From: Podarcis cretensis | Taxonomy: Eukaryota | Reading direction: 5' to 3' | Assembly: GCA_951804945.1 (NCBI GenBank) | Contig: OX638151.1 | Span: 56,296,001-56,360,000 of the forward strand | Length of the DNA: 64,000 nt | Shown: piece after piece, positions 1 to 64,000 of the stretch | How the letters are laid out: every line of letters starts with the position of its first letter | Position numbering within the stretch: the stretch's first letter is position 1 | The notes under the pieces: generated by a model | What the model was told of the DNA's origin: nothing | What the model saw: the letters and a program-made list of their open reading frames with translations, nothing else | Database searches by the model: none | Program-made: the position numbers and the translations under genes

Positions 1-930
1 GTGCTATTAAATTAAATATACATATAAATGGGCAATTGCCCCCAAAATCCAACATGATCACATTTGACTTCACAAGAGGAAATCTCCCCAAAATAAGGGG
101 ACTTGTAAAATGGAAGTTGAAAGACAAAGTCACAAGGGACAAATCACATCAAAATGTTTGGAAGTTGTTTAAAAACACAATATATCAGTCATAGCTGATA
201 GCTTGATGAAGACAACCCAGGGTGCTGCAGATAAAAAGGCAAATTCCATACTAGGGATCATTATGAAATAATGGAAAATGAAACTGCCAATATCATAGTG
301 CTGTTATACCAATCTATGGTGCAACCACATTTAGAAGACTGTGTACAGTTCTGGCCTTTTATTGTAAAATTGGAAAATGTTCAGAAAAGGGCAACCAAAA
401 TGATCAAGAGGTTGGAGCAACTCCCCTATGAGGAAAGGGTACATGGTATGGATGGAGCTTTTTAGTTTAGAGAAAATGTGACATGATAGAAATTTATAAA
501 ATTATGCATGGCATGGAGAAAGTGGGTAGAGAAGAGTTTTTCTCCTTCTCCAATGAAGCTGAATGTAGGAATGTTGAAAGGACTCAGGACAGTCAAAATA
601 TTCACACAGTGCATTGTTAAACTCCATAACTTGCTCCCCCAGGAGGCAGTGGTGGCCACAACTTGGACAGCTTTAAAGGAGAATTAGGCACATAAATGGA
701 GGTGAAGGCCATCAATAGCTACTAACCTTGATGGCTTAGCTCTGCCTCCACAGTCAGAGGCATTTTGCTTCTAAATACCAGTTGCTGGAAACTGCAAGAG
801 GGGACAGTGCTCATGTGATTCAGCCCTGCTTGGCAATTTCCTGTAGGCATCTGGTTGGCCACTGAGAAAAGGATGCTGGATTAGATGGTCCACTGGCCTG
901 ATCCAGCACATTCATCTTACGTTCTTACAA
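1..930 (+). mobile_element. CR1 LINE fragment, internally deleted, with 3' tail
   Basis: 1-190 translates to a CR1 post-endonuclease linker (TFDFTRGNLPKIRGLV, WKLFKNTI). 271-465 gives the CR1 ORF2 C-terminus (YQSMVQPHLEDCVQFW, LENVQKRATKMIKRLEQLPYEER). A typical CR1 3'UTR ends GATCCAGC...TCTTACGTTCTTA near 930. Confidence 0.85.
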
Positions 931-1164
931 CATAAACTGTGGTCTTTCTTCATTCAGCCGTATCTTCTTTGGACTTTAGTTTCCACCTCCTGTAAGATTG
1001 CTGAAATAAATACACGTGTGCTACTTCTGCCATATTCTTTTCACCAAAAAACAAAATACGTCGCCCAAAGGATTATTTCACCCTTCACTCATGTAAAATA
1101 ACCACAATTCCTTTTATGTGTTATTTTACAAAAACTAATTTCCTCTGTTTTTCTTTGGGACACA

Positions 1165-1346
1165 GACTGCAATCCAAACCCATGTATCAGGAGGGAGCCC
1201 CATTTAATTCAATAGGATTTATGTCTGGGTAGACATGGTTACAACTGCAGCCTAAGGCTGCAATCCTAAACACGTTTATTAGGGCATTAAGTCCCATTAA
1301 ACACAGTGTGACTTACTTCCACATAAACATGAACAGAATTGTCCTG
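1165..1346. mobile_element. Two adjacent ~90-bp palindromic MITEs (PIF/Harbinger- or Chompy-like)
   Basis: Termini of the (G)GCTGCAATCC...GATTGCAGCC type with a central CCCATT..AAT hairpin. The copies at 1165-1252 and 1256-1346 are separated by TAA. Confidence 0.65.
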
Positions 1347-2694
1347 TCATACTAAGAATCATTGAAATCTCACAAAAAATCTAAGGTGTATCACCATACG
1401 TAGATAAATTTGAAATTTGATATAAGCAGCTCTCAGAATAATCTAATTAGAACAATGCAAGTAAAGAAAATGTATCTGACCGCAAGAAAATGAAGAACTC
1501 AAGGTCTACAAATAACTTTGATTCTGCTCTACACAATGAAACCGTGGGTCTAAAGAAAACACAGTCAAGAAGTGAAGTTAGCCTTCTCATGCTTATTTTC
1601 CCTCTTATACAGAGTATTACACAGTTAGAATCTGGAAGGAAGCAACTTTTAATCAGGAATGCAATTACTTATTTAATCTGCAATTACCCCCTTAGCAATA
1701 ACCCACAAGGTTATATAAAATGCACTAGACTGATCAGGATTGTAATAAAATATCTACAGACCCAGAGGAATGGGGGGAAATGGACTGGAAAAAACTGACT
1801 GGACACTTGGAGAGTAGGAAGAAATCATCCCAAGGAAAACAACTTGAATGATACTACGCAGGCATTGAAAATGTCATTAAAAACCTAAAACAGATTTCTC
1901 CTAAGCAGAAAATGTTTTGATAAGCAAAGAAATGGTAGTGGATTGATTCCACTTCAGTAATGAAGAGGTTTACAAAGCATATCATTCTTTTTATTTTGTA
2001 AGCTGTGTTTTGCCTGTTTTCTTTCTTTGTAAGTGGGGCTGCTTTGCCAGGTTTTTGTGTATTTGAGGAGTAGGTTTTTGCTTGTTTTTAACAGTTTGCT
2101 TCTTTGGGAATGGAGCAATTTGTATTCTCTTATTAGGGTGATTGATTGTGTCTGTGCTTTGTATGTTTTTAGTAGCTGTTTCCTACGTGTTGTTTGTTTG
2201 GGTGCTGTTGGCTTTTTTGTTATTCATCTAATTTAGGGGACATTTTTTGGCAGGTCTTGGGGATGGTGGTTTTCTCCCCCTTCTGTTTTGTTTTTGGGGT
2301 GCAGGTGTTTTTCCCTATTTGACCATCATGAGTTTTTCTTTTGTGATGTGCATGACAATTTCTTAAATTTCCAAATGTACCCCCAAGCTTCAAAAGGGGT
2401 TGGGATCCCTACAATAAACCATAGTTCACAGAATCATAAGGGTTGGCATTTGGGCCCTGCAGGGTTTTTGTTCCTTTAAGCAGGTCAAATTTCAACTGCT
2501 AGTGTGGAAATACAACTAGGGAAAAATATTTATCTGCTGGCATTCTACCTGAAATCTTATTTGTGTGTGGCTCCTGATTTAGATCTATCTTATATGCAAA
2601 AGATGATACAAATTGGCATGACACAAAGCATATGAACATTTTACACACATTTCTGCCCCCTTTTGCGGGTGCATGGAAAGACCCAATCTACATA

Positions 2695-2913
2695 CAGTAG
2701 AACCTCTACTTACAACTGCCTCCACTCGCAGACATTCCAAGTTGCGACCACGGCAAACTTGGAAGTAACCGGTGGGTTTGCCGCCGCTTGCGCATGCGCA
2801 GAAGCAGGCAATCACCACCCACACCTGCACACAACGGCGCCTCTCCCAGCGACCCGTTTCGCCATAAGACAGGCCTCTGGAACAGATTGTGGTTGTGAGT
2901 AGAGGTTCCACTA
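2695..2913. mobile_element. Tc1/mariner (Tigger-like) MITE
   Basis: TIRs CAGTAGAACCTCTACTTACAAC / GTTGTGAGTAGAGGTTCCACTA, flanked by TA. Confidence 0.85.
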
Positions 2914-2964
2914 TACAATGTTCTGGGCCCCTAAAATCCTGTTGACAGCCTTCATTCTATTAAT

Positions 2965-4629
2965 TTTTTTTTTTTAATGATATTTATTAAGATTTTCCAT
3001 AAAATCTTTTCCCCAATAACATCTTTTCAGGACTTCCCCTCCCCTCCCCCTCCTGTATTCCAATTCTTACAAATAAACAAAAAAAAATTTCAACAAGTTC
3101 TTATCCCAAATTTAAACTTATTATCATTGACTCAATTTTAAAAATATTTTCCCATCCCCTAAAATCGACCTGTTCCCTTCCGCGAGTTCCCCCCTTTAAT
3201 ATGCAATACAGATTACAATAGAAGAAAAATTAACAAAAAATAATAATTTTACGCCCTTTGGATTCCAATTTTCCCTCCCCCCTTTCCCGGTTGCGTTCCC
3301 AATGTTCCTCGACGTCTGATATCTTCCTGGAGTTCCCACATCTCTCTAAACCATAGTCCTTTCCCAGTCATCTTTAGTTTCGAATGTCCAATCTTGGAAG
3401 GAGTCTGTCTCAAAAAAGGCCCATTTCTTCCATCTAGATTTTTATATCTAGGGGTGAAAGCTCCAATTTTATTCCTTTAAACCTGTCAAATCTGGATGTC
3501 CCAAATGTTCCCACTTCCAACTTTGTCCAGTTCTTATTATTTTTGTTGTTCTTGTTGATCTCACTCCTCCTTTTCTTTTTCTTTTTCCCTGCTCTCCTGC
3601 ACAAATGTTCCAATTCCAAAAGCTTCTAATTCCTCTGCAGAGGCTTGTTATTCAAGAACAAAACATTACGTCAAGTCCTTTTCATTCTTCAATAGATAAA
3701 TCTATTGTCTCCTTTAGTGCGTAGACCTCTGTAGACAAAATAGTGTTCCATTTCTGCAGTTTCCCAGGAGATAGAAAGTTCTGGTCAAATTCCACGCCAA
3801 CAATACTTGTAATGTCCCTCGGCTCCTCTAAGTGGATTGCAATAACTAAATTCCCTTCCAGATCACGTCCACCAGTCAAAATAACTTGTTATTCCTTGTT
3901 TGTAACAATTTGTATCCAATTTATAACAAATGTAACCGGCAAAGTCCTCGTAACAAAGATCTCTATTTTATTCTTCCGCTTTGACAGCTCTTTGACAGCT
4001 GTCAAAACCTCTATTTCTCTTCTCCCGGCGCTCTCACAAATCGCTCCCAGGGTTCCGGGGGGGGGGGTGGTTGCTTTTTAATTCAATTCCACCTTTCTCC
4101 TCCAGCTCAGTCTTATGATTTTCCCTCGCGAAGTTAATAACTTTGTCAAAATAGGGTTGCACTCGATCTTAGTTGTCAAATCCTTTGCTTTAACTCTTCT
4201 ACAACAGGGGGGGGCTGACTTCCTTTTTGCGCCTCCCCCGCTCGCTCCGAATTTTTTAAAAAAAATTTATCCCCCTTTTTAGTCCAGGTTCCGATTACTC
4301 ACGGGTTATTCTTTTAAGTCCAGATTTTCAATAGAAGAAGTCAGCGCTCTCCGTCGAATGGCATGCGGCTTCGCTCGGCAGGGGAAGCGAAGGACTCAAA
4401 GCACCACTACCCCCCTGTCACCCGCTCCGCAGCCTTTAAAAAGGCTCCTTCGCGGGTCGGGGGGCGCAAAAGGTGCCAGCCGAGTCACCATGTCCATGGG
4501 TTTCAGCGCCCATGGTTTTTGAGGGTCCCCGCGTCGCCGGTGCGGTAGGACCCAACCCCTGCCGAGCAGGCTCCCTCTGGAGCTCAGAGGGAGTCCGCCA
4601 TTCGGCGATGGCGCCAACCCGGAAGTCCC
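2965..4629 (-). mobile_element. Full-length non-autonomous L1-type (HAL1-like) retroposon, copy A, with decayed ORF
   Basis: Perfect 17-bp TSD GCCTTCATTCTATTAAT (2948-2964 / 4630-4646). Minus-strand AATAAA (2983-2988) followed by poly(A). 5' end GGGACTTCCGGGTTGGCGCCAT. CpG-rich leader homologous to 10522-10854. No RT or EN motifs seen. Confidence 0.85.
3290..3804 (-). pseudogene. Frameshifted remnant of the ORF that is intact in copy B
   Basis: Manual frame-joining gives NLTRTFYLLG(fs)KLQKWNTILSTEVYALKETIDLSIEE, EELEAFGIGTFVQ and ELQEDIRR. These match copy B ALNRTVYLLGKLHKQIDVMATNIDILGTKVGISIE, EEIGASGAFGLGRTVKQ and ELRTLDIRS. The 3' boundary is approximate. Confidence 0.7.
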
Positions 4630-4858
4630 GCCTTCATTCTATTAATAAAGCCACATAACACTGCTGACTCAACACAATCCTAGAATCTATTTCACATATA
4701 CTACTACCAATCCAGGATTCCCCATCCTAATGCCTGTACAACTTATTGCTGTATATTTGTTGTTGTTGTTGCTGCTTTGTCTGAATGCATTACTTTTGCA
4801 TTTGTTTGCTTAATTTCAATGTGTGAGTTTCAGCCCCATTTTCATTTTGAATTTTCTA

Positions 4859-5090
4859 CAGTGGTACCGTGGGTTACGAACTTAATTCGTTCTGGAGGTC
4901 CGTTATGAACATGAAACTGTTCTTAACCTGGGGCACGCTTTCGCTAATGGGCCTCCTGCTGCCACTGCGCTGCCGGCGCACGATTTCCGTTCTTATCCTG
5001 GGGCAAAGTTCTCAACCCAAGGTAAGTATGTGCGGGTTAGTGGAGATTGTAACTCAAAGTGTTTGTAACCCAAAGCGTTTGTAACCACTG
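4859..5090 (+). mobile_element. Tigger-like MITE (same family as 18525, 57949, 62377)
   Basis: TA-CAGTGGTACC...CCACTG-TA, with shared internal sequence TTAATTCGTTCTGGAGGTCCGTT...GCTAATGGGCCTCCTGCTGCC. Confidence 0.85.
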
Positions 5091-5499
5091 TACTCATCTT
5101 CTATTGTGCTGTTTTGTTTCATCCAGAAAGTTTATCCTCTGAATAACTTCATTTAAGGTACTGAAAAAAATGTTGAAAGTACCAGTCTGGGGTTAGAGCT
5201 TTGCAGCAACTCACTCAAAACTTCCCTCCTGTTTAATAAAGAACCTGGCTCCTGGTTTAAACCAGTTAGTTAAAACCTGGCTACTAAAACAAGCTAGGAT
5301 CAAAACCCATCATTTCTTATTTCAATAAACTGTGGCAACCGAGTATAACTAATTTAAACCCGAAGACAAATGCTCTGAACTCCTTCTCCAGCTGCGCCAA
5401 AGGAGAGATGAGGGAATCAGCCTAAGTCTCACCTAGATCAATTCACATATCATTTAAAGCATGATTCAGCATTATATGTAAAATGGGCAAATAGCCACA

Positions 5500-5718
5500 T
5501 TTTATTCTTATTCTTTTCTACCTCCGTCCATTTGTGCCCCAGCCACTCTGGGCAGCTTCCAGCATATATAAAAACACAGAAAAACATTTAACCTTAGAAA
5601 GCTTCCCTACACAGGGCTCTCTTCAGATCTCTCCTAAAAGATATATAATTACTCATTTCCTTGACATCTGATGGGAGGGCACTCTACAGGGTGGGCGCCA
5701 CTACCGAGAAGGCCCTCA
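5500..5718 (-). mobile_element. L2 LINE 3' end
   Basis: Reverse complement reads GAGGGCCTTCTCGGTAGTGGCGCCCACCCTGT (RAFSVVAPTL) followed by an L2-type tail GCTGCCCAGAGTGGCTGGGGC...AATAA. Confidence 0.75.
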
Positions 5719-7866
5719 TAATGCTAAACCATTGTTTAATATTACACATTTGAATTAACCTATGACTGAAGAAGCGAAAAGTTGTGATAGCAGCTTAGAA
5801 TGTAAGTCTGAAGATGAAGGCAACTGAATGGACAGAATTTCCTTCTTTAATAAACCCTGGATTGAAGAAAGAGACTCCTAAAAATGATTTAGAAACAAAT
5901 CAGTTTGGGAATTTAAAGACATATCGGCTTTCCATTAACTCATTAAGTTGATGTAGTCTGGGCTTCCAGATGAATCTCCATTAATTTCTACTCTGACCTC
6001 AGCTAGTCCACCTGCTAATTGAGCCTCATCATCTGAGCAGACAGACCATCCTCCAAACCACAGTTTGAATGACTTGAACCAAACAACAGGCTTGGACTGT
6101 CCCTCCTCCACATGTTGCTTAAGACTGCAATCAAATCCCATTGAATTCAATAAAACTTACTTTGAAGACACCATTAGGATTGTGCTGTGATACATCACTT
6201 CCTGGTCTTATCAACCGCTGCTTGCTGTTGCATTCAAACCAGCAAATCAATGATTTGAATGAATCCTTCGAACCAGGATTATGAAACAATATAAAAGTGT
6301 GGTTTGCAATTCTGCTTTGGAGGGTTTGCTCAAGCCATTATTCAGATGTAATGACAAACAGTAATTTAATTAAACCAGAAAGTAATGCATTAAACTCTGT
6401 GTGTGAGCCAATACAAGCCTGTGGTTAGTTTCCTATCATCCAAACCATATTTTGAAGAATCATCAGAATGCTTATTATGGCATCTATAGCACTAAAGAAC
6501 TTGCTTTTTATGTCTTGTATATACCCAATCCAAACATACACAAAATGAGAACTTTAATAAATGATCATTCAGCAATTAGCAGATGTCGGCTAAAAATTTC
6601 CAAAAGCCATTTGGATACTATGTTACTATAATGTTAACATATTTTTAATTAACATAAAAAAGAAAATGTTTTGTATTTCCTTGTTTTTTATCATAATTTT
6701 CAATTAACATTAAAAAGAATTGCAGCTACTATAAATACTTACCTGGGAGCACATCCCATTAAGACCAGTGGGCACCACAATTTAATAGAAATTAAACAGC
6801 ATTGAACTGTTAAGTGATCAGGAATCTAAGAAAATATCTATCAAAATAAATGGATGCCAAATACACAATAAAAGATGCAATTTTATGCAGCGTTTCAGAA
6901 AGTACTGCTTAAAATATTATTTCCTTGATGCAGTTTTTCCATATTTGAGGAAGCATTTGCTAAAGTTAATTTGCTGACATCCATTTTTCGTTACTTATGT
7001 CATGCACAGATTTGAACTGAACCTCTGATATAGATATGATAAACTAACACGTTGAAAGTAGCTATGACATCTTCCACACAAATTTAGGTCCTCATAGTAT
7101 AAAGAAAAAGTGGTGAGAAACCAGATATAATGAAAGAGAAAGGTGCTGTTTACACATTTATCTGTTAGGCTCACACGTTTCCAAGTACATTGCCAGTTAC
7201 TTTAAACAGCAAGTGCTGCAATAATTTGGCATCCATCCATCTGACAATTTGATTCACACCTCATTTGCTACTTAAGTTAAAATATTTCAGACAACCTTGA
7301 GAAAGTACCTCTTGTCTCCAGAAAAATGCATATTTTTATAACAATGCCAAAGGTCTCAGCAAACACTATAAACACAGATCTTTCAAAAAATCCGTCCTTT
7401 CAAAGATGTTATCTGGAATTGTAATATGCATGCACATGCATACATAACACTGATTTCAGACTCTGGCACCAGTTCTGAGGTGGATACTTTAAGAGGTAAG
7501 CAGGTTTTGAATATATTATGCTTAATTGGTGGCAACAACGTAAAATGCAGACTTCAATACAGACAATGCAGGAACTTTAACATGTTGGAGCTAGAAATAG
7601 GAAAATAATGTTTCACAGCATTAGGATTCTTAGGTTATCCAGTGGTTGCACACTTACACAAAGTTCCTCCACCCAACTTCAGCTTATTTACTCCTCCCTG
7701 TATTGCACAGCCCACACAGTTCAAGATGTCCACAGGCCCTCTGGGGAGGCTCTTAGGGGAGTACAGGAGTTGCACGATGGAACTCAAAATAAGTTACACA
7801 AGTTGCCCCTCTGCTTTAGCAACCACTGGATATAACCATAAGGTTGAATCCTATGGACTCAATGTA

Positions 7867-8222
7867 CAGTGGTGCCTCGCAAGATGAAATTAATCCGTTC
7901 CGTGAGGCTCTTCGTATAGCGGTTTTTTCGTCTTGCGAAGCAAGCCCATTGACAGCTTAGCGGATTAGCGCTATTAGCGGTTTAGCGGCTTTTAGCGGAT
8001 CAGCTGATAAGCGGCTTATCAGCGGATCAGCTGATAAGCGGCTTAGGGTTTAGGAAAAGGGGGGGGGAAGGGGAAAAACCCCGCAGGAACTCGCAAGACA
8101 TTTTCGTCTTGCAAAGCAAGCCTATAGGGAAATTCGTTTTGCGAAGCGCGTCCAAAACGGAAAACCCTTTCGTCTAGCAGGTTTTCCGTCTTGCGAGGCG
8201 TTCGTCTTGCGGGGTACCACTG
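7867..8222. mobile_element. Tigger-like MITE with internal tandem palindromes
   Basis: TA-CAGTGGTGCCTCGCAAGA ... TCTTGCGGGGTACCACTG-TA; internal repeats GCGGATCAGCTGATAAGCGGCTTA. Confidence 0.85.
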
Positions 8223-8679
8223 TACAGAATGGGTTTATCAGTTTCCTTAGCCCCTTTTCGGAAGCAGACTATTGACACGCACGGGCTGCTCTAAACTAGA
8301 TTTCAGTGTCATGCTTGACTGGTGTTCACCACTTCTCCAGCCACAGTTCTACTTCTGCATATGAGGACAACTTCCATCGCCAACATCCAGAGGCACATAT
8401 CTAACTATATGCCAACCATACAAAAGCTGTAGTATGTTAAACTGAATTGTTGCATGTTCAGATATGTAATTTTATACATGGTGGGAGCAGACATCATCTA
8501 ACACACGAGAAAACTGTGGCTAAAGAAGCAGGCATCTAATGTAGGCCTTAGTAAGCATTTTAGTTACTTTTAAAATATTTTATTTTAATGAAGTAACCGA
8601 GTCTTCCCCAACCTGGTATCCTCCAGAGGTTTTGGATTCTCAGCTTTCAACAGCCTCCATCAGCATGGCCAATGGTCTA

Positions 8680-10854
8680 TTTATTTATTTTTTAAAGATT
8701 TTTATTAAAATTTTAAAGGTTACATAAGTCACAACAAAAAAACACCCAATTAACCCCCCAAAAAAGCAATACATAAAAACAAGTCACATCAAAAGAAAAA
8801 GATAAAAAATGGAAAACAGACAAAAAACAAGCAAAAAAATTGCATAAAATCCAGAGAAAAAGAAAAAAAAGAAAAAACAACAAATCAAACCTTTACATAA
8901 CTTTCCTTCTTTAACTTATTTCCTTGACCTCCTCACACCTCCCCTCTTTGTATTCTGATTCAGTTAGATATTCCAGCAAATCCTTCATCCTTGTTTTTAT
9001 CCTAATAATTTATCTTAATATACTGTAATTTTAAATTCTCTTCTTTCACCAATTAATCGTCCATTTTTACTTTATTTAATCTTATTTCTCATTAAAACTA
9101 ATATATTGAACTTAATCTCTTAAGACATTTCCCCTAGGGTCATAAAAATTTCATTCCACAATTTTTCCATTTCTCATTATTATTATTATTTTTTAAAAAA
9201 TTCCTTATATACACTTTAAATTCCCAATTTCTTTCCTCCGTCTCCCCTCCCCAGCCCCTGCCCTCAGTTCCATCAACCTCCCAGCGTCCATCAACCTGGA
9301 GATCTGATATCCAAGGTTCTTAACTCTTCTTCATTTCCCTTCTGCCGATCTTCTTGATAAACTTTGGTGCTAAAAAGCAGATCTCGGGGGAGCTCCATCC
9401 CAACGATGGTTATATTCTTTCTTGACAAGTCTGCCAAGTTTCCATAATTAAAGCTAGGGCCCATAAAATATTCCAAACCTTGTTTCACAGTTCTTCCAAG
9501 TCCAAAGGCCCCCGAAGCTCCAATCTCCTCCTGGCTCAAATTCATATTCCAAAAGTCATTTGATCCCTGCATAAAGGGATCTCTCCACTTTTCCTTTTCC
9601 AGATCAGGCCAGGCACCCAACTTCAAAAACTGGCTTCTCCTAATTACAGTCATATGAGGCCTCAAGTTGTAATCCTCCATTTGCCTCTTTAGGGTTAAAG
9701 CTCCCCCATATTTTGCTTTATATTCAACAACAGCAACAACAGCAACTTTCTCCTTCTCTAATTCATCGATTTGTTCAGTTAAGAAAGGTTCTTGTGCCGG
9801 GTTCTTGTCGACTTCTATGCTGATGCCCACTTTTGTTCCCAAGATATCAATATTAGTAGCCATGACATCTATCTGTTTATGCAGCTTTCCCAGCAGATAA
9901 ACTGTCCTATTCAGAGCAGACGCTACTTCTTCCTTTACCGACATTCTTAAGAAATTCAAGGTCAAAACTAGTTTCTCACAGTCCTTATCTTCAGAGTAAT
10001 TTCGCAGCTGCATACTTGTAACAATGTCCCAAAACTCCCTCTAGAGGGAAGCAGTCTCAATTTGTATCAATCCTTTCCAGCACAATTCCAAAAGTAAATT
10101 AATAACAGTTCCCAGTTACTTTTTCTTCTTTTTAAGTGCAGAAGCAGACAATAGAAACAATGTCTTTCTTTTAAAGCTAGCTGTCAAATTAATGCCAACT
10201 GTCAAATTAAAGCTAGCTGTCAAGTTAAAGCTAGCTGTCAAATTGTCCTGTTTACCGTCGATGGACTTTTTGCAAACCGTTCCCAGGTTCAGAGACGTAA
10301 TGCTTCAATCTTTAATTTTCCACCTTCTCCTGCAAGTTCACTTGGTCAGAATTGATAGTTTCAATCAGTGGAGTTTTAATCCTTTACGCGAGACTTTCCA
10401 AAACCTTAGTTAGTAACTACTTTGCTTCAGTCTATTTACAGAAAGGGAAGGTGGACTTCCTGTTTAGACCTTCCCCGTTCGGTGCCAAATTAAATTATTT
10501 AAAAGCTCAATTTCGCGTTCTACTCACGGGTTGTTGTTTAGAATCCAATTGTCCACAGGAAAAAAGTCAGCGCTCTCCGACAGCGGCAATGCGGCTTCGC
10601 TCCGTGAAATAAGCGGTCAATTCAAAGCACCGCGCCTCTCACCCCACATCGCTCCGGATTCCCGGTACCGGGTCTCCCCACGAGTAGGTGGGCGCAGAAG
10701 GTGCCAGCCGAATCCCAGGTTCACAGACTTCTCCCGTCTGTGATTTCTAAGGATCTCCGCCATCGCCGTGGCGGACAGACCCTGTTTTTCATGGAGCCGG
10801 TTCCTCCCGATCAGAGGAGCTCCGCCATTGCCGGAGGCGCTAACCCGGAAGTCC
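8680..10854 (-). mobile_element. Full-length non-autonomous L1-type (HAL1-like) retroposon, copy B, with intact ORF
   Basis: Perfect 19-bp TSD CAGCATGGCCAATGGTCTA (8661-8679 / 10855-10873). Minus-strand AATAAA (8701-8706) and A-rich tail. 5' end GGACTTCCGGGTTAGCGCC. About 840-nt leader, one 240-aa ORF, about 610-nt U-rich 3'UTR, no RT. Confidence 0.88.
9291..10013 (-). CDS. 240-aa retroposon-encoded protein, possibly a divergent or truncated L1 ORF1p derivative
   Basis: ATG-to-TGA ORF inside a TSD-bounded element, homologous to the decayed frame in copy A and preceded by 633 nt with no ATG. SRKNITIVGM weakly resembles the ORF1p RRM-start motif (R.N[IL]R[IL].G[LV]PE). Confidence 0.6.
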   Translation of the reverse strand: MQLRNYSEDKDCEKLVLTLNFLRMSVKEEVASALNRTVYLLGKLHKQIDVMATNIDILGTKVGISIEVDKNPAQEPFLTEQIDELEKEKVAVVAVVEYKAKYGGALTLKRQMEDYNLRPHMTVIRRSQFLKLGAWPDLEKEKWRDPFMQGSNDFWNMNLSQEEIGASGAFGLGRTVKQGLEYFMGPSFNYGNLADLSRKNITIVGMELPRDLLFSTKVYQEDRQKGNEEELRTLDIRSPG

Positions 10855-11214
10855 CAGCATGGCCAATGGTCTAGAATAGGAGGGATTCTTTTTCATAGCA
10901 AGTGGTCACCAGCTTGGAGAAGGCTAGTGTAACCATCTGGAAAGGTTAGCATAACTATTCACAGGCAAGTTCCACAAGACCTAGTCAAAAACACAATACA
11001 AAGTATTGTGTTACAAAACACCTCACCCTATTCAAAATAATGGTCTCTGTCGGGCCAAAATTGGTTCTGTATCAACTGGAGGTAGCCAATTTGGAAATAG
11101 CATTGGGTAATTTCACAGAACACATGCAAGTAGGTCTGTGCAACTGGTCTGGCCGGATCCCGAACCAAATCAGACAGACCAGGGAAGCCCTGGCTCCCCC
11201 CAGGCTGTCAATGG

Positions 11215-11545
11215 GTGTGCCTCCTCCATGAGAGGTCCAGAGATAATATGAGAATGGGCCTTTTCTGCAGTGGCTCCCCATTTGCCAAATGCTCTCCCCA
11301 GGGAGGTTTAACTGGCACCTTCATTATACATCTTTAGGTGCCAGGAGAAAACATTTCTCTTCAACCAGGCCTTTGGCTGATTAACAGTCTATATGTTTTT
11401 AAATGTATTTGAGGGAGGAAGAGGTTATTTGTTTGTTTTGTTCTTATTATGTATTTTGTGGTTTTATTCTGTATTGTATGCTGAGAACTGTCCTGAGATC
11501 TCCGGGTGAAGGGTGGCATACAAATTTTAATAATAAGAATAAATG
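11215..11545 (+). mobile_element. L2 LINE 3' end
   Basis: GGGCCTTTTCTGCAGTGGCTCCCCATTTG..AATGCTCTCCCCAGGGAG (AFSAVAP.L.NALPRE), then the tail GAAGGGTGGCATACAAAT..AATAATAA. Confidence 0.7.
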
Positions 11546-13297
11546 CAAGCAAGGTGAAAAATGCTTCTTATCACACTCTAATACTTTTAAGTGCTATATA
11601 TTGGACCTTTCATGAATTCCAAGCCTTAAACTAGAGAAACAACAATACAGAAAAGCAAAATGAGCATACAATCAAAGCTTTCGTAGAATCAGAGAAAACA
11701 AAAGTTCCCAACGCACTTGGTTGTACCAATGTGAATCCTACAGACTAACAGATATCTTTATCATAGCTGGATGACTTGTCATCATGCACACTATTTACTA
11801 AATAATACTTTATTTTTAAGACAGTCAATTTAAAATATAAATATGAGAATTTCTATTCATGAAATTAAAGCACTCACACTAAATCCACATTCGATTTAGT
11901 CCAGTTCTGGAGTCATTACAAGCCTTAGATTCACAACAACAAGCCATGCTGTGTGAAAGACCCTTAAAAACCAAAATAAACAATGCTTCCTAAATAAAAA
12001 TTTATAGTACAACATGTTTACAAAGGACATACCCTTTTTCAGGACTTAGAATTATTTCTGTAAGTTGTCTTTATTTGATTTTATAGAGTATACAAAACAA
12101 TTATAACAGATAAAAATTAAAAAAGCACTGAGAAATTTTCTTCTGTTCATTCATGAACAGATTGCATTATTATACTGTACCTCTTAATCTGCTTCTGCTG
12201 CTCTTTTGGCACTGGAAACTTAAAATATTACCAGGTTGAATCTCCAGCTCTTAAGAATCAATACATGCTGCCTCTTCAGGAAAAGGTGTCTGGATCTTAT
12301 GTGTAAAGCCTGAATAGTGAGCTAAAAACATATTCAGATGTACTGGAGGTTCTTCACATATTCCCAAGCAGAGAATCTCAAAGTGACAGCAGACACATGC
12401 TACCAGACTTCTCTGCAGGGGGTGGCAGTTTGAGGTATCAAAAGGATTTTAAAAGAGGGGAGGGACAGGGACAGAGCCTGGCAGGCAGCAGAGGAGGAAG
12501 AATACTGAAACCTCTGGAAACGACTTAATGTCCTTGGCTTCAGTACCTTGTTTGGAAACAGCTTTGGGGATTTTGTGGCACTCTCACCACCAGCTATATT
12601 TCTCACAAAAAGAACTATTTAAAAACATGTAAACATTGAATGATAAATTATATATCTTAACTAAATGCTACAAAAACAGTGAATTCCATTTTGATGCTCA
12701 AGCACATGTGCTTTCCCTCCTCTCTATGAAAACATAAGTAGCTTTAGACCTGTATAAATTAAAGGTGGTGGTGTGCTTTTAATTAATTCATGCTCCCCCA
12801 CTGAGTTAAAGACCTCACACAGGGCAAGCAACTCTCTACTGCAGATAGAAAAGGCTGAGGCGAAAACCCCACTTTGAACAGCCAATTCTAAAAATAAATG
12901 GTGGTCCAGTGCATTTTTTAAAAATCAGAAATTAACTTACAATAGACTCTGTGATGATATGCTACATCAAAAACCAAAAAGCAGGAGTATCTTCTCACAC
13001 ACTTTTTAATAGCTGATATTCTACAAGTAAAGGCTATTGAGGAGCATATGGCTGGAAAAGGCAATTTACCGTAATCTGACCATTTTGATTTGCTCCCAAG
13101 ACCGGATGCTGCAAGCAGCCCACTCAGCACTCAGGACAAAAGAAATCCCAAAATGTCAGTAAACGTGTAAAAGTAAAAAGGTAAAGGTAAAGTAAAAGCA
13201 TAATTCCTCCCCACCCCCAACAATAATCTCAGTTGCCCAAAGAAGAAATGATGACTAGTTTCAGTGAAGACATTTCTGCAATGCTATTCAGGGATAA

Positions 13298-13659
13298 GGG
13301 ACGCAGGTGGCGCTGTGGGTTAAAGCCTCAGCGCCTAGGGCTTGCCGATCGAAAGGTCGGCGGTTCGAATCCCTGCGGCGGGGTGCGCTCCCGCTGCTCG
13401 GTCCCAGCGCCTGCCAACCTAGCAGTTCGAAAGCACCTCCGGGTGCAAGTAGATAAATAGGGACCGCTTACCAGCGGGAAGGTAAACGGCGTTTCCGTGT
13501 GCGGCTCTGGCTCGCCAGAGCAGCGATGTCACGCTGGCCACGTGACCCGGAAGTGTCTCTGGACAGCGCTGGCCCCTGGCCTCTTAAGTGAGATGGGCGC
13601 ACAACCCCAGAGTCTGTCAAGACTGGCCCGTACGGGCAGGGGTACCTTTACCTTACCTT
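13298..13659 (+). mobile_element. Sauria SINE (tRNA-derived), full length and young
   Basis: A box TGGCGCTGTGG, B box GGTTCGAATCC, (ACCTTT)-like tail, 13-bp TSD TATTCAGGGATAA (13285-13297 / 13660-13672), many CpGs retained. Confidence 0.92.
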
Positions 13660-13918
13660 TATTCAGGGATAAGATATGTAAGAAAGTGATGGCAACACCC
13701 ACCTGGTAGTACTCTAGTATCTTAAGCAAGATATATCCCCACCGAATTATTGAACCATTACATTAGGTGTATGCTATGTCTGTCACTGGGGCAGTAAGTA
13801 TCATCCAACAGAATAAATACAGGTAACAAAATCATAGGAAGATTATATTAATGATAACAAGTAGTGTTGAAGCACCTCAAGAGCTTCAGCTATCCTTCAA
13901 TAACTGCTGTCTGTAAAC

Positions 13919-14211
13919 CAGGGGTTGGCAAGGTTTACCTCGCCTGGGCCAGATCACTCCAGTGGAGATCCCTCTGTGCGCCGGATATTGTGTGTGTGTG
14001 TGTGTGAGTGCACGCGGCCGCGATTTCCGGCGTCTGAGCATGCGCAATGCGGTTTTCGGCAGCGCAGAAGTGAGTCCCTGCGCTGTGCCGGTTTAGCGCA
14101 GCACATGGGGACTCGCCGAGCGGGCGGCTCGGTTCGGGGGTGGCTCGTGGGCCGGTTAAATGACCCCCGTGGGCCACTTGTGGCCCATGGGCCTTAGGCT
14201 GCCTACCCCTT
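13919..14211. mobile_element. hAT-like MITE
   Basis: Termini CAGGGGTTGGCAA ... TGCCTACCCCT, subterminal GGGCC motifs, internal (TG)n. No clear TSD. Confidence 0.7.
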
Positions 14212-14429
14212 AGTCACTTTGGTCTGTTAATTCACCTTTGTCTCTCCTCCTTTTAATGTAAGACCTCCGCTGAAATTGTTTCACCTGTTTCCTTGCAATA
14301 GTGGCCACATTCGTATAAAAAAACCCCCATGAATTAAGGGCTATAAATCTCTTTCCTACTTAATTAGGGAACAGAAGGAAATGTAGGACAAACCTATGAA
14401 CTGAGGTTGCAATTTTTTTATCCATTACT

Positions 14430-15880
14430 GAATCCTTTGAGGGTGGAATCCACACCATCTCCAAGGAGGAGGTGGTGGCGCATCCCCTCCTTAAGAGCAC
14501 TTCCCTGGACCCATAAGTGTTAAACAACAATACTCAGTGATGAATTTCCCCCTTTGGGGCAAGGTGATCTAGAGCAGTGTTTCCCAACCTTGGGTCTCCA
14601 GCTGCTGTTGGACTACAATTCCCATCATCCCTGACCATTGGTCTTGCTAGCAAGGGATGATGGGAGTTGTAGTCCAAAAACAGCTGGAGACCCAAGGTTG
14701 GGAAACACTGATCTAGAGGATGGTAGCTGTCTAGCTTCATGAATGTTTGGAGGAAACTGAATATCTGAATCCATTTCAGGCTAGCTTCAGGCGTGGTTAT
14801 GACAATGAAACAATCTTAGCCAGCCTGGTTGTTGGCCTTGTCAGGAAAGAGAAAGGAGTGAGATCCTGCTTATTCTCCTTGACCTCTTGGCAGGCATAAA
14901 TACTACTGACAATGGTACTCTTCTGGAGCAGGTCAGGGATATGGGGTTTGAGGGCCTTGTACTCTAGTGGATCTACCCCTACCTTCAAGGTGGCTTCCTG
15001 AAAGTAGTTAACGCAGTCCATTGTTTGGTGCCATGGGAGCTGTCTCATGGTGTCCCACAAGGTTCCATTTTGTTCCCCATGCTGATGTAAGATGTCATCA
15101 GAGATTGGTAGTGAGGTGTCACCAATATGCAAATGGCACCAAACTCTCTCTCTCTCTCTTACATCTGAATCAGGAGAGGTGATGGAGGTGCGAGACCAGT
15201 GTTTGCAATGGTGGTGGGCTGGATGAAGCTCAAACTGAAGCTCAATCTTGAAAACACAGAGGTGTTAATGTGTTCCTAGTTCTCAAGTCTGGGAGGTGAG
15301 CCTGTTCTGGATGGGGTTATGTTCCCCTGAAGGAACATATCCATAGCTTGTGACTACACTTGGATCCAACATTATCACTGGAGGATCAGAAGGCCTCAGC
15401 AGCTAGCAATCCCTATTTTCAGCTATGCCTACTTCAACTATTACAGACCTTTTGGATAGAGGGGTGTGAAGACTGATCGGACATCTCAAACGGTCAAAAA
15501 TGCAACAGCCACATTACTGCATGGGTTTCCATTTACAACCCACACACTGTTTTTAAAACAGGTTCAGTGATTGCTAGTTTGTTTCTGGGCCCAATCCAAC
15601 CAGCTCACCTAAGTACATAAAGCCCTAAACAACTTAAGACCCAAACAGCTGAGATGCATCTGGGTCAGCCCTTGTGTAGTTTCCGACTTATGCTGAAATA
15701 TGTACCACTTCATTCTGGCCTTTCACACTTGAGATAACTATTCTGGCAAGTCACTTTGCGACTTCAATTTTTCTAAAGTGTTTTCAGTATGTATTGTATT
15801 TTTAAATTGATGTAACCCACCCTCAGACCTCATGGAGAAGGGTGGCTAAGAAACTGAATACATAATAAAATAATAGTAAG
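14430..15880 (+). mobile_element. Degenerate L2 LINE (RT region to 3' tail)
   Basis: Decayed RT motifs collinear with the young L2 at 62706 (GKVI, ETEYLNPFQASFR, LILLDL, GVPQGSILFPML, LKLNLENTEVL), plus an L2 tail AAGGGTGG...AATAA. Confidence 0.8.
14575..14710. mobile_element. hAT (Charlie-type) hairpin MITE nested in L2
   Basis: Near-perfect 136-bp palindrome CAGTGTTTCCCAACCTTGGGTCTCCAGCTG ... CAGCTGGAGACCCAAGGTTGGGAAACACTG with 8-bp TSD ATCTAGAG (14567-14574 / 14711-14718). Confidence 0.93.
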
Positions 15881-18524
15881 AGTTATGAAAAACAGAGGAG
15901 ACTATCTGGAGTTTCCACACTGACAACTTACAAAATGGATGAATATACAATAGCCAATACTATACAGATTGGGTGGGGATTAACCTACCGCCAACCATCC
16001 CAATCAGGGCATATGCTGTGTTTGGTTGCATTTTGCCTGGATATTGTTGGTAAGAAGATCTTGGCGAGATCAGACCAAAGGCCTGTAGTAAAGCATTCTG
16101 TTCTCACAGTGGCCAACCAGACATCCATATCACCCATCAACAAGACGCGAGCACAATAGTAGTCTGCCACTCAAGTTCCTCAGCAACTAGAATTCAGGGT
16201 CTTGTGTCCTGCCTCATGAGGCCTAGCAGCTATCTTTCTAGAGATCCTTACTACCCTTTAGGAATTTTTAAGTATGGCTACAGTATTTTGCTTTATACAA
16301 TTAAATCTCTGGAAATGATAGTAACATTTTAATTTTATTAGCAAATGGAAAATGCGTGGGTGACAACACAAAATATACAAGTTTACTCCAAAATGTTTTC
16401 TATATTTTTGCATACCACAGTAATGTTTTGCTGTAGTCAGCCAAAAACTCAGAAATCTGTTTTCAAGCAACAGCTACAGCTGATTAACAAGGAATTTCAT
16501 TTGCACCCTATCACACTGTACAAATTAATTTATTTTCTCTTCTTTTTTGAAGAATATCTGTTGAATTCATACAGTGCTTCTTCAAAACTGGTTGCTTTTC
16601 TCCTTCGAAAAACACATAAGAAAATGCATACCTTTTAAAAAATTAAGGCATTACAGTATGATTTTAAATAGATACCCTTGGTTTTCTAAGCGTTGTCATC
16701 AAACTCAGCCACTACACTTACAAAGGGAATAAAAGCTTAGCTTATTGTTACAAAAAATAGACCATAATAAAGGTACAACTGAGCAACCAGCAGCCAGAAA
16801 CTATTACTCCAAACAAACAAAATAGCCTCTCAAACTTCTCTCTTTACAGTTCTTTTTCACAGCATCCAAATCAGCAGCTTATCTTTGTCAGTGAATTATT
16901 CTTTCCTCTGCCAGGCAGGAGAGCTACTTGTCTGTGTATACTGCCTGTGTGTTATCTATATATGCATTCCATTTGAATCCAATTTCCTTGCATTACCTCT
17001 GCCCAGGTCAGGGATGAATGGCTGTCAAATTCCCTCAGGAATAAAAAGAAAAACCCTTTCTTCCTGAGGCAGCAAGTTTCAATTCACAGAGCACATGGCT
17101 AATCTACATATGTGAAGGTCACAGCACTTCAGTCAAGGAGGTTAAGAATGGAACAGCTCATGTAAGGGGCTGTCTTAAACATCTTGGCATGGCGCCCAAC
17201 AACTGAGATTGTTGAAAAGCAATAGATAGCTTCTGGCAGCACCAAGAGTAAAAATATTTTGATCATGTGATGCCATGCAAGCAAACCACTTTGCTTCATG
17301 TGAGAAACTTTTACAGACACTAATACATACCACATTTTGAATCAACTCCAGGCACCAGCCTCCCCTCCCCCATGCTTAGTAACTGAGCTGAGGGGGGGGG
17401 GAATAGAAACACTAAAATGACTTCAGTGGAGGCTGATAATTTCCCAAGTTAAAAAGAAATTAATCTTACAGCAAACCCAGGGATATAAATAACAGTTAAC
17501 TATAAACATCACTACAAATATCACCCTAACGGAACTCAAACTGTTTGTGCCACTGAAGTCAATTATCTTCATTTATTTAAAGGGACTGCAAAATAAAATT
17601 AACTCTGTCCACCATAATAATTCCTCATTGTATGAACTCTGCTGAAGTTCTCAGCTCTAATGCCAGATACATTTCATTTTCATATTGTACAGTTAAGGCT
17701 TGCAGTTTCACATACAAATTAGCTTGCACAGCCTGCTGCTTCCATGAAATATGCAAGTGGTCACTTTTAGTGTTTGTTCTCCACACCCAGACTGGAAAAA
17801 TCTATATGCTTGGTTGTCCAGGTGCCTAAAAATTTGATGCTGGTGCATAAGGAATATTTTTACACCACCATTATCCCCTTGCAGGGTTTTTATTTTGCTG
17901 AGTAGGAAAGAATGAAAAGAACCCTAGCTGGGAGGGGATGCTGGTAGTTATAAGGATCACACATTAAATGGAATAGGAATACATTAATTAGACAAAACAG
18001 CACATTTCAAGTCCAAGACATAGGAAACAAAGCCAGAAAATTCTGAAAATGCAGGTCACCAAAAACCTTCTATTTCATTTGAAAATTAAGGGAATGGTAA
18101 CTACATCAGGTGTTTTCTCAGCACCACAGTTATAAATAAAACCTAACTACCTATTCAACTGAAGAAAACTGTTTTACAAGGAACTGAAGGTAAGAAATCA
18201 GCACCAAGTTTACTGGCCCAGCTACTGTATGCTTAGTACCGGGCACAAATCATGATTGCACCTTATCATAAACCATGCTATTAACCCAATATTGAAAGTG
18301 TATTATTACAACACTGAAAGCACATCTCCTGAATTTGGATGCTATACCAAACTGCGAAGAGTCCAGTCTCCCAAATACTCCTTTTTTCTAGCCTATCTTT
18401 TCACCTCTCACAATATGCAATTACATTGATTAGCAATGAACTCCTACACATGCCTACTCAGGAGGAAGTCCCTTTGAGTCTCTGGATAGAGGGTTGCATT
18501 TACCTTGTTGGATCACATCTTGTA

Positions 18525-18739
18525 CAGTGGAACCTCGGGTTAAGAACTTAATTTGTTCTGGACGTCCGTTCTTAACCTGAAACTGTTCTTAACCTGAAGT
18601 ACCACTTTAGCTAATGGGGCCTTCCGCTGCTACCATGTGATTTCTGTTCTCATCTTGAAGCAAAGTTCTTAACCCGAGGTACTATTTCTGGGTTAGCGGA
18701 GTCTGTAACCTGAAGCATCAGAAACCCGAGGTACCACTG
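18525..18739 (+). mobile_element. Tigger-like MITE
   Basis: TA-CAGTGGAACCTCGGGTT ... AACCCGAGGTACCACTG-TA. Confidence 0.88.
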
Positions 18740-19004
18740 TATTTATTTGCTATAAATTGGGACAGATTTGTTCAACTGACCACTTCTTCTTGAGAGGACA
18801 AAAGTCCAGCAATGGTGACAAAACAATCTTTATATTTTCCAAAACATGAGATGCTGGTACGCATGCTCCCAGGTTTTTCTGACAGTTTTCCACAATCCTC
18901 TTTAAACTATTGAGGTGAGGCATAAAAGCAATTTTGGAAAATGGTATAAAGCATTCTACATTGCAATTCTGTGTGTATATACTCAACAAATATATACCAC
19001 AGTC

Positions 19005-19095
19005 ACAGATCTAGTAAAATTATTTTTACTCACAAGTAAGTTCCACTTTGCTCAATGGGACTCACTCCTAGGTAAGCATACATAGGACTGAAACT
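19005..19095. mobile_element. Palindromic Harbinger/Chompy-like MITE
   Basis: Hairpin TTTACTCACAAGTAAGTTCCAC...CAATGGGACTCACTCCTAGGTAAG; boundaries approximate. Confidence 0.55.
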
Positions 19096-20327
19096 CTAAA
19101 GGGGAATACTGAAGTTCATATGCTATTTCCCCTGGAAAAACTGTGCACACCTAAAGATTATAGGGTTAGATTTCTCAATTAATAGTATTTTTCCTCATAT
19201 ATGTTCCTATGCCATTTCAACAAACTCACTGACTCATAAGTACAATTCATATAGCTCTGGTATTCTGAACTTTCATCACATAAATTAGGCTCTCATTTCA
19301 TTCTGGAAATTAAAATTGACAAAAAATGGATTTCAGTCAGGAACTGTCTGGAGTAGATATGGACCTGCACTACAAAATCATACTTTGATAGGTTTCTTTC
19401 TTGCCAAAAGATTTATTCTAATGACTCTTGTCACTCAAATAATCAAATCTGCTTTAAAGACTTTTCTGTACCTATAAAACACAACTACAAACAATTGGGC
19501 CCATTCCTTTTTGCAGGATATTTCAAGGCTAGCATTGTCAGAAAAGATCAAATTGTAATTTAGATCAACATCAAGCTAGACAAAGTTTTAGTTGAAATAA
19601 ATATTTATTATGAAATCATTTAACTTCTGTTTGAAAAAGCAAGACTGAGTCATGTTTTAGTATGCAAAATTTAGTAGATTTACTTGTGTAAGTAAGCTAT
19701 GGAGCCACAGCACTAGGAAGAAAAATACCTTGCATGAAATTCAGGAAAACTGAAGTAGAAACAAGCTACTTAGCAATGCAGTCTTAGACCATAAGGCCAA
19801 ACATTTTACATTTCCTCAATGTTAAACAAAGGATCTCCAGAGAAGAGAAGAAAATCCCACTGAAAATACCTGTTCAAAAAGATTCTCAAAAAATTTAAGT
19901 GCGTTGTTTTGGAGAAACAATTGGCTTAAACCCTTTCATTGCCAATAAGAGACATAATCGGTTTGCCATTGCAATCAATAAGACTTAGGTTTACCTAATT
20001 GCAAAATGCAGCTATTCATTAGTTTCCTCTACAACTAATTAATTTATCTGAACAGTCATTATATTAAAAAATTCCCAATCTGATATCCTATCATACTATC
20101 ACAAAACTCAAGCGCAACAAGCTGAACAGAAAAGGTGTAAAAAAAAAAACAGCTGCTATGAAATACAGAAGACGGTGGATCTAACTCATAAAGCTCAGAT
20201 AAGGAAGACTAGCATTTGATAGAGGGATTGATTTGGCTTTGTATCTTTCTACAATCCCCTGTTTATTAATTCTCAGTTGTTCTGTAACCTGTCGTTATTA
20301 AGAAGGCAGAGGAATCAACAAAACTAA

Positions 20328-20416
20328 GGCTGCAATCCTAACCATGTTTACTCAGATGTACATTCCACTTAATCCAAGAGGTTTACCCCAGGGTATGTAG
20401 AGTTAGGACTGTAGGC
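20328..20416. mobile_element. Palindromic PIF/Harbinger-like MITE
   Basis: GGCTGCAATCCTAAC ... GTTAGGACTGTAGGC, flanked by TAA on both sides (Harbinger-type 3-bp TSD). Confidence 0.7.
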
Positions 20417-21740
20417 TAAGTAATATAATACTGGGTGCAAGTGTCTTCACGACATATTTATCCAGCCTATAAAACTGAGTAGCAGCCTCAGTCCTTCTAG
20501 AAATTAGATAATAGATAGATATGGACAGTAAGCCTATACATAATGGATCATTTTTTAAAGAGAAAGCAGATGTAGATCACAAAATCCAGAATCCACATAC
20601 TTAAACGGAAGTTCTAAATATTGAGAGGAAAGGGAGAGGTTAAATAAGTTATGTCCATAAAATAAGTAAAATTCTAGTACAAAAGCACATCAAATACAAG
20701 ATAAAATAGGATGTTATTTAAACTATGTTAGATACTATTTTTTCCTTCTTGAAATATTACTTTTTCTTCACATATCATAGAATTTCTCTATTTCACCAAA
20801 ACTACAGAAAAGTGTTTGTTATAAACCATTTCCTCTTTTTTATTATTTATTAAAGCAGATGTGACCAAAACCATCATATAAACTACCCAATTATCATACT
20901 ATAATATAAAAATGCAATAACTTCACATTACAGAATACCTGTTTTATTTTTAGAAGTACTGTAGATATTGCATACTGAAAACAGTTTTACACTATAATTT
21001 AAATAATTTTATCCAACTTTTTGTCCATTATATAAATTACAAAACAACATATATTCTGACTTGCAATCCCACAGAGCACAATTTCTATTACGGTCCTCTT
21101 AACACTAATCAGGACTTTATATGGCAAAAATTATCTTCTGCCAAGCCAACTGAATGTAAAGTAAGCATCATCGTGGGAGATGAACAAGGCAAATACAGGT
21201 ATCATTCTTATTTTAACTATGGTTCTAATGCTTGTTTGTTCATTGATTTATCTACACTTCTTGCCAAACCAAAATTTATAGTCTGATCTTCCCTTAAAAC
21301 AGTAATGTGGCATTCAATATCCACCGTCTTTTACACATTTTCACCTTGTTAAGATTATCTGAAATGCTCCATTTTGTAATTGAATCTAAAATAGTTCTAA
21401 GTACCAATTAAGCCCTCAGACATGCATGTGGAATATAGTTTTAACAGTATTTTGCATCAGCTGACACCCTTGCACAGGTGTCGCTGAATGTGTAATCTGG
21501 AAAAAGATACATACGCATTTAGTATTATAGGATTATTTCAAATTTGAGACGATTATCCAAACATACAGAACATATATCTAGCTTTGCATGACCATTTTTA
21601 TTTTTTGCATGTCAAATGTGAGCAAAATAAATGTATTCTCATAAAAAACACACTACACTGAAATCATGCTGTGCTCAGAAACTGTCCCTGTTTAATCTGT
21701 CAATTCTCTTAACAATTATATAGGAACATCTGATGATGAG

Positions 21741-21854
21741 TCAGAAAAAGTGGACTCAAGTCCACTAAAGCTTATGTCACAGCAGCCTTTTAAAGTGCCA
21801 TTAAAACGCATTGTTGTTTTTGCTGCAACTGACTATCAGCTACTGCTTTGGAAG
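21741..21854 (+). mobile_element. Penelope-like element terminal fragment with degenerate hammerhead motif
   Basis: CAGAAAAA-GTGGAC-TCAA-GTCCAC-TAAAGCTTATG followed by TTTAAAGTGCCA...TGTTGTTTTTGCTGCAACTGACTA, resembling sauropsid Penelope ends as I recall them. Confidence 0.6.
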
Positions 21855-24800
21855 TTTTAAGCGTGAAGAGTATTTCAATTTAGAAATATTTTTTCTAGTA
21901 TTGCAATGGGCCCCAAGTTAAGCTGCAACATAGTTACCTGGGGATGTTAACATAATGTCATGTTTTACAGTGCTTGGTATAACATGTCTCCATGTATTCC
22001 CCCATCTAAACTTCTTATCTGCAGGCAAACAAGCAGCAGTTTAGCCCATATGTATAAATCATCTTTAATTTGTGGTTTCAGTAATAGGAATGGTTTGTGG
22101 CAGCACTTAAGAGACTTAAATTCAGAATATATATTTATATTTGAACCTGGCTCTAAATTTGTATACAGGTCCTTTACAGATAATTCAACCAGAAATGCAT
22201 TATATAAATACATGCATATTTCTTTTTAAAGTGCCTCATTTTCACAAACAAGCATTACTTTTGTAATTACTCATATCTACATTGATACTCCTCATACGTT
22301 TCATCTTGAAGGCGGCTGTACAGCCCTGAAAGGTGGCTTACAAAACCTAAATAAATTAAGTAAGCATTCCTATCTGAGCGGTGGGCAACACATGACAACG
22401 GCCTACTCAATGGAACCCAAATTAATGCTACCCCAATTTTAAAAACAAATTTTAAAGCCACTGAGGCATGTTGGCAAAGTAAACCTGAATTAATTCAAAT
22501 ACCACCCTAATCATAAAAAAGCATTTTGGAGCTATGTAAATAGCCCCAAAATTGAAAAATTCATATTTATCATATGACATTATAATCACAATACTGAAAT
22601 TTATTCCAATGGGTTAGCCTACCACAGCTAAACACTGCTGGGATCTGAAATTCTCAAGCCTTGAGCAGGCACAGCAAGTGAGGTACCACTGCTTTACATA
22701 TCCACAGAGAATCTTTAGTGCCTCCTAATACATGGCACATTTTAAAACAGCACTAAAATGCAAGGCAATTTTGATGCTTTAACAAGCTTGAGGGGCAGTT
22801 ATATGAACAAAAAAAACCCACATACAAGCCATACACTACACAACTTGCAGCTGATTAACATTTCAGGTCACTCGCCCTGAACTTAACATGCTTAAGCAAG
22901 CACAATGAACATGACTAAAAATATTCCAAGTGTCTAGTCACCATCATACCTAGAGATTTCACCACCACTCCCCAATTTTGTGCTCCCTCCTCCCCCCAAA
23001 AAAACCTCACTTGCTTTTTTTCAGTCATAGAATATACACACAAGGATTTGAAACAACTATCCGCGTTTAAGCTTCATACAAAATTCTAGAACACTGATCG
23101 ACCCAATCTACAAAAGTAAAGTAAGTTTTGTGCTTGGGCACAAATCTGATCCTGTATAGGCCCAGAGGTGTTTTTATCATCATATATCAATTGCCATCCG
23201 TATATATGCTATTCCTGTAAACACATTCTAAATAAATAATTGGGGTCATTAGCTGCTTGGTAGGTGGAAAAGAAGGTACCCCTCTGTACTTAGACTTGTA
23301 CTAGATGGAGAACATCCTTGGAAGCAGTACTTTACACTCCCTGTTGCTGTTGCATGAAGGTCCCAGGGCTGAGGCCTTTGTTTTAATGAAGCATTTCCGT
23401 CTAATATGCATGGGTTTACTTTATCCTGTCTAAATACATTTATTAGTTATATATTTTTCAGGATGAAAACAAACACAAGATTTAGCTTTGTCTCTAACAT
23501 TGAAGACAGTGGAAAGCCTGTTCAAAAGGAACTAATTTACCACTATTGTTACATGCAGCACTCTTGCATATAAATTCCTACGGAAAACTCAGTATTCCAT
23601 CATTTTTAGCACACTGCAGCCTGTAGTGTACACACTGATCCCCTCCGTGTTAATAATATAATTAGCAGTAACAAGAGATGCTACTAATTTCTTGGTATTG
23701 CTCTTTTACAATATATTCTAGATGGAGAATTATGGTCCCAAACCGACATCTGAAAAGGAGTAATTTTCTCCCATTAGTATACTGATAGTCTATAGACATC
23801 CAGCTGACATTTATCAGAAAGTCTCCAAATACTGGGTTCTGGTCCCACTATCCTTATTTAAGACAAAGCTCAGACAAAATAGGATGCAGCTGGCATAAAC
23901 ACGAGTTGCAGAGAGGGAAGCAGCTTCTTTAATAGATACACAGTCTCCATAGCAAGAAGAATGCATTAAAAAAATCAACTATTAAACAGATTTTTCTAAT
24001 AACTAGCCAGTATTTTGTCAAATTAGTTATTCAATGAAAAACATGGTGATAAAAGGAAACATGTACTATTGCACTTTATGTGCCTATATCTAACGTGAAT
24101 TATATCCCTGGAATGTGAGCTCTAATGAACTGAGTCATGTGACTTCTGCTGTTCATACCATACAGTCACAAAACTAGTAAATAATAAAATAATAGTTGAT
24201 GAGATTTGTGTGTCACTCCTAAATGTATTATCATAGACCTTATTTGCAGGAAGACTAATGCTGCAAAGCTGAAGCACACACTTGAACTGGACTTTATCTG
24301 TGTTCCTTCCTTTTTCTGCAATAGGAGATCCCTTTGTAGCTGGCAAGTGCTATGAAAAATAACAACCAAATTTTATTTAAATGGGTTTTTAAAACAAATG
24401 AGATAGAATACTTGGTCATGGTAGAATCTATCTCCCCACATATTAAAAACACAAGTAGACACCAATAAGTAATAACGTCATAAAGCTTTCAGGTAGTGTA
24501 TTGTATTCTATCTTCTTTTATTTTACAGGGAAGGTTAAAGTGGTTATGATTAGAATCACCAATTACCTTGTGAACATCTGTACAAATATAGCTATACATT
24601 AATATGCACACACATGTGCGTTTTTAAACAGATACAGCACACATATATTTGGCTAGGTATTAAACCCAATATACTCACATGAGATGGTAAATATTCTATT
24701 CTATACATTAAGACTATACAGAGTGTTCATCCACAGGAATACAATAGCAAAAGTGTATATTTATACTTTTAAGAATTTTATGTATAACGAAGTAACTGGT

Positions 24801-27546
24801 TTATTATTTTTTGCCTTCATTACATTGTTATTTTAAAAGAACTACCAGTTTACCTCCATTATCTTCTTAATTACATTTATCAGTTGGAAAGATGTTAAAT
24901 TGTAATAAAATGGGGGGGGGGGGAAATACTAATGATCAATGTTCATCACAAATACTATGTAAAGTATCAAAGAAAAGAATGTTGCCAGAATATGTATTAT
25001 AAATCACATCCTACATAATAGTACCAAACAGATATTTGCTACTACAAGCAGGATGTGAACAAGTTAAGTGCAAACTATGTTCATTCCAAGATTCATAAGG
25101 ACATTATGATTTTGTTCTCATTCCAATAAATAATAAATAACTGTAACACCTATTGGGGCTAAATAAGACACAACAGTAACACGCATCTACAATCCTCCTT
25201 GCTATGCCTTTTCTACCTATTAAAGCTATATGTTTTAAATAGTCTATTGTTTAAAACAAAGGAGACAAAGCAAATCTTTTAAAATTGATTATGAGATTAC
25301 ACATACACATCTTCATTACCTAATGGTTTCAACTAACCCTTTTGTCTCAGAAAATTCAAAAGAGTAAAAGATTAACTCACTAAATTCTTACTTCCCCGTA
25401 AAGGAAAAAAAAAGGAAGAGAAACAAAAACATTAGAGAAACACACTGTAGACAATAGACAAATATGTTTTCAGTCTGTTCAAGGTTCAAATTATTTTTCT
25501 CAGGTTAACCCATCAGTTACTACTGCAGTCACTGTCTACTCCAGGACATAATCATTTTAAAATGTCTTTTACTCTGAAACCAAGCTTTGAGAGTCCCCAA
25601 AGACTGTATGTGAGAATTTATTTCTTCTACCACTGTTCCTGAAAGCATATTCAAAGATTTAACAGTCCATAATAACAGCATCTTGTTAAGGATGGAAAAG
25701 GTCCCCAATAAAACTTAAATATATTGTTACTCCTTTAACATAATTCACTTCCTTAAAAATCAAAGCATAAGCTTGTATTTTATTTTTTATATCAACAGAA
25801 CTAAATGAAGCATGATGCCTGCTGTTTCTAATCAATGAAATCCAAATGCAAAACAGATTTTTAAAAAATATCTATGGTTTTCTGGATTTTTAAAAAATAA
25901 TTTTAAACAAAAAAAGTGACAACATTATATAGCCTTGGTTAATACAAGAGGTCACATATCTAAAGATATTGGAGACACAAACCTCATAACAAGTACACAA
26001 ATAAAGCTAATGCCACTAAATATATATTGCATTAAAAATAAATAATGTATAATACTATGCAGAATGAGTATGAATGTAGAATTCAGTCAAACAAATGCAG
26101 ATTACAGCATAGATTTTCCACAAGATGTTCTACTACAATTACACTTGTTTAAAAAAGCCCTAATGGTTTAAATAAAAAGCAATTGTTAAAAGATTTATCC
26201 ATGTCATCAAAATAAAGAAAATCTTCAGCGTTGATTAACAAGAAAACTACACATAAATTTAAACAGTGAAGATCCAATGATCACCTAAAACATTCTTTTT
26301 TAAAAAAAGATTGTCTTTTTAACATAACAGTCCCTTGCTTGCTGAATCCTTCTTAACCTCAACTATCAAAAGATGCCTGCCAATTATTTCAGCTTCTTCT
26401 AAGAATGCGTAACCTTGCATCTGTGAGCAAAAGTGCTCAGTTATTATTTGTGGCAAGAATTTTTGTGACTGTACTGCTCAGCAATTCTATTTACATCAGC
26501 AATGCTAAATGCCCAATGGTGAGAGAGGAGCCAATCAGATGGCAGATTAGATGTCAACTCAGAGGCAGCTGTCTGGAGACTATTACAGCCAGTTTACCTC
26601 CACAATTCAAATTCCAAACCTTGCAAAAGAGATCAAGTCACTCTTTAGGCTCAGACTGCCGAGCAAGAAACATCAAGAGTTCTGAGTTATTTCCTATGGT
26701 TTTAAAGGTGGCAAAAAGACAACTTTTTACGAACATCGTCCAGACATGATCTGATGCCTACTGAATTGGCAATTCACAGCCTATAACTGATCAGAAATAT
26801 TGTGTAGCCTCCAGAAACACTAACTGTTGATCTCTTGCAATACTCACGCCTTTTTTGTTAGATTCTCCCCCATCAACCAACGAAGCGTAAAGTTTGCCCG
26901 TAAGGGGAGAGCAAACACAGGGAATATCTAATTATAACATTCCACATATTTTTAAACTATTTTTATATTGGTTGTGAGGACATGAGAAACATGCCAAAAG
27001 AGAAAGTCATTTGAACAACCAGGATGTGAAGCTCTTTATACTACTGTGGAGCATAGATACAACATATTTAAACTGTTTTTGCTCAGTTTCAATATAAAAC
27101 TCTATCCAAGCAACACTATTTTCTAATAACCCAAACGAGAAATAGATCAAGACAGGAAAGGAAAGAGTGTGATTTTGCAAGCTCTGCTGGTTATGGCATT
27201 GGTTCCTCCCTTTCCCATTCCAAAGTGATTTTCCTCTGGGCCTTGTGTGTTCGGATTTCTAATAAGTCTAGAGTAGGAGCACTGGGTGGGGTACAGTGGG
27301 TCTTGTGTATTGTTCAACTATATAAATGAAATGGTCTGATTTTTAGGAGGAAAGTCATCCCCCCTCCCCATGATGTCTTTCTGACCTAATCAGAGTCAGA
27401 CACTGTGCATTATCCAACCCTGTGAGGGAGGGCAGCAAGGAGTTGAGATGGAGTAGGAGAAAAGTAAATTAGAAAGAAAGTAAAGACAGACACACACAGG
27501 CAACTGAAACAACACACTGCTTGCTCTTTTGGGTTCTTATTGTTAC

Positions 27547-29307
27547 CTGGCTCCTGCTGATGGTCTGTCCAGTGTTTCCAGGGCTCATAGCCGGGTGATT
27601 TCTTTGTTGTGCTGCTGCCCAGGCTGGGTTTGCACCTCCATACTGGGAACCCATGTCCTTGCCCATGCCTGCTGCTGCTGCCTGCTGGCTTCCCGGAGCG
27701 GCTGCTGCTGCTGCTACTCCCTGAGCCTGCTGCTGCTGCGATGGGGCAGCAGTGGGGTTGGCATAATCGGGGTAGCCAGTGCCATAGCTCCTCATCATGG
27801 GGCTGGGGGAAGTGAGCAGCTGGTTCAAGGTTGGGGTGGCCCCAGACGGGTGTTGGTTTTGCCCGGAGAACCTTTGGAAGCCCGCAGACCCCGACGCCTT
27901 GCCGAGGCTGCCTCCTCCTCCGCCCGGGCCCAGCATCATACCCTGCTGGTGCTGCCTGGGGGAGTTCAGCACCCCGAAGGCAGACGAGGAGCCCCCATAG
28001 CCGCCGCCGCCTCCTCCTCCTCCTCCTCCTCCCGCCGCTGCTGCTGCTGCTGCTGCAGCCGCCGCTCCTGCTCCTCCTCCAGCGTTGCTGCCGCCGCCAG
28101 GCCGGCCGTAGGCGCCCGCGTAGTGGTTGTACTGGCTGTTGGCGTAGCCTTCGTGCGAGTTGGGCAGGGGGTCCATGCTGTTGGGGGCCGCCGCGGGGTG
28201 CATTAGCCCCATCCCGGGGCTTTGTTGTCCGCCATGTTGATCAAAGCAAGGCCCAGCCCGGCTCGCTGAGGAGGCGCCTCCGCTGCTGCTGCTGCTGCCG
28301 CCGCCAGCGCTGCCGTAATAGCTATTAAACTCCGAGACACCCACCGCTGAGGGCCCGCCGCCGCCGCCGCCTCCTCCAGCGCCTCCGCCGCTGCCCGCTC
28401 CCTGAGGTGGTGGCGGCGGCTGCCCGCTCAAAGGTCCCAAGCCGGGGTGGTCGTAGCGGCTGCCGAGGTGCTGCTCGCCCATTTTGTCCGGCGGCGTCGC
28501 CGCCTCTTCGTCGCCGCCGCCGCCGCCTTTATTCGCCAAGGGCTGGGACTGTGGCCGGCTCTGGGGCTCGGCCTGTCCCCCTAAGCCGCTGTCTTTTCCT
28601 CCATGTTGCTGCTCCATGTCTGCGCTGCTGGGCTGAGCAGCGCCGCCACCGCCGCCGCCGTTGTTGTTGCTGCCGCCGCCGCAGCCGCCGTTGTTGTTAT
28701 TCTGCATCGGATGGTGCTGAGGCGGCGGCTGTTGCTGGAATTGATTTAGCTGTTGGTGTGGAAGTGCATGGTGGTGGTGGTGGTGGTGGTGAGCATGGGG
28801 GTGCTGGGCATGGAGGTGAGCTGGGTGCTGGTGCTGGGCATGGGGGTGGTGGGAAGGTGCGGCGGTGGCGGCGGCGGCAGGGTGATCGCCTCCGACGCTT
28901 TTCAACTTGTGGTTGGGGAGCAGCCCTGTCTCCATAGCCGGGGTAGAAGAAGAAGAGGAGGAGGAAGGTAAACCCGACGAGCTTCCAGCTTCTTTCAGAA
29001 CCGATTCCGAGGAAGAACCGCTGTTGTTATTACCGGTGGCGGCGGCAGAAGTTGCATTATTGGCCATGTTCAGTTCATTATGGTGGTGGAGGAGATGGTG
29101 GTCTACATTATTCAAGCCGCCGCCGCCGCTGCTGCTGCTGCTGTTAGTCCCATCTACGACCCCCAAGAGGGAGCCCGGTCCAGCAGCTCCTGCGGTGCCT
29201 GCCACGGGACCCCCAGAGTTGAGATCCTGGCTTAAGTTGCCCGGCAAACTCGGGGTTTTGCCTTTCTTGTTCGCACCCGCCGGAGCCGCTGCTACTTGCG
29301 CGGCCAT
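27547..29307 (-). CDS. ARID1B: AT-rich interactive domain-containing protein 1B (BAF250B), first coding exon (587 codons; possible in-frame ATG two codons upstream at 29313)
   Basis: Diagnostic ARID1B N-terminal peptides [77 protein letters not shown] and [15 protein letters not shown]...RSQ. The exon ends CAG|GTAACA (phase 0) where human exon 1 ends. Start context ATCATGG. The next exon is not in the window. Confidence 0.95.
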
Positions 29308-29490
29308 GATCATTGCAACATTGCAAGGAGGTGGGGGAGAGAAATCAATTAATTCCCCTCCAGCCTGGAAAAAAATGGGCAAAACAAATGGGGGTGGGGA
29401 GGGGGAAAACCCCCCAAAAGCCCCACAATTCAGGAAACGAACGATTTAACAAAAAAGCCTGCTGATCATTCCCTCCGCGCGCGCGCGCAC
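27800..29490. promoter_or_regulatory. CpG island over ARID1B exon 1
   Basis: Dense CpG and GCC/GCT/CCT triplet runs against an AT-rich, CpG-poor background; alternating (CG)n(CA)n tract at ~29476-29498. Confidence 0.8.
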
Positions 29491-29578
29491 ACACACACAA
29501 CACGATTTTTTTTTTTAATGACCGAAACTCCCCTCCCCAAGTCCTTGATGGAGATTAGAAATGGTAAGAATGCCTTAC
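29365..29578 (-). other. Predicted 214-nt 5'UTR intron of ARID1B
   Basis: Minus-strand donor ACC|GTAAGG at 29578 and acceptor CCCATTTTTTTCCAG|G at 29365, with a long pyrimidine tract and a 92-nt AG-free zone (29367-29458). Confidence 0.6.
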
Positions 29579-30010
29579 GGTCTGTGCCTGTTCCTGCTGT
29601 GTGATTTCATGTTGAAAGTTTTTTGTTCAGGTTTAAATGAAACTTTTTTCTTTTCCTCTCTAACCCGGATATGGGTAAATACACGTCTGGCTGAGCCTAT
29701 CTGGCCCAGCATGGCATGAGAGAGCGAGAGAAGGAGAGGGGGAGAGAGAGAGGGAGAGAGCTCTAACAACTATTATCCACTTCTCTCTGATTACTCCAGC
29801 GCACATGGAAAACGCGGACTGGAGTTTCCTTCCGCCTTCTGCTGCAGCTCTAGTGGCGATGGTAACATGCAAGAAAGAGGAGACGCACACTTCACAGCCT
29901 CTCTTCATCAGCCTCGAAAAACAGGGCAGCTGGCACAGAGCTTTGCAAAAAAAAAAAAAATGTGGTGGGGGACGGATGCTGCCTTCTCCTGCTTTGTATT
30001 TTCACGCTAA
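29579..30010 (-). promoter_or_regulatory. Probable ARID1B upstream leader exon and core promoter region
   Basis: Unique sequence with a CT-rich tract and residual CpGs, immediately upstream of the predicted donor. The TSS cannot be determined from sequence. Confidence 0.4.
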
Positions 30011-31229
30011 GGCGGGGGGAGTATTAAATCAAAGGTACCCCTTTGCAGCAAGGGCTGCTGTCTTCTAAAAATTAGCTCCCCTCCCCCCCAAAAAAAAACA
30101 CAATTTAATAAACTAAATTTGCCTCTGATGTAATTCTGCATGTTTGTTTGGTTTTTAAAAGTGGTCTGGATTAAAGTGTGTAATGGCCATCTACATATGA
30201 TCAAGTGCATATGATCAAACTTAGAAAGCTTTATACAGCTACCTGGGCATGCACAATATAGGGTAAATATGTGATATGAAGGCATTTCTAATTGTGCATG
30301 CAACATCAAATAGTCCTAATTGTAACTTTGCGTGCTAATTTGCATCAAAAACTAGATCCAGCCTACTTTCACATGTGGGTTTTCCTTGCTGGGTCAGGGA
30401 TAATATATTTGATGGGACACTTGTTTCAGAATAAAAGTTATTCTGATTTCTTAAAAAATAAAATCATTTTTATTAGATTTTATAATTAATGTAATTTGAC
30501 CTGAGATCACTTGACAAAGGGCGAGTTAAAATTAGATAAAGAAATATGTCAGTAAGGTAAATATTTGCTCTTAATTGTTTTTGCACAACCCTGGTAAGTG
30601 AGGCTTTGGCGGTGGGTGGGCTTGGAGGGGTTAGCAGCTTCCCCTTTCACCTCAGGTGGAAAATCAGAATGGGCCACCACTGAATGGAGCCACTATGGTA
30701 GCTTCCCAGCAGGTGAGTAACTGGAGGTTGGGGAGGAGCAAAGTGGTATGGGAAGTTGGTGCAGTGGAAACGCACCAGCCAGCTCTGCCAATACGTTTGC
30801 ACTGCAGCCATCTGCCTCTCCCTGCCAGTAAGCCACAGCAATCCATCTGGCAGGAAGCTGGCATTGCAATTCTGCTCCACCCAGCAAGCCATTGCACTGT
30901 ATTTTTCTACTGTAGACTTGTAGGTGCTGCCCCACCCCCCTTGTCAGGACTGGTGGCATTGTCAAAAACAATCTGTATAAATCTCTCTGTATAGTAAATA
31001 ATGTCAGTATTTAGTCGGAAATAAATTCACTGATACAGCAGACTGTGTCCATCTAAATATGTCCATAGTTGTTACTTACAAGTAATCCTAGGCATTTCAG
31101 AATAAGTCATTGGGCCTTGCTTCTGAGGATTGTGTTGTAAAAGTCCCCCCGCAAAGAATAACATGTTATCATGTTAGATTAAAGGCTCAAACCACCAAGT
31201 AGGACTGCCATGCAGTGTGACCTCCTTCT

Positions 31230-31690
31230 TTGTTGTTGTTTAGTCATTTAGTTGTGTCCAACTCTTTGTGACCCCATGGACCAGAGCACGCCAGGCACTC
31301 CTGTCTTCCACTGCCTCCCGCAGTTTGGTCAAACTCATGCTGGTAGCTTCGAGAACACTATCCAACCATCTCGTCCTCTGTCATCTCCTTCTCCTTGTGC
31401 CCTCCATCTTTCCCAACATCAGGGTCTTTTCCAGGGAGTCTTCTCTTCTCATGAGGTGGCCAAAGTACTGGAGCCTCAGCTTCAGGATCTGTCCTTCCAG
31501 TGAGCACTCAGGGCTGATTTCCTTAAGAATGGATACGTTTGATCTTCTTGCAGTCCATGGGACTCTCAAGAGTCTCCTCCAGCACCATAATTCAAAAGCA
31601 TCAATTCTTCGGCGATCAGCCTTCTTTATGGTCCAGCTCTCACTTCCATACATCACTACTGGGAAAACCATAGCTTTAACTATACAGACC
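31230..31690 (-). mobile_element. RTE-BovB LINE 3' fragment
   Basis: Translates to VKAMVFPVVMYGSESWTIKKADRRRIDAFELWCWRRLLRVPWTARRSNVSILKEISPECSLEGQILKLRLQYFGHLMRR, with a (CAA)n tail. Confidence 0.93.
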
Positions 31691-32479
31691 TGACACAAAT
31701 GGAATTTATATAAAAGTAGTGGCTGGTAATTTGAAACTAGCAAAACTAACAAAATCATCTGTACTGATCTATTTAAAATATATTTTGATCATGGGTCGCC
31801 AACCTTTTTGAACCTGTGGGACACACAAAGATTCATGTTTGTCCAAGGAATCTGAATAAAAGCATGGTCTTGCCTAGCATGACTTAATAAGCCCCCTGCC
31901 CCCCAAAAGCCCTATCAAAATAACCCAGTGGTAGACAATAGAGTAAAATCATAGATCCAGTACTTGGCAGCACAACAAAACATTGTTTCAAGGCACAGCT
32001 TTTCTAAAATCTTAATGGTTTTTACATAGGATGGCAACAAAACCAATAAATCATAGAATAATGGATAAAGGTGACTTATGATTTGAGGGTGGGTGTTAGA
32101 TATCTTGAAAAATTATGTGGCTATCTAAGGAGCCTTGTCTCATTTTCAATTTTTCTGCACAATGGCAGCCCTGGGAAGCACCAGATCCCACCATTTTTAC
32201 AATGTAGCCTGTGGAGGTAATTTAGTCTGGTTGTGAAGGAAACCCCCAAAAACATGCAATTACAAGAGGATCCATTTTACTAGCTCTGTTTTGTGTGTAT
32301 GCATCCCCCCCACTTGGCATTCTCCATTTTCTCTCTCTATGGAAGTCTAATTTCCATTTTCTCTCTTGTATATCCTAACCACCCACCTCATTCAACTCTA
32401 TTCCCAACATTCCCTCTCATTCTTTGGTTGCTCTGCTTTCTGTTCAGCTACACAGTTCTGAGCCTTGGAAAAGCACATA

Positions 32480-32600
32480 GGGCGGTACTCAACTAAGTTT
32501 TACTTAAGAGTAGACCCACTGGAATTGATGAACATGAGAAAGTTAGATCCATTAATTTCAGTATGTTTACTCTGAGTACAGTCTTAGTTGAATATGACCC
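32480..32600. mobile_element. Palindromic MITE (related copy at ~41301-41417)
   Basis: GGGCGGTACTCAACTAAG ... CTTAGTTGAATATGACCC, flanked by ATA on both sides. Confidence 0.6.
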
Positions 32601-33122
32601 ATAGAGCTGGAAGAGGAAGTGGGGAAAGTGTCACACTTCTCACTTCCTCCTTCAGCAATACAGACTTTGGCGAGGGTGGGACAGGGAAGGAAGCATCCTC
32701 ACCACTTCATGGTGAGGGGGACAGTGAGGGGCAGCTCAGAGGATTTGGGGTCACTGGCACAGGCGTACATAGACTGCCTTGCATCCTTGGCAAGGAGCTG
32801 TATCAGCGTGGAACTCTATTGATGCCCTGCTCAGCCTCGCAGAGCAGCAAAGGAGCCAGAGCGGAAAGGCACGGTTTTTGCACCCCTCTGGGCTTGCACT
32901 CTTGGTAGGGACCAACCTAACCAACCCCTAGCTATGCCCTGGTCACTGGATAAGTCTTCATGCCCATGTGCACCACTTAAACGGCTTCAGAGTTATTAAT
33001 ACATTGATTTAAAAGCAAAATCAGGTAGCCGATAAAGTAAAAAGCATTGGTTGACTGGCATTCCTTTAAAATTTGATTATCATTGTCTAACCAATAGAAT
33101 ATCTTTATTTTCAAAAGTATGT

Positions 33123-33220
33123 GAGGCTTCCCATGAGCATCTGGTTGGCCAGTGTGAGAATAGGATGCTGGACTAGATGGGCCAGTGGTCTGATCCAGTG
33201 GAGCCAGTCTTATGTTCTTA
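33123..33220 (+). mobile_element. CR1 3' tail fragment
   Basis: GCATCTGGTTGGCCA...GGATGCTGGACTAGATGGGCC...TGATCCAG...TCTTATGTTCTTA, the same tail as ~845-930. Confidence 0.75.
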
Positions 33221-34213
33221 GCTTCTTAATTTCACGAGTGCTGCTGCTACTTGGTAATAGTTACTGCCATTTGTCTGTATGCAAATATTTGCATTTACAC
33301 TGTTCAAGAGACATCTAAAATCATCAAAGTATGGCAAAACAACAACAACAACAACTAAGGAAGTGAGAAAAGTCCTAACACAATATTGATCATAAATTTT
33401 AAAAATACATTGGTAACCTATAATTATATTTTTTCATGAATAACTCATTATTTAAGGTCCCAGTATCTATCTTTGTCAGTAACACACTCCTGTCAAGTAA
33501 CAAAACATTGTATACAGTTTTGCTGATTACATCATTTTTAGAAGCATGATCTGCTAATTTTGTGGCCAGCAGCCTATGGCAGCCGCATTTCTGCAGTTGC
33601 CACAGTGTCCAGCTGTCTCAAAGTCCTAATAATCATTTGCATTAATGATGCCTTTAATAAAGTTATTACATATGGGGCTGTTTTCAACATGTTCTATTAA
33701 TTTGTATGCACAGCAAGGATTTCCTGAAGAGAGTAAAACATTTTCAGCACTACCGTTACGTCCCTAAACAATCAAATCACATCTGCTGTATGTAAAGCAT
33801 AGTAGATAATCCAAAGAATTACTACTTGCAGTGTTGTTAAATAATTAGTCATAGAAATTACTTGCATTTATATATTATCATGCTGCCACTAGTGGCATTA
33901 ACAAATTAAGATATGTTTTAAGGCAATCAATATGCACTTTACAAAGAAATACCTAAAGCACCATATCCAAATCCACTGCCAGCGAAAGGAAAGGAGTGTC
34001 ATTCACATAAAATGAAGCAACACATCAGACAATCTCACTCAAAATATTTATGCTATTTTCCCACTATCATAAACTTTATCATGATTGAAATAATGATTTC
34101 ATTTATATGTATTCTTAATTTGTATATGACCATATCCTGAATAATGATAGCAGATGTAGGCTGGATTGTGCCCATAATGTCCCTTTGAAGTTTTTAACTA
34201 TGTACTGTACTTT

Positions 34214-34331
34214 GAGTACAATCCAGCAAAAGTTAACAACTAAATAAGTGGAACTTATTATAATGTCTAAATTCCATTTCACTGCTTTCTATGGAGTATT
34301 TCTTGTTACTCACTTTTGCTGGATTGTGCCT
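34214..34331. mobile_element. Palindromic MITE
   Basis: TIRs GTACAATCCAGCAAAAGT / ACTTTTGCTGGATTGTGC. Confidence 0.6.
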
Positions 34332-35675
34332 TTAATTTTCCAATGTCTCTGTATCCTTCCACTACATGCTAAAAGCCCTTATATTACATTTTTGTTTCTG
34401 TGTTGCAAAAAGCAAACTGTTATATAGTTAGAAACTGATAGAGTTGGGGAGCAGGGAACAGTAAGTAATTCTAGTAGGGAAATCAGGTGCATACCCAAGG
34501 GTCATTATAGTCTGTAACAACAACAAATTGCAATTGTATGCAAACTCTTAGAAAGGGTGTATATATCATCTTTGTAGAAGAAAGAATAACAGAACCATAA
34601 GATGAATTCATGCCAAGCGATCCATCAGCTTTTGCCAAGAGAATACTACATCTTTGTTATTGAGCCTTTTTGACATTTTCTCCTAGATTTTCTCCTTTTT
34701 TATATTCAAACACTCACTAATTATACACATTAAACCTCATAAGTTGATTTTGAACTCTTTCAAATGCAAATAGAGAGAGAGATGTCTAGTTGTATATATT
34801 TATGTATGTGTACATTCTAAAATAAAGTATAAACTCAATTACACATTTATTCTTTTATATATTTATACTTAAACTGAAATGTGTCATTTAAAAATCCTGA
34901 TAAGATACATTGATCATAACTCACAGAAGGATTACAATATTTTCTCACTTAATTTTCAGCTAGTTTTATACACGATTATAAGATGTGGGGTACTTATATA
35001 ATTTTTGAATGCACATGATTTAAAAGGTATGGGGGTGCAGTTTTAATGGAAAGGTGCTAGCCAGTTTGGTTCCAACTATCTCAGGATCAAAGCTAACAAC
35101 CGAAGGCTATGTAATAGGGGTCCACTGCACAATTAAGTCAGCCTGGTATAACAGACAACACACACTAGTTTTCCTCCCCAATGGCAGATGCCACACCCTC
35201 AAGTAGACAGAAGGCGTTACAGACTGTGCAAGCAGTGCATCAAACAGAACAACTATAATTCATTGTTACTGCAAGTTGCAATTCATGCTGAATTTCCTTA
35301 GTTTAGATTATGAGCAGCAGCATAAGCTAAACTTTGTATGTTTGTGCACCTATTAATACGATACCATTTACCATTTCATCCTTTGTCTCCCATTCCAGCA
35401 GTGATTTTTAAACTTTAGATACAAATGCCTGAATGTCTTGCTTGTGGGTTTCCTGGTATAATCTATCTTGTCGCTGAGAGGAAAATCATATTGGATCAGA
35501 TCAAGAGTAGAGAACAGGATCTAATTGATGGGCTGGATCCTGACTACACCCACCATTTGTGAGCCATTTTGACAGGTGGGCAGGGCTGCCCACATCTCAA
35601 CCACATGACATCACAATGACATCAGGTGACTCAAAGGAAATGAACAACAACAACAAAAACCTTTTACAGCACAGT

Positions 35676-35676
<1 letters not shown>

Positions 35677-35708
<32 letters not shown>
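35677..35708. repeat. (AG)16 microsatellite
   Basis: Read directly from the sequence. Confidence 0.95.
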
Positions 35709-35711
<3 letters not shown>

Positions 35712-35840
35712 ATTTTACATACCAAGGAGAAGGCCAACTTTATTCTCAATAAGTGAGCTTTATATATCAAAGCTCTTATGCTGGCTTTTGTGAACAAGAT
35801 ATTCCTTATGTGCTTTTTGGGGTACAAGCATGAGAGGGCT

Positions 35841-35950
35841 CTAGAATCATAGAGTTGGAAGGAATCCTGAGGATCATCTAGTCCAACCCCCTGTAATACA
35901 GGAATATGTGGCTGCCCCTTATGGGGATCGAACCTGCAACCCTGGTGTTA
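35841..35950 (-). mobile_element. Short tRNA-head / CR1-tail SINE
   Basis: Reverse complement has B box GGTTCGATCCC followed by the CR1-like tail GGGTTGGACTAGATGATCCTCAGG..TTCCAACTCTATGATTCTA. A partial plus-strand copy lies at ~51870-51950. Confidence 0.7.
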
Positions 35951-38900
35951 CTTTGTTTCTTTTCTTTTCTTTTTACAATTCAGGTCAGTTCTTAGCAAAT
36001 TTGAGCCTACTTCTGTTAGATGACCTTTTTTATCTGAGCAAATCTTATTTCTTAATGAATCTCAGAACATTGCAGGGATGACTGTACAAAGCCATTGCTT
36101 TTTCTTTATTGCCCACTAAAGAAACATTTATGATTAACCAGAAAAAGAGAACTAGATCATTCGCTTCAGCTGGAGGCACTGGCCTCTGTAATGTCCTCCC
36201 TTCATGTATGGCCTGTTTCAACTAAACTGTTAGAATTGCAATATAAAAATTCTATATCAGTGGCAGTAACCATTTATGAAGATGAGCCAGATTGCAAGTC
36301 ATTGCTCAGGTGGATTTTAGAGAAACTCTTATCAGCAATAGTGTTTTTCACATATACTGCAGGGCATGCTGTAATATTATCCCTTCAAAAGGTCGCTTAT
36401 GTAGAAGATTGAGAAAATTATGACTTTTCTAGGAAGAAGTGGTGGAAGATTGTTCTTGATAGGGATACCTGGATTTTGAGGTATACCTGGATAACTAGAA
36501 ATAGACTGGGGCTATCGACTAATTAAGAGGCTGCAAATAGGAGAAGAGAAACAATGATTTTGTATAAGGCCATCCACTGGCTGAGTGCTAAATTTTGTGG
36601 ACTTCCATCTCATACCTAGCTCATTCTCATGGTTTGTCTGCTATACCAACATCTCTGCTATGAAATGTGCAACAGCCTACCTGTGTCAAAATAAAACACA
36701 CACTTCTTAATGGGAAATGTTATAGCCGATTAGCAGATCTAAGATACAGGAAGTGAAATGTCTGAGAATTCAGGAAAGAAAATGTTGAAGTAAATTAAAT
36801 TCAGCATTATACAAATACATCTGCTGTTGTCCCTTTCGTAAGCCTAATATATTTTACAAGAAGAATAGGGAAATCAACAAAAATACTCTCTGTGTGAAAC
36901 GCACTGTAAAAATATGATCGATAGTACCCTTGAGTTTGCAAAACGCCATCTTGTGGCTGACTTGTCCAACCGCACACTATGTTCTCGTGAGGTAATCATT
37001 GAAGGGCATGTTGGGAGTAGCAGCCATGTCTTGAAGCAGGCAAATATAAGAAAAAGAGAATAAAAGATTTTGACTACATACTGCTACTTGGCTTTTATCC
37101 CAGCAAGCATATCTTCCTACAATTAGTACATTGATCTATTTTAAAATAACAGTGATAGTTTGCTTTGTTTTCTCTCTGCTGTGGCCCACTCTTTTCCTGG
37201 CTTCCATTTTTATCGGTTAGTGCTTTCAGTACCTTTTTATTTTCCAGTTGTAGTGCCAAGCATCCCATAAATATTTTTCCTTAGCAATAGGGAGATACGA
37301 CAGCTTAGTTACTTATTGTAGAGAAAGATTTATTCACGTATGACTCGTCATATTCACAACGGGGAGCACTACTTATATACAGAAACCAGTAAATGGTCTA
37401 AAATAAAATATTTGTAAGGGCCCTATGAATTCATAGTAAGTAAAAGGTTGGTAAGTGAGAACAAAATAGGGAGGACCAAAAGGCTCAGTCCAGTTGCTAT
37501 AGCAGCATAGGAGCTATTGTTTTATAGATCCTTCCTATGCTACTCTGCCAACACAGGAATCTTAAACTTACCTGGGAGGAGTCAAAGAATCAGTTATGTC
37601 CCATTAAAGCAAAAAGCCATCTCTAAAAAGGAGCAATGCTAGTGTCAGAAGTAGCTAGATATCACTGACCATTTCCACATGAGCCTGCAATTATTATGTT
37701 ACTGGAGCAATGTGGGAAGGAGTCGTGTGGTAGTGACTTTGCATGTCAGTGTACCGTAGGAAGGGAGTCAGAGATTAGGTGCAATTTAATGCACCTTGCA
37801 CTTTACAATAGAAAATTGATGCTGCAGTGCAAAGATGCCTGTGGTCATCCAGCAATTGTCTAACTCCTAACTCCCATCAGGCTCAGCCAGCTCAGCCAAT
37901 GTTCAGGAATGATAAGAGTTTTAGCCCAGGAATATCTGCAGAGCCTCCTATATCTGAAGATTCCTCATCCTTGCTATAGAGCTTGAAACTAGGTCTTCCA
38001 AATATACTCGTTCCCAATTTTAAATCCACTACGAATATATTCCCTGTGCAGCTGGACTCAGTCCCACACTTACTTGGGGACGGTGATCTGCACTGATTCA
38101 GATCTGAATGCGTAGCTGCTATACAGATGCTCAGTATTGTCAGTTTTGGCAACAACACGGAGCAGGTGTACGAGAGAGGATTGCATCCAGCTGCCCTGTT
38201 CTTTAGACAAGCAAAAGGTGTTGTCAAAAGCAGCTTATGCCAAACACCTGTTCAGCAGGTAAGTTGCCTTCTGAAATATATTTGGACTGGAGCCCAAGAA
38301 GGTGATTTGTGGTTTTACTGCAAGGCAGTTTTAAGAGGCAGAAATAATAATAAAAAACAAAGAGCAAAATAGGAAATTCCTGGAAGTTGGGAAAGACTCA
38401 TTTTAAGCATAGGAGTGGGGGAATAGTTAGTTCACAAATTTGTAAAGGTGTAAATGTTCTACATAAGCTATGGTTTTAGCCCTCCGACCACATTGCTCAT
38501 GCAGTCATGCGCAAACTAAGCATTTGGTGGACAACTGTGGAACCACTTCCCTTATTTTTTTGATCCTTCTATTCCTCTTTTGAAGTGAAATGATTATGGA
38601 AAACTGGAGTGCACAAATATCTGATTGTATGCCCAGATTAAATATTAATTCTTCAAGCAATGGCAGGTGGGTCGGTATTGCACTCTGTATTAACCCCCCC
38701 CCTACATTTACAATGTGTGAATTGGCTCAGAAAGACAAAGCAGGAGCTAATTTCAGCTTGCCTTGGAATTTGTTTTCAACACCAGGGTTTAGGTCTGGAA
38801 CATGCAAAACAGAAGAAAAGATTGCCTTGAAAATGTGCAGACTATCTTTTCCTAACCACAATAAGCTCCTGCAATCTGGGAATGAGAAGCAAAGACTTCT

Positions 38901-39204
38901 AAGGCAAAGGGCACTGCATGATCCAAGATTTCAGTCATTTTTTATAATAAAAATTAGGCATTGCCTGAATGAATTCTAAAATTCTCTAATTCTTTAAAAC
39001 AAGAACAATACATTGACCACAATCTGGTCAGAGTTAAATACTTTTAAATCCCATTGATTTAAGTCAAACAAATAGATCTTAAAATATAGGATTATAACTT
39101 TGGGCAGTTCATGTCCATTCTGATGCTAGTACTTCTCACTGAAAAAACATATTATAACCCAAGAGTTGTGTACCTTTTATTTATTGCCTATTGTTTGCTT
39201 GATT

Positions 39205-39985
39205 GATTTAACAGTTTTATATACTGCTTGATTGTGACAAAACCTCAAAGTGGTGTACAAAAAATAATAAAATAATAAAATAATCAGTAAAAAACAACTA
39301 TTTAAAACACTCAAAAAGTAATTGAAACGAACAATAAGGTATAAAGACAGATGAAATCACAGGTTAGCATTCTACATGTCTGGATAGGCTTGCCTAAACA
39401 AAAATGTTTTAGCAGGCACTGAAAAGAGTACTTGCCTGATTTCAATAGGCAGGGAGTTCCAAAGTGTAAGCAGTGCCACACTAGAATCATAGAATCATAG
39501 AATCATAGAATCATAGAATCATAGAATCATAGAGTTGGAAGAGACAACAAGGGCCATCGAGTCCAACCCCCTGCCAAGCAGGAAACACCATCAGAGCACT
39601 CCTGACATATGGTTGTCAAGCCTCTGCTTAAAGACCTCCAAAGAAGGAGACTCCACCACACACCTTGGCAGCAAATTCCACTGTCGAACAGCTCTTACTG
39701 TCAGGAAGTTCTTCCTAATGTTTAGGTGGAATCTTTTTTCTTGTAGTTTGGAACCATTGCTCCGTGTCCGCTTCTCTGGAGCAGCAGAAAACAACCTTTC
39801 TCCCTCCTCTATGTGACATCCTTTTATATATTTGAACATGGCTATCATATCACCCAAAAGATCAATTTCTTGCAAATGCATAATGAATATTATGTGGCGC
39901 TTGTAACAATGCCGGTTTCACAGGTCGAAGCGATCGAGTGGGCATATATGGGGTAAGGCGATCCCTCAAGAAAGCTAGTCCCATG
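39205..39985 (-). mobile_element. L2 LINE 3' end interrupted by a CR1
   Basis: Reverse complement of ~39900-39980 gives LRDRLTPYMPTRSLR. The L2 resumes on the other side of the CR1 with LWNSLP and an L2-type tail. Confidence 0.7.
39482..39855 (-). mobile_element. Young CR1 3' fragment with (TAGAATCA)n tail
   Basis: GDMIAMFKYIKGCH...RTRSNGSKLQEKRFHLNIRKNFLTVRAVRQWNLLP...FKQRLD, with an 8-mer tail repeated about 6 times. Confidence 0.92.
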
Positions 39986-40659
39986 TTACTAAACGACATG
40001 TGGTACATGCAGTGTGACAGCACTGTATCATGCAAAATGTGCTTCCTTCCAGTGTGGGCTCAATACATTTTGCTGCCTGAAGCGATGCTTAAGTGTTTAC
40101 GTTTTTCTGTACCATTCAGACTGCAATCTCTGTCTTCATCAATCCTCACTCCCCTCCCACTGGGATAATGAATGGCAAGGCCAACCCTGAGATCTTGTGG
40201 TGACTGAAACTAAGCAAATGCTACATTTTTCTGCTTTATAGATCTGTTAGAGTAGAAGGGCCAAATGTACTAGGGGGGAAAATGCAGTTCATAAAAAAAA
40301 ATGTTAATCCAGAATGTCCATTGCATGCACAAGAAAAATCCAGTAAAACAACACATACACTCATCCAGTTCAGAGCTAGCCAGCTGAAGAGCCTAAACTG
40401 GGAAAATATAGCATGTAATGTCTGTGTTAATTCACAGTGGCTTGCTATACAAAGATTCATTGCCCATGGGGGTGAATGAACCCTGATGGTTCAAAAAAGA
40501 TCTGAGTGCTGACTTACTGCACAGTTTTTCTGGACAGTTTCTCACTATCTGCCTTTTTATTCCAGAACCTGATAGCTGCACTGATCCATAATAATGTTCT
40601 GGATTTTTGGTGCATGCTTGTTCCTGATTGTTGGAGGTGGCTCATAAGTATCTATCATA

Positions 40660-40950
40660 TGCGGTGGGGGGGGGCATTTTTCAGCCGGAGGGCAGCCTTC
40701 CAGGGGCCACATGCCAGTGGCAGGTATGGTCAGGGGCAAAACTGGGCAGAGCAATGAATGTGAATGTTACTTGTGGGTTAATTTCTCCACACACCCCTCT
40801 CTGTCCCCCATGCTGGCAAGCAAGAGGCATTATCAGAGTTCAAGGATACAGTCCAGCCAGGCAAAAATAACAAAAAAAGTGTGAATGAAGGCTAATGGAG
40901 AGTGTTGCTTGGGGAGAATCTCAAGGGCCACATATGGTTCCCCAGCCTGA
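40660..40950. mobile_element. Degenerate hAT-like MITE
   Basis: CAGCCGGAGGGCA..GGGGCCACATGCCAG and terminal GGTTCCCCAGCCTG; related to 44531-44691. Confidence 0.45.
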
Positions 40951-41300
40951 TCAAATGTGTAAAGGTATATGTGTATGACCTCTCATGCCAGTTCTTTCAG
41001 TTCTGTAATCTGGAAGAGAAGGAAATCAGTAATGCTGATTTTTCAAGTGGTGGTTATCCAATCTTGCAGTATGGCTGCGACACCTGACCTCTTTGCTGAC
41101 CCTGCAAGGCATATGAAGTATATTGAGTCCTTCTGTATTTAGCTAACCTTGAATTCACTAGCTCTGCCACTTTTCCCAGCACCAGGTAAAACTTGAGAAA
41201 GTCATCTCCTAACTTTGGCAAATCTAATCTTTGATCAGAGATATGCAACATCAAAACCTATTACGCTGGTGTATGCTTCTGTTTGAAGTTTACCTGTACT

Positions 41301-41417
41301 GGATGGTACTCAATTAAGATTTACTTAGAAGAGACCTGTTATAATTAATGGGCCTAACTTAGTCATATTCACTAATTTCAGTAGGTTGACTCTGAGTAAA
41401 ACTTAGTTGAATACAAC
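41301..41417. mobile_element. Palindromic MITE (family of 32480)
   Basis: GGTACTCAATTAAG...ACTCTGAGTAAAACTTAGTTGAATAC. Confidence 0.55.
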
Positions 41418-41654
41418 ATATTGTACATGCTTATCTAACAGGCTTCATTGTACTTGTGAGACAGGGCATTGTAGGCTTAGAAATAATGTTATTTTCACAA
41501 ACATATATTGTGACAAGCAACAACGGCTACAATTCAGAATTGATATATTTGGTCGATTAGGATTAGACCTTGGTCTGAATAAGATTAGGAATCAAATGGT
41601 ACAGTATATATGCTGCTGAAGTAAGCACATTGTTTTAGACAAATTAATGGAAGA

Positions 41655-41860
41655 TAATTCTAGTCATGATAGTTTAATGAAGCCTTCATTTTCAGGGGTT
41701 ACATACCAGTTGTTTGGGGTAAACAGCAGGAGAGAGAAGCATCACTTTCACGACCGACTTATGATCTCCCAGAAGTATTTGGCTGGCAGTTGTTGAAAAC
41801 AGCATGTGAGACTAGAAAGAGTTTGGTCTCACTCAGCAAGGAAGTTCCTACACTCTTAAG
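41655..41860 (+). mobile_element. Old CR1 3' tail
   Basis: Degenerate ATACCAGTTG..GGGG...GGCTGGCAGTTGTTGAAAACAG...ACTAGA...TCTTA. Confidence 0.5.
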
Positions 41861-43225
41861 ATGAATAAGGCATTGTGATAGGGTACATTGTACTACACAC
41901 CTTCGTTAGCTTTCATTGTCACACTGTCTTGGACTCTTATTTGATTTAATATTTGTATACTGCTAGTCCAACAACAAAACTGAGCTCACAACAAGAAAGC
42001 ATTAACACCTTAAAAAAAATGTAATGTGTAACACTGACACTTGGGAAAGTAGCAGTGTACAAACCTCACTATTCCCCTTTCCTGAAACAACTCTTCCTTG
42101 CAGCATACAGAGTGATCTATAAACCAGTCCCAATTTTTAATGTTTCATGCCCTTCCATGCAATACTCCCCCATCTTGCTGATTTCTTTCTGATGTTTTGC
42201 TTTCCTTTGAGCCTGTTGTGTCGCTACTTTCTGAGTAGTACTTCCATGAAGTGTTAAACCACTTCAAGAAAGTAGCACTCATGTAAATGGCTAATTACGT
42301 ATAGCAAGCTTGACCACCTTTGACCTTTCTTTTCTTTGAGCTTCCCCTTTTTGGTATGTTGGGAACAGCTGTGTACACAAAGTAAATGCATGATATATCC
42401 TTGACACAGATATGTCAGTGCCAATCCTCAGAATATTTAAGTGCAGGAGGACCTCAGGTGCATATAGCCACAGAAATGGAGCTTGTTTGTGATTCTGAAG
42501 GTCCCTTGGGTCACCCCAAGCGTCTGTACTCAAGAATGACCTAACACAATAGTGCCTTGACCAAAAACTTATTTATATGTTGCCAGAAGTTTATATAGCA
42601 CCTAGTTTATATGACATGGATTTCTAAGACATTTTAGGTCTTCCCTACTTCCAGCCACTGTAGGCTTAATATGAATTTCAAACTCTCGGTCAACAAAAAT
42701 TGAATATAATACCATGCACTAGTCTTCTGTGTAACAATCCATCCACCTATCTATTCTATGGAAGCTGGATGAAACAACTTAATAAGGTGGCTATTCCATA
42801 CAGCTGCTGTATCATGTAGGGCAACTCACCCCACATAAAACCATGATCATATGGACAGATCCTCCAAGTATGGGTGCAACTCCTGTCAGCCATTTTAGAG
42901 GTTATGATCACGGTCAGCCAGACATTTATTACAGTCAACCAGTTAATAAGACAAAATACAAAGTATAAGACTGAAAAAACCATAGCTGTGATGATGCCAC
43001 TTGTTAGAAAATGACAAACTAAGGACTAACAGACAAAGGACTAACAATCAGCAATTCTTAGAGACGTGGAGACATTCAGATATTTTATCACTTTGATAAT
43101 GAATGCATTGGTCGTCTCTGGGAAAATACTTGCGTAGGGGTATTAGGAAGCTGGCTTATTCTTAATCAGACCTTTGGTCCTGCTTAATATTGTTTACACT
43201 GATTGGACCTTTTAATTATCTAGGA

Positions 43226-43352
43226 CAGGGATGGGGAAACTGTGATCTTCAGATGTTGTTGGACCATAATTCCCACCATCATTCACCATTGGCTACATTC
43301 AATGGGGCAGTTAGAATCCAACATCTGGAGGGCCAGAGGTTCCCTATCCCTG
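43226..43352. mobile_element. hAT hairpin MITE
   Basis: CAGGGATGGGGAAACT...CAGATGTTG / CAACATCTG...AGGTTCCCTATCCCTG. More degenerate relatives lie at ~37835-37950 and ~50200-50320. Confidence 0.7.
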
Positions 43353-44530
43353 ATCCCCAATTTTCACCATAGCCTGTGATTGGCAAATCCAAAACTGAAA
43401 GAATGAAGGCTTTTGAATGGACTATTAAAACGTGCATGCCAACTGAATAACGGCTCTAAAAAAGAAAAGGAAAGAAGAATCTGTACCAGAGTAAATCCTA
43501 ATCACTGCTAATCAATTTTCCTTAGTGCTAACAAATATTTCTTGGGATGAGTAATCTTGCCTCTAACACTAATTTCACTGTTTGCTAATAAATCCCATTG
43601 GGTGTCAATAAATTTATTTCAACAATAATACTAAGCTAAGTCACAGTAGGAATAAAATGTCCTTAGCAGAAAATTTCTAATGCAAACCACCCAGCAATTA
43701 GAAACAAATCCCTCTCTGGTAATATAGCAAACACTGAAAAAGCAATAAAAGAGTGGCTAGGTGGGAAGGGAGCAGGTTTTACACTGTCTTTTTGTTCCTA
43801 CGACATTCCTTGTGACTGATTTTTTTTTTCTTGAGGTATGACCCATTTTACACACTCTTTGTCTTGTTCTAAAATTGTCAGAAGAAACAAAATCTATAGT
43901 ATCTACTTAGGTTGAATATATCACACTTGTTACCGTAGTACCTGAATGACTTATTTATTTTTAAAATTGCATGTGGGGGAATATTTGTTTCACACTTGCA
44001 TTCTGTTGTCTCAGTCAGCAGAGATTATTTATTTCACAGCTATTATAGGAAGGCTAGTTTGGAAAATGGAAAGGGGTTATAATGTACAAAAATACACTAA
44101 AAGAAATCCACAGCGGCCAATGGAACTCTTAAACTAACGGGTTCCACTTTGGGTAAGTTTTCATTTTTTTTACCATTACCTCAGTCCAGACCCTGAGCGC
44201 ACATACAATACATACAAAGCGGCTCTTGTGTGTGGGGCCTTCCCTCTCAATTTCAAAGGAAGGAGTGGAACCACACACTTCTGTGTGCACAACTCTGCCT
44301 CCTCCATTGATTAAAGACGGTAATATAATATTCTAGGTGTGGAAGTTCCTTTTATGCATTGAGGCAGAAGCTTTTCACCCAAAAGGAGCAGATCACCAGA
44401 GTGTTTTGTCCTCCTTGCTATTTTGGGGATATACAGTGCCCCCAGTTATAGCGATACTTCTGCTATGATACTGCAGGGGTATGACAGAAGGTGACATTTT
44501 TATCTATCATTTTCTCTTGTGACCTTAGGG

Positions 44531-44691
44531 CAGGGGTAGTGTTCCCATATGTCCAGGCAAAAACGCTCAATGGGTGTTTGAAGCAGGGGTGGGTGAGGGA
44601 GGCTGTGTGTTCTGCAGAGAGTCCTTGAGGGCCAATTGGAAAGGTTTGGGGGGCTGCATTCGGCTCCTGGGCCTGAGGTGCCTGACTCCTG
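44531..44691. mobile_element. hAT-like MITE
   Basis: CAGGGGTAG ... CTGACTCCTG with imperfect 8-bp TSD CCTTAGGG / CCTTAAGA. Confidence 0.55.
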
Positions 44692-45783
44692 CCTTAAGAC
44701 ATCCTTTGAAATTGGGCTAAGGATACCTTTTAGGATATAATGTGCTGTCTATGTGATATAAAATACACAGATACACCACTGGCATGTCAGCAGCTGTGTG
44801 GAACCCTTACACATGGCTGTGGACAGTGACAACTTTATATTGTGTAATTTGATAAGCTTGTGTGCAAATGCACTTTCAGTTGATATCCTAATGTGCTGAT
44901 GATCATAAGTAGCAAAAGAGATACCTGGAGATTAAGGCCACAGTCCTATGCCCATGGGTGGGTGGGGGGGCAGGGAGGGGCAGTTGCCCCCCCAAATCAA
45001 TAAAAATCAATAAAAATACATAGCAAACTGAGATTCTGCCCCCCCGCCCAATCCTGGCTACGCCCATGCCTATACCCTTGTGCCTGGGAGAAGGGAGCAC
45101 TGAAGGTAGTGGGACTTACTGTATGTCTTAATAAGTAAAGATATTTAGGCTCACACTGCACATTTCCCATTCTAATTTTCATTCTAAAGGACTTTATAAT
45201 TGTTAACTTCTGTTTGATCATTTCAGAAAGAGCCAACTAGTAAAGACAGAAAACCATTTTTCCAGCAGATAAAGAGTGATTGAATTGGCTGCTTCCACTT
45301 TTGTTAACTCAAAACCAGCATTTTTGTAGCCTCAAACTTTGCATGGATTAGCAGCTTTGACATGTTTGAATAAATGTAGCTTATTAATAACAATAAATAC
45401 CAATAATACATATTTATAGAGGCCTTTTTATCTTCAAAGTGTTTTACAAATATTAACTTGTAAATTAATTCTCGTGACACCCATGTGAGGTAAGCAATTA
45501 TTATCAAAGAGTATAATGCATATATTCATGCATAGTATTTCATTCCCCACTAACTGCGAAACCTCAGACTTAATCAGGAATTTGGGATTGTTCATAGCTC
45601 AATATTGTTTTATCACCCAAAGTCCCTGCCTGCCATTTGCTTGCTCCAATCCACTACTTGCCATCTTGATGTTACCTCCCTCCCAGCAAACAGATGGAAT
45701 GAACTGGTAAGCAAAAATTCTAAAGGTCACAGGTTCTGTAGGACTCTTAGATCTGTGTGGCATTGAGTAAGTACTTCAAAGTA

Positions 45784-46017
45784 CAGTCGTACCTTGGTTC
45801 TCGAACAGAATCCGTTCCAGAAGTCCGTTCTACTTCTGAAAATGTTTGACAACCAAGGTGCAGCTTCCGATTGGCTGCAATAATTTCCTGCCCTCTAGCA
45901 GAAGCCCCATCAGGTTCCAAAGAACATTCACAAACTGGAACACTCACTTCCAGGTTTGCAGCCTTTGGGAGCCAAAACGTATGAGTACCAAGGCGTTCAA
46001 CAACCAAGGTAAGACTG
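45784..46017. mobile_element. Tigger-like MITE
   Basis: TA-CAGTCGTACCTTGGTT ... AACCAAGGTAAGACTG-TA. Confidence 0.85.
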
Positions 46018-46227
46018 TACGCCAATTTATGCTAAGGACAGGCTTCATTTCGCTTGATAACCTTCTCAGTTGCATCATGTGGGTTCTTGCTTAAATGTGC
46101 AAAATGCAAAATGTGGGTTCTTGCTTAAAGCAACAATAACATTATCATTAGCCAAGAAAAGCTGAATAAATTATGTATATTTACATATATTTGCATATTC
46201 TGGTTCTGCCAATAATTGGGAGTTGCA

Positions 46228-46445
46228 GACAGGCATTGTGGTGTAGTAGCTGGACTAGGAAATGGAAGATGAGGGTTCAAATCCCCACTCAGCCATGAAG
46301 CTCACTGGGTGACCCTAGGCCAGTCACAGCCTTTCAGCAAAACCTACCTCACTGTGGAATTGCGAGGATAAAATGAGGAGGAGGAGATCCATGTATGTCT
46401 CCTTGAGCTCCTTGGGGAAAAGGTGGGATATAAATGTATAATTTA
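46228..46445 (+). mobile_element. MIR/CORE-like tRNA SINE
   Basis: B box GGTTCAAATCC, core TGGGTGACCCTAGGCCAGTCAC..ACCTACCTCAC...GAGGATAAAATG, and an L2-like tail. An older copy lies at ~50340-50500. Confidence 0.7.
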
Positions 46446-47307
46446 ACATACAGACACACGCACACAGAAGCCCCACTTCCTAACTGCTAAAAATTCTGCC
46501 CAATCCTCCTCTGACTTCAGCCCACACTACTTCTCACTTTATCTGTTGAGGAGGGGCCCCAACCATTTGCAGTCTCTGGCAGATTCCTTTGATCCACTGT
46601 TGTCTGAACGGGTCATTCCCCCCAGGTTATCACCTCACAGAGAAGGCTAGTCCTGGCTTAATTAGCTGTTGACACATCACAAGGAAGCACCAGTTTGGCT
46701 TAATTATATATTGACACATGCTGATTCCGGAGGATTAGAAGCATCAAATACACAACTTAAATACACACAGGGCTAGCACTTTAAACACTCTGAGCCTTAT
46801 TTTAATTCTAACACCTACTGAACCCAGTAATTTAGGGGAGTCTAGTAAAATATACTTGATATAAAAACTATGCAATACTGTCACTGTGTAACAGGAGAAC
46901 TACAAACAACCCTGCTTGTATAGAGCATAAGCCCTCTGCCCTGTTTGGAAGGGAGGTATGCAGCTAGCATTCTAGACGCATCTGTAACCATTAGCATAGC
47001 AACTATGGGATGAGGTGTAATGGTGTACAAGTCCTCCCCCAGGGACCAAAGACTTTATGGCAGTAATGAAGGAAGCTGTGGAGCCGCATTTGCTGGTCCT
47101 ATTATTTCTCTCTATGAAATTCTAACCTTCCCGTTAACAAAGCATCAAAATGTAGTGTGTGATTGTATGAATCGTGAGCATAACAAGTTGAGAAAGTGCA
47201 GAGCTAGCTTATTTTCGTGCAAAAGCAGTAAACAAGTTTTCTACAGGTCCTTTGTGCACATTTCTGTGAGTCATTTTCTTCTCCTAAAAAGCCAGGGGGA
47301 AAAACAT

Positions 47308-47310
<3 letters not shown>

Positions 47311-47357
<47 letters not shown>
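47311..47357. repeat. (AC)23 microsatellite
   Basis: Read directly from the sequence. Confidence 0.95.
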
Positions 47358-47362
<5 letters not shown>

Positions 47363-48652
47363 TAGAAGCACCCAGGGCCCCAACCTGTGATCAGAACCCT
47401 TATTATTTCAGACACCTTCAGCAGATACATAATAACATCATAGCCTGATACCTAATAAACAAATGTTTTTCCTTCAACAAACTTGCCCTCTCAAAGTTCA
47501 CTGAAAGACAATGCATGGGCTATGCAAACAGACTGGGAGTTTATGGTTATTATAAGGTGTTATTAAGTATTAAACACAGATTACAGCAGTAAACAGAAAA
47601 GAGGCCAGTTGCACATTTTGTAAGATACTTGTGAAGGTTACTGAGTGGGTAAACTTTAAAGAGAGACCTGAAGAAGAGCAATGAAATAGTATAATGGCAG
47701 TGATTTTCAAGCATTCTACCTTCGGAAGGGGGGAGGTTTTTACATGAAGTTCCGGCTTGGTACCCCTCTTTGCTACGTCTTCTAGAACATTCCAGGATGT
47801 GTGGTGCTGTCAGGACAGGACTTTAGGCCCTAACGAACAGAATGAGCAAGAAGACCTCCAACTGCAATAGGGCTAGCTATTTTGAATGCACATTGCCATC
47901 TAAAACAGCACCCTCTGCAAGACCATTTAGCTCAAAGTCTAAAATGACCTAACTGCACACCCCAAATTCTCCTGTCACTGGAGTCCTGTTTGATTACTGA
48001 ACATATGAAGGAGCTATCCAGAATTATGCAGACTAACCCTCTTTTTTACTCTCCAGGGATTTGTAAACCACCCCCCCCCCCGCGGGTCTTAGTGCCTTGC
48101 CCCCAACCTGTATATTGGGCCTTAGCTCTAAATATGGACCTCATTCTCAGAAGTCAGGGTGTAATTAAAAATGAATGGTGACATAACACAAATGTGCAAA
48201 TCAAACTGAAAGCTGGAACTTGCTTCAAGGGATAATAAAGCCAACACATTCAGTAATCCAAGCCAAAATTTCATAGCATTGATTAATCACTCTTCTAATC
48301 TTATCAGGCAAAATTGCCCTGAAATAAGTGCGGTAGTAGTTCCGTAACACATTTGTCCAGTTGTGTATGTCTTCCACTCTTAATAAATTAAAATAAATTA
48401 ATGAACAGAAACATTTATCTACTATTGTCTTAAAATGTGTGTTTGTAAAAACCACATTAAAATTGGTCATGATCTTCAGGGCATTTCTCCAGGGCTAATT
48501 TTCCAGTCACTTTTCTTGAGAACTGCCGACCACTCAGTGTTATACAGAGCACACCCTGATTCTCTGCATGTCCACTTGGCTGATGAGGGAAATTGTTGGC
48601 TATGCATGGATTGCACAGTTTACAATTATGTTAGAGCCAACAATATTGTATC

Positions 48653-49845
48653 TTAGAATCACAGAATTGTAGAGTTGGAAGGTACTCTGAGGGTCATCTA
48701 CTCCAGTCCCCTGCAATGCAGGAATCCCAACTAAAGCATTCAAGACAGATGGCCATCCAAACTCTGCCTAAAAACCTCCAATGAAGAAGTCCACAGCCTT
48801 CCAAGGGAGTAAATTCCACTGTCAAGCAGCTCTTACAATCAGAAAGTTATTCCTGTTCTTTAGTCAGAATCTCCCTTCTTGTAACTTGAAGCCATTGGTT
48901 TTGGTCCTACCCTCCGGAGCAGAAGAAAACAAGCTTGCTCCATCTTCCATGTGACAGCCCTTTAGATATCTGAAGATAGTTATCATATCTCTTCTCAGTC
49001 TCTTCTTATCCAGGCTAAACATACCCAACTCCCTCAACCGTTCCTCATCAGGCTTGGTTTCCAGACCCTTTATCATCTTGGTTGCCCTCCTCTGCACATG
49101 TTCCAGCTTGTCAACTTTCTTTTTAAATTGCAGTGCCCAGAACTGGACTGACCAAGTCAGAGTAGAGTGGTACTATTACTTTCCTTCTATACTTCTGCTT
49201 ATGTGGCCTAAAATAGCATCACACTGTTGAATCATGTTAAGCTTGTGGTTCACTAATACCCCTAAATCCTTTGCACACGTACTACTGACAAACCCAGTGT
49301 CTCCTATCTTATATTTGTGCAGCTGGTTCTTCTTGCCTTTGTGTAGAACCTTGAATTCCGATTCTGTCTTCTTTGGCATTCGCTGCCTATCCCAGTTTGG
49401 TGTTATCTGCAAATGTGATGAGCATCCCTTCAATACCTTTATCTAAGTCGTTTATAAAGATATTGAACAACAATAGGTCCAGGACAAAAACCCCGTGGCA
49501 CCCCATTTGTTTCTTTTCCCCCAGGATGAAAAGAGCAATTAGTGAGCACCCTTTTGGTCAGTCAACCAGCTGCAAGCCCACCTAACAGTTATTTTGTCCA
49601 GACCACAGTTTACCAGCTTCCCCACAAGAATATCATGGGGCATTTTGTCAAAAGCCTGATCCACCCAGCTTGTAACTGTATCAAAAGAATAAATTAGATT
49701 TGTCTGGCATGATTTTGTTTTTGAGAAATCCATGCTAGGTCTTAGTAATCACAGTTTCCTTTTCTAAGTGCTCACAGAAACTGTTTAACTATCTGTTCTA
49801 GGTCCTTTCCTGGTATTGGCATCAAACTCACCAGTTGGTAGTTTG
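48653..49845 (-). mobile_element. Degenerate CR1 LINE (RT to 3' end)
   Basis: ORF fragments KSCQTNLI..AFDKMPHDILVGKL, KDLGVLVNHKLNM and QRRATKMIKGLETKPDEERLRELGMFSL, with a CR1 tail at ~48653. Confidence 0.9.
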
Positions 49846-51267
49846 TTGACAATGTAGCTTTGGGGGTTTTATGCTTAAATTTGCCCCAGAAGCAAGCAAA
49901 GCTTGCAGATTTGTCCTGAGGGTCTATGGATTAAGAGAAATTTTTGAGTTCTTAGTGCAGCTAATAAAAACAGGCAATATCCAACTGAACACTTCTACTA
50001 GTCAAGGTCTTTTAGTTGTGCAATGAAACTTCCCTGCCCTCTCCTATCCCCATGTACTCCCTAAATCTGTTATGGTTCCATTGTGCAGCTAAAATATCTT
50101 GAATAGCAGAAGTGTTTAGTTGGATACTACCCAATACATACTTGTACCACAGAGAGACAAGACCCAGGGTGAGATGGGGTTGCAGCAGGAATAGCCAGTG
50201 GGGTCTCCTTGCTATGCTGTTCAACTACAACCTTCATTAGCCACAGCCAGCACGATCAATTGTCTGGGATAAGGGGAGGTGTAGATGAGCAACATCTGGA
50301 GGCTACCATGTTGCCTCTGTTAAAGTGCCTGGAATAATATTGGAGAGACCCAAGTTGAAATTGTCATTTGGCCATGAATCTCCATGGAAGAACTTGAGTC
50401 AGCCATTCTCTGCCAGCCCGACCTACATCACAGAGTAGTTGTGAGGGTAAAATGAGGTGATCATACTTGAATTCCTTTGAAGAAATCTGCAATTCATAAA
50501 TAACAAATGTTTACATGTCACTAACAGTATGATGTGGAATCTTATCTGCAGCATAGACTGAAAACACTTCCCTCTCCCCCCCCCAAAGTTATTCTCTGTA
50601 TTCCAAAAATGACGCGCTATATTTAACTTTACAAGGCCTCTCTACAGATCCTCAAATATTCTAATAACTACACAAACATTAATATTTAAATACAATACAT
50701 CCTATGAGCTACAGAATGGTCATAACTGTGGACTGATAAACTACTTTAAAAAATTCTCTTTAGGAGTCAAGTGGGGAGGGAGATGCTGATATGATTGTCT
50801 CTTGTCATTGTAAAATTGGCAGCTGTTGGATGCAATATACATCCCTGGTAAAAACAGTTCAAGAAGGGGAGCAACTGCAGTGAAAATTAGTACTCTTACC
50901 CTAGCAATGAATGGTGCTATCAACAAAATTTGGGGGCAAAGCTTATAAAACTCTTTTACTTTCTGAAAAGTGCAATGTGGCAATATTTAACTATGACTGT
51001 GGTCCTCACATACGGAGGTGTCCTAAACAGATGTAACTGCTGCTGTTCTCTTAACCATAGTTGGTAGATTGCTGGTGGTGTATGGAGTCACACAGTCCCA
51101 TTCCCTCCTTCTTTTATAAATATAGATTCTCCCTCTCTCTTCCATTGTCTCTTTAGTTAGCAGGACATCTGCAATGGTGCTCTTTGTGATTAACGCTAGC
51201 TTGGTTGCTCTTACAGGTTACAAACCTATTTCTAATGCTGGTTAGAATGGAAACTACGGTTAGCTAG

Positions 51268-51419
51268 CATAGGAGCCAACCCCTAGGGGCCAAGGTTCCT
51301 TTGCCCCCTCCCCATAAAATATTTGAGGGGGACCCCCAAAGTTAATGGGCACTGCCATTCAAATGCTGTGTGTGTGCCATATTTTGTAATTGATTTTTTT
51401 ATTCAAGTTGGCACCCCTG
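51268..51419. mobile_element. hAT (Tip100-like) MITE
   Basis: CATAGGAGCCAAC ... GTTGGCACCCCTG with 8-bp TSD TTAGCTAG / TTAGTTAG. Confidence 0.7.
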
Positions 51420-52232
51420 TTAGTTAGCAGTTATGGTGGACTGTTGTGGTGGGTTGTGTCCAATTAAGTTGCACAAGGACACCTGCATGACAGAACTTTG
51501 TCTCCCTCTTCCTCCCCCTGCACCCCACAAATCAGCCCCAGAGGGTTAGAAGAACCAGCAGAACCTGAACAGATGAGGAGGTCGAATGGAAGGAGAAGTT
51601 CTATTGGATACAAACCAGTATTCCTTACAGGAGTTACTTAAGCCACATTTTCTGCAAAGCCTTGGACACAATGCCTTAATCCTCATTCTACTCAAAGGTA
51701 AGTCCCACAGAGTGTGCTGAAGCTTACTCCCAGGTAAGTAGATAGTCTGAACAGTAGTATCTTTATTGACAAATGTAATGAAGAACAAACAGAAAGTTCC
51801 TACTCAGTACTTAGAAATGATTTATCCCACCACATAGAAACCACAAGCTGTGTGTATATTTTTGTGTATGTACCTGCATATTCCTGTATTACAGGGGGTT
51901 GGACTAGATGGTCCTCAGGGTCTCTTCCAGTTCTACAGTTCTGTGATTTTTTGGTTCTATGATCGGCAGCACTGTTGCTACCATCCTGCCCTCTTCTTGC
52001 ACTCCAAAACATTTATCAGTAGAAATGGTACAAAACTGGTTTGCATACAAAGTTCTTTTAATAGAAGGCATCACCATGTTGTACTTAATTTCTGAAATGG
52101 TGGTGGTGGAGGGGAGGAAGTCTGGCTTAAGCCATGTCTGCAAGCTCTTTGCTGTATCCCACTTGTATGGCGGAGACACAGTGGTTGTGGTGACTAAAGA
52201 CATTCTGAATTGAAGACACTCTCATCTTACTA

Positions 52233-53161
52233 CAGTGGTACCTTGGTTTAAGAACAGTCTGGTTTAAGAACAATTTGGTTTACAAACTCCGCAAAACCAG
52301 AAATAGTGTCTTGGTTTGGGAACTTTACCTCGGTCTAAGAATGGAATCTGTGATAAAATCTTAATTGGCTAATTACTTTATGGCCCCAATTAGCCCCAGT
52401 TTATTGCGGTCCGGCACACTTCTTAGCCAAGCTGCGCAGACCTTCTGCTCTCCGGTTTCGTCTTGCAGAGTAAAAACACAGCGGAACAAAAACCGTTGCT
52501 GCTTGCTTAGATCCAAATACACCAAGCTCTGTGAGTCCAAATTAACAGTTCTTTATTGCAGCAAAATATTTACAGCTCAGCATTTCTCAGATTCTCCTGG
52601 ACTGCTAGCATTCATGGCGTCCGTCTCTTTCAGAGACAAAGAGAGAACAACAGAAAGTAATGCTCCTCCCTCCTTCCACACGTCAGAATGGGAGGCACTA
52701 CTCAGAACAACTTAACCCTGTAAGTTCTGAATCCCAACACCCCCTCTTGCCGAGCATTCTGACAAGACCTGTGGATGTACCTTTGCAGACCTCTGTGAGA
52801 TCAATCCCTTCCCTAATGCCTTGCGCCCTCTCCTGGCGTTCCTGTCAGGCATCTGTGGAACATCCTCACAACTCTCAGACTCTTGCACATTCCTCAATTC
52901 TACAGCCTTTGCTAACCTCAGGTAGCACCTGTAGTTCTTCAAGAGAAGAATGAGCTGTCTTCCTGTGCCACGCACAAGCACATGAAACATGAGTGGGAAC
53001 TGTAGCACGCAGGGCTTGTGCTTTCTCAACAGAATCCGAATGGTGGAAGGGTACCGGTGGTGGGAGGCCTCATTAGGAAATGTGTGCCTCGGTTTAAGAA
53101 CGGTTTTGTTTTAAGAACGGACTTCCGCAATGGATTAAGTTCATAAACCGAGGTACCACTG
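52233..53161. mobile_element. Tigger-like MITE interrupted by a solo LTR
   Basis: TA-CAGTGGTACCTTGGTTTA ... TAAACCGAGGTACCACTG-TA. Confidence 0.85.
52349..53031 (-). mobile_element. Solo LTR (683 bp)
   Basis: TG...CA termini with short inverted ends (TGTGATAAAA / TTTCTCAACA), 5-bp TSD GAATC (52344-52348 / 53032-53036), and minus-strand AATAAA at 52552-52557. Confidence 0.8.
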
Positions 53162-54816
53162 TATTTCACATTTCACTGAGTAACCTTAGAAACAAAGTTC
53201 CCATTACCATTAAGCAGAAATATTTTAAATAGTAAAATTATCTTTTCCTACAAAACTTACTTTGTATTTATCTTATTGAGTATCCATTCATAAGAAGCAA
53301 GAGAAGGGAATGTTCACTGTGTTAATATGCTTCATCAAGCTGTGTATCGGCTCAAAGGTGGTAGATATCAGTCAATGAAGAATTGCGTATTTTTAAATAT
53401 AAAGTTTTTGAAAAAATAGAAAATATAAAGAATAAACAAACCCCGCACATCTGAAATACAGGAACTGTTTCTGTGCAGTTAATTCCAGTAAACTAGTTAT
53501 TACAAATGCTTTTATTTCTGCCCAGAATACTACTGAGTATCGTAAGAGAAACTAGTTCACTATTATACAGTTTTCCATATATAAGGAAATGATGCAAAAG
53601 AGATAAGCCATTTTCAAAACAGATCAGCTTGTCTCTTTAGCAATGGAAAATGTCAGCCTAAAAATAGCAAAGCTCTGTCTGTCCACATAGTTCTCTGCTT
53701 CACCTGCATGGCATTCCTTGATCCCAGTCCATAAATCCTATGGGGGGGATTTGTGTGACATGTGTGTTCTGCATTACACCCAGTTGGTGTGATTATAAAC
53801 CATAAATTGTGGCTATAATATTTGCATTAAATGTGGAACCTGAGCCTAAACATGTTTACTTGGAAGAGAGTCCTACTCATCATATTTCTGGCATATATGT
53901 TTTAGATTACAGTATTTATAATATATGAAATAGCATTTTGGGGAAGAAAGTGAATGTATTACAATAAACAGCTCAGCTCCCCCTAATGGTGTTACTAATG
54001 CATCTCTATCAACTTATGGGATATTCTCTGCTGATCAGATCCCTGCTGATGAACAGTAAAGCAGATTTGATGTTATGTGAATAATTGTAAGATTATTATT
54101 TAACATCAACATATTTTTTTTAATCGAGCTCACATGGGGGTCCCTTTCAGCATTATGATTCTATGATTCTATGATTTAAAAAAATTACAATAATTCCATT
54201 ACTGGAATTCGCACATGAACAGAAAGAGGGGCATTAAATGCACTGATATGTCGTCATTTGGATTCCCGGTGGCATTGTTGTTGCTACGGCTTTTAGAAGA
54301 CTGGGGTGAAATTTCCCAAGTCTGAATAATGGCATTCTGTCACTTAGTCTGAAATCTTCTCTTCTGCTCTCCAAATGGACAGAGCAATCTTCACTTTCTG
54401 TGTATCACTGTTGTGCTGCTGCTAAACAGATTGTCTGTTGTCCCGCAGAGTTGGTCTCATTTCACTGGTGGATAAAGCGATTCTTGCAAATAGCTTGCAA
54501 AATGATTTGGGATCCTTTGGGATGAAAGGCGTTATAAAAATGTGTAAAATTATTATTACCAGGGAGAAAGAAAGAAAAAACCCACCACTGTGTGTACTGT
54601 TTATATCAAGCGGGGAATGGGGAGGTGACTGTCTTATGTTAATGAAATGCCTGTTTCACCCTTATTACACTGGAGAAACTGTGGGGAAAGAGTTTATCAT
54701 GTGAAAATACAACACCCATGTTCCTACTATAATACAGCAGAGGCCAATGAGACATGTGGTAATCTAAGGAGTGAGTGTTGATTGTTCAACTTAAAAGATG
54801 CTGGAAATGTGGTAGA

Positions 54817-54880
54817 TCATAGAATCATAGAATCATAGAGTTGGAAGAGACCACCATCGAGTCCAACCCCCTGCCAAGCA
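54817..54880 (-). mobile_element. Very short CR1 3' end
   Basis: (TAGAATCA)n-TAGAGTTGGAAGAGAC...GAGTCCAACCCCCTGCCAAGCAG, nearly identical to the tail at 39482. Confidence 0.8.
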
Positions 54881-55109
54881 GATGTATCTCACACTTTAAA
54901 AAAAACCCCAAAAACATGGGAACTGCTTCAACTTGATTTTGCCAGGTTTCTTGGGATTTGCAGTACATTCAGCAAAGCAATGGCGTTGCTGAAGTACAAC
55001 ACATTGGAAAACGTAGGCCCCACAAAGCTGCTGTTACTCTGTTAATTGGGCAAGCATAAAAGTAAGTCAAGATGAAAACTTTGTTGCACTAAGATCTAGT
55101 TCTCACTGA

Positions 55110-55315
55110 CAGTGACAGAGCTTCATGCTCCGGCACCGGGGGGGGGGGCAGAGAGAAGGTGGGGGCGGGGCTGAAGTGCACCCTGGGGGCGTGGTGCGCC
55201 ACCTGCGGGGGCAGGGCTCCCAGTGCAGGCTGGAGGGCAGCCAAAATGGCACCCCACTGGGATTGCACTGCCGGGGGCGGTGCGCTCCCCCCGCACTCCT
55301 CTTCCTCCGCCAGTG
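55110..55315. mobile_element. GC-rich hAT-like MITE
   Basis: CAGTGACAGAG ... CTCCGCCAGTG with 8-bp TSD CTCACTGA / CTCAGTGA. Confidence 0.7.
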
Positions 55316-57948
55316 CTCAGTGAAGTAGTAAAGACAAAGTGAAGATTTTGGATAACAAAGCTCCTTTAATTCTTCATTTTAGAGAGCAGGTGAGGGCTTA
55401 CAGATTAAGGTTGCGGTCCTGTGGTCTCTGGGAGGGCACCAATGGGGCCACAGAAGTGCCAAATTTCCCATTTTGAGGGGAGAAAGAGAAGCTCATCTTC
55501 AGAATAGGAGATCCCTCCTCCATGAGGTTGTGGAAAGGTCAGCTCTCCTCAAGCGTTGGAGAGGTCAGGGAGGAAACATTCCTAGGGAATGTATGGGTTG
55601 TGGACCTTAAGAGCTACCAACCTCCCATTTGCCTGACACACTCTTGGAATGGGATAGGTGGGGGGACAAACTACACCAGCCTTGGAGGTGACAGAGCTTG
55701 TTTTCTTTAACGTAAGGGAAACTGTTTCAAAAACAAAAAACCGGAATATGAGAAATGGTTCATCTGCCTTTGGCTCTACCTCCGTCTGTCCTCTTGGATT
55801 GCTCCACTCATGTTGTCAATAATGTGAGCCCACATCTGAACTGAGAAGTGCTGTAGCCCAGATCCATAAGGTTTGCCACCTCAGCGAGAACTAAGCTATC
55901 TATCTAAAAATGTTCTGCAAGAAAAGTAAAAACATTTTTTTAACCTTTGTTCCCTTGCATTAAGTTTGGCTGTTGAGATCAGAGTGAAGACTTTGGATCA
56001 CAAAGCTCCTATTATTCTTCACACTATAGAAAAAAAAAAGATTTGCACTTATGCAAATAGTTACAATACTTTGAAATAATGTTCTGCTAGCTAAATGTAT
56101 TTTTCAATGTACTATTTAATTATGGATATGCTTGATTTAACACTTAGTATCAAAATGCTAAAAATCTCAAAAGTGCTAAAGTCTACAGGAAGCACAATAT
56201 TGCTGTATTGTGTGCAAAAGCATTTTAAAGATTCTGATTCTGGGAGAGCTTTATTGAAAACAGTACTTACTTGTCTATGGGGCCTAGTGCTATCCTAGTG
56301 TGATACAGGAGAGAGAGGGGGGGGGAGAGAGATGGCCCTTTTGACACATAAACCCTGGGCACAAGCTAGCTAAAATTATACACATTCAAGTCCCATTGAT
56401 TTCAAAGAGAGGTTTTTGCATTTTTAAGTTGATTGACTTAAAAAATTAATCAACTGTAACGGCCCCAGTTCATACATCTGGCATGAATAGCAGGTTCAGG
56501 ATGTTTTAAAATGAATTTACAAATAAGCTTTTTGGCTAAAAAGAAACAATACCAGAAATAAAGATGGATGCTTAAAAGTTATATTGTGTTCCCTATCTTC
56601 AGATCATATTACATGTCCACCATGTTTACTTCTATACCTTTAACTCCATATTTTTACTCTTTCACCCCTGCCTCTGTAATTTATTTGCTTCGTCTGATAT
56701 ATTCTGGCACACATTCAAATAACCTAGTAGCTAAGTGAAATAGCATATACTTTCTACATTGCATTAACAGGAATTATTAAGTGGTATTACTGGGTGGTTT
56801 TTTTCCTTGCGCACATGCGCATGGGCACGCACAATGGGGGAGAGAGAAATATGTTATCACTTCTGTATTTGAAATAGTAGTTTCATTTTGTTTTGAGAAC
56901 TGCACATCTTTCATTCTTAGCTGGTAAGCTGACAAAACCAAAGCAACCTGGATAAAAATGAAGGGATTTCAACCACCGTGAAATACTGTGTGACATAACG
57001 GCCAACATAAAGCCATCATTCTCAATGTTTACATTGGTACTGATTCTTAACAGCATGACGTTAGCTCAACATAAAGCTATGCTTTTTCTAAAACAACTCA
57101 GGTACAAGGAGAGCCTTTAACAACCAATCATGTTCCAGGTCTATAAAGAATTACACTACCAATCCAAACTGACATGTACATTAAAGCTCACCTATGGGCA
57201 CCTTAAATTTTTACTCAGAGCCAGGGATTTACTCATCCCGAGAAACACAATAGTTGTTATGTACATATATCATTCCAGAAATCAATGGATGTTCCAAGTG
57301 TTACAGTTCCGTACATATCCAATTGTTTTACAATTAACCCAATATGACACCTAAAGAGAAAATTTAAATAAGGAAATTCACATCTCGCAGCGTAAATCAG
57401 CAGGATGAAAAAGCAAGCATTGACAATGCTTAACAATTTGGCTGCTAGTACAACAGCCTGTTTCTTTGAAGTTATTTATGTCTCTGTAGAGTTGCAGCAA
57501 AGGCTGATGTATGCAAAGCCATAGTACTTAATGCCAGAACTGACTAGCTGCCAGCATGTTAGGGAAACAGCATTGTGAAGAGGATGTCCAAGGAAACCCG
57601 GGAGCACAACTCTATGTATGTTCACTCAAAGGTAAGTCCCTCGGAGTTTGCTGACTCCCAGGTAAATGGGTAGTCTAAATAGTAGTATATTGATTGACAG
57701 AAGAACAAATAGAAAGTGCCTATTCACTCCTTAGCAATGCTTTACCCATCCCACCCCCTTTTGGCCTGGAGACACTTCTACAGCTGCATTGGATTGTACA
57801 ACCAGGTTCCACTTTAAAGTGGCTTCCCACATAGCAGCAGTAAGTAAGACAATGTGGTGATTCACTCAAAAAAAGCAAAACAAACCACAACCACTGATCT
57901 GCAACATGACAATGTGCAACTACTGCTGCTTTAGAATATTTCCCAATA

Positions 57949-58190
57949 CAGTGGTACCTTGAGTTACATTCGCTTCAGGTTACATATGCTTCAGGTTACA
58001 GACTCCGCTAACCCAGAAATAGTGCTTCAGGTTAAGAACTTTGCTTCAGGATGAGAACAGAAATTGTGCTCTGGCGGCGCGGTGGCAGCAGGAGGCCCCA
58101 TTAGCTAAAGTGGTGCTTCAGGTTAAGAACAGTTTCAGGTTAAGAACGGACCTCCGGGACGAATTAAGTACTTAACCCGAGGTACCACTG
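57949..58190 (-). mobile_element. Tigger-like MITE
   Basis: TA-flanked with CAGTGGTACC TIRs; close reverse complement of 62377-62618. Confidence 0.9.
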
Positions 58191-59298
58191 TACTTGATAG
58201 CTAAACATACATACATTGGTTCTGAGTTAAGTGAACAATAGGGGCACAGTACAGAGTGAGAGTTCTTAAAGGAAAGCAGCCTTCTGTGCCTGATGGCGTG
58301 CTTTGAGGGCTTGTCCATCACGCTTGCAAATGACATTTATTTATTTATTTAAAATTGTGAACAAGCTCCTGTCTTTTGTGTGTGCCCAGCTTGCAAGAGG
58401 TTATTGCCATCCTGAAACAAGTTATGGCGGTGAACTGGGAATTTGGCAGTCTGGTACTGGTACGGAAAGATTCCTCTTAATCACGAAATCACTTGATTCC
58501 AGGCCAAGCGTAATAAACAACAAACTCTTGCATTAACAAGTCAAGAACTAGTGTGGCCCAGTGGATACAATGTTATGGCCACTTTACACATTACATTTTT
58601 AGGGATACACCTAAAAGGGTTTATGTATGCTTTAAAACCGCAGGATGTGAATGCGCCAAACAAAAATTTGGAAACACATATATATCAGTCATTACTGGCT
58701 TCTTCTCTCTGAGTGTACACTTGACATCGTTCCCAGACCTGTCTCTGTGTAATGTGTGAAATGGCTCTTAAACATGTGCTCAAGCTGCATTTCAGCTGCA
58801 GTCTCAAAAGCACTTTGCAGGATTAAAAAAAAAAATCCACACAGAAATGACTTCTATGCAGGAACTATGAATCCTTCTTGTAGATCAAATGCGACAATTG
58901 CATTCATTAGGGTTTTGTTCCATGTCCTTGTGCTGGGACAGGGCTGGCACCAGGTTGACAAGGCCCTGAGCAATGTTCCTTCCAGTTCTTCTCCCCACCA
59001 AGCTCACCAGAGTACAGATGACACTGGCCAGTGGCAGGCAGCAAAGGAGGAAGGCAGCAGCACAGCTCCAGCTGCACTCCCTTGGCCCAGCATTGAAAAG
59101 AGAAGCACTACAGGGCAAGGCAGTTGCAGCCAGCATCACTAACATCCTCTTTCTTAAACCCAATTCCTGTAGGCATTCTCCCCAATCAGTACATGGAGGA
59201 TGGAACCAAAAGGTTATATTAGGTAGGATCTATGCATCTATGCCTTTAGGAACCATTTGGTTCATCTATTGTCCACACTGTCTGGCAACAACTCTAAA

Positions 59299-59496
59299 GG
59301 GCTGTAGTCAGTGTCGGACCATCTGCTTTGGGTGCAGAAAGTCCCAGGTCCAATCTTTAGCATCTCTTGGTAGGTCTGGGAATGTCCCTTCTCTGAAACC
59401 CTGAACAGCTGTTGCCAGTTAAGTGTGGGCAATAGTGAGCTCAATGGAACAGTGGTCTTGGACTGACTCCATACAAGGCAGTTTCTCATGCTCCTA
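59299..59496 (+). mobile_element. tRNA-derived squamate SINE (Squam3-like)
   Basis: tRNA-like head GGGCTGTAG.CAGTG..CATCTGCTTTG..TGCAGAAAGTCCCAGGTCCAATC, body CTGAAACCCTG..GCTGTTGCCAGT, tail AAGGCAGTTTCTCATGCTCCTA. Confidence 0.7.
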
Positions 59497-59822
59497 AGTT
59501 GGGTTAGGTTTATTTAATTTATGACTCACTTCCCACAGCAAAGAAGCGTGACAATGATTTACAACAAACGCGGTAATCAAAATACGGAAACATATTGAAA
59601 ATGTTGGGTAAACACATCCAATCACTTGTGCTTCCTAAAACGCCCGAGACAACAAAAACGTCTTTGCTTGGCGCTGAACCGTTGGGGAAAAGATAGTGGT
59701 GGCTGCACCTGTCTGGTCTAGCGCTTGTTTTTATAGTGCTGGGACATTACAAAAGCAAGACGTGTTTATTTATTTATTTAAAGAGGAGGCTGGCATCAGG
59801 TGAGGTGGCTCCCCATCCTCTC

Positions 59823-59957
59823 TAGGGTTGCCATATGTCCTCTTTTTCCAGGACACGTCCTTTTTTTCATGCATAGAGTATTCATAGTGATCCATAGTTA
59901 AAAGTAAAAGTTGGCAAATGTGCCCTCTTTTTGGCTCTTCAAAATATGGCAACCCTC
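59823..59957. mobile_element. hAT-like MITE
   Basis: TIRs TAGGGTTGCCATAT / ATATGGCAACCCT. Confidence 0.7.
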
Positions 59958-61346
59958 TGCTCCACCATGCCAGGTGCTGGTGCTGTGCCTTTGCCAAGAT
60001 GCCACAATTATCTGCAGTTCCAGAGAACTTACATACACCATTGATTCCTCACACTCTTCCCCTGCCCCACCAGCTTATATCCTGCTTCCTGGAAGTGCTC
60101 TTGAAATGGCTTCCAAATGTTTAAAAATGCACAAAAATGCTTGCACAGGGAGTAAAGAGATTGCATGCATGGCAATCAAATCAGGCAACCCACAAAGAGG
60201 ACCACATTATACCCTGCAAAAGAGAACCTTCCATGGATCTCACTTCCTCTCAAACTCCCATTCTTAATTATTATTGCGAAATCAATAAAAGAAAAGATTG
60301 TGTCAGCGTTATATAAAAGTTGTGTGTCTCACCTCCTGCACTGCAAATATGGACAAAGATAGCTTTTTATACAAGCATGGATAAAGGGTAGGGATAATTT
60401 GTTAGAGACACTTAAATTGTGCACGACTCTTTGTGTCTGTTGTACATAAATATAGGTCAAACAGATTCCCTGAAATAATTGGTTGTGAATGACCTTACCT
60501 GAATTGCTGTTGCTTATGATTCACGGAGCTCCAGGCTGTTCGATGGTAGAAAGAGCAGAAAACTGGGCAAGGAACATAATCGTCAGATCATGTAGAAGAA
60601 TAGCTGTCCATGGCTAAAGAAACAGATATAATAGGCCTTAAGTTTATTTTAGCTTTAGGATCATTTAAATCACAAGGATGGGAAACATATTGTGTCACCA
60701 TGTAAAAGCCACATGTTAAACAAGGCAAGTTTTAATGTGCCCTGAAAAAACAACAACACCATGCTGAATTTAACACCTTGGGGCAATTTCTGTATTAGCA
60801 ATTATTCAGAAGTAATCTTTCACCTTTGATGTGTCAGGAGAGCAAGTCTACAGCCAGAAACCCTGATGGCTGAGGTGGGCAAAAGGCACACTCCTTCCCC
60901 CAGTGGCTGCTTCAAGCAAAATAAAAATTTGGCAAGAGAGCTAGTCACATGGTTCTACCACATCATGTGAAGTTTGACATTCAGGTAGTTGAACAGAATG
61001 GATAGCCTATATGTTTTTTTTGGGTTTTTTTGTATTGCTATAAGATTAGAGACATGTTGTATTTTTTTTTAAGAAACCGGAGAGTTAGAAAAAGATTGTG
61101 GAATTTCCCAGTCAGCCCCTTCCCCTGGAATTCAGAACTACCAAGAGTTTTGGTTCCCCCTCTACCCCCACATTAAGCCCCAATGAGAGCCTTTTAAATG
61201 TGTCTGTAGGAAGGGGGGGTGTTATTGCTTTGCTGTTTCGTTGTACTTATTTACTTGTTTTTATCCTGTATTTTATTCTGTGAGCTGCCCTGCAATCTAT
61301 AGAAATCTAATAAATGAATGAATAAAACAAGAGGTTTGCTGCTTAC

Positions 61347-61348
<2 letters not shown>

Positions 61349-61389
<41 letters not shown>
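61349..61389. repeat. (TG)20 microsatellite
   Basis: Read directly from the sequence. Confidence 0.95.
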
Positions 61390-61393
<4 letters not shown>

Positions 61394-62376
61394 GAGGACG
61401 TTGAGTGCCTAGGAAATTGTTTGTCCCAGGGCTCTTTGCTGGGTTGCACACAACAGTATGTCAGTGACAAAAACCTCTTGACCATCATCATCATTATGTA
61501 CAACAGCACCAGGGAAAAAATTACATGTTCCAGGGCCTTTGTTGCATAGTGGGCCTGACATATCAACAACCATGGATTCGTGGAAGAATGTAGGCCTCAC
61601 AAAGAGGCCTTCCATTTGCAGCTGCCACAAATGCAGTTTGGATGAGGAAAGAGGCTGAGCTCATGAGTTTTGGGGTACACAGAGGAGTTGGGCCTGGGAG
61701 AGGTGTTTGAGCCTTCCTGGTGATGTCATTAGGAGCGGGACAGGTTTCCAAATACAGGTGGCGGAACAACGTGGCAGCTTGGTGGTTGGGCGGGGGGCTG
61801 CTCTCGTGCATACTTCACCATGCATTAGAAAATCTAGATAATAAGGATAGTTCATCCCACTACCAGCACAAGCCAGGCGATTTCTGATATAATCTTTCAT
61901 TCTATTATTCATCAATTAATATTTTTATATCACTTAATACACATGATCTCTCGTGCATGGTCTCTACACACCTTTACATCTGCTGAATGATTTATAATGA
62001 TTCCTCTGTGGGAAATCCCCACAATATGCCTAAAAATGATCCTGTGAATTGAAATTACTTTGTACTTAAGCAAAATTTTGCCAAAAGGCATCTTTATTGT
62101 TGGCAGGTCTATTATCATCTCATTTCTTCTGAATGTAGGCAGTAGACCATGCCTTTTGGTCTACTGGTAGGATTCACATCATCGTGTATACCAGACCCAA
62201 TTCAGCAAGGGCAAAGCCTCATTGAAAGCAGTCTTCCTTGTATGGATCCTGTTTCTGAATCCCTTACACAAGGATGGCAGCCCTACCAACACACTCCCTT
62301 TAATGGTTTCTATGGATGCTACTTTTCTAGAAAAGGAACCGAGACTCACCATGAATGCCTCCCTTGTTCTATTTTA

Positions 62377-62618
62377 CAGTGGTACCTCGGGTTAAGTACT
62401 TAATTGGTTCCGGAGGTCCGTACTTAACCTGAAACTGTTCTTAACCTGAAGCACCACTTTAGCTCATGGGGCCTCCTCCTGCTGCTGCGCCGCCAGAGCA
62501 CGATTTGTGTTCTCATCCTGAAGCAAAGTTCTTAACCTGAAGCACTATTTCTGGGTTAGCGGAGTCTGTAACCTGAAGTGTATGTAACCTGAAGTGTATG
62601 TTACCCAAGATACCACTG
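62377..62618 (+). mobile_element. Tigger-like MITE
   Basis: TA-CAGTGGTACCTCGGGTTAAG ... ATACCACTG-TA. Confidence 0.9.
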
Positions 62619-62705
62619 TAATGGCAATGGCTCCCACCTGAGAGGTTCCAGAACTGAGTTCCAGCTGAAAAAAGCCCTGGGCACAGTTATCTGTGCTGGA
62701 TTGGG

Positions 62706-64000
62706 TCTGTTACCTCCGAGGATGTGGACAGGCTGCTTGGACGAGTGAAACCGACCACCTGTCTTCTTGATCCTTGCCCATCCTGGCTGATAAAAGCGAG
62801 CCGGGAAGGGCTGGGCGATGGGCTTTGCGGGGTGGTGAATGCTTCCCTCTGTGAGGGAGCCTTCCCAGACCCGCTGAAAGAGGCGGTCATTAAACCGCTT
62901 CTTAAAAAAACATCTTTAGACCCGGCCAATTTGGCCAACTATCGCCCAGTCTCAAATCTTCCATTCTTGGGCAAGGTGATTGAGCGGGTGGTTGCTGAAC
63001 AACTCCAAGCACGCCTGGAGGAAACGGACCATTTGGATCCCTTCCAATCGGGATTCAGGCCTCACCATGGGACTGAAACTGCCTTGGTCGCGCTGGTTGA
63101 TGATCTCCGGCGGGCTAGGGACAAAGGTGAGAGCTGTTTCCTAGTTCTGCTGGATCTCTCAGCGGCCTTTGACACCATCGACCATAACATCCTTCTGGAC
63201 CGTCTAGAGGGGCTGGGAGCTGGGGGCACTGTTATACAGTGGTTCCGCTCCTTCCTCCTGGGCCGTGTTCAGAAAGTGGTGGTGGGGGATGAGTGTTCAG
63301 ACCCTTGGGCCCTCACTTGTGGGGTACCTCAGGGTTCCGTCCTCTCCCCCATGCTTTTTAACATCTATATGAAGCCGCTGGGAGAGATCATCAGGGGGTT
63401 TGGACTGGGTGTTCATCAGTATGCAGATGACACCCAGCTCTACCTCTCCTTTAAATCAGAACCAGTGAAGGCGGTGAAGGTCCTGTGTGAGTGCCTGGAG
63501 GCGGTTGGAGGTTGGATGGCGGCTAACAGATTGAGGTTGAATCCTGACAAGACAGAAGTACTGTTTTTGGGGGACAGGAGGCGGGCAGGTGTGGAGGATT
63601 CCCTGGTCCTGAATGGGGTAACTGTGCCCCTGAAGGACCAGGTGCGCAGCCTGGGAGTCATTTTGGACTCACAGCTGTCCATGGAGGCGCAGGTTAACTC
63701 TGTGTCCAGGGCAGCTGTCTACCAGCTCCACCTGGTACGCAGGCTAAGACCCTACCTTCCCGCGGACTGTCTCGCCAGAGTGGTGCATGCTCTGGTTATC
63801 TCACGCTTGGACTACTGCAACGCGCTCTACGTGGGGCTACCTTTGAAGGTGACCCGGAAACTGCAATTAATCCAGAATGCGGCAGCTAGACTGGTGACTG
63901 GGAGTGGCCGCCGGGACCACATAACACCGGTTCTGAGAGATCTGCACTGGCTCCCAGTACGTTTCCGAGCACGATTCAAAGTGTTGGTGCTGACCTTTAA
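62706..64000 (+). mobile_element. Young 5'-truncated L2 LINE with an uninterrupted reverse transcriptase frame running off the window
   Basis: Manual translation gives about 431 codons with no stop: NYRPVSNLPFLGKVIERVV, FQSGFRPHHGTETAL, LLDLSAAFDTIDH, GVPQGSVLSPMLFNIYM, YADD (63420-63431), SRLDYCN, HITPVLRDLHWLP. Confidence 0.95.

Follow-up and report, generated by a model that had tools for sequence, protein, structure and literature searches.

How can a retroposon with a broken reading frame stand in a genome between pristine target site duplications (TSDs)? The question is raised by copy A, a 1665-bp element on the minus strand at positions 2965-4629 of the window, that is, of the whole 64,000-nucleotide stretch of Podarcis cretensis DNA (contig OX638151.1, assembly GCA_951804945.1) analysed here. 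The original prediction read it as a second, diverged subfamily of an RT-less retroposon also represented by copy B, a coding relative of 2175 bp on the same strand (8680-10854, with a 19-bp TSD at 8661-8679 and 10855-10873), and proposed that its source had lost coding capacity and still moved. We consider it very likely that copy A inserted recently and represents a non-coding, internally deleted L1 derivative in which a broken ORF1 is a property of the whole subfamily; it probably relied on its own L1 promoter and on proteins, ORF1p and ORF2p, made by intact L1s of this genome.

Anatomy and age of the insertion

Copy A, a full-length member of an ORF-less subfamily designated A1, is bounded by the perfect 17-bp TSD originally described (2948-2964 on its 3' side, 4630-4646 on its 5' side) and ends in the expected poly(A) tail, here of 11-12 nt (2965-2975, minus strand); the 12-T run at 2964-2975 has one base in common with the TSD. 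An AATAAA signal lies at 2983-2988. At the other end, a head of the form GGACTTCCGG..GGCGC..ATGGCGG (4595-4628, minus) is common to copy A and autonomous L1s and fits the 5' consensus of lizard clade-1 L1s. It belongs to a CpG-rich L1 5'UTR segment (4180-4629, minus) whose L1 similarity and CpG content point to a likely internal Pol II promoter; the first 300 nt have a GC content of 0.64 and 26 CpG. The first AUG opens a uORF of 5 codons here (4584-4601, minus); in most relatives this uORF has 32 or 38 codons. A short GACAGCTGTCAAA duplication is present at about 3975-4006.

The remainder is a dismantled coding region. The start site (3801-3809, minus) is dead, reading CAAGTATTG where coding relatives read CAAGAATG, and is followed by a short deletion common to the family. 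The vestige of a shortened ORF1 (3326-3805, minus) is broken by a frameshift (3754-3765), by two stops (3682-3684, 3652-3654) and by more indels downstream. It closes at 3326-3332 (minus) on the remnant, CCAGG, of a deletion junction between the tails of ORF1 and ORF2, placed as in relatives; beyond it, 2976-3325 (minus) corresponds to the decayed last ~45 codons of ORF2 and the L1 3'UTR with its AATAAA, parts that are clear in relatives. The longest frames in A copies reach about 77 codons, and the longest ATG frame in the ORF1 region of A1 is 37 aa. Upstream of the start, copy A keeps a remnant of a near-palindromic TAGAGG motif (3822-3830, minus) that precedes ORF1 in L1s and that every aligned short form also has. 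This motif, CCCTCTAGAGGG, occurs in the window at 3822-3830 and 10037-10048, in short forms, and in six of six L1s checked (L092, L101, L093, L103, L142 and L100, nt 820-910); it resembles a transcription-factor site, which may be akin to that of CTCF.

The insertion site is empty in all four sequencing runs considered, which represent three samples from one study under one species label. In contigs from each run the far flank is joined straight to one TSD copy, the one at 4630-4646, which is single in the empty allele; one contig has 65 and 90 letters on either side. No contig from these four runs was placed over the filled copy A junction, a count to be read with the caveat that contigs can drop a minor allele. 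As the empty site exists in other samples, copy A is a recent and likely polymorphic insertion. For copy B, the 3' junction was found in run X8.

Both copies lie downstream of, and on the same strand as, a 637-codon frame rich in Gly, Ala, His and Gln within a CpG island (27469-29382, minus; no Pfam family and no name from the ESM Atlas), whose motifs we take to be those of ARID1B exon 1; A and B would therefore likely lie in the first intron of that gene, in sense orientation. The window further holds repeats of about 250 bp with terminal inverted CAGTGGTACC ends, likely MITEs, at 4854-5090, 18520-18741, 57940-58192 and 62372-62627, and repeats at 35843, 39505, 48645 and 54816 that bear what we presume to be a squamate retroposon end.

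Descent from L1 through coding short forms

The head motif common to L1s and short forms has 1187 matches in the genome and none in the control. Sixty head-motif loci, taken from the first 100 listed and picked to cover the head types, comprised 20 L1s, 10 coding short forms, 26 non-coding copies and 4 unassigned. ORF1 and ORF2 are both intact in 9 of the 20 sampled L1s, with an ORF2 of 1244-1245 aa that carries endonuclease and RT (2 of 2 tested). The predicted model of L1 ORF1 matches human ORF1p structures (E 1e-8), the ten best matches, all at E<=0.001, being human ORF1p. At the sequence level, Pfam does not recognise the lizard L1 ORF1s, a genome search with PF02994 had no match anywhere, and a PDB search with the L1 ORF1 profile gave only coiled-coil chance matches among 57.

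The 5' 350-470 nt of copy A align with all nine L1s compared, at 63-71% and from base 2 onwards. Alignment to L1 5'UTRs from base 2 would also speak against a SINE, with a tRNA, 7SL or 5S head and a Pol III promoter. Clade-1 L1s of lizards, as described in excerpts of PMC5381506, have the 5' consensus GACTTCCGG..ATGGCG and a long CpG-bearing 5'UTR conserved across families; copy A shares this 5' consensus and differs in having neither ORF, some 4.5 kb less. The ancestry of the 3' end was reached through relatives. Similarity of their ORF2 tail and 3'UTR to L1 extends down to E 1e-26 (L110, L096) and is E 1e-9 to 1e-11 in L136, L120 and L112; copy A's own 3' end matches L1 at E 7e-4, not above shuffles, so that its link to L1 needs these intermediates.

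Copy A and copy B are 68% identical over 345 nt of leader (E 1.7e-17), as the leader similarity first noticed would imply. The ORF vestige also stands above shuffled controls at both levels: a profile built from 84 coding relatives scores the three frames of copy A at 14.5, 6.0 and 5.0 bits, compared with a best of 3.9 bits among 900 shuffled frames (715 scored), and with a DNA profile copy A reaches 28.9 and 16.0 bits, where the highest of 300 shuffles is 2.6. Against single proteins, z is 4.8 for the B protein (25 shuffles) and 11.6 for that of L108. Among the peptides initially used to align the two copies, the L[TN]RT[FV]YL/GKL..SIE match is real; the other two had been mis-paired, as DNA alignment sets GAFGLGR of B against GTFGTSR of A near 3500, not against AFGIGTFV, and DIRSPG of B against DVGTPG of A at about 3326-3342, not against DIR.

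Profile alignment and blastp identify the 217-aa ORF of copy B (9291-9944, minus) as an internally deleted L1 ORF1. Short ORFs align with L1 ORF1 at an HH probability of 98.1 (E 1.3e-13), and the copy B ORF matches the full-length ORF1 of the classic half-L1 L238 (blastp E 4e-22). They start at an internal Met, residue 52 of ORF1, and are without 42 RRM and 17 CTD residues. The family start of B-type copies is the downstream ATG at 9944; the upstream ACAAGTATG start occurs in 1 of the 29 copies with that context. Copy A was rightly said to have lost its start, which is the dead site at 3801-3809, and the upstream ATG of copy B was the wrong anchor for it. An open frame of 150-225 aa ending in the terminal motif is found in 85 of 109 loci, mostly protein-search picks and hence biased to open frames, and in 7 of 10 coding short forms sampled by position.

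Database searches with the short ORFs agree with an L1 origin. A profile search of 1.84 billion proteins returned 19 matches, all short-ORF relatives or ORF1-bearing proteins; the three named among ten looked up are Podarcis proteins containing L1 ORF1 sequence. A word-indexed protein search gave a single match, and the predicted fold, with a pLDDT of 42, was set aside. Pfam found no family in the copy B ORF at E<=10, none in L108 and one match, attributed to chance, in L132; a phage-like reading of the copy B ORF (ESM Atlas, clusters at 0.93) was likewise judged to be chance.

Several observations on these short forms may be recorded here. The last ten residues, RASD[IV]R[SN]PG before the stop (9291-9323 in copy B), are nearly fixed among the proteins P0002-P0018, while the middles are unalignable; the idea of a new or 2A-like peptide was dropped, its origin being the progenitor ORF1 tail plus the deletion junction. 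It may have been kept as a phosphorylation site, for an effect on termination or through a constraint on the RNA. P0015, a TRIM39-like protein of Podarcis muralis, ends in an L1 ORF1 RRM-CTD, possibly by fusion or as an annotation artefact. In many B-type copies the stretch matched by the query contains a single TAA, and a TAG is common to one group of them; much of this may sit upstream of the true start. L042, L056, L049 and L060 stop near codon 114-122, and further independent ORF losses are possible. The leader of copy B contains an 18-bp tandem repeat of 4.1 copies (10171-10244).

The genome thus presents a graded series: L1s of 6.2 kb; classic HAL1 (half-L1) elements of 2.5 kb with near-full ORF1; short forms of 1.8-2.2 kb with ORFs of 157-217 aa, copy B among them; and ORF-less A. 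Progenitor and HAL1 loci came from a genome search with the ORF1 of a profile-matched protein (88% match), of which 12 loci were read. The likely progenitor L1 family (L234-236) measures 6.2-6.3 kb where a TSD was found, with an ORF1 of 395-396 aa in two members, a broken ORF2 in all three and a mutual difference of 6.5%. Six of the 12 loci retain only codons 1201-1245 of ORF2. Classic half-L1s are 2.48-2.55 kb with TSD (L227, L228, L233), and their ORF1 is 341-342 aa in L237 and L238 and broken in others. At a CAG microhomology the deletion has fused the tails of ORF1 and ORF2, giving the RSPG-stop end, and the same junction is found in classic HAL1, L110, B, L108, L132, L136 and A.

In the ORF tree, short ORFs fall on one side of a branch separating them from the ORF1s (SH-aLRT 100); the non-coding copies group together in a single clade (99/97), with the coding subfamily of 157-174 aa as its sister (100/100). 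In the 5'UTR tree the progenitor family falls within the B-type group, and other L1s come between B and A. AU tests on this tree reject the short forms as one clade (p 0.0002) and the short forms plus the progenitor family (p 0.011), with a further test against a simple clade at p 0.015; either long-branch attraction or promoter exchange with L1 could explain the conflict. Because the 5'UTR tree rejects simple clades, the order of decay steps is taken from the ORF tree and the shared deletions. On that basis, a 6.2-kb L1 would have given rise to the classic HAL1 of 2.5 kb, with ORF1 minus its tail and the RT deleted; ORF1 would then have restarted at the internal Met and lost half of its RRM and a portion of its CTD (207-217 aa, copy B), before being reduced to 157-174 aa and finally, in the A lineage of 1.6-1.8 kb, losing its start and decaying in frame.

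The non-coding lineage and its mobilisation

Copy A is far from single-copy. Among 3785 candidates from a genome search, 40 were scored and 38 proved to be near-full-length matches at 94-100%; the A-lineage head has 857 exact genome matches and the start-less junction pattern 192, and only 9 were found for a 32-nt pattern from copy A's 3' end. All 25 sampled loci with the A-lineage head are non-coding. A TSD of at least 12 bp flanks 24 of 30 fetched A1 loci and 23 of 26 non-coding loci sampled by position; two of the A1 loci (L018 and L021) have common flanks and represent one insertion duplicated. In another A1 copy, L026, the 5' head is doubled, its first ~22 nt occurring twice. TSDs of A-type copies span 12-22 bp, a length like that of co-resident L1s, and L1-type TSDs flank members of the non-coding clade and of the coding ones beside it, in line with the proposal that both kinds have moved.

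The lesions are inherited. Of 32 close A1 copies, comprising the 30 fetched best scorers and 2 sampled by position, 30 have CAAGTATTG at the start site and none has ATG there; all 32 carry the frameshift (3754-3765) and each of the two stops (3682-3684, 3652-3654). Such common lesions mean that the A source element was already non-coding, bearing out both the shifts and stops first read in copy A and the suggestion that coding capacity was lost before movement; a frameshift shared across collected copies had been named as the sign of a non-coding mobile subfamily. Mean pairwise distance among the 32 is 1.9%, and an age estimate from it is biased young, since the 30 loci were chosen as best scorers against the window copy. 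The original prediction was right that A is a diverged relative of B and too narrow in speaking of one subfamily: A is a long-lived non-coding lineage of several subfamilies, up to ~27% from copy A, the farther ones also frame-broken, with pairwise distances of 1.2-3.0% within subfamilies. The first 300 nt are its best conserved part, subfamilies agreeing at 85-96% there and mostly at 64-85% beyond for the most distant ones. Two of the 26 position-sampled non-coding copies have a private ATG frame of 118-126 aa outside the ORF1 frame.

From this anatomy, the L1 ancestry, shared junction, lesions, TSDs and empty site, and the presence of intact L1s, all of them observed, we infer mobilisation in trans. 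Following established L1 biology, a Pol II transcript from the internal promoter would be polyadenylated at the AATAAA; L1 ORF2p would capture it via this poly(A), while ORF1p would come in trans, and the RNA would be integrated by target-primed reverse transcription. Owing to their own promoter and short length, new A copies would often be complete and able to act as new sources. The young intact L1s of the L093 group, 1.4% apart pairwise, are candidate drivers. In HeLa cells a HAL1-like reporter with an RNA-binding-dead ORF1 was immobile with ORF2p alone (PMC11260458, in excerpt); as that reporter requires working ORF1p, A by analogy probably takes ORF1p in trans, as the mechanism proposed here demands.

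That protein might instead come from the coding short forms, a B-type product packaging A RNA or linking it to L1 particles, so that both L1 and the cousins would be needed. We hold this to be improbable, if the best of the alternatives. Coding subfamilies are abundant, their frames have stayed open across a dS of ~1.1, and they retain the N-terminal coil, the part by which, in the passages of PMC5605252 cited here, truncated human ORF1p acts in trans; against this, the short protein is without 42 RRM and 17 CTD residues, and intact L1 ORF1p genes are present in the genome. Its amino-acid constraint is also weak. In 10 coding pairs, where indels are rare, 8 of 21 break the frame and each of these is compensated; in 7 pairs of non-coding subfamilies, where they are frequent, 60 of 76 do so (pairs not independent in either set). 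An omega of 0.65 fits 15 of the 84 short ORFs better than 1 (lnL -5106.75 vs -5121.88); for comparison, L1 ORF2 gives 0.05-0.07. Variable columns of the short ORF are spread over the codon positions without a difference (p 0.33), and a similar third-position excess occurs in the non-coding lineage (0.155/0.156/0.199, p 0.047), so that part of the omega signal may reflect composition or date from before the loss. These figures do not show strong selection on the short ORF at the protein level, and we make no claim of a conserved protein function.

It is less probable still that copy A itself codes, through a 32-38-aa peptide from its first AUG that aids mobilisation. A uORF of 32 or 38 codons is indeed present in 49 of 56 non-coding copies, but its shared variants, 8 synonymous and 19 non-synonymous, lack any third-position excess and thus show no codon constraint; its length varies (5-86 codons in coding forms, 5-27 in L1s), and it lies inside the GC-rich promoter, where stops are rare. 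Ribosome loading as such may still play a part. Least credible of all is that A copies arrived dead from a coding master that escaped notice, or that they decayed where they had inserted: 56 non-coding copies were read out of at least 857 and a master may lie outside the assembly, but start loss, frameshift and stops recur in 30-32 of 32 copies that differ by just 1.9%, and subfamilies up to 27% away are broken too.

Class and significance

Copy A, read as a non-coding element moved by intact L1s, is not an autonomous L1, since intact ORF1 and ORF2 are both missing, nor a retroposon of unknown kind, its L1 5' end and ORF1 ancestry marking it instead as an internally deleted LINE-1. HAL1 is the known mammalian half-L1 (PMC5753468, in excerpt). 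As portrayed in the cited passages of PMC5753468 and PMC5786205, it resembles A in being non-autonomous, with an L1 5'UTR, an ORF1-derived region, an L1 3' end and no EN/RT. That description fits L237, L238 and the B type, the coding relatives of A differing in a much reduced ORF1 and a lizard host. A has the L1-clade origin, is without ORF2 (EN/RT) except for its decayed tail, and forms its own amplified family with TSD and poly(A); HAL1, however, is defined by encoding ORF1p, which L237, L238 and, in reduced form, B do. A1 encodes none, and A is therefore not a HAL1 member. Bao and Jurka (2010) reportedly called the HAL1 ORF1p essential.

A 2018 survey, in the passages cited here (PMC5786205), splits bipartite LINEs into an ORF1-present class (HAL1, HeT-A, Ag-Sponge) and an ORF-absent class reported from RTE, Ingi, Vingi and R2 only; an ORF-absent CR1 case followed in 2019 (PMC6740152, in part). 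Copy A is like the SIDEs described in these sources (RIME, NARTc, Bov-A, Vingi-N, R2 SIDE and Persaeus; PMC5786205, PMC6740152) in combining 5' and 3' LINE parts by internal deletion, with no ORF, likely Pol II transcription and movement by a partner LINE. It retains its parent's 5' end, has no protein-coding ORF, and is joined by internal deletion to the parental 3' end, as traced through relatives given the weak direct match. Unlike SIDEs, it is L1-derived and was reached by stepwise decay of an ORF1-bearing form, the dead ORF being kept as filler. Persaeus-type elements are shorter than A (1.7 kb).

Copy A is also comparable to SVA and LAVA of apes, non-coding, polyadenylated RNAs of kilobase size moved by L1, of which SVA needs both ORF1p and ORF2p (PMC11260458, in excerpt). 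It differs from SVA in being wholly L1-derived, with the L1 promoter kept. SVA is a composite of unrelated parts.

In the open-literature listings searched, neither a HAL1 from a lizard nor an L1 derivative lacking ORFs turned up; families of this kind are often recorded solely in Repbase, Dfam, subscription journals or supplements. Tentatively, and with rather more doubt than confidence, A may be the first ORF-less bipartite retroposon of the L1 clade, born as a half-L1 eroded step by step, and all the stages (L1, full-ORF1 HAL1, cut-down ORF1, no ORF) would be alive in one genome. If so, ORF1p in cis would be dispensable for a HAL1 lineage; the conserved L1 leader would itself hold a signal that wins L1 proteins in trans; and the open frame of the coding cousins would serve mainly for translation or coiled-coil docking, not RNA binding. 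A joins two classes, ORF1-present and ORF-absent bipartite LINEs, that are separate in the cited part of the 2018 survey, and places an ORF-less bipartite LINE in the L1 clade, where that part lists none (PMC5786205). How RNAs made by Pol II, among them HAL1, SVA and mRNAs, overcome the cis-preference of L1 is called unresolved in the excerpted text of PMC11260458; a natural series in which one promoter is followed by a full, a cut-down or no ORF1 opens that question to direct testing. The A family is, moreover, a live source of insertion polymorphism, usable as markers.

Follow-up and report, generated by a model that had tools for sequence, protein, structure and literature searches.

The roughly 330-nt leader that occurs twice in the 64-kb window (the whole 64,000-nucleotide stretch of Podarcis cretensis DNA that was analysed) belongs to lizard clade-1 L1 retrotransposons and to their ORF1-only derivatives, whose 5' module it forms; tree-aware tests support selection on base pairing within it. 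The two elements that carry it here, A and B, are 5'-intact insertions of ORF1-only (HAL1-like) elements derived from this L1 clade. With differing letters, the leader and its predicted multi-branch fold are found in dozens of coexisting related families. The elements are of a known kind; the RNA motif is the new part, its function is predicted, and we found no published description of the fold in the literature. The original prediction was right to place the leader in both copies, with a correction on strand: the RNA corresponds to the minus strand, along which the promoter motifs, ORF, and poly(A) of A and B all run.

Features of element A:
2964..4629, minus strand: element A, a 1.66-kb non-autonomous L1 derivative of a young family, 5'-intact and poly(A)-tailed
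4630..4645 (5' side) and 2948..2963 (3' side), no strand: 16-bp target-site duplication (TSD) of A
4293..4627, minus strand: structured leader of A, helices P1–P13 (CM match 312.8 bits, this copy being in the model; z -6.7)
4594..4628, minus strand: promoter head of A, ETS-like ACTTCCGG and YY1-like AATGGCGG, by motif match
4373..4567, minus strand: long-range helix P5, with the most compensatory events
4494..4515, minus strand: predicted hairpin P8, with compensatory changes; the first hairpin cited in the original prediction
4296..4305, minus strand: donor-like (U1-complementary) site CCC/GTGAGTA, first intron-type G at 4302
4204..4245, minus strand: downstream hairpin P14, conserved loop GGAAGTC
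3991..4006, no strand: 16-bp palindrome with two TGACAG motifs, in the downstream 5' UTR

Features of element B:
8680..10855, minus strand: element B, a non-autonomous, HAL1-like L1 derivative of 2.18 kb whose ORF1-derived frame is open
10856..10873 (5' side) and 8662..8679 (3' side), no strand: 18-bp TSD of B
10518..10853, minus strand: structured leader of B (CM match 301 bits, this copy being in the model; z -3.9)
10821..10854, minus strand: promoter head of B, ETS-like and YY1-like, by motif match
10721..10743, minus strand: hairpin P8
10521..10530, minus strand: donor-like site, first intron-type G at 10527
10441..10480, minus strand: downstream hairpin P14 with the GGAAGTC loop
10181..10241, minus strand: array of four TGACAG motifs, in the downstream 5' UTR
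10037..10048, no strand: 12-bp palindrome, conserved, lying roughly 100 nt 5' of the ORF
9291..9938, minus strand: 215-aa ORF, a degenerate ORF1p by hhalign of family profiles against autonomous ORF1

The L1-clade hallmarks are present, namely a poly(A) tail, AATAAA, and TSDs, the last being at least 10 bp long in 36 of 53 copies (median 17 bp). The elements span 1.65–2.18 kb between TSDs in 36 copies and have no reverse transcriptase; a small remnant of the ORF2 end, kept in some non-autonomous families, is the only part of ORF2 found. An ORF1-derived protein is the sole product of family B and its relatives, whose profiles match autonomous ORF1 with an hhalign probability of 97.9% (E 5e-13). 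The 215-aa protein of B itself matches the autonomous ORF1 HMM with an E of 1.7e-9 and is internally deleted where it aligns with the central, RRM portion of autonomous ORF1p. This protein has no match in Pfam or the ESM Atlas and one unnamed homologue (61%) in the protein database, and pairwise dN/dS of the B-type ORF has a median of 0.62 (15 pairs). Element A is a degenerate HAL1 case in which the ORF1-derived protein has been lost. It is 94–98% identical to 29 other copies of its family, the ORF1 remnant is interrupted in every copy examined, and no ORF longer than 161 aa lies inside the element in the 30 copies checked. HAL1 elements, as the available text of PMC5753468 describes them, are likewise non-autonomous L1 derivatives with an ORF1-derived protein only, poly(A), and TSDs. 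The lizard elements differ in that ORF1p is internally deleted to about 200 aa or, in family A, lost, in that some families keep the ORF2-end remnant, and in that many families coexist. In an autonomous element (L164), the 1,243-aa ORF2 matches RVT_1 (E 1.6e-33) and Exo_endo_phos (E 2.7e-14) above cut-off, while ORF1 has coiled-coil-type matches only, all sub-threshold. A genome-wide profile search with PF02994 (L1 ORF1) gave zero matches and was uninformative, as it also gave zero in controls. ORF1 starts at +808 to +1,021 in 20 elements.

Comparison with autonomous L1 5' UTRs, a check proposed at the outset, showed that autonomous ~6-kb L1s and ORF1-only derivatives have the leader in common. 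Its 5' motif has 4,731 genomic matches, versus 4 for controls. Among 38 hand-picked long loci, the leader heads 15 ORF1+ORF2 elements (intact or broken pieces) and 13 TSD-flanked elements of 1.7–2.3 kb. Autonomous and non-autonomous families resemble each other most in the leader, with identities of 0.58–0.73 up to +450 and 0.24–0.46 thereafter; the ~330 nt first assigned to it do form a leader, but conservation continues to about +450. The elements have the 5' end GACTTCCGG...ATGGCG and the long 5' UTR of lizard clade-1 L1. Anolis clade-1 L1s, in the available text of PMC5381506, share this 5' consensus, the long 5' UTR, the ~6-kb length, a short or absent ORF1-ORF2 spacer, and a 5' UTR more conserved across families than the ORFs. 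That text deals with sequence motifs and CpG islands and treats RNA folding for the spacer only; it contains no description of the multi-helix fold, the donor-like site, or P14, and 'splic' is absent from the main text.

Each of the six conserved anchors originally reported has exactly two occurrences in the window, one in A and one in B, and the cited hairpin stretches, four in all, bear the letters quoted for them at the coordinates given. The variable segments between anchors do fold alike, with 74 of 96 consensus pairs kept in both A and B. They had been called unrelated in sequence, which they are not, being homologous and alignable at about 68% identity. Among the 74 shared pairs, 55 are identical, 7 have changed on one side, and 12 on both sides while still pairing; a further 21 consensus pairs are broken in A and/or B and 1 is gapped. 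One cited example, 4420–4457 versus 10661–10672, was ill-matched, setting a whole arm of A against only the tip hairpin of B.

As stable as the leader were 0 of 100 dinucleotide shuffles of the minus strand for A and 0 of 100 for B; a comparison with GC-matched shuffles had been put forward as a check on the stems. Covariation was assessed on 61 leaders aligned by sequence alone, with 96 consensus pairs. On internal tree branches we counted 22 compensatory double changes, against a null mean of 2.4 and a null maximum of 7 (38 nulls with the same re-folding), and the consensus energy was -144.8, against a null mean of -100.1. A rate-matched null gave 8–10 such changes where 28–30 were observed. 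In a test of self versus swapped arms, 30 independent pairs scored 60:26 (p 3e-4), compared to 344:378 in controls. The structure-level selection initially proposed is thus supported by tree-aware compensatory and swap tests. For single pairs the power is low: an all-versus-all G-test with a tree-shuffled null found 1 significant pair among 39 leaders and 0–1 among 61, and a two-set test gave 4 of 96. The sole significant pair in a model-fitted alignment was discarded as a misalignment artefact due to a register error in P8.

In the predicted fold, P5 of A encloses a four-way junction formed with P6/7, P8, and P9–P13. Internal double changes in P8 are compensatory in 7 of 7 cases (swap test 6:0). 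Invariant, unpaired motifs occur at the junctions: GAAG, an A-rich linker, and the P14 loop. The fold ends at the GTRAGTA donor-like site, with P14 behind it, and the P14 loop motif GGAAGTC is complementary to the 5' end of the leader. Covariation in P14 was 74% versus 23% over all pairs and 11:5 on independent pairs, the latter not significant. Helix P0, between the 5' end and the donor, was dropped as a fixed feature, since it had zero compensatory changes on internal branches and was lost in 11 of 12 leaders on folding 400 nt.

Conservation of the anchors is partly at the DNA level, because the two 5'-most anchors match ETS-like and YY1-like internal-promoter motifs; the 5'-most of these, ACTTCCGG, we take to be an ETS site. 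The earlier reading missed this promoter match, and it overlooked the donor-like site at the 3' edge. In A the YY1-like motif doubles as the 5' strand of helices P2/P3, and the partner strand of P2 co-varies with the YY1-like strand (swap test 7:0). An ATG lies at +24 to +27, inside P2, in 61 of 61 leaders. The lizard clade-1 5' consensus and the mammalian YY1 site given in the available part of PMC5381506 match the leader head. None of the other ETS+YY1 heads (19 loci and 5 more) matched the leader model, so having such a promoter head is not enough to predict the fold. Farther downstream, the TGACAG palindrome of A is presumably TALE-homeodomain-like, and the 12-bp palindrome of B may be acceptor-like or a protein site.

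The donor-like site is conserved, and spliced copies are absent at the tested junction. Of 30 unselected copies, 27 have GTRAGT between +311 and +333 and 2 more have a CpG-decayed form. Position +3 of intact sites varies between G and A only, an observation that concerns the kind of variation, as the leaders were chosen by the site. The exon side (CCC) is a poor U1 match. At one predicted junction, 0 spliced genomic copies were found versus 3,047 unspliced, other acceptors having been searched in B-type families only, and 0 of 3 B-type copies without the donor T were spliced. Assembled contigs (presumed RNA runs) aligned to B and to the 5' end of an autonomous element had no donor joint; such contigs cannot show starts or strand. 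In Anolis, 7 of 9 clade-1 consensus 5' ends in the supplement of PMC5381506, compared by eye in the portion available, have similar closing stems and GTAAG behind a GC-rich head. The human L1 5' UTR also has a conserved, rarely used donor (G98U99) near its internal promoter; according to the available part of PMC5860796, mutating this donor lowers RNA about 5-fold, and structural sequestration was suggested by the authors. The human case differs in that no covarying fold is shown in that part and in that SpIREs make up about 2% of full-length insertions, as against none here at the one tested junction. The same text explains conservation of the human donor by a RUNX3 DNA site, and by analogy the lizard site may have a DNA-binding role. 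We rejected the donor as a shield against HUSH, as splice sites around stuffer sequence gave no protection in the experiments described in the available part of PMC8770142.

We tentatively favor a model in which the leader, with its promoter-like ETS/YY1 motifs over a maintained predicted RNA fold, helps keep the nascent transcript full-length and unspliced. The ETS/YY1 DNA motifs would set the Pol II start at +1, and the RNA would fold into a rod (P1–P3) with a three-way and a four-way junction, placing the cap beside the GURAGUA site, which lies some 320 nt downstream. This donor-like site could be bound by U1 snRNP without productive splicing, and bound U1 would guard against premature cleavage and polyadenylation in the A-rich body. 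The 5' end would pair with either the donor or the P14 loop, and the fold would thereby limit how far the donor-like site acts as a real splice site. Non-autonomous families would retain the whole module because, we propose, their own RNA needs it. A U1 role alone does not explain the conserved inner four-way junction.

Selection on promoter DNA only, with stems arising incidentally from shared ancestry and a GC/CpG-rich island, would fit the weak single-pair statistics and the good folding of 1 of 4 unrelated ETS/YY1 heads (z -4.6). This explanation is very improbable and already largely refuted, as the tree-aware nulls were rejected, six GC-rich controls from the window had z of +0.4 to -1.6, and helices join segments up to 270 nt apart. 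Pairing might instead be selected in single-stranded cDNA, for 5' junction formation at the end of target-primed reverse transcription, since antisense folding is almost equally good (median z -4.5 versus -4.8 for sense, with 83 of 96 pairs in common). We consider this very unlikely: in each of 24 leaders the sense strand has the lower folding energy, and G-U exceeds A-C by about 1.7:1 on internal branches, even in shared pairs. The G-U excess in stems (49–54 versus 29–32; Fisher p 0.04–0.11 against unpaired columns) is only suggestive of the RNA strand, and the null shows a similar bias. Self-cleavage, as by HDV-like ribozymes (of R2-type and RTE elements) or the twister-sister-like one of the human L1 5' UTR, has precedents as structured RNA in the 5' region of non-LTR elements (available part of PMC11620745), and the junction nucleotides here are conserved. 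It is nonetheless extremely improbable for the lizard leader. No Rfam ribozyme matched (E up to 5 in the 64-kb window, up to 1 at six other loci), the hammerhead-core CUGANGA occurs in just 6 of 141 leaders, the fold is ten times the size of the 35-nt core, and promoter motifs at +1 make 5' self-processing unnecessary. The ribozyme-like role first entertained is thus not supported, and the suggested Rfam scan returned no known family over A, B, or six other leaders, including SINE-type heads (7SL-, 7SK-, or tRNA-derived).

Unlikely, in our estimate, is that the fold serves as a signal for recognition or assembly, by which L1 proteins or a host RNP factor pick unspliced leader RNA as template, in a packaging-like manner. 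Such a signal would account for the success of the 2-kb non-autonomous families, in which the module is retained to +450 whereas the bodies have diverged or, in family A, no longer have the ORF, and it agrees with the invariant unpaired junction motifs and the zero spliced copies at the tested junction. However, non-autonomous elements must keep a promoter anyway, so retention of the module does not discriminate in its favor, and template use by mammalian L1 mainly requires the poly(A) tail. Slightly less probable still is a role in translation, in which the fold would hide the AUG at about +26 forced by the YY1-like motif, and ribosomes would reach the A/C-rich linker without traversing the GC-rich promoter, by shunting or in IRES-like fashion. 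The invariable ATG in P2, the co-varying P2 partner strand, and the adjoining ends of the rod are consistent with this, but the stretch from the donor to ORF1 has 0–6 more upstream ATGs, and the fold is retained in family A, whose ORF is not intact. The upstream ORF has no conserved length (5–75 codons), which rules out a conserved short uORF for shunting.

The layout of the leader resembles that of retroviral 5' leaders around the major splice donor: about 300 structured nucleotides, end-to-end long-range pairing, a donor at the 3' edge, and a hairpin just beyond. The lizard leader differs in having no LTR, primer-binding site, or virion, and the likeness is one of layout only, homology not being expected. 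For foamy virus, the available literature describes U1 suppression of polyadenylation at the major splice donor. Going beyond the favored model of a full-length, unspliced transcript, clade-1 L1 could be retrovirus-like, a quite improbable proposition. A ~450-nt leader would switch its 5' end between the donor and the P14 loop, spliced RNA giving proteins and unspliced folded RNA serving as template; the module would be older than the lacertid-like/anole split and would let dozens of half-L1 families parasitise in trans.

L1 5' UTRs are usually regarded as fast-turning-over DNA promoters; here a large RNA fold is under pairing selection. The fold offers a structural reason for the unusually conserved 5' UTRs of lizard clade-1 L1, and the leader is a test case for why L1s keep splice donors that are hardly used. 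The coexisting autonomous and half-L1 families constitute a natural compensatory-mutation series for the function of L1 RNA structure.

Copies A and B derive from lizard clade-1 L1 (as named in PMC5381506) and are of the half-L1 (HAL1-like) kind, an assignment that follows from copy structure, an ORF1-profile match, and the published 5' consensus.

4629 to 2964, minus strand: copy A, ending in AATAAA and an A-run, with a 16-bp target duplication
10855 to 8680, minus strand: copy B, ending in AATAAA and an A-run, with an 18-bp target duplication

Both leaders start with G(G)GACTTCCGGGTT on the minus strand and are ~68% identical over 345 alignment columns; behind them, the bodies have only short patches in common. 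The genome is rich in near-identical copies of A and B (40 of 40 scored matches at 94–99%). Of the 53 copies with enough flank, 36 are 1.65–2.18 kb long and carry a target duplication of 10 bp or more (median 17). The 5'-motif pattern matched the genome 4,731 times, as compared to four times for the reversed control, and agrees with the clade-1 consensus in the accessible text of PMC5381506. We read 38 loci, hand-picked for diversity among the first 100 sites listed of these 4,731. On comparison with autonomous L1, as proposed in the original prediction, the same motif heads ~6-kb elements that carry ORF1 and ORF2, whole or in broken pieces (15 loci), as well as duplication-flanked elements of 1.7–2.3 kb (13 loci), the rest being truncated, unresolved or having other heads. 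One autonomous ORF2 contains endonuclease and reverse-transcriptase domains. Profile alignment of 12 short-element ORFs to 10 autonomous ORF1s gave a probability of 97.9 and showed a central deletion, consistent with a half-L1 as defined in PMC5753468. Purifying selection on the short-element ORFs is weak (median dN/dS 0.62, 15 pairs). The 215-amino acid ORF of B has no match in Pfam or Atlas and one unnamed relative in the protein database; family A lacks a long ORF.

Nearly all half-L1 ORFs end in one short C-terminal motif, RASDxRxP(G), despite wide divergence elsewhere (window 9291–9330 and loci L163, L174, L181, L185, and L197–L199); autonomous ORF1p, when aligned, shows nothing that clearly corresponds to it. 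Locus L138 (1500–3030) is a chimeric or internally deleted copy, in which the leader breaks off at ~+130 and a long ORF2-like frame (474 codons) follows directly. At L073, L114, L116, L128, and L188, members of different subfamilies are nested within one another or lie in tandem.

The leader, numbered from the element 5' end and with predicted helices named P1–P14, is organized as follows.

5'-most: ETS-like motif ACTTCCGG, a label we assume
Next: YY1-like motif AATGGCGG, doubling as one strand of the P1-P2-P3 rod and labeled after the mammalian YY1 site described in the accessible text of PMC5381506
5' end: predicted P1-P2-P3 rod
Then: predicted three-way junction from which hairpin P4 branches, where a GAAG is unpaired and nearly invariant
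P5: predicted long helix between the three-way and four-way junctions
Then: predicted four-way junction from which P6/7, P8, and the long P9-P13 arm branch
Linker: U-rich, then A/C-rich
~+320: donor-like site CCC|GTRAGTA, complementary to U1, in 27 of 30 unselected copies
~72 nt beyond the donor-like site: hairpin P14, with loop GGAAGTY in 58 of 61 leaders

The P14 loop is complementary to the leader 5' end. Between-family identity is ~0.6–0.7 up to +450 and then drops to ~0.4. A direct helix between the 5' end and the donor was unsupported as a fixed feature. The six conserved anchors originally described in both copies each occur twice in the window (near 4338–4628 and near 10564–10854), and the letters of the cited hairpins were confirmed.

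The predicted RNA structure of this leader is real and conserved, and it belongs to the 5' UTR of a retrotransposon clade that is already known. Each of the two leaders is more stable than every one of its 100 shuffles with dinucleotides preserved (z -6.7 for A, -3.9 for B). Folding z-scores for 24 of 39 representative leaders had a median of -4.8, as compared to +0.4 to -1.6 for six GC-rich window segments, +0.1 to -3.2 for eight downstream segments, and 0, -4.6, -1.1, and -0.9 for four unrelated heads; the sense strand was the more stable in 24 of 24. In the RNAalifold consensus from a sequence-only alignment of 27 leaders, 26 of the 55 pairs have changed on both sides, and a 76-pair hand structure pairs in 85% of cells versus 37–50% when slid. 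Because relatedness can mimic such changes, tree-aware tests were run on 61 leaders (72 model matches minus four fragments and seven near-duplicates), re-aligned by sequence only. Partners of consensus pairs changed jointly on internal branches 28–30 times versus 8–10 for rate-matched random partners, and 22–25 of these changes preserve pairing. Simulation on this tree, with re-folding by an identical procedure, gave 38 null alignments in which compensatory events averaged 2.4 (maximum 7) versus 22 observed, and consensus energy averaged -100.1 (best -114.9) versus -144.8. When helix arms were exchanged within 30 independent pairs of sister leaders, pairing became weaker in 60 cases and better in 26, as compared to 344 and 378 for non-partner arms. 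The signal is mainly in P5 and P8, followed by P2 and P4; P11, P13, and P6/7 are weak in this test. Structure-level selection, as originally proposed, is supported by the tree-aware tests. Against it, an R-scape-like all-versus-all test found at most one significant pair and a two-set version 4 of 96 or 7 of 102, there being little per-pair power because deep lineages are few. A bias of G-U over A-C is no more than suggestive. A further repeat family (L177 and L179), likewise headed by ETS and YY1 motifs, does not match the leader model; the L179 head folds well (z -4.6), but that of L177 does not.

The predicted splice junction occurs in none of the genomic copies (0, versus 3,047 with an intact donor-like site). 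Three B-type copies lacking the T of GT are unspliced, and contigs from two presumed-RNA runs pass through the site or are uninformative. Since the site is conserved yet not removed at the predicted junction, we tentatively favor, at somewhat below an even chance, a nuclear role in which the U1 site protects the transcript without splicing, of which we infer everything beyond the selected fold. Transcription would start at +1 via the promoter motifs, folding would make the cap and U1 site neighbors, U1 binding without splicing would protect the A-rich transcript, and the fold would restrain real splicing. The downstream 5' UTR alone has 0–5 polyadenylation hexamers.

Recognition of the template or RNP through the fold is a less likely alternative, and bypass of the leader AUG in translation slightly less likely again: an AUG lies at +24 to +27 in 61 of 61 leaders, but the uORFs vary from 5 to 75 codons. 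Pairing at the cDNA level is improbable, as is, equally, origin of the stems as a by-product of selection on the promoter only. A ribozyme, among the functions first suggested, is the least probable, as neither leader has any match in Rfam. The fold may work like a structured retroelement leader, yet it fits no Rfam family.

The downstream 5' UTR's most conserved motif is a palindrome 30–145 nt upstream of ORF1, which remains intact in the all-C/all-G variant of some families. It could be an acceptor, an RNA dimerization site, or what we assume would be a CTCF-like or dimeric protein site. Most families also have TGACAG motifs at ~+600 to +670, which may stand alone, form arrays, or make up a perfect 16-bp palindrome.

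10037–10048: palindrome CCCYCTAGAGG(G), with counterparts at homologous positions of autonomous as well as half-L1 families
3991–4006 and 10181–10241: TGACAG motifs, presumably resembling MEIS/TGIF/PKNOX sites
27469–29445, minus strand: 658-codon open frame with Gly/Ser/His/Gln/Ala runs and no Pfam match
4854–5090, 7868–8223, 18520–18741, 57940–58192, and 62372–62620: short inverted-repeat DNA-transposon-like elements starting TACAGTGG, which we take to be Tc1/mariner MITE-like

The 658-codon frame looks to us like ARID1B exon 1; if so, A and B would be sense-oriented in the first intron of ARID1B.

In human L1, a donor that is conserved although seldom used was attributed to a RUNX3 site and proposed to be sequestered in structure (PMC5860796), and the human L1 5' UTR harbors a 35-nt ribozyme (PMC11620745). 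By eye, the first 400 nt of the nine Anolis clade-1 consensuses contain a hairpin resembling P4, its loop being GCTC, and stems that close the 5' and 3' ends with different letters in different families; GTAAG follows the GC-rich head in seven of the nine, GTGAGC is present in another, and the 5' UTR of the last is unrelated. Also by eye, the short 5' UTRs of lizard clade-2 L1_AC17 and L1_AC18 (PMC5381506) have GTGAGT immediately upstream of ORF1, too close for an intron to fit, which may point to a broader use of U1 sites among lizard L1s. The available texts found on lizard or squamate L1, half-L1, L1 RNA structure, U1/telescripting, and HUSH do not describe the fold. The elements themselves belong to known kinds (L1 and HAL1-like), in families that may already be named in Repbase/Dfam; what is new, as far as these texts show, is their fold.

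What the first reader, a model, noticed from the sequence alone, without database searches (positions are those of the whole stretch)
8680..10854. Candidate undescribed system: RT-less, protein-coding, L1-mobilised retroposon family (HAL1-like) with an unusual 240-aa ORF
Seen: a complete 2175-bp unit with a perfect 19-bp TSD, AATAAA plus A-rich tail, a CpG-rich GGACTTCCGG 5' end and exactly one long ORF with no RT or endonuclease; a diverged relative sits 4 kb away. Established: long TSD plus poly(A) indicates target-primed reverse transcription by L1-type machinery, and ORF1-only HAL1 elements are known. Unusual: the protein does not read like a normal ORF1p. It has a short amphipathic N-terminal segment (LNRTVYLLGKLHKQIDVMATNIDIL), an unfamiliar middle, and an RRM-start-like motif (SRKNITIVGM) only about 40 aa before the stop, so the RRM and CTD appear absent. 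Inference: a parasite of L1 encoding a remodelled ORF1p or novel accessory protein that could co-assemble with or interfere with helper L1 RNPs. I cannot tell whether it is already in Repbase or Dfam.
Basis: partly seen in the sequence, partly recalled or inferred. Interest (0 to 1): 0.85.

Follow-up and report, generated by a model that had tools for sequence, protein, structure and literature searches.

The report
Lizard L1-dependent retroposon with novel ORF
This is a young, complete copy of a lizard "half-L1"-style jumping element that has an L1-type promoter head and poly(A) tail but no reverse transcriptase. Its single gene encodes a small coiled-coil protein that is kept in diverged relatives and matches no named family, which is a modest but real novelty for transposon biology.

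Summary
Window 8680-10854 (minus strand) is a 2175-bp retroposed unit with a perfect 19-bp target-site duplication, AATAAA, an A-rich tail, a CpG-rich head and one 240-aa ORF. A second TSD-flanked copy lies at 2965-4629.

- **L1 link:** the head carries GACTTCCGG...ATGGCG, the architecture published for Anolis clade-1 L1 5' termini. So the unit is an L1-derived, L1-dependent non-autonomous element.
- **Not a recognisable ORF1p:** Pfam, a PDB profile search, phmmer over 1.84 billion proteins and profile searches found no RRM or CTD. They found only about ten unnamed relatives of 154-215 aa, one of them a "hypothetical protein" of Podarcis lilfordi.
- **What the relatives share:** the start (M24 of this ORF), a five-heptad N-terminal coiled coil and a C-terminal motif ...RDLRASDxRxPG-stop, down to 20-35% identity. 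This argues that the frame is maintained.
it is not conserved in the family.
- **Copy A:** it carries only frameshifted remnants of the ORF.

First readers of this scan flagged similar 1.1-2.2-kb units elsewhere in this genome. My verdict is a new variant of a known kind (HAL1-like), of moderate interest.

The parts
8661..8679 (.). Target-site duplication, copy next to the element's 3' end (19 bp)
   Evidence: Identical to 10855-10873; the flanking bases differ
8680..8693 (-). A-rich tail (12 A of 14 on the element strand)
   Evidence: Read directly
8701..8706 (-). AATAAA polyadenylation signal
   Evidence: Read directly. Copy A has the same signal 10 nt before its A-run.
8694..9290 (-). 3' UTR of about 600 nt, very C-poor (6% C) with A-rich low-complexity runs
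   Evidence: Composition, TRF. No Pfam hit in its stop-free pieces.
9291..10013 (-). Single ORF of 240 aa including the stop. The family-conserved start is M24 (codon 9942-9944), which gives a 217-aa protein.
   Evidence: No Pfam or PDB match. Relatives P0001-P0011.
9816..9944 (-). N-terminal heptad-repeat helix (residues 24-66 of the ORF), a predicted coiled coil
   Evidence: Conserved hydrophobic columns show a 3.5-residue periodicity. AF2 predicts a helix at 3-45 with pLDDT 74-84. A homotrimer model scores 0.32 against a best control of 0.01.
9294..9350 (-). Conserved C-terminal motif (K/R)G-x-ER-D/E-L-R-A/T-S/L-D-x-R-x-P-G, then the stop
   Evidence: Alignments A3 and A5
10014..10854 (-). 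5' leader of 841 nt. The first ~400 nt are CpG-island-like. Blocks are conserved with copy A.
10823..10854 (-). L1-type head: terminal G + GACTTCCGG, a 16-nt spacer, then ATGGCG (a YY1-box-like core)
   Evidence: Compared with the lizard clade-1 L1 consensus GACTTCCGGTG-N8-ATGGCG in PMC5381506.
10171..10244 (-). 18-bp tandem repeat, 4.1 copies, inside the leader (contains TGACAGCT)
   Evidence: TRF. Copy A has a related 11-bp x2 repeat at 3979-4000.
10855..10873 (.). Target-site duplication, copy next to the element's 5' end (19 bp)
2965..4629 (-). Copy A: a diverged family member of 1665 bp. It has the same head, a related 3' end and an A11-12 tail. It holds only co-linear frameshifted remnants of the ORF (about 3888-3233).
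2948..2964 (.). TSD of copy A (17 bp), identical to 4630-4646
4630..4646 (.). TSD of copy A, second copy

Best explanation
Window 8680-10854 (minus strand) is a young, full-length insertion of a non-autonomous poly(A) retroposon family of a lizard genome. The family carries an L1 (lizard clade-1-type) 5' UTR and promoter but no ORF2.

**Proposed mechanism**
1. RNA polymerase II starts at the first G of the element, driven by the internal CpG-rich head (an ETS-like GACTTCCGG plus a YY1-like ATGGCG box). Every full-length copy therefore carries its own promoter. This is inferred from identical 5' ends and from the published L1 head.
2. The transcript is polyadenylated at AATAAA. The signal and tail are shown.
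3. An L1 ORF2p supplied in trans uses the poly(A) end for target-primed reverse transcription, which gives the 17-19-bp TSDs. The hallmarks are shown; the helper is inferred.
4. The single ORF encodes a family-specific protein of about 200-217 aa. It has a five-heptad N-terminal coiled coil that probably self-associates in parallel register, and a conserved C-terminal motif. It has no RRM or CTD.

I think the protein most likely acts like the oligomerising half of an ORF1p. It would assemble on or near its own mRNA, or join helper ORF1p assemblies, and so raise the RNA's access to ORF2p. This last step is inference only. Whether the ORF descends from L1 ORF1 or was acquired is unresolved.
For: - Perfect TSDs, AATAAA and A-tails in two independent copies.
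- Both copies begin at the same motif with 1-2 extra G, and the head occurs only at these two places.
- The head architecture matches the consensus published for Anolis clade-1 L1 5' termini, including the long, CpG-rich 5' UTR that is conserved across families (PMC5381506).
- The copies are 36% diverged in the leader yet both have perfect TSDs. That points to distinct recently active lineages, as described for lizard L1.
- There is no RT, EN, RRM or CTD in any frame, and no tRNA or Rfam head.
- ORF relatives of 154-215 aa share the start, the stop and the motifs at 20-63% identity.
- Site conservation within one clade predicts conservation in the other (rho 0.185, permutation p 0.014).
- Coiled coil: heptad periodicity peaks at 3.5 residues and the AF2 helix has pLDDT 74-84. 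The ESMFold2 homotrimer scores 0.32 against a best control of 0.01, with runs agreeing in at least 48% of contacts and partner pLDDT of at least 51. That mark was reached by 21 of 30 solved homo-pairs and 0 of 23 single chains.
- First-reader notes list many similar 1.1-2.2-kb units in this genome. These are unchecked leads.
Against: - No autonomous L1 with this head or tail could be examined, because none lies in the window.
- B's target site (ATTC/TAGA on the element strand) is a poor match to the TT/AAAA preference, although A's (CTTT/ATTAAT) is good.
- The spacer between the two head motifs is 16-17 nt, against 10 in the Anolis consensus.
- Copy A, and non-coding look-alikes noted elsewhere, suggest the ORF is dispensable for mobility.
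- Open relatives were found through gene calls, which see only open frames. That is ascertainment bias, and no dN/dS was possible.
- Apart from the first helix, the structure models have pLDDT below 50.
- The homotrimer pass is marginal, and the calibration for that test was on dimers.
Confidence: 0.7

Rival explanations
1. The element is as described, but the ORF is a decaying relic. It could be a remnant of ORF1 or a chance frame. It is open in this copy only because the insertion is young, and it has no function in mobilisation.
For: Copy A has the same head and tail, a perfect TSD and an intact A-run, but only frameshifted remnants of the ORF. P0003 and P0006 are truncated or frameshifted versions. 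Non-coding look-alikes are noted elsewhere in the genome. No fold could be predicted beyond one helix.
Against: Eight or more relatives at 20-63% identity keep the same start, the same stop and 200-217 open codons. Staying open has a chance of about 1e-7 per frame at this composition. Conservation is concentrated on heptad a/d positions and on shared motifs. It is also correlated between two clades.
Confidence: 0.15
2. These are processed retrocopies of a lineage-specific cellular gene, such as the one annotated as a hypothetical protein in Podarcis lilfordi. They would be made by L1 like any processed pseudogene, and would not be a self-propagating retroposon family.
For: An mRNA-like layout with a CpG-island 5' end, one ORF, AATAAA and poly(A). 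One relative is annotated as a protein-coding gene on a chromosome-scale contig. No similarity to L1 proteins was found.
Against: The extreme 5' end matches the published L1 clade-1 head motif. Two copies 36% apart both have perfect TSDs, so several diverged sources were active recently. Retrocopies of a gene normally lose the promoter, whereas here the promoter-like head is inside every copy. Phmmer over 1.84 billion proteins found no homologue outside the small unnamed family.
Confidence: 0.08
3. This is a one-off internally deleted L1 copy and not a family.
For: Internally deleted L1 copies are common, and the head is L1-like.
Against: A second independent TSD-flanked copy has the same architecture 4 kb away. 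Relatives of the ORF with the same ends occur in other assemblies, including another species.
Confidence: 0.02

Closest known systems
HAL1 (half-L1) non-autonomous L1 derivatives of mammals (Smit 1999; Bao & Jurka 2010, as cited in PMC5753468)
   Same: An L1-derived 5' region, a single ORF, no ORF2, a poly(A) tail, long TSDs and presumed trans-mobilisation by L1. Several lineages exist.
   Different: HAL1 encodes a recognisable ORF1p with an RRM and CTD. This ORF has neither and shows no detectable similarity to any ORF1p. HAL1 is described from mammals, and this family is in lizards.
Clade-1 L1 families of the lizard Anolis carolinensis (Boissinot & Sookdeo 2016, PMC5381506)
   Same: A 5' terminus of GACTTCCGG followed by ATGGCG. 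A long (~0.8 kb or more) CpG-rich 5' UTR that is more conserved between families than the ORFs. Co-existing diverged lineages with young insertions. An A-rich, C-poor sense strand.
   Different: There is no ORF2. The ORF lacks the RRM and CTD. The spacer between the head motifs is 16-17 nt, not 10. The ORF is 32% A, against about 43% reported for lizard L1 ORFs.
L1 ORF1p
   Same: An N-terminal parallel coiled coil predicted to self-associate, encoded as the first ORF behind an L1 head.
   Different: The coiled coil has only about 5 heptads. No RhxxhE motif, RRM or CTD is present. The protein is acidic overall (pI 5.6), so no nucleic-acid-binding module is evident.
SVA and other Pol II-transcribed, L1-mobilised non-autonomous retroposons; processed retrogenes
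   Same: Capped, polyadenylated RNAs copied by L1 ORF2p in trans, with TSDs and A-tails.
   Different: SVA is non-coding and composite. Retrogenes lack an internal promoter and do not form amplifying lineages.

Membership tests
L1-mobilised (TPRT) poly(A) retroposon | Target-site duplication of about 7-20 bp flanking the insert | tested here: met
   19/19 for B and 17/17 for A
L1-mobilised (TPRT) poly(A) retroposon | 3' poly(A) or A-rich tail preceded by AATAAA | tested here: met
   B has AATAAA plus a 14-nt tail with 12 A. A has AATAAA plus A11-12.
L1-mobilised (TPRT) poly(A) retroposon | Insertion at a TT/AAAA-like endonuclease site | tested here: inconclusive
   A's site, CTTT/ATTAAT, fits. 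B's site, ATTC/TAGACC, fits poorly. Two sites are too few.
L1-mobilised (TPRT) poly(A) retroposon | Actual dependence on an L1 ORF2p | not testable with these tools
   Needs a retrotransposition assay or co-phylogeny with the L1 families of this genome.
L1-derived element (lizard clade 1 head) | 5' terminus GACTTCCGG..ATGGCG and a long CpG-rich 5' UTR | tested here: met
   Both copies carry it, against 0 expected by chance. The consensus comes from PMC5381506. The spacer is 16-17 nt, not 10.
HAL1 (half-L1) | Lacks ORF2 (EN/RT) | tested here: met
   No Pfam hit in the ORF or in other stop-free pieces. The unit is only 2.2 kb.
HAL1 (half-L1) | Encodes a bona fide L1 ORF1p (Transposase_22 RRM + CTD) | tested here: not met
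   Seven members gave 0 Pfam hits to the ORF1p families at E<=10. The PDB profile search gave no ORF1p. Phmmer and profile searches found no ORF1p.
L1 ORF1p | Coiled-coil oligomerisation domain | tested here: met
   Heptad periodicity and a confident helix. The homotrimer model scores 0.32 against a best control of 0.01, a marginal pass. This is a prediction only.
L1 ORF1p | RRM and C-terminal domain with RNA-binding residues | tested here: not met
SINE | Pol III head derived from tRNA, 7SL or 5S | tested here: not met
   ARAGORN found 0 genes. Rfam found 0 matches at gathering score.
Processed pseudogene of a host gene | An identifiable intron-containing parent gene | not testable with these tools
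Only an unnamed hypothetical protein of Podarcis lilfordi is on record.

The most novel reading that the evidence does not exclude
Lizards harbour a clade of L1 parasites that replaced, or reduced beyond recognition, ORF1p with a small acidic coiled-coil protein carrying a conserved C-terminal motif. Selection maintains this protein across subfamilies and species. It would work as an adaptor that plugs the parasite RNA into helper L1 RNPs, for instance by hetero-oligomerising with helper ORF1p, or that competes with them. That would make it a protein-level hyperparasite of L1 and not a passive passenger.
Probability: 0.25. Interest if true: 0.7.

Novelty: new variant of a known kind. Interest (0 to 1): 0.5.

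Why it matters
Protein-coding non-autonomous L1 derivatives (HAL1) are described from mammals, and they carry a normal ORF1p. This lizard family keeps an L1 head but encodes a conserved coiled-coil protein without RNA-binding domains. That makes it a natural experiment on three questions: what the first ORF of a LINE must do, whether oligomerisation alone can confer cis-preference or access to ORF2p, and how parasites of L1 evolve in genomes where many L1 lineages coexist. The family also matters for annotation. At least one copy is already deposited as a 'hypothetical protein' gene in a lizard genome.

Tried and rejected
**Searches that found no named family**
- Pfam on the ORF, on 7 family members and on 10 other stop-free pieces of both copies gave nothing.
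- The PDB profile search gave no ORF1p. Its best hit was the first 42 residues of neuroguidin at E 0.099. I treat this as coiled-coil noise.
- The ESM Atlas gave only unnamed phage and bacterial clusters at 0.93, which is uninformative.
- AF2 gave mean pLDDT 33.6 with 2 sequences and 44.0 with 9. That is too poor for a fold search, so I ran none.
- A motif scan of the window for L1 ORF1 or ORF2 found only an L2/CR1-type RT fragment near 63420. No in-window L1 was available for comparison.
- tblastn of all family proteins against copy A found nothing at E<=1. A family HMM found only weak co-linear pieces, with a best E of 0.06.
- A metagenome contig scan for DNA of relatives found none.
- Rfam and tRNA scans were empty.

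As a result there are no reads, no expression data, no species identification, no DNA of relatives and no dN/dS.

**Literature**
- Searches for HAL1-like or ORF1-only elements in squamates, Anolis or Podarcis found no description.
- Bao & Jurka 2010 is not held in the library.

**Rejected on the evidence**
- The RRM-start reading of SRKNITIVGM is not conserved in the family.
- I considered a 2A-like reading of the C-terminal ...R-x-P-G-stop. It lacks the NPGP core and is followed by a stop codon.

Full report
**1. Observation**

The unit lies on the minus strand at 8680-10854 and is 2175 bp long.
- A 19-bp direct repeat flanks it exactly, at 8661-8679 and 10855-10873. The bases outside the repeat differ.
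- Only six direct repeats of 17 bp or more with 0.3-8 kb spacing exist in the whole window. Two of them are the flanks of this unit and of its relative.
- On the element strand the 3' end carries AATAAA (8701-8706) and a 14-nt A-rich tail with 12 A.
- The 5' end reads G+GACTTCCGG. The first 400 nt have CpG observed/expected of 0.9-1.3.
- There is one ORF of 240 aa at 9291-10013. At this composition, 240 stop-free codons have a chance of about 1.6e-8.

**2. The relative (copy A)**

Copy A lies at 2965-4629 on the minus strand and is 1665 bp long.
- It has a perfect 17-bp TSD (2948-2964 and 4630-4646), AATAAA, a run of 11-12 A and the same head.
- The two copies are 64% identical over the first ~630 nt, in conserved blocks, and they share the 3' terminus.
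- Copy A has no open frame. tblastn with all family proteins finds nothing. A family HMM and inspection find only weak, co-linear remnants in shifting frames between about 3888 and 3233.
- Two copies that are 36% apart yet both have perfect TSDs cannot differ by age alone. They come from different, recently active source lineages.

**3. L1 affiliation**

Boissinot & Sookdeo 2016 (PMC5381506) describe the clade-1 L1 families of Anolis as follows.
- The 5' extremity has the consensus GACTTCCGGTG-N8-ATGGCG.
- The 5' UTRs are long, CpG-rich and more conserved between families than the ORFs.
- Many diverged lineages are active side by side.

Both copies here start with 1-2 G followed by GACTTCCGG, a 16-17-nt spacer and ATGGCG. 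The motif pair occurs nowhere else in the window, and 0 occurrences are expected by chance.

The variable number of leading G fits reverse transcription of capped full-length Pol II transcripts (established knowledge of L1 insertions). The sense strand is A-rich and C-poor: the ORF is 32% A and 15% C, and the 3' UTR is 6% C. No tRNA, 7SL or 5S head is present.

Taken with the TSD length and the A-tails, the unit is best read as an L1-derived element copied by L1-type target-primed reverse transcription. No autonomous L1 lies in this window; the only RT fragment, near 63420, is L2/CR1-like. The helper is therefore inferred and not shown.

**4. The protein**

No named family matches it.
- Pfam gives nothing at E<=10 for the ORF or for seven relatives.
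- A profile search against all PDB sequences, which include L1 ORF1p structures, gives no ORF1p. The best hit is E 0.099 to the N-terminal helix of neuroguidin, which is not significant.
- Phmmer over 1.84 billion representatives, with no length filter, finds six proteins, all unnamed Logan gene calls of 154-215 aa.
- Profile searches add P0010, a 201-aa 'hypothetical predicted protein' of Podarcis lilfordi on a 123-Mb contig, and P0011.
- No ORF1p appears even at E<=10.

The relatives form two clades that are 20-35% identical to each other. They share three features:
- the start, which corresponds to M24 of this ORF, so residues 1-23 are specific to this copy;
- the stop;
- a C-terminal motif (K/R)G-x-ER-D-L-R-A-S-D-x-R-x-P-G.

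The other members have unrelated, partly acidic residues at that position.

Columns conserved within one clade tend to be conserved within the other (Spearman 0.185, permutation p 0.014). This is modest evidence for site-specific constraint. I could not compute dN/dS because no DNA of relatives was obtainable.

**5. Structure**

- The conserved hydrophobic columns of the first ~45 residues follow a 3-4 spacing, with a sharp 3.5-residue periodicity over about five heptads.
- AF2 with nine sequences predicts a helix at 3-45 with pLDDT 74-84. Everything else is below 50, so I did not run a fold search.
- An ESMFold2 homotrimer of residues 1-66, counted from M24, scored 0.32 against a best control of 0.01. 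The runs agree in at least 48% of contacts, and the partner pLDDT is at least 51.
- That mark was reached by 21 of 30 proteins solved as homo-pairs and by 0 of 23 solved as single chains. The calibration was on dimers and mostly on microbes.
- The contacts are parallel and in register at the conserved a/d positions.
- The model supports self-association but does not show it.
- The protein is acidic (pI 5.6) and has no evident nucleic-acid-binding module.

**6. Mechanism**

| Step | Status |
|---|---|
| Retroposition hallmarks | shown |
| Head shared with L1 | shown |
| ORF family with conserved ends | shown |
| Internal Pol II promoter | inferred |
| Trans-use of L1 ORF2p | inferred |
| Oligomerisation of the protein | inferred |
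| Role of the protein | speculative |

My preferred reading is that the protein provides the oligomerising function of an ORF1p. It would either act on its own RNA or join helper ORF1p assemblies, and so improve access to ORF2p.

Copy A, together with the non-coding look-alikes that first readers noted elsewhere (unchecked), shows that some lineages move without the ORF. The ORF is therefore at most an enhancer of mobility and not a requirement.

**7. Comparison and novelty**

The architecture is that of HAL1. But the defining HAL1 feature, a bona fide ORF1p, was tested and not met. I therefore file this as HAL1-like in how it works and not as a member of that family.

Literature searches found no description of such elements in squamates. 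Repbase and Dfam could not be queried, so 'undescribed' remains open. First readers of this scan have flagged at least a dozen similar 1.1-2.2-kb RT-less units on other pieces of this genome, so the family is probably abundant.

**8. Limits**

- As a result read laying could not be used, and the species, expression and genomic context of the relatives are unknown.
- I did not send the host exon at 27469-29382 to any search.
The remnants in copy A are only described.

Noticed in passing
window 27469-29382 (-): A large, GC-rich, low-complexity coding exon with poly-His, Gly, Ala and Ser runs and a [12 protein letters not shown] stretch. From memory it looks like the first exon of ARID1B. If so, both retroposon copies lie in its intron 1 in sense orientation, each bringing an AATAAA. 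I did not search with it.
   Followed up: no
window about 63350-63500 (+): A reverse-transcriptase fragment with ...HQYADDTQLY..., which is an L2/CR1-type motif and not L1. It is the only RT-like stretch found in the window.
   Followed up: no
window 10521-10530 and 4296-4305 (-): A CCC|GTGAGTA block, shaped like a consensus 5' splice site, is perfectly conserved in the leaders of both copies. In B a good acceptor-like CTTCCCTCTAG|AG lies about 30 nt before the ORF, around window 10040-10055. This raises the possibility of a spliced leader or U1 binding. It might also relate to the shorter 1.1-1.4-kb look-alike families noted elsewhere.
   Followed up: no
window 10171-10244 (B) and 3979-4000 (A), (-): Both leaders hold tandem copies of a motif containing TGACAGCT, at the same relative position just before the ORF: 18 bp x4.1 in B and 11 bp x2 in A. 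This could be a reiterated factor-binding site.
   Followed up: no
window 35842 / 39522 and 51690 / 57624: Two further exact direct repeats of 17-20 bp, 3.7 and 5.9 kb apart. They may be copies of another interspersed repeat or the TSDs of other insertions.
   Followed up: no
window 7957-8046 (+): A minisatellite with units TTAGCGGA (8 bp) and a 27-bp unit, lying between the two retroposon copies.
   Followed up: no
P0010 (Podarcis lilfordi, NCBI/UniRef): A member of this retroposon ORF family is deposited as a 'hypothetical predicted protein' gene in a chromosome-scale lizard assembly. It is probably a transposon ORF annotated as a host gene.
   Followed up: partly
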